DNA of 64,000 bases from Eledone cirrhosa (lineage: Eukaryota). Under the pieces are notes generated by a model that ran no database searches, was not told the DNA's origin, and saw only the letters and a list, made by a program, of their open reading frames with translations. Shown here piece after piece: positions 1 through 64,000 of this stretch (position 1 is its first letter; each line of letters starts with the position of its first letter). The translations under genes were made by a program, and so were the position numbers. The stretch spans positions 23,250,001 to 23,314,000 of the forward strand of contig OZ024748.1 in assembly GCA_964016885.1 (NCBI GenBank), given 5' to 3'.

Positions 1-1399
1 TGGATTCTATTGTAGCCTGGATTGTGTTACAGTTATGTTTTGTTATAACCTGCAAGTGTGTTGTACGATTATTTTATATATATTTTCCTGAACAGCTAAG
101 ATTGTTTCGTTGCTGTTGTTTTTTAAACATTCCTTCTTACGTTTGATAATTTTATCCTATTTTCTTGTAAGGAAATATTGGTTCTGGGAATCTATTATTT
201 TTGTTTTTGCTAGTTATATTAACTTGACTTCACGATTTTGCATGGGGATGTTTAAGCTGTCGATATTTTAAAAATAATCTCTAAGTGCTCGGTTCTAATC
301 CATATCTCCCTCAAACGTTTCTTTATAGTTATTTTGACATAGCAGCACACCATGTGTTTCTCCACCACCAATTAATTCTCACTGCAGACCTTGTTGCATT
401 GTTTATTTTTCAATTTCATAATTTTGGGGGGAAGAAGTGAGACTGGAATTGTATTGTAATCATGGATAAATTAAAAAGCTTATATTGATTTGATTAATCA
501 TATCTAATCATCGATATTTGTCCAGTAATTTATAATGTGATTATTTCTCTCTCTCATATCTTGAGGAATATATTTAATCCATCATATGGTTTAACAACTT
601 TACCGAGCCCCTAAGGGCCTTTAGCAAAGTGTTGCAAGCATTCGGGTCAAGACATGGGTTCTGTCCGTCTTGATTAACAAATAGAAAACCTTACAATTGG
701 CGTTGACTTGATCTCCCAACATTCTCTAAGCGTTCGGATCGAGCATTTTGTAGCAGTCTAGCAGTTTCGGTGCTGGTGATTATTGGTATATTGATGCTTA
801 CCGTCGACCTCACCCTAAGATGGTATACTTGAAAATACTACTTTCATCAAGGCATAGATTATAGAAAACTTTGCCAGTAGATCTTCGGAATTCATCATAC
901 TCCTCAAATGTATTATGTTTATAACATCTTGCCTTTTCTAGGATTCTCGGATGTTGTTTTCGAACTTACTAAAGCTTATTTGTAGAAACGGAAGCAAGTG
1001 TTTTCCTGAGACACCGCCAGGTATAGCTTAACATGCATATATAACGTTTAAAAAATATCGTCACTGCTATATCTTACTGTTTTCTAAATATTGAGGCTAC
1101 CAAGGAGATTTTATAACAAGTCTCAGATCAGGCTTACAAAATAAAAACAGACTCAAAAGAAAAAAATCAACAGATTCTAAGAACATCAACTTTAAATAGA
1201 AATATAATTGTATTTTACTTTTAGATCACAATAATTACTCTTCCTACATTTTTCAATTCCTTTTGAAACTGTAAAGGGTTTCTTTTTTCTTTTTTTTTCT
1301 TTTTAAAGTTCTTCCCAAGTAGCTTTTGCTTACAGATCCTTGTTTCAAATCTTTAATTCCTTACCAGTCTTCCACATCATGTATTGTATATAATTTGTC

Positions 1400-2000
1400 G
1401 TAATATAGACTGTTTTGCAAATAATCTAACTTTTGAGGTTTCTGTTTTTAAAGGATTAGTGCTGCATGTTTTGACACAGTTACTTGGCGAAAATATTCTT
1501 TCAACGGATGTTGACGAATGTGGCATGATAGTTAAATTAGTTATAAAAAATATAATAAAAAGTCATATTTTGAATAATGACATCCATTTTTTGTCATTTA
1601 ATTGGTATCAGTATTCAAAACTATTTGCTGTAGAGTTTGGTAAATTGTTCTGCAGTAAAAGGAAATCTCCTTCGGTGATAATCAAATTTATTGTCTACTT
1701 TTTGACCCAATCTTTGAGATATGAACAGCTAGCAAATAGACGCAGGAAATATGCTGAGATCATGCACTACCTTTGAGTCTAACATTTTTAATTTAGCAAT
1801 ATCTCCATCTTCACTCAAAGGAAACCTCTTATTTGAATACATAGTTCCACTAGGAATTTCCAATAATCAATTTTAAATCTTCTGCCACTGATTTTATCTT
1901 CAAAAGGTTCATTAATTAAATTTGCTGTTTACCTTTCTTCCAAGATAAACACGATTAATGGTTTTGTAGTGACTTTCATTGCTTGGATTAATTTCGGATA
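1400..2000 (-). pseudogene. Decayed hAT-superfamily transposase remnant (C-terminal dimerisation region)
   Basis: The minus strand near 1420-1550 translates to TNLTIMPHSSTSVERIFSPSNCVKT, matching the hAT C-terminal P(H)SS..ERIFS...KT motif. There is no long ORF and the boundaries are approximate. Confidence 0.6.
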
Positions 2001-2430
2001 ATTTAATGTTCTTCAATAATTCCTCTTTAATAAAGAAACTCAAGATGTTTTTCTAATCTAATCAAATGATTAAATATAGAAGATGCGACCTAAAATTCTC
2101 AGATTGGAATTAAACACTCTGTGAATTCTATTCTGCAGCACATACTGAATGAAAAATAGCATGTGCTTGATTCCAAGATTACTTATAAATGTTATAAATT
2201 CTGATGCCATTAATTTCGATTCACTTTAGCAATAAATAAATAAATAGTTATACAAAACATTAAATTGTTCGAATGTTACCGTAATAACTGTTTCTTGAGA
2301 AAACCACGTTATGTAAGTTTAGGTATTTTATGGCATGTTGTCAGCACCACTCTTTAAATAACTACGACGTTCTCTTAGTCTCTTGCTGCTACGAGAAAAG
2401 TCAATTTTAAAAAATATTTTTAAAATGCTT

Positions 2431-2599
2431 ATAATAATGGTTTCTTATATAGGCACAAAGCCAGCAATTTTTTTGGGGGAAGGGGGGGGGTCAATTAAAT
2501 CGACCCCAGTAAGCACCAGTCCCGCACTGGGGTCGATTTAATCGACTTTCCCCTCCCCCAAAAATTGCTGCCTTGTGCTTATATAAGAAACCATTATTA
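2431..2599. mobile_element. Two inverted copies of the 3' part of the abundant SINE family, forming an imperfect hairpin
   Basis: ataataatggtttcttatataggcaca...aaatcgaccccagt is the imperfect reverse complement of actggggtcgattt...gtgcttatataagaaaccattatta. The same tail occurs in the SINE at 38090-38165. Confidence 0.7.
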
Positions 2600-2711
2600 G
2601 AGGCCTTTAAAGGCGGTGGATTGGTAGTATCAGTAGAAGGCCTCTAATAATGAGGACAATTCACTGGACACATGACTAAAACAAAGAACTAACGAATGGT
2701 AAACGCCTTCC

Positions 2712-2850
2712 ATAATGATTTCTAATTTAGGCACAAGGTCAGCAATTTTTTGGAACGGGAAAGTCAATTATATCGACCCAAGTAGTTGACTGGTACAGTA
2801 GGCTCTGAACTCAGAATCTAAACAGCAGGAACAAATACCACAAAGCATTT
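2712..2850 (-). mobile_element. SINE copy (abundant family), degenerate
   Basis: Reverse complement of the gtcgat...aattgctg..cttgtgcctaaattagaaatcatta tail seen in other copies. Confidence 0.55.
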
Positions 2851-3084
2851 TATCCAACGCTTTACTGATTTTGTTAACCTTCCACTCTAACGCATCTCAT
2901 AATTTTCCAATAGGTTCTGGAAGTCACTTCCGGTGTCTATAACAGAAGAACGATTATCGTTTGCGAATCTAAATATATTTTCTAAAGAAATATTTCTTTC
3001 TAGCAACATATTCTTGACAACATTGTAAAGAGCAAGTGTTGCTCGGGTTTTAATCACTTTGTCGTTAATAAAAAACCGAAATCA

Positions 3085-3199
3085 TTATTGTTGTTGTTTG
3101 TTGTTGTTGTTGTTGATATTATTATTATTGTTATTATCACCATCATTTATGATTAGGGCAACATAATATTAATAATAATAACAATGATAACAATGATAA

Positions 3200-3241
<42 letters not shown>

Positions 3242-3244
3242 TAT

Positions 3245-3303
<59 letters not shown>

Positions 3304-3371
3304 TTATTGCTGCTGCTGCTGCTGCTGTTGCTACTACTACTACTAGTGCTACTACTACTAGTACTACTACA

Positions 3372-3437
<66 letters not shown>

Positions 3438-3520
3438 GCTGCTTCTGCTGATTCTGCTGCTGTTACTACTACTACTACTACTACTACTGATAATGATAAT
3501 AATAACAACAACAACAACAA
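3085..3520. repeat. Compound trinucleotide microsatellite (TTG/ATT/CTA/GCT/CAA)
   Basis: Direct inspection. It explains the poly-L and poly-V ORFs. Confidence 0.95.
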
Positions 3521-4050
3521 GGATAAGGATTTCATCAACCTTATTGTTTAAAGAAATACACAGTTTTTCTTCTTCTTAAAAAAAATCGGTTAATTTAAGA
3601 AAGCGTGCACAAAAACCCGTTCAAGGTTACCAAAGGTTGTGTGAGAATATTGTAACAACACTTACAGTCTCTGATATTACTAGTTTCTCAAACGTACCGA
3701 TGTCTATCTCTATATATAATCTGCCAATATCTCTTTACAGGAATGGTTGCATGTATCATTCTAGCTTTACCAATTATAAAAAACGATCAGAGACACATTC
3801 CGTGACTGTCATAATATATCTAATTCTATGGCGGCGTACATCCTCAGTTTTCAGCTCGTCTCTACACAACATTATAGTCATTTAACCCATGCCATGTTCA
3901 TAATTAGAACTCCATTGTCATTTTCCTCATGTCAAACTTATGTGTTATGTGCTGGCCTGACTTTATGCTAAAGTTCCTTAATAGTTTCGTATCATCAATC
4001 TCTGACACAGAGATTGATATGACTACCACAGTTTTATATATACATATATG

Positions 4051-4262
<212 letters not shown>

Positions 4263-4353
4263 GTAATAATAATAAATTTGAAGACTAAAATCCAAAGAGG
4301 GCTCGATAAGGATAAATGTATATAAAATATATAAGAACCGTAGAACAAATATT

Positions 4354-4792
4354 TATTAAAATAACAGATTAATGTTTAAGCAAAGAATCGCTGCTTTCAC
4401 CCTTAACGGGATCTTCTGAAACTAAAAAAATCAATCTGTGAACGCAGAAGTAAATATTTCAAAAAACGTTGCAACCGAAGGAAGACTGGAAGACGATACT
4501 TTGGTTTGTGGAAACGTTCCCTGGCAAAGAACAGATAAAGACGAAGATAATACGTCATAATTTGGAGCGGTGAAAACAATTACACGCAAAGACAAAACCA
4601 CGTTTATGGTATAAATGAAGTCGTAGACTAATATTCTATTAGGTGGTTCGTGGAGACGTTCTCTGGCAATGAACGGAAAAAAACGAAGATAATAAGTCAT
4701 TATTATGTGGAGCGGTGAGAACAATTACACGCAAAGACAAAACCACGTTAAGGGTGTAAGCAGCGATTCTTTGCTTAAACTTTAATCTGTTA

Positions 4793-4800
<8 letters not shown>
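4354..4800. mobile_element. Element with ~55-bp terminal inverted repeats and an internal ~95-bp direct repeat, between (CA)n and (TA)n tracts
   Basis: 4354-4408 is the reverse complement of 4746-4800 with 2 mismatches. The internal repeat ...ggagcggtga(a/g)aacaattacacgcaaagacaaaaccacgtt occurs at ~4511-4605 and ~4652-4750. Confidence 0.6.
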
Positions 4801-4856
<56 letters not shown>

Positions 4857-4857
<1 letters not shown>

Positions 4858-5010
4858 CGTATTTCCCGGCATCGAAGACGCTACTTTTTGCCTAAAATAA
4901 GTCTCAAAAATCTACCAGGCTGAAGGTTGTTTATTTTTTTTCAAATTTTTGGTTGTCAAAATTAGAGTGCGTCCTCGAGGACGAAGCGTCTTCGGCGCCA
5001 GGAAATACCG
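4857..5010. mobile_element. Tc1/mariner-type (Tc2/pogo-like) MITE
   Basis: Imperfect TIRs ccgtatttcccggcatcgaagacgc / gcgtcttcggcgccaggaaataccg, flanked by TA on both sides. Confidence 0.65.
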
Positions 5011-5020
5011 TATATGACAT

Positions 5021-5137
5021 GGAAGCGCGTGGCCTAGTGGTAAGAGTGTTGGACTTATGACCCTAACGTTGTGGGTTCAATTCCTGGACTGGGTTGTGTG
5101 TTGTGTTCTTTAGCAAAACACTTCATTTTATGTTGCT
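5021..5137 (+). mobile_element. tRNA-derived SINE head, 3'-truncated
   Basis: A-box-like tggcctagtggtaag and B-box-like ggttcaattcc, followed by a gtgttgtgttctttagcaaaacactt body. A related copy lies on the minus strand at ~50120-50230. Confidence 0.7.
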
Positions 5138-5172
5138 GGGAAGGATACGTACTTCAGATGGAAAAAGTTCTT

Positions 5173-5300
5173 ATTTCTTATAGCCATTTCATGATTCGAG
5201 GAAGACCATAGCTTAAAACCGATCTAAACAATCGAATATCAATACCCAACTATCGATTTTGGTTATGTTATAGGAGACGCGAATCAATCATCAGAGGAAT
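5173..5300 (-). ncRNA. Type I hammerhead ribozyme motif with long stem II insertion
   Basis: Minus strand: auuccu CUGAUGA u-ugauucg...(97-nt domain)...cgaauca-u GAAA uggcua UA agaaau. Stem I has one mismatch and the stem II base is 7 bp. Confidence 0.7.
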
Positions 5301-5795
5301 TTCGTCTTTTATAGAAATCAATTAAATATAGTTGCAATACATGATATAGTAGAAAATACCTGTCTATATCTGTTAGGATTCGCGAACTATCCCAACGCGA
5401 ATGTAGCGTGTTGTAATAACTTTTAACTATCTGATGCCATCCGGTCAAGTATGGGTCAAACCAAAAGTCTAACAAAGGTTTATGGAATTTTATTACACTT
5501 AAACAAAGTAAAAGTCACACATTTTGTGACCTCCTCAGTGACTACTTTTGTTGTTACTTTGTATCTCTCCTTTGTTTTGACTTGCACCATTATGGTGTGA
5601 AACAGAACAGATACAAAATAACGATATTACTAATTAGCCTATTTTTATCATATATATATATATATATACAAATTAATATAAGGATAATATAAAGAAATTA
5701 TACATACGCCTTCTCTGTACATATATATATATACAAAGCGTATAAGATACCCATGCACAGATAAGTATAATCGTGGTGGTCTCTGTACAAGCACA

Positions 5796-5867
<72 letters not shown>

Positions 5868-6014
5868 GTGCAAATTTATACGGGAACAACACAGAGAGGC
5901 AGACAATGATAAAATGTAAAAACAACCAGACATGTATAAGTAGTGGATACAGATATCTATACCATTATCAGTGTATACACAAGTAGACAATATTATATAC
6001 CATCGACTAGTGCT

Positions 6015-6060
<46 letters not shown>

Positions 6061-6062
<2 letters not shown>

Positions 6063-6262
6063 GTAGGTCCCGGGTTGAGTTGGGGATAACCACAGTAAGT
6101 AAGGTACTCAATACATGGCAGAGTAAAATATATTTATTGTATAGAAGGAGCTTCTACAGGACTAGTACTGTTTCATTCAGATGAAATCTTCAGCTTCCTG
6201 AAGATTTCATCTGAATGAAACAGTACTAGTCCTGTAGAAGCTCCTTCTATACAATAAATATA
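6061..6262. mobile_element. HHR fold-back element, family A (65-bp perfect arms 6129-6193 / 6198-6262) inside (TA)n
   Basis: Perfect inverted arms with a 4-nt spacer (cttc). The tail gtattgagtaccttacttactgtggtta is shared with 24449-24627 and 34849-35040. Confidence 0.85.
6192..6242 (+). ncRNA. Type I hammerhead ribozyme (family A)
   Basis: agcuuc CUGAAGA u-uuc-aucu-gaa-u GAAA cag-uacuaguc-cug UA gaagcu. Stem I is 6 bp. Predicted GUA cleavage after 6236. Confidence 0.85.
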
Positions 6263-6365
6263 TATATATATATATATATAGTTCAAAATGACAAACAAAC
6301 AAACGCAGCAGTCAATGCTACATAGTGTTATATATATATGTCTATGTGTGTGTGTGTGTGTATGT

Positions 6366-6430
<65 letters not shown>

Positions 6431-6434
6431 CGTG

Positions 6435-6512
<78 letters not shown>

Positions 6513-6541
6513 CGCGCGCGGTGTATGTGTGTATATATATA

Positions 6542-6586
6542 AACGGTGCTGATGATAGCTAACAAGTTTGAAACTAGTACATCGTT
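6542..6586 (+). ncRNA. Minimal type I hammerhead ribozyme (family B)
   Basis: aacggug CUGAUGA u-agcu-aaca-aguu-u GAAA cuag UA caucguu. Stem I is 7 bp and stem III is palindromic (ACUAGU). A second copy lies at 55886-55928. Confidence 0.8.
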
Positions 6587-6752
6587 CCTGTGTCAGTGTT
6601 GAACAAAAAGGTGATGTGGTTGCCTTAACACCGTATGGCATAAATTCAGGCTGTTCAGTTTTGTTTACAAACGAACAAAGCGGCGTTATAATAAGCGTCC
6701 GCTAAACTGATGCGTGCATATATGTATGTGTACCTGTATGTATATATGTATA

Positions 6753-6846
<94 letters not shown>

Positions 6847-6961
6847 TGCTACTGTACGTCTGTATACATATATGTATGTACGTATACATACATACTTACA
6901 TTTAAGTAAGTGCCATACTAAGAGTGAGAAATGAAATTTCGTTTTCATTTTTTTTTTTCAA

Positions 6962-7010
<49 letters not shown>

Positions 7011-7012
<2 letters not shown>

Positions 7013-7188
7013 CGAAGGAAATGTGGTAAGGAACCAGGTGGACCATAACGCACCAAAGTACTCAATACTTAGGGTAGTAGAGTGGGTAATAGGAACCGGT
7101 AAGACCCCGACGGCTGAGCTCAAGCCGTTTCGACGGCGAATTAGCCGTCGAAACGGCTTGAGCTCAGCCGTCGGGGTCTTACTGGTTC
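7011..7188. mobile_element. Fold-back element family C carrying the 3' half of an HHR
   Basis: Palindrome centred on gacggc-gaatta-gccgtc, followed by GAAA cggc-uugagcuca-gccg UC gggg. CUGANGA is absent. Other copies lie at ~10060-10178 and ~33005-33192. Confidence 0.7.
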
Positions 7189-7344
7189 ATATATATATAT
7201 ATATATATATAATATGTATATGGTATATGAATACATACATACGTATATATATTTATATATATATATATATATATATTGAGCACTAGTCGATATATGTATA
7301 TATGGTCGATAAGTGTATATGTATATATATATATGTATATATAA

Positions 7345-7475
<131 letters not shown>

Positions 7476-7512
7476 TATATATATATATATATATATATAT
7501 GAATACATACAT

Positions 7513-7550
<38 letters not shown>

Positions 7551-7989
7551 ACACATACATACATACATACGTATGTATGTATGTATGTATGTATGTATGT
7601 ATGTATGTATGTATGTATGTATGTATGTATGTATATGTGTTTATGTCTACACCTAGACACACACATACGCACGCATATGTTTTGCCCACCTCATATTGCA
7701 TGCAGCTCACTAACAGCGCCCCCACAACTACCACCACACTTTACTCAACTGATATACATACAATCAACCATACGCCCCCCCCCCCCACACACACACACAC
7801 AGCACACACACACACACCGCCACCGCCGCCACCACCTCACCCATCACACACATACCATAACCCCTTACACAAGTATTTTCACACCAATGAAGATATACTG
7901 CACTCAATGACACACACCAACTGACCGATGGTGATGGACGTTATCATCGCAGACAAAACAGAACACATTTTTTTCTACTACCACGCCCT

Positions 7990-8122
7990 CTGGTAGTGGT
8001 TTGGTGTGGGTGTTTGTTTATGGCTGGTGTTAATGGTGGTGGTGTTGTGGTTGGGTTGTAGTAGTAGTAGTAGTAGTAGTAGCAGTAGTAGTGGTAGTCG
8101 GGCTGATGTTGAAGGTTGGCTT

Positions 8123-8171
<49 letters not shown>

Positions 8172-8210
8172 CAGTAGTAGTGGTAGTCGGGCTGGTGTTG
8201 AGGTTGGCTT

Positions 8211-8247
<37 letters not shown>

Positions 8248-8274
8248 AAGTCGGGCTGGTGTTGAGGTTGACTT

Positions 8275-8317
<43 letters not shown>

Positions 8318-8530
8318 CAGCACCAGCAGTAGTAGTAGTGGTGTGGCGTTGAGGTAGTAGTGGTGCTAGTGGTGGTAGTGTGGTAGGAGTGGTAGTGGTG
8401 GTGCTAGTACAGGAGGTTTTAAGGTTGGAGTTTGGTAGTAGTGGTGCTAGTATAGTGTTGTAGTAGTGGTGGCGGTGTAGTGTTGTGGCAGAGGTGCCAG
8501 TGGAGGAGGTTTTAAGGTTGGGGGTGTGGT
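7990..8530. repeat. (GTA)n/(GTG)n low-complexity region with a short repeated spacer
   Basis: Direct inspection. gtcgggctg(a/g)tgttga..gttg.cttgtagtag occurs three times. Confidence 0.85.
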
Positions 8531-8615
8531 AGTTTTAATAATGCTGGAATAATGATAGTCTTCTACTGTTAAAGAATTTCAACTATAAAGTTTCTAAAAC
8601 GGCATATCTATCTAA

Positions 8616-8975
<360 letters not shown>

Positions 8976-8978
8976 ACA

Positions 8979-9023
<45 letters not shown>

Positions 9024-9098
9024 AAACTGGAACGGGAGAGGCAGTACAAACAAAGGTTTATTATTTTCACGCTCTTGTGAGTGTGTGTGTGTGGGGGA

Positions 9099-9126
9099 GA
9101 CGTTTCGGGCATAAGCCCTTCTTCAG
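9099..9126 (-). ncRNA. Minimal HHR core, stem I lost
   Basis: Minus strand: CUGAAGA a-gggc-uuau-gccc GAAA cg UC. The flanks do not form stem I. Confidence 0.55.
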
Positions 9127-9236
9127 GAGAAAAGTGGGTGGGAAGAGAGTTCCGAGGGTGTGTGGGGGAGTGGTGGTGAGACAATTAGAAAAGGGGTGGG
9201 GGGAACGGTGGAAGGGGTACAAATAAAAAAAAATAA

Positions 9237-9282
<46 letters not shown>

Positions 9283-9475
9283 CTATCTATCTAAGAGAGA
9301 GAAAAGGGAGAGAAAGCGAGTTCTGCCGCTATGGATATGTACACATCTCTCTATCTTAGACATTGTTAAGGAACAATCTAAGACGAATATTGGTTATATT
9401 GAAATCTAGGCCATCAATGCATACATATACACACATACATATGTAATATACACATATATCACTCTCTCACTCTCG

Positions 9476-9563
<88 letters not shown>

Positions 9564-9679
9564 GTAAACAATTGAATGGGAACAAAACAGAGAGGCAGTA
9601 CGAACAAAGGTTTATTAGTTTCACGCTCTTGAGAGTGAGGTGGTGGTATATGTGATTATTACTTTATATATATTATGAT

Positions 9680-9800
9680 CTGAGTTCAAATCCCACCGAG
9701 ATTAACTTTGCCTTTCATCCTTACGGGGTCGATAAAATAAAGTACCAGTAATACACTGTGGTAATTGCTGGCCTTGTGCCAAAAGTAGAAACAATTATTA
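9680..9800 (+). mobile_element. SINE copy (abundant family)
   Basis: gagttcaaatcccaccgag..aactttgcctttcatccttacggggtcgataaaataaagtaccagt, repeated at 17617, 38025 and 50570. Confidence 0.8.
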
Positions 9801-9885
9801 CTATATATATATATATATATATGCAAGGGCGGTGCCCCAGCATGGCCTCAGCCGGATGGCTGAAACAGGTTAAAGAGTATGTCTG

Positions 9886-9928
<43 letters not shown>

Positions 9929-10497
9929 GCATACATATGAATATGTATATATACATGCATATATATATTCATATATATAGTTATATATACATATATATAG
10001 TTATATACACAATATATATATATATAGTACATGTCTGTATATTTTGCCAATTTTTATGACCGGAGCTCAGCCGTGGGGGGTTCTAACCTCTTTTCCTACT
10101 ACCCACTCTACTACCCTAAGTATTGAGTACTCTGGTGCGTTATGTTCCACCTCGTATCTTACCACACCTTCTTTGTTTATACATGTATACATATAAATAT
10201 ATATATATACACACACGCATAAATATATGTATATACTGTGTGTATGAGTGTGTGTGTGTATGAGTGTGTGTGTGTATGAGTGTGTGTGTGTATGTGTATG
10301 TGTGTGTGTGTGTGTTTAATGAACATTTTATTGCAGTTTGACTTGACGACCAGTTTTGAAGTTTACATTAGAAAGCTGCCAGATCAATTTCATTATCAGT
10401 GGTGACAGATTAATGATATATCTAGTTTTGCAGTAATAAATTTCACTACCTGCACAACATTATCACCAACGTTTGGTCTACAGTCACTCAGTCTCAG

Positions 10498-10559
<62 letters not shown>

Positions 10560-10616
10560 CGTTTCTGAATTTGTTGTTTAGCAAGATTCTTTATCTGAAA
10601 TCGTGTGTTGAAACCG

Positions 10617-10834
10617 ATATTGTTATACTTTGGGAGGGTCATGTTGCCAATAAGAAACACACGCACCAGTTGCTTTCACTTCAATCAACTATCTGGTTGT
10701 GGAACCAACCAACCAACCAGAAATTTATAGGTTTGTAAATTTGTAAATTTATAAATTTATAAATATATAATAAATTGAAGTGAAAGCAACTGGTGCGTGT
10801 GTTTCTTATTGGCAACATGACCCTCCCAAAGTAT

Positions 10835-10842
<8 letters not shown>
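10617..10842. repeat. 69-bp perfect inverted repeat with 88-bp spacer between (TA)n tracts
   Basis: 10617-10685 is the reverse complement of 10774-10842. A related tail copy lies at ~11328-11395. Confidence 0.85.
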
Positions 10843-10891
<49 letters not shown>

Positions 10892-10893
<2 letters not shown>

Positions 10894-11236
10894 GGTAAAT
10901 ATTGATGCAATTCAATTCAAGCACTCAACGTACTTATTCCACATAGGAGTGACGGAGTAAATATCGAATAAGGAAAAGCGAAGTAGTTTCAGATGTTCAA
11001 GTCCTTTAATAATAATGCTGTGATATATATTTCAATGGCGACACTGGCCACACTGTTCTGTGTGCGAGTGTCGTGACATCATCAGACAGCTTGTTACATA
11101 ATAAGGTTATGTTTCCGAGGCAATCCAAATTGAATCGACATGGGAACAGTGTGGCCAGTGTCGCCATTGAAATATATATCACAGCATTATTATTAAAGGA
11201 CTTGAACATCTGAAACTACTTCGCTTTTCCTTATTC
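10892..11236. mobile_element. HHR fold-back element (93-bp arms 10966-11058 / 11144-11236)
   Basis: Perfect inverted arms. The minus-strand tail contains ttgagtgc. Flanked by (TA)n. Confidence 0.8.
11017..11090 (-). ncRNA. Type I hammerhead ribozyme
   Basis: Minus strand: gcugu CUGAUGA ...cgacacu...agugucg... GAAA uauaua UC acagc. Stem I is 5 bp and stem III is palindromic. Confidence 0.75.
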
Positions 11237-11389
11237 TATATATATAATATTGTAATTGCTGGCCTTGTGCCTAAAGTAGAAACAATTATATTTGTGTGTG
11301 TATATATATATATATATTGTTATACTTGACCCTCCCCAAGTACAACAATATTTGTTTCGACACAGGATTTCATATCAAAAACCTCGCAA

Positions 11390-11467
<78 letters not shown>

Positions 11468-11710
11468 CACAGATACATGCGGACACATACATATACATGA
11501 ATATATCCACATCTATCCTTGAGTTAATGGTGCCAACCTCTTCTACGGCCTCGATATAAATACCCCCTCCGCCTCCGTGGTATTTTTTTCAGGGTTATAA
11601 GAGGCTTAGCTCTGTTTCTTGACCGCTGTATCACGTGATTGACTACCCCTCCGCCTTTCGGGATTCTATCTCGCATCTTACAGACGTGTTTTGAAACCCT
11701 TAATGAGGTA

Positions 11711-11801
11711 TCCTCTTGATAAGTCGGCAGACCTCACAAAAAATTCTATATCTCTGTGATATAGTGTTTTTGCATATGCCACGAAACTACGTAGTCGAGG
11801 A
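11711..11801 (+). ncRNA. Decayed hammerhead ribozyme
   Basis: uccuc UUGAUAA gu-c-ggca...ugcc-ac GAAA cuacguag UC gagga. All stems are intact but the CUGAUGA core carries two substitutions. Confidence 0.6.
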
Positions 11802-11871
11802 ATTTAGAAGCAGTTTAGGTATGATATATCTTATTACTAATTATATCTAATGCTTCTTCTCTCTTCATAAT

Positions 11872-11922
<51 letters not shown>

Positions 11923-11926
<4 letters not shown>

Positions 11927-12712
11927 ATGAGAAGAAGAAAACTGCGTGGTTTGCACATGGGTTACATATGATAAAAATAGTCCTTCGTCAATGATTTTCC
12001 AACCATCATTGGTATTTCATCGCATAAAAATTATATACCTCAGGTTGGTGCGAGCAATAACTAAAAAAAGTTATTGGGACCTGTAAATCGCGTAAAGCGA
12101 GGGGGACAAGTGAACAACATAGAAGGATAAAAGCAAACCAGAGAAAGGAAAAAAACAAGCAACATGGTTGTCCGGTCAGCATAAGCTGGGTGGATTTCAT
12201 GAGTGAAAGGTACAGACCGTCCAACGTGAGTGAGATGTAAGCAAGAAGAGACCCACTGTAAGCCAAACGGGAGGAAGTGAGAAGGGGAGAAACAGAGAGT
12301 GATTGAGTGGAAGTGCGAGGAAGCGGTCAGTCGAGAGAAAGTGTAACTGACAGAGGGGGCGAAAGAAGGTGAGAGAAACAGAGAGAACGGGGAAGCAGTA
12401 AGAGAGAAACAGACAAACGCAGCCGAGGTAAATATATATAAAAAAACATGAGAAGAAAGAAGAATACTGCGTGGTTGCACATGGGTTACATATGATGAAA
12501 ATAGTCCTTCGTCAGTGATTTTCCAACCATCATTGGTATTTCATCGCATAAAAATTATATACCTCGGGTTGGTGCGAGCAACAACTAAAAAAAGTTATTG
12601 GGACCAGTAAATCGCGTAAAGCGAGGGGGACAAGTGAACAACATAGAAGGATAGAAGCAAACCAAAGAAAGGAAAAAAACAAGCAACATGGTTGTCCTGG
12701 TCAGCATAAGCT

Positions 12713-12713
<1 letters not shown>
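11923..12713. repeat. ~265-bp direct repeat (11923-12188 and 12444-12713) bounded by (TA)n
   Basis: aaacatgag...cagcataagctgg occurs twice with few differences, separated by a purine-rich spacer. Confidence 0.85.
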
Positions 12714-12796
<83 letters not shown>

Positions 12797-12804
12797 ATAT
12801 ATAT

Positions 12805-12927
12805 GTATATTTGAAAAAGGAAAAGAATGACTTCACAATTTGAACCAAGTTGTAAAATTATAATATTATAAAATTAAATTGTTTAAATCTACAAGTGAAG
12901 TCATTCTTTTCCTTTTTTCAAATATAC
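12805..12927. repeat. ~32-bp inverted repeat with AT-rich spacer
   Basis: gtatatttgaaaaaggaaaagaatgacttcac / gtgaagtcattcttttccttttttcaaatatac. Confidence 0.75.
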
Positions 12928-12980
12928 CTAACTGTACCAAGGATTTTACATATTTTCCAATATATACATACATACATATA

Positions 12981-13566
12981 TGGTGGCTGCCAACTCGTTT
13001 TCGAGTACGGCCACTACTTTATATCCATGTAGGAGAACCCTTACCGATGCGCTGAACAAGTGTGACTTTTTAGTCCAGCCAGCGACTTGAAAACTCTGGT
13101 ACAAACACTACACTTGTGACAATTATTGACATATAGTGCTGGGCCCATGGTACCATGTGACGACAAGTGCAGAGAGATCTCCAGATATAAAGCAATGCCT
13201 GTGCCGTGAAGCTTTTATAGTGAGCAAAGGCACTGCACAAAGCCAGTCCCACTCTCTTAACCAAGATGATATTTACCAAAAAGAAGAACAAGTCAACATC
13301 ATTGGATACCATCAGGGTTGCAGGTATTATATCAGAGTTTTCCTTCTCCTAGAATTCTGCCTTGACAAAGGCTAAGGGGTCATCTCTCCCGGTGATTTTA
13401 GATGGCCATTGACACTAGAGAGCTCTTTTACCCTTTGACAGGTTTTGTTTTTAGTCCTGCAGGATGTCCAAAGTCACCCTCCTCACCAAGAACCTTGGTG
13501 GGGTTGCCCGTTTAGTCGCCAACGACCCGACCATGAGACAGGTTGTACTGGGATACATGTTACCAG
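12981..13566 (-). mobile_element. Short non-autonomous RTE-derived retroelement (5'UTR-like part joined to a C2H2-finger 3' end), longest copy
   Basis: Near-identical to 13579-13983 and 15618-16045. The 3' part encodes CSVCTRVFKSLAGLKSH and ends in (TATG)n. The terminus resembles that of the RTE fragment at 28800-28835. Confidence 0.7.
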
Positions 13567-13578
13567 TACATACATACA

Positions 13579-13983
13579 TGGTGGCTGCCAACTCGTTTTC
13601 GAGTACGGCCACTACTTTATATCCATGTAGGAGAACCCCTACCGATGCGCTGAACGAGTGTGACTTTTAAGTCCAGCCAGCGACTTGAAAACTCTGGTAC
13701 AAACACTACACTTATGACAATTATTGACACAGTGCAGGGCCCATGGTACCATGTGACGACAAGTGCAGAGAGATCTCCAGATATAAAGCAATGCCTGTGC
13801 CGTGAAGCTTTTATAGTGAGCAAAGGCAATGCACAAAGCCAGTCCCACTCTCTTAACCAAGATATTTACCAAAAAGAAGAACAAGTCAACATCATTGGAT
13901 ACCATCAGGGCTGCAGGTGTTATATCAGAGTTTTCCTTCTCCTAGAATTCTGCCTTGACAAAGGCTAAGGGGTCATCTCTCCC
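13579..13983 (-). mobile_element. Second copy of the short RTE-derived element, 5'-truncated
   Basis: Near identity to 12981-13390. Flanked by (TACA)n on both sides. Confidence 0.75.
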
Positions 13984-14845
13984 TACATACATACATACAT
14001 ACATACATACATACATACATACACATATATATATATATATATACATGGTGCTGGCTTAAAGGTGTTGGTGGTAGTGGTGGCAGTGATGGAGGTGGTGTTG
14101 GTAGTTGTGTTGGTGGTAGTGGTGGCAGTGATGGTGGTGGTGGTGGTAGTGGTGGTGGTAGTGGTCGTGGTAGTGGTAGTGGTAGTGGTAGCAGTGATGA
14201 TGGTGGTGGTGGTGTTGTGTTGGTGTCGGGGGTGGTTGAGTGAAGAAGGTGATGTGGGCAGTTAATTGTGGTGGTGGTGATTGGTGGTGATTGGTGGTGA
14301 TGGTGGTGATGGCGGTGAAGGTGGCGTTGGTGGTGTGGTGGCGATGGTGGTGACGGTGGCGGCGATGGTGGTGATGGTGGTGATGGAGGCAAGCAGGCAT
14401 ACATGGCTATATAAGTCACTGTATAGTGATGTGTGGCGGGCGTACGGTTGTGAACGCTGTGACCTCCAAATCGAAGAAAAATGTCGTAGTTGTGCTAAGT
14501 AAGAGGCGACCAATGAGTGATTAGTGAAGCGGCAAGTCTAGAGTTTCTGCCTCGCTTCACTGACTCATACGGAGAGTGGCGTTGTCGGTGGGAGGGGTGA
14601 CAGATTAAAGTTGGAATGAGTAAGAGACGGGGGAGGGAGGGAGGGGGGGGGGGCGCATGACGTAGGAGTGGGGAGAGAAATATGAGGGACAAATTATGCA
14701 TGAGTGCATGTGTGTGTACGTCTGCTAGTGAATGTATTGATGCATGTGTGTTTGTGTGTCTGTGTGCCACTGTCTGTGGGTGAGCATCTGTATGTATGGA
14801 CGTATGGATGGATGGATGTTTGTATGTATGTTTGTATGTATGTAT

Positions 14846-14909
14846 GTTATCTCTTTCTCTTAATTTCGAGTATATTTTTTTGACCGGCCACCTTCCTGGT
14901 GGCAAGGTT
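14846..14909 (-). mobile_element. 3' terminal fragment of the R4/Dong-like element in (CATA)n
   Basis: gttatctctttctcttaatttcgag matches the terminus at 25351. Confidence 0.7.
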
Positions 14910-14924
14910 ATGCATGTATGCATG

Positions 14925-14958
<34 letters not shown>

Positions 14959-15452
14959 TGTATGTATGTATGTATGTATGTATGTATGTTTGTATGTATG
15001 TATGTATGTATGTATGTATGTATGTATGTTTTATGTATGTATGTATGTATGTTTTATGTATGTATGTATGTATGTATGTATGTATGTATGTATGTTTTAT
15101 GTATGTATGTATGGATGTATGTATGTATGTATGTTTGTATGTATGTATGTATGTATGTATGTATGTATGAATGTATGGATGTATGTATGTATGTATGTTT
15201 GTATGTATGTCAGTATGTATGTATGTATGTATGTATGCATGGATGTATGTTTGTATGTATGTATGTATGTATGTATGTATGTATGTATGTTTGTATGTAT
15301 GTCAGTATGTATGTATGTATGTATGTATGGATGTATGTATGTATGTATGTATGTATGTATGTATGTATGTATGTATGTATGTATGTTTGTATGTATGTCA
15401 GTATGTATGTATGTATGTATGCATGGATGTATGTTTGTATGTAATTATGTAT

Positions 15453-15592
15453 GTTATCTCTTTCTCTTAATTTCGAGTATATTTTCGACCGGCCACCTTC
15501 CTGGTGGCAAGGTTGCAAAAGAAAAGAGATTGTCATCCCTTGAATCGCAAGAATGTTTTGCAAATTTTGAAGGTGCCAGCTATCGCAGCCGG
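15453..15592 (-). mobile_element. 3' fragment of the R4/Dong-like element in (CATA)n
   Basis: The minus strand encodes AAIAGTFKICKTFLRFKG*, a plausible ORF C-terminus, followed by the same 3' terminus as 25351. Confidence 0.7.
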
Positions 15593-15617
15593 TATGTATG
15601 TATGTTTGTATGTATGT

Positions 15618-16045
15618 AATGGCAATCCAAAATCACCGGGAGAGATGACCCCTTAGCCTTTGTCAAGGCAGAATTCTAGGAGAAGGAAAACTCTGATATA
15701 ACACCTGCAACCCTGATGGTATCCAATGATGTTGACTTGTTCTTCTTTTTGGTAAATATCAACTTGGTTAAGAGTGTGGGACTGGCTTTGTGCAGTGCCT
15801 TTGCTCACTATAAAAGCTTCACGGCACAGGTATTGCTTTATATCTGGAGATCTCTGCACTTGTCGTCACATGGTACCATGGGCCCAGCACTATGTGTCAA
15901 TAATTGTCACAAGTGTAGTGTTTGTACCAGAGTTTTCAAGTCGCTGGCTGGACTAAAAAGTCACACTTGTTCAGCGTATCGGTAGGGGTTCTCCTACATG
16001 GATATAAAGTAGTGGCCGTACTCGAAAACGAGTTGGCAGCCACCA
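15618..16045 (+). mobile_element. Third copy of the short RTE-derived element
   Basis: Reverse complement of 12981-13410. Flanked by (TATG)n. Confidence 0.75.
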
Positions 16046-16531
16046 TGTATGTATGTTGTATGTATGTATGGGTGTATGCATGGATGTATGCATGGATGTA
16101 TGTTTGTATGTAGGTGTGTATGTATGTAAGTATTTATGTATGTATGGATGTATGCAGGGATGTATGTTTGTATGTATGTATGTAAGTATGTATGTTTGTA
16201 TGTATATATGTGTATGTATCTTTATGTGCATGTGCCTGTATGGTGTGTGTGGGTGTAGGGTGTACACACACACACACACACATATACATGTATATGTGAC
16301 TCGCTGCTCTTTACGTGACATCTGCCTGTCTTGTATTCTGTCCAACTGTCACCAGATCACCCAATCAGAGGCCGGCTTTGCCAATACTGTTGGCACACGT
16401 CATAAGCGTTTCCTTTACACTTCATTGAATGTTCCTTTCCAGTGACAATGTTCCTATATGTGTGTGCGTGTATAAGGGTGTGTATCAATATATATATATA
16501 TATATATATATAATGATATGTACATATACTG

Positions 16532-16696
<165 letters not shown>

Positions 16697-16749
16697 TATG
16701 TACACACATATATACAAAATTAGGTTAACTACTCAAAATTTTCATCTGT

Positions 16750-16801
16750 CGAATACGCACGTTTCGCTGGGGAATTATTTTTTCTCCAGCTCGTCAGTCC
16801 G
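16750..16801 (-). ncRNA. Type I hammerhead ribozyme within an old fold-back element (~16715-16930)
   Basis: Minus strand: cgga CUGACGA gcugg-agaa..uucc-ccagc GAAA cgugcg UA uucg. A diverged inverted arm lies at ~16808-16858 and ctgagtgc at ~16881. Confidence 0.75.
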
Positions 16802-17087
16802 TTCTAAGCGAAATGCGCTTATTCGAAAGATCAAAATGTGAATTGAACCTAATTTTCTACATTATATCTTGTCCTTTAGACTGAGTGCTCTACCGGATTT
16901 GGATGTAATTTTATTTTTCTGGAAATTTTTTAGATACATATATATATTTATTATGTGGTATTGTTTGTGTTTGTGCACTTGCTTCTTTATCCGAATGTAT
17001 ATGCTCATATAAAGAAGAATGTATATATATATTTTATACAAATGCGTGTATATATATATATATACACATATATATATATTATGTATT

Positions 17088-17134
<47 letters not shown>

Positions 17135-17351
17135 TTATATGTCCGTGTGGTGTATTTATCTCATCTTTAATTTGGTTTTAGGACACTTCGTATGTGTATG
17201 CATGTGTCTATGTGGAAATATGTGTCTGTTTATGTGATCTACTATCACTACGTGTGTACACGCGATTGTCTGTGTTCGTTTATACTCTTGAATGAATTCA
17301 TACACGAGAATCCACACACACACACACATACACACACACACATATATATAC

Positions 17352-17392
<41 letters not shown>

Positions 17393-17430
17393 CATGCATA
17401 CATGCATACATATAAATACATGTGTGTGTA

Positions 17431-17514
<84 letters not shown>

Positions 17515-17616
17515 TGTGCACTTTATTGCCTAAAGCTTTGGAATATTTCCATTAATGTCTTGTACTTAGCTAATTAATCGGTTTCACTCTGGTTTTGTGT
17601 AACCTAATTTATCAAT

Positions 17617-17732
17617 GTTCAAATCCCGCCGAGGTTAACTTTGCCTTTCACCCTTACGGGATCGATAAAATAAAATACCAGTAATACACTGGATAATTGC
17701 TGGCCTTGTGCCTAAAGTAGAAACAATTATTA
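17617..17732 (+). mobile_element. SINE copy (abundant family)
   Basis: Matches 9680-9800. Confidence 0.8.
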
Positions 17733-18384
17733 CTGAATGATGTCCAATGAAAAAGCACAATGAAAAAGCCAGAAATAACTGCTATCACAACTAATATCGT
17801 ATAGCTATCATTGTTTCTACCTCACAACACAAGACCTTTACGACCAGCCAATGAGAATGCCTGTATGTAGTAGTTAGACATGCTCGAATTAACATCCAAC
17901 TCGTTCTCAAAATATGCATCTACCCGTGACTCTTGGTTGGAGTCGTAGCAGTATCATAGCAACATGTCTTGAGCATTTCAATCCTGGCTGAGGTAAGCCT
18001 CTTTCCCGGTTTGATCATGGCCGATTTATTCCAGAGAAAGAGAGAGAGAGATAGATTGATAGATAGAGTGGGAGGAGGAGAGAGAGAGTGGGGGTAGAGT
18101 GAGTGATAAAGAAAAAGTGAAAAAGAGATGCAAAGGAGGAATCAACCCTAGTACTGGACTAGTACTTTATTTCTCGATCTCAAAAGAACCAAAGGTAAAG
18201 TTGATCTCAAAAGAAGTTGAACTGTGAGCTGGAATGAATACTGCAAAGCATTCATCCGACGATCTAACGATTCTGACAATTTGCTGCATTCTCAAGCTAT
18301 ACACATATATAGTTACATTGGGTAATATTATAATTTTATACAAAAAAGATTAGAGTCGATGAGAGCTGACCTGGGGTTATAAGC

Positions 18385-18932
18385 AATAACAAAAGCAACA
18401 ACGCCCCAGAAACCATCATTACTATCATCCATTGCAGCAATAACAAAAACAACAACGTCCCAGAAACCATCATTACTATCATCCATTGCAGCAACAACAA
18501 AAACAACAACGTCCCAGAAACCATCATTACTATCATCCGTTGCGGCAATAACAAAAACAACAACGTCCCAGAAACCATCATTACTATCATCCGTTGCAGC
18601 AACAACAAAAACAACAACGTCCCAGAAACCATCATTACTATTATCCATTGCAGCAACAACAAAAACAACAACGTCCCAGAAACCATCATTACTATCATCC
18701 GTTGCAGCAACAACAAAAACAACAACGTCCCAGAAACCATCATTACTATTATCCATTGCAGCAACAACAAAAACAACAACGTCCCAGAAACCATCATTAC
18801 TATTATCCATTGCAGCAACAACAAAAACAACAACGTCCCAGAAACCATCATTACTATCATCCGTTGCAGCAACAACAAAAACAACAACGTCCCAGAAACC
18901 ATCATTACTATCATCCGTTGCGGCAACAACAA
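18385..18932. repeat. 57-bp minisatellite, ~9.5 copies
   Basis: Unit aacaacaaaaacaacaacgtcccagaaaccatcattactatcatccgttgcagc-like. It gives the 19-aa periodicity in the ORF track. Confidence 0.95.
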
Positions 18933-19049
18933 TGACATTATTTACACATATATATTGAGATTGACTGAATAAAGAACTCAATACGTGTTGGTTTTCTTAT
19001 AGTATTTACGATGTTTGTACAGTAAAGTATTAGAACATAGAAGTTGTGA

Positions 19050-20770
19050 GTTCCATTGATGGTGCATAAGAAATAAATCCTGACTTGATTGTTATGGATG
19101 GGATGAATGTTCATATCCCAACATTAATTCATTAGATTATAGTTTCAGAAAAATTTAAGAAATTAAGTTTTAAAGCTAACGTCATCTTAAAAGAAATCGT
19201 TACCAAAATATACATTGAACTGTTGGTCAAGGCGAAGCTAAGAAAACTAAAAAGAAAAAAAAAAATGGAGGTTTCTTAAAGGATGCTTTTTAAACGAGGC
19301 AGCACATGAGACTTTTCTTCAGTGATTGTATTAAAAATAGACGGAAATGTCAGGATATGCGGAGACAATAAAGTAGGTATACATAAAAGAATTTCTTCAG
19401 GTGCTTATTCAACTCCAGATACTGAATTGATATTTCATTTTCCTTCTGTCGTGAATTATTTTGCTAAATTAGATTTTAAAAGGGGACATTTCACCAAATT
19501 GAAATGTGTTATAAAGTAAGAGAAGTTAGATCAATACACTAATGGGTGTTTTAAGCTGGATAGGTTTTCCACATGGAGTTAAATCTGCCAACGTTAGACG
19601 TTGGAGAGTAATTGAACATTTAGTTGGAAATGACATTGGTAATGTTGTTATTTATCAAGATGATGTATGTATCGATGCTAAACTGTTGAAAGTTTACATG
19701 TCACAGTAGATAAGATGATAAAATAGTTGGAATTATCTGATTTGGTGATCAATTGAGCAAAGGCTGAGTTACAGACTGATGAATTGTCTTTTGTTGGTCT
19801 ATAGACAGACAAAAGAGGGCTATCACGAGGCCAGCGTTTAGTAGTGAGAATTATGGATGTAAAACCACAAAAGGTTAAGAAGTAATTAGAATCTTTTCTT
19901 GGACTTGTCAATTTCTATGAACAACATTTTGATCATTATTCAGACAGCATATAGCCTCATGCATAATTTTGTAAACATGGTGTCACCCTGTCACGAAGAG
20001 TCCAACAATAAAAGGTATTTGAGCATACATATAAAACTGATATTACAATCAAATCCAATTGTCCAGATTTATGATGTTACAGCAGTGGTTGCCTTAACAA
20101 CTGGCGCAATAGAAAAGACTATGTTAGGAGTCGGTCCACCTTCTTGCACTTGCGGTACAAACAGGCACGAAGAATCGCAGCAGAGACTCCCGGTAGAGCC
20201 ACTACTTCTACGAATTGAGAGATCACAGCTCCGATACTATGGGCATTTGGTTAGAATGTCTGAGGAAAGAATAGCTGGACAGATTTTTACGAGCAAAACC
20301 AACCGGTAGGAGACCCAGGAGTAGACCCCAAGCAAAATTGTTGGATAACATCCATGAGCTCAGCTGGTCTCGCTTGGGGGTCCAGCCGGATTAGTTGTAG
20401 ATAGTTGCTACTGAGAGGACCCGCTGGAAGAAGTGTTTGAAGACTTTGTCCCCCAGCACCCTCTCGGGAATAAGTGGGTGAAGAAGAAGAATGCTTTCGT
20501 GTACTAAATTTGTGAAAAGCATTAACTAAAGCTGAAATAAGATTCCCAAATATTTATATGGAAGTTTGGCAATTACATAGCTTACTCGCAGAGAACGACA
20601 TTTTCTGCTGAGCTGAAAATCTAAGTTTGCGTCATCATATCTTTCTAGAATTTATTTTTTACCGAAAATTGTGACAAACCAAAAGTAGCATCTATACATA
20701 TTTTAAGATGGGTCGTAGAAACGAAAACGTTTGGATATGATACATCTTATATAAAGTGATCTGAAATGCT
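19050..20770 (+). pseudogene. Decayed Ty3/gypsy pol remnant (RT-RNase H), interrupted by an RTE fragment
   Basis: LKIDGNVRICGDNK...YFAKLD (19322-19519), YQDDV (~19653), ESFLGLVNFY (~19890), then RNase H-like text. Many stops and frameshifts. Boundaries approximate. Confidence 0.75.
20130..20490 (+). mobile_element. RTE-clade LINE 3' fragment
   Basis: VEPLLLRIERSQLRYYGHLVRMSEERI...LDNIHELSWSRLG, ending in (gaa)n. Same family as 42100-45270. Confidence 0.75.
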
Positions 20771-20838
20771 ACATTTTAATGCATGTAGGAATGTATTAAT
20801 TTGTGTGTATATATATGTGTGTATTTATATGTACACAG

Positions 20839-20905
<67 letters not shown>

Positions 20906-20964
20906 TCGTGTAGGACACCTCGGTTATTTTTCATTTTGTAAAAAAAACCTCACTTTCTAATATA

Positions 20965-21009
<45 letters not shown>

Positions 21010-21139
21010 CTATATATATATATAGATAATTTAATATATCTACTAACATAAGCGCATAGATGCACGCTAATGCCAGCAAATACGCAGGTTATGTCATAGT
21101 ACCTAGGTGGTTCAATGCAGGAGAATGCAGAACAATAAT

Positions 21140-21249
21140 ATAAAAGACGTAAAATAAGAAAATTAAAAAAAAAAAAAAAAAAAAAATTAACTTACTTACA
21201 AGTAAATTAATTTTAAAAAAATTTTTTTTTTAAATTTTCTTATTTTACG

Positions 21250-21258
<9 letters not shown>
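21140..21258. repeat. Fold-back of the tail of the HHR family found at 37605-37747
   Basis: aaaagacgtaaaataagaaaatt...aattttcttattttacgtctttt. The arm matches 37606-37655. Confidence 0.7.
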
Positions 21259-21332
<74 letters not shown>

Positions 21333-21444
21333 TTCTTTTGAAAGACTACTGGCTTTTCAAATCTAGCTGTCCTTCTAGCACTGACGGAGACCATCACTAA
21401 TTATTAGTATCGATGTAATTTTTTATATCGATATTGCATGGGCA

Positions 21445-21567
21445 TCCACTGATGAGTTATAAGGGCCCGCTTGTGTGTATTTCTATGGATTATATACAAG
21501 TTTCTACATAACCTGGACATTATTTATCCCAAATTGTAGAAATCTTATAACGAAACGATCGTATGGA
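21445..21567 (+). ncRNA. Type I hammerhead ribozyme with 96-nt branched stem II (family D; element continues to ~21750)
   Basis: ucca CUGAUGA guuauaag...cuuauaac GAAA cgaucg UA ugga. The stem II base is a perfect 8 bp and encloses two internal hairpins. The tail is repeated at 24198-24365. Confidence 0.8.
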
Positions 21568-21747
21568 AAGAAAGAGAGATTTATTTAATTATGTCTCATA
21601 TAAAATAATACAACCAACTATCCACGGAATACTGTATAGTTAGAACCCCAAACACTTAATTGGGATTATACTTAGGTATATCCTAATGTTTGTTGAGTGA
21701 GATGGAGTTGGTCAGAGTATCGGTTAAAGCTTTCTCTGTTAATGTAT

Positions 21748-21794
<47 letters not shown>

Positions 21795-21834
21795 GATATT
21801 AAACAAATGGAAACTATATTTATAAAACCATATT

Positions 21835-21900
21835 TATTTCATTATACATATTTCAGGGATACCATATTAAAAATATGGCATGCCTTCGTCAGATAAAATA
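21835..21900 (-). ncRNA. Type I hammerhead ribozyme (mirror copy)
   Basis: Reverse complement of 22047-22112. Confidence 0.8.
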
Positions 21901-22046
21901 CAATATATAAACAGTTTTATAAATAATTTTGACGTACCATATTATAAGCGACCAATATATTAGGAAGCTGTCTGGACAGCTTCCTAATATATTGGTCGCT
22001 TATAATATGGTACGTCAAAATTATTTATAAAACTGTTTATATATTG

Positions 22047-22112
22047 TATTTTATCTGACGAAGGCATGCCATATTTTTAATATGGTATCCCTGAAATATG
22101 TATAATGAAATA
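22047..22112 (+). ncRNA. Type I hammerhead ribozyme (family G)
   Basis: uauuuuau CUGACGA agg-c-augccauauu-uuu-aauaugguau-c-ccu GAAA uaugua UA augaaaua. Stem I is 8 bp. Confidence 0.8.
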
Positions 22113-22240
22113 AATATGGTTTTATAAATATAGTTTCCATTTGTTTAATATCGTATATCTACTCCCAAAACTTGTCGAGTGCTTTATATCAGTTATAAAA
22201 TATTTACTTGTTGTAACCCAACAATTTTAAATAAAACCTT

Positions 22241-22296
<56 letters not shown>

Positions 22297-22641
22297 TAAA
22301 CGTCTGTGTGTGTAGGTAGACATCTTGGCATGCATGTGTCATCGTAAAGAAATCCAACACCGATGCAATACATCAGTTGCTGTCAATGTAGCCATATGAC
22401 AAACAGCAGAATCACACCTGTATGTGATCATCACTTCTCCACAGTGCAGTTACTATAGGTGTTGTGCAGTTGGTGTTGTTGCTAGTATTGATGGTAGATA
22501 AGATAACTACCTGTACAGGTGTTCCTCTGCTCTAAATTCATCATCCCCAGTTTTCTTTCTTTCTTTTTTCATTTTCCCAGAACATGGCAATATATTTAGA
22601 ATGTAAGGGCTTCACTCAATATGTAAGTATTTGTTTTTGAC

Positions 22642-22673
<32 letters not shown>

Positions 22674-22677
22674 TATA

Positions 22678-22774
<97 letters not shown>

Positions 22775-23779
22775 TGTGTACGCGTGTACATTTGTATAAA
22801 CAAAGTGCAAATATGTATGCACGCGGACATATATACTCCTTGAAAACAAATATAGATACATATATATATATGTATATATCTATGTATATGTACAAATATA
22901 TCCGTTCATTATTATTTACACGCCACCCACCCCTTACTCAAGCACACAACATACACAAAAGCACGTCACATCACACTCACATATATAATAACACAACATC
23001 TGACTACACACGCATTTACATATGCGTACACAAACACACCAAAGCTGACAGCTCATGTAACAATGACGTGACTTGCAATGATATGCTTTAAATGAATTTT
23101 CCCTGAAGTTATATAACTTTCAACGTTTACCAGCTTCTTCCTCACAGTTTAGAATGGCCAACTGGAAAGTTCTATATTTTGCTGTGGGAAAATACCCAAC
23201 TTGTGCGTAAGGGATTGAATATAATCCAATTTATAACTGTTTTAATGCTCTATATGTAAGAAACCCGCATCAATCCCTGCTTCAGTTAAGTGCATATTTA
23301 CCAAAGAGAGAACAAAAAAAGTAAAACAAGAAAATAGACAAAAAAAAAAAAAAATACTACAAGAATAAGCTCCCTTTGATAATAACACGTTGACATACGT
23401 CATTTTCTGTGTAAGAAAGAGTAAAGCGTTAATAAAAAAAATGCCGCTCAAATATTCTGGTATATATGCTATTGTTATTGTTAGGTGTTATATATAAGTG
23501 TATTGCTTTTTACTTTCATTAGTTGAAACTATTGTAGTTCAGGCCATGCTGGAGCACAATCTTCAAACTTTCACCATGTCATATTTTCATGTATTTTTGT
23601 TCGGTATTATATAAATTGCTATGTTGTGTATTGAGATTCTCTTTCTGATGATACTCTGTTTATATAGGAATATTGCTAAGACCCTTGTTATTTCAGCTTA
23701 AATAAATATATTCCTTCTCTTACTAATGTTGAAAAGCAGTTGTAATAGTAACAGAAGATGCTTAGATGATATGCGCGCG

Positions 23780-23821
<42 letters not shown>

Positions 23822-24150
23822 AATATATATTGAAATCCAACCGTGACCATCTCCACTGAAAGTTTTCATGAAATAGTCTTTTAAGACTATACAGAGCATT
23901 TGATGTTATTCCAAATTGAAGGATAAGTGTTTTAAACTTTATTTTATCATGAGTTAAAGGTCTATTGATTTTTCCCTGGATTTCACTAAATTCTGTGGAT
24001 GAATTTATATCCTGATTCTCTTTTGAGATGAGTTTGAATTATTTTTCCTAAATCTTACGTTAACTACTTTTCCCATCTTGACGATATAGTCGCATATATG
24101 TTATAGAATACTATTAGCTTCTCGTTAAAACAATCTCTATACCTTTCATT

Positions 24151-24186
<36 letters not shown>

Positions 24187-24361
24187 TATATATATATATT
24201 TAATTATGTCTCATATAAAATAATACAACTGGCTATCCGCAAAATACGTATAGTTAGCACCCAAACGTATAATTGGGATTATATTAAGGTATATCCTAAT
24301 GTTTGTTGAGTGAGACGGAAGCCGGTCGGTGTATTGCTTGAAGCTTTCTCTGTTAATGTAT

Positions 24362-24448
<87 letters not shown>

Positions 24449-24449
<1 letters not shown>

Positions 24450-24627
24450 AATGGCTTCTACAAGAAGCCATCTAGAAGGAAATCATCAGGAAAGCCCGAT
24501 GATTTCCTTCGAATGAAACAGTTCTAGTCCTGTAGAAGCCATTTCTATATTAAATTTATTATATATTCTCTACTAATGTATTGAGTACCTTACTTACTGT
24601 GGTTACCCCCGATTGAACCCGCGACTC
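24449..24627 (+). mobile_element. Family A element, decayed (core CCGAUGA) with partial inverted arm
   Basis: ccgatgatttccttcgaatgaaacagttctagtcctgtagaagcc plus the family A tail. Upstream are inverted pieces aatggcttctaca and gaaggaaatcatcagg. Confidence 0.75.
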
Positions 24628-24738
24628 ACACACACACACACACACATAAATATATATGTATGTGTGTGTGTGTGCGAGCCGAGAACACGGGTAGAAGGAC
24701 GTGTTTATTTTGCCTGCGGCATATCACAAAATTGGAGT

Positions 24739-24829
24739 TTCATCTGAAGATACTGTTCTCATGACAACTACAAATGCATGAATTACATCTTGGATTGCAT
24801 AAGAGAACCGTCGAAATAACTATTATGAA
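24739..24829 (+). ncRNA. Type I hammerhead ribozyme with extended stem II
   Basis: uucau CUGAAGA uac-u-guucuc...gagaac-c-guc GAAA uaacua UU augaa. Confidence 0.65.
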
Positions 24830-25009
24830 TAAACAATTAATGTAACATCAGTATCTTTGATAATGTTATTCTTATACTGAATCTCCATCGTTACTACAAA
24901 CTACAAATGTAGAGAGCTTTCTCCTGCTTGCTCCTGATTTTATCATAACTTCTACTGAACACACACACACACACACTCGGGCGCACACACAACTTAACAA
25001 ATAGTCCTT

Positions 25010-25220
25010 TTATTTGTCTAGGCTTTGTCAGGGCATTCTTCTAGGAGAAGGCAACTCACGAAACTGGGATAACTCCGACATAAAACCTGCAGCTCAGTAG
25101 TTACCGATGATGTTGATCTTTTCTTCTTTTCGGGTTATAGCTACTGTCGCTGAGAGAGTGGGATTGGCTCAGTGCACAGTCTTTCCTCGCTTTAAATATA
25201 ATCTTCACGCAGGCATTGCA
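25010..25220 (+). mobile_element. Diverged relative of the RTE 5'UTR-like segment
   Basis: ctttgtcagggcattcttctaggagaagg...gatgatgttgatcttttcttctttt...gagagtgggattggc resembles 15655-15835. Confidence 0.55.
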
Positions 25221-25364
25221 CGATAGAATTAATTAATAATTATTAATAATAGTATATCGTGCAATGGCCATCATGTATGTATGTATGTATGTATGTATGT
25301 ATGTATGTATGTATGTATGTATGTATGTATGTATGTATGTATGTATGTATGTTTTCTCTTTCTC

Positions 25365-64000: not shown

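Follow-up and report, generated by a model that had tools for sequence, protein, structure and literature searches.

The window analysed here, a 64,000-nucleotide stretch of a 3.0-Gb genome (G000:C8:23,250,001-23,314,000), contains several copies of a short hammerhead-bearing repeat, family A, that lie in (TA)n tracts. We number positions within each copy from the C of CUGA (+1); the first base of the 5' strand of stem I is then -6. Inverted-repeat analysis of the window showed that copy 1 is a perfect inverted repeat (6128-6193/6198-6263, with 66-nt arms around a CTTC spacer), as is copy 2 (34849-34909/34914-34974, with 61-nt arms around ATTC). An earlier note, made from the sequence of the window, had described both copies as palindromes whose right arm begins at the C of CUGA behind a 4-nt spacer, and the exact repeats bear this out. 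The type I hammerhead pattern is complete on the plus strand only, with cores at 6198, 34914 and 56171, which agrees with the claim that just one arm of each palindrome holds a complete ribozyme. These sequences contain CUGANGA, GAAA, an NUH triplet and three stems, of which stem I is open, as expected of a type I hammerhead. No hammerhead family was found among the 150 of 332 Rfam matches listed, which were microsatellite-like miRNAs and cis-elements below gathering score, nor in a further Rfam search.

Table 1. Family A features in the window (positions of the window).
Feature	Positions	Strand	Description
(TA)n target beside copy 1	6010-6060	.	Similar runs beside copies 2 and 3
Copy 1 tailed arm, SF1	6061-6193	-	From C of CUGA through ribozyme core to distal 3' end (~+130); without stem I 5' strand
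Copy 1 short arm	6192-6263	+	Ends in AT-rich tract, then runs into (TA)n
Copy 1 type I hammerhead, complete	6192-6242	+	Stem I 6192-6197/6237-6242; CUGAAGA 6198-6204; unpaired spacer 6194-6197; predicted cleavage 3' of A6236; A6192 = -6, putative RNA start
Copy 4, SF4 (GGCUUUC/GAAGCC)	24451-24626	.	Rearranged short arm on -, tailed arm on +
Copy 2 short arm, SF2	34849-34909	-	Begins at C of CUGA
Copy 2 hammerhead, complete	34908-34958	+	A34908 = -6; spacer 34910-34913; predicted cleavage 3' of A34952
Copy 2 tailed arm	34908-35042	+	Ends at +129, then (TA)n
Copy 3, lone short arm in (TA)n	56154-56227	+	No inverted partner; 5' end about -17; GUC triplet; hammerhead 56165-56215

The window sequence also agrees with that note on the details of the ribozyme: stem I reads AGCUUC/GAAGCU in one palindrome and AGAUUC/GAAUCU in the other, the stem II loops differ (AUCU, UAAU and UCAC) around a constant UUC/GAA, the cleavage triplet is GUA or GUC, and the tail lies on opposite arms in copies 1 and 2. 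The GUC triplet is rare (2 of the first 100 core matches listed, and 1 of 286 in another set). The proposal that the spacer supplies stem I is right for four of the six nucleotides of its 5' strand and wrong for the AG, which is common to the inverted arm; longer copies naturally carry CCAGATTC or CCAGCTTC upstream, which makes this AG, needed to complete stem I, a microhomology between the arms. Copy 4, absent from the earlier note, has its junction near 24490-24498 in a form other than the 4-nt one. In full-length elements, the counterpart of the copy 2 tailed arm continues into a 5' UTR and then an ORF with its ATG at +176.

Judged by motifs read by eye, family A is the hammerhead-bearing pseudo-LTR (pLTR) of a Penelope-like element (PLE) with Hydra-clade motifs. 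Sequence-pattern matching, on which all genome-wide counts here are based, found 34,755 matches to a core 23-mer and 15,745 to a tail 25-mer, with 0 control matches for each. The elements run from a TATA box through hammerhead and tail to a reverse transcriptase (RT)-GIY-YIG ORF, and insertions sit in (TA)n. Longer copies have TATAAATA upstream, with boxes that we take to be CCAAT and C-rich boxes. One SF2 copy (L216, G000:C1:14,203,500-14,213,400, minus strand) is apparently autonomous, with an intact 713-aa RT-GIY-YIG ORF between two hammerhead repeats 5,966 bp apart and a 3.6-kb microsatellite-rich 3' UTR. Many ORF starts elsewhere in the genome are 97-98% identical to it, which suggests recent activity. 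A frameshifted relative (L076), about 43% identical, lies upstream of a repeat of the copy 1 type (SF1), with about 2.9 kb from ORF start to hammerhead. The 713-aa protein has 1,404 homologs at E<=0.001; in Pfam it matched GIY-YIG at E 0.012, weaker than the curated cut-off, with no RT family match, and the frameshifted SF1 ORF pieces had no Pfam match. A 5'-UTR segment also occurs in short tandem runs with a 191-261 bp period on C3, C4 and C9, two of them with an inverted unit.

Two features are those of EN+ PLEs: in L216, a single pLTR-flanked ORF with RT and C-terminal GIY-YIG motifs as read by eye; and partial insertions, tandem or inverted, that are tailed on one side. RWR and DKT occur in both L216 and L076, RWR being a conservative variant of the Hydra-clade RWK, and L216 has the CxCX5C linker together with the CxxC and CxH around a conserved E and N (CNCLNKEAC, CDLC..E, N..CMH). 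Hydra-clade endonucleases lack a CCHH finger; that of family A, read by eye rather than aligned to the published set, has no CxxC before YIG, one Cys in SF1 and two Cys eight apart in SF2. The RWR, DKT, CxCX5C, CxxC and CxH motifs and the (TA)n targets resemble those described for the Hydra clade (PMC8557442), as do the sense hammerhead (CUGAUGA-U(stem II)U-GAA, with stem III ACAG/CUGU in several members), the layout in File S2 of that work, and the inverted 5'-truncated copy with a one-sided tail. Unlike the Hydra-clade elements described there, for which a length below 3 kb is a general and not a strict trait, L216 is longer from repeat to repeat and carries its long 3' UTR; family A further differs in a stem II of 3 pairs, a loop III of 8 nt, a tail of about 70 nt versus 30-40, and thousands of mini-palindromes. 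The six novel Hydra families in that study include one from Octopus bimaculoides with a different hammerhead (PMC8557442).

We next consider where the two arms meet. Genome-wide, 5,052 loci have CUGA on both arms in head-to-head orientation with a spacer of 0-14 nt (control, 1). By hand count of 50 listed loci, spacers measured 4 nt (6 loci), 5 (11), 6 (10), 7 (7), 8 (5), 9 (1), 10 (5), 11 (3) and 12 (2), and never 0-3. Among the first 100 core matches, which were unselected, 54 arms lay within 33 short palindromes with spacers of -15 to +25, exactly 4 nt in two of them; 20 other arms had a TATA box, 5 had a tail piece as sole partner, and 21 were of other kinds. The junction is thus not fixed at CUGA, contrary to what the two window palindromes seemed to indicate. 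Junction positions relative to CUGA are nevertheless clustered, and so are not scattered at random. The constant feature is a 5' wall, which lies at -6 on the opening base of stem I and is accompanied by a non-genomic G. Of 57 SF1 and SF2 palindromes, a pooled set in which -6 starts are partly enriched, 47 have a longer arm that terminates at -5 to -7 and 2 have one that extends beyond -7; arm ends in the short-palindrome set were called by exact match, and later point mutations disturb these calls. The wall stands at the 5' foot of stem I in every family A subfamily examined, and this coincidence links ribozyme and RNA start in position. Thousands of other arms read straight through: of SF2 arms genome-wide, 10,262 reach -6 and 5,879 reach -9, the latter figure being inflated by tandem arrays and missing one variant. 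Long inverted copies have scattered junctions, and both of their arms pass -6.

From its position and its added base, the wall at -6 looks like the start of a capped RNA, with both start site and cap read from DNA alone. A TSS inside the Penelope pLTR has been described (PMC8557442). In 90 of 101 promoter-bearing arms (SF1, SF2, SF4 and others) the first T of the TATA box lies 35-36 nt from the C of CUGA, so -6 falls at TATA+29/30, and this spacing is kept while the intervening sequence diverges. The natural base at -7 is C. Among 100 listed of 1,385 SF2 arms that begin AGATTC behind a non-natural base, a hand count gave 83 with G and 17 with A or T, the rows being arms of which some are paired; closer examination of loci confirmed the G in 22 of 30. 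Arms that directly abut (TA)n have G in 8 of 11 rows. At junctions with inserted bases, 11 of 14 unselected arms that end at -6 have G, as against 7 of 26 that end further 3'; another 12 arms, whose loci had been chosen for their G, were left out. Among control copies with the natural upstream sequence but a different base at -7, only 3 of 27 have G, so the G is no natural variant. Many of these G's can also be read as microhomology with the other arm.

At 108 loci, both arms end at -6 across a 3-nt centre, which reads C-A/T-G in 50 of 50 listed: one G on each arm, with a single A:T pair between them. The double-G form also occurs in SF1 (L344) and SF4 (L315/L316). From the cap-like G on both arms we read that copying of each reached the very beginning of the sense RNA. 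Full-length L1 5' junctions are likewise described as having an extra G that stems from mRNA capping (PMC11702581). Amplification of a single G-bearing master was considered and rejected: the G is present in three subfamilies, in both SF2 loop variants and beside varied flanks.

A real RNA 5' end at -6 could instead be uncapped, arising by processing, at a splice acceptor or through terminal transferase bias, with the G coming from cap-independent C addition or a 1-nt switch onto the 3' strand of stem I. We consider this improbable. SF1 and SF2 do have a polypyrimidine tract with CAG at -7 to -5, and an intron of D. virilis Penelope ends at the 5' end of helix I (PMC4209133); the arms keep the AG itself, on which ground we rejected a splice-acceptor origin of the -6 ends, and a common upstream exon was not seen among the arms examined. 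SF4 has no AG at this site. It also bears on the stem I switch: in SF1 and SF2 the 3' strand of stem I is followed by C, so a single G at -7 there would also extend stem I by one pair, and SF4 therefore carries the discrimination. In SF4 that strand is followed by A and a switch would add T, yet SF4 has G, in one clear double-G locus and several single-arm cases. The lack of G bias at ends 3' of -6 and the conserved TATA spacing also count against an uncapped end.

The tails indicate how many times the RNA was copied. Exactly one tail is present in 96 of 103 short palindromes, with none in 4 and both arms tailed in 3; this pool includes tail-anchored loci, which forces at least one tail but not at most one. 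All 17 long promoter-bearing palindromes also have one tail. SF2 loop variants agree between arms in 35 of 35 pairs and, since the two variants are about equally common and about half of the pairs would differ by chance, both arms must derive from a single source. Termini lie at about +48 to +70 in short arms and about +129 in tailed ones, which fits the pair of internal RT starts of the Poseidon protein, which cuts and extends both strands and does not need RNA cleavage (PMC11167929). Among 100 tail-anchored copies, 45 have both cores and 10 take the classic twin-priming form, in which the ribozyme is covered by the short arm while the tailed one stops at ~+38 to +80. Inverted parts in family A usually overlap, a pattern like twin priming but unlike the non-overlapping arms of the L1 type. 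Three pairs of loci (L130/L133, L132/L134 and L052/L123) are possible duplicates and were left in the counts.

These data bear on self-priming, whereby a single cDNA folds back or closes as a hairpin, so that DNA copying of the first arm gives the second (compare PMC3846280). Such fold-back accounts for identical arms and a single tail; the window junction can be drawn as a 2-3 bp stem with a 4-nt loop, and short arms end in TA-like tracts able to anneal to the target. It predicts that the tail always lies on the arm that owns the loop. Among 54 pairs, 21 have a tailed arm that extends further 5' than its partner, 23 one that falls short of it and 10 one that matches it, and in window copy 1 the tailed arm also falls short of its partner, so the opposite holds in that copy and in 23 of the 54 pairs. 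The more truncated arm bears the tail as often as the longer arm does, so simple fold-back of one cDNA fails, and these statistics rule it out for about half of cases. Priming across a 1-nt loop with G on both arms is not possible, self-priming cannot yield the non-overlapping arms seen in 10 of 100 copies, and its antisense-template version does not predict a cap signature of the sense strand. Self-priming is therefore an unlikely general explanation, though it may account for part of the junctions.

The palindromes are head-to-head pLTR copies, and we think it likely that each was made by two RT runs on one RNA, both of which ran off at its probably capped start, the stem I foot. In this model a Pol II promoter within the repeat would start a capped RNA at -6, and the element protein would cut both strands of a (TA)n target. 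One DNA end would then prime at the distal site (~+129) and give the tailed arm, and the other at the proximal AT-rich site (~+48 to +70) and give the short arm. Each run would copy the uncleaved sense RNA up to the cap, opposite which it would add C; the distal one would displace the proximal cDNA or, in a minority of cases, stop near it (+38 to +80). The two cDNA ends would finally be joined by end-joining or through 1-8 nt of microhomology. At the 4-nt junction of the window, the terminal CT of one cDNA would pair with the AG complementary to the CUGA start in the other. Long inverted copies would come from read-through RNAs, hence their scattered junctions. We infer strand displacement and the use of a single RNA molecule; two RNAs of one locus, in place of one, would give the same pattern, and the two versions cannot be separated.

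The earlier note proposed that the ribozyme structure is under selection and dictates the junction. The first proposal holds for the source elements. Taking variants common to both arms as source-level changes, we found in 71 of 103 palindrome pairs that 108 fall in loop II, 40 in the 3' strand of stem I, 14 in loop III and 12 at N7; GAAA, stem III and the 5' strand of stem II have none, and the 3' strand of stem II has 1. By contrast, differences between arms, which reflect decay, fall in every stem, loop and core segment. Covariation in stem I, also proposed, is partly upheld: the two compensatory swaps are present, but there are only two such events, a count reached by 122 of 500 shuffles. 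In nine hand-picked copies, a set that left out the bulged SF4 stem, 98.3% of cells pair versus 28-47% in slid controls.

The second proposal, that the fold sets the junction, is in our view very improbable, whether the fold were to stall RT, to provoke a template switch at CUGA or to halt 5'-to-3' decay of the RNA where stem I begins. The coincidence of the wall with the stem I foot in every subfamily examined and the selection on structure speak for it, as do a few junctions that use the 6-nt stem I complementarity itself (L041, L265). Spacers vary widely, however; thousands of arms pass -9 (with the inflation from arrays noted above), and long palindromes pass -6 on both arms. The non-genomic G is left unexplained, and the wall lies at TATA+29/30. 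The predicted fold is weak (RNAfold z = -0.87, 0.63 and 0.62), with only the copy 2 minimum-energy structure hammerhead-like, and an RT moving 3' to 5' would presumably meet the 3' strand of stem I, not its 5' foot. In a second hammerhead family of the window, family B, ends show no pile-up at the stem I foot, with about 4 of 100 rows listed at -4 to -6 by hand count. We also rejected a cleavage-site origin of the junctions, as no more than 1 in 100 tail-anchored copies has its start at the predicted site; genomic copies span the site, and the templates were thus uncleaved. Minimal PLE hammerheads cleave poorly in vitro (PMC4209133). Neither fold nor cleavage site appears to set the junction, but as the RNA start and the stem I foot share one position in every family A subfamily, we disfavour a role for the fold without dismissing it. 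In the reading we prefer, with a capped RNA copied twice, selection keeps the ribozyme in source elements although genomic copies come from uncleaved RNA.

Copies that extend from the 5' repeat towards the ORF behave differently from short palindromes. None of 30 examined (of 102) begins at -6 and most keep the promoter, so long copies need read-through, multimeric or circular templates; four begin at -9 to -12. Retrovirus-like strong-stop transfer as their source is not supported, as read-through copies have no retained or inserted G (3 G in 27, no insertion) and both arms of long palindromes read through. Four other copies of the 30 (L197, L204, L210 and L214) begin at ~+120 to +140, beside the distal RT start of the 5' repeat, perhaps reflecting a stop at a bound complex.

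Repeats with some of these properties are known from minimal PLE hammerheads (PMC4209133) and non-LTR retrozymes (bioRxiv 10.64898/2026.07.22.740005), which likewise have a ribozyme in a pLTR, many dispersed truncated copies, opposite-strand pairs 100-700 bp apart and a palindromic loop III. Unlike the tandem hammerhead units by which retrozymes are recognised, the window copies are inverted pairs or single, and they have U-U rather than G-C at the base of stem II. A retrozyme-like tandem array does occur elsewhere (L217/L218, G000:C1:83.68-83.69 Mb), where 12 units of 1,027-1,113 bp (~1.08 kb), each with promoter, hammerhead, tail and microsatellite-rich 3' UTR, lie downstream of an ORF fragment. 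The strong strand excess among arms that reach -9 (4,244 versus 1,635) suggests far larger arrays elsewhere.

The element class, hammerhead, inverted repeats, tail and (TA)n target of such elements are already known. The origin of PLE inverted repeats and of the one-sided tail is named as open in the sources we drew on (PMC8557442, PMC11167929), and none of the papers listed in a search of the open literature connects the place of PLE inversion with a capped start or describes G on both arms. The closest parallel to the two starts is Poseidon PAc of Anolis (PMC11167929), where two internal RT starts give tailed and tail-less ends, targets are AT-rich, both strands are cut and extended, and the template RNA is uncleaved; unlike in family A, where the ORF begins at +176, the PAc ORF begins inside the hammerhead. 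L1 twin priming (PMC11702581) shares the two cDNAs from two target ends, joined by NHEJ or microhomology, and the extra G at full-length 5' ends, but in L1 the inverted parts hardly overlap and just one of them extends to the cap, whereas in family A both arms usually copy one and the same stretch that far. Penelope of Adineta vaga (PMC3846280) resembles family A in its inverted pLTR, junction palindromes, single tail, and TATA box with an Inr-like motif in the pLTR. It was read as self-priming on an antisense template, whereas family A points to a capped sense template copied twice.

Whether this account extends to PLEs at large is evenly balanced in our judgement. If it does, PLEs would owe their inverted pLTR and one-sided tail to a single capped sense RNA that is reverse-transcribed twice: a dimer would prime both target strands at two starts, the distal run would displace the proximal cDNA, both would reach the cap, and the cap-marked ends would be joined. 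Here the RNA would start on the first hammerhead base, so that any pLTR promoter would spawn promoter-less mini-palindromes, which outnumber ORF-bearing copies more than tenfold. Double reverse transcription of capped RNA would then supersede self-priming on an antisense template as the model, and DNA alone would suffice to read the start sites of such elements.

Several further repeats were seen. The family B hammerhead (CUGAUGA, with a CUAG loop on stem III) occurs in the window at 6544-6690 (+), 55887-55990 (+) and 55852 (-), and matches to its 18-mer pattern number 230; it also lies in (TA)n, partly inverted, and two family B loci hold an RT about 40% related to the family A protein. Family B ends spread from -19 to -4 without a clear cap position, under a pattern that covered 20 nt and excluded natural upstream copies. 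A decayed family A fragment occurs 8 times in 6.7 Mb (L001, L005, L006, L007, L013, L023, L143 and L146) and, its flanks being identical in all eight copies, is carried inside another repeat. Three decayed hammerhead-like units of ~78 nt stand in tandem at L032:238-434. Elsewhere in the window, a GC-rich near-perfect palindrome of about 95 nt, unrelated to family A, adjoins (TA)n at 7095-7190; a MITE-like element with long terminal inverted repeats lies at 10630-10830, with similar sequence in L029; and long degenerate arrays with trinucleotide period occupy 39700-41630 and 57880-58780 in mutually opposite orientation.
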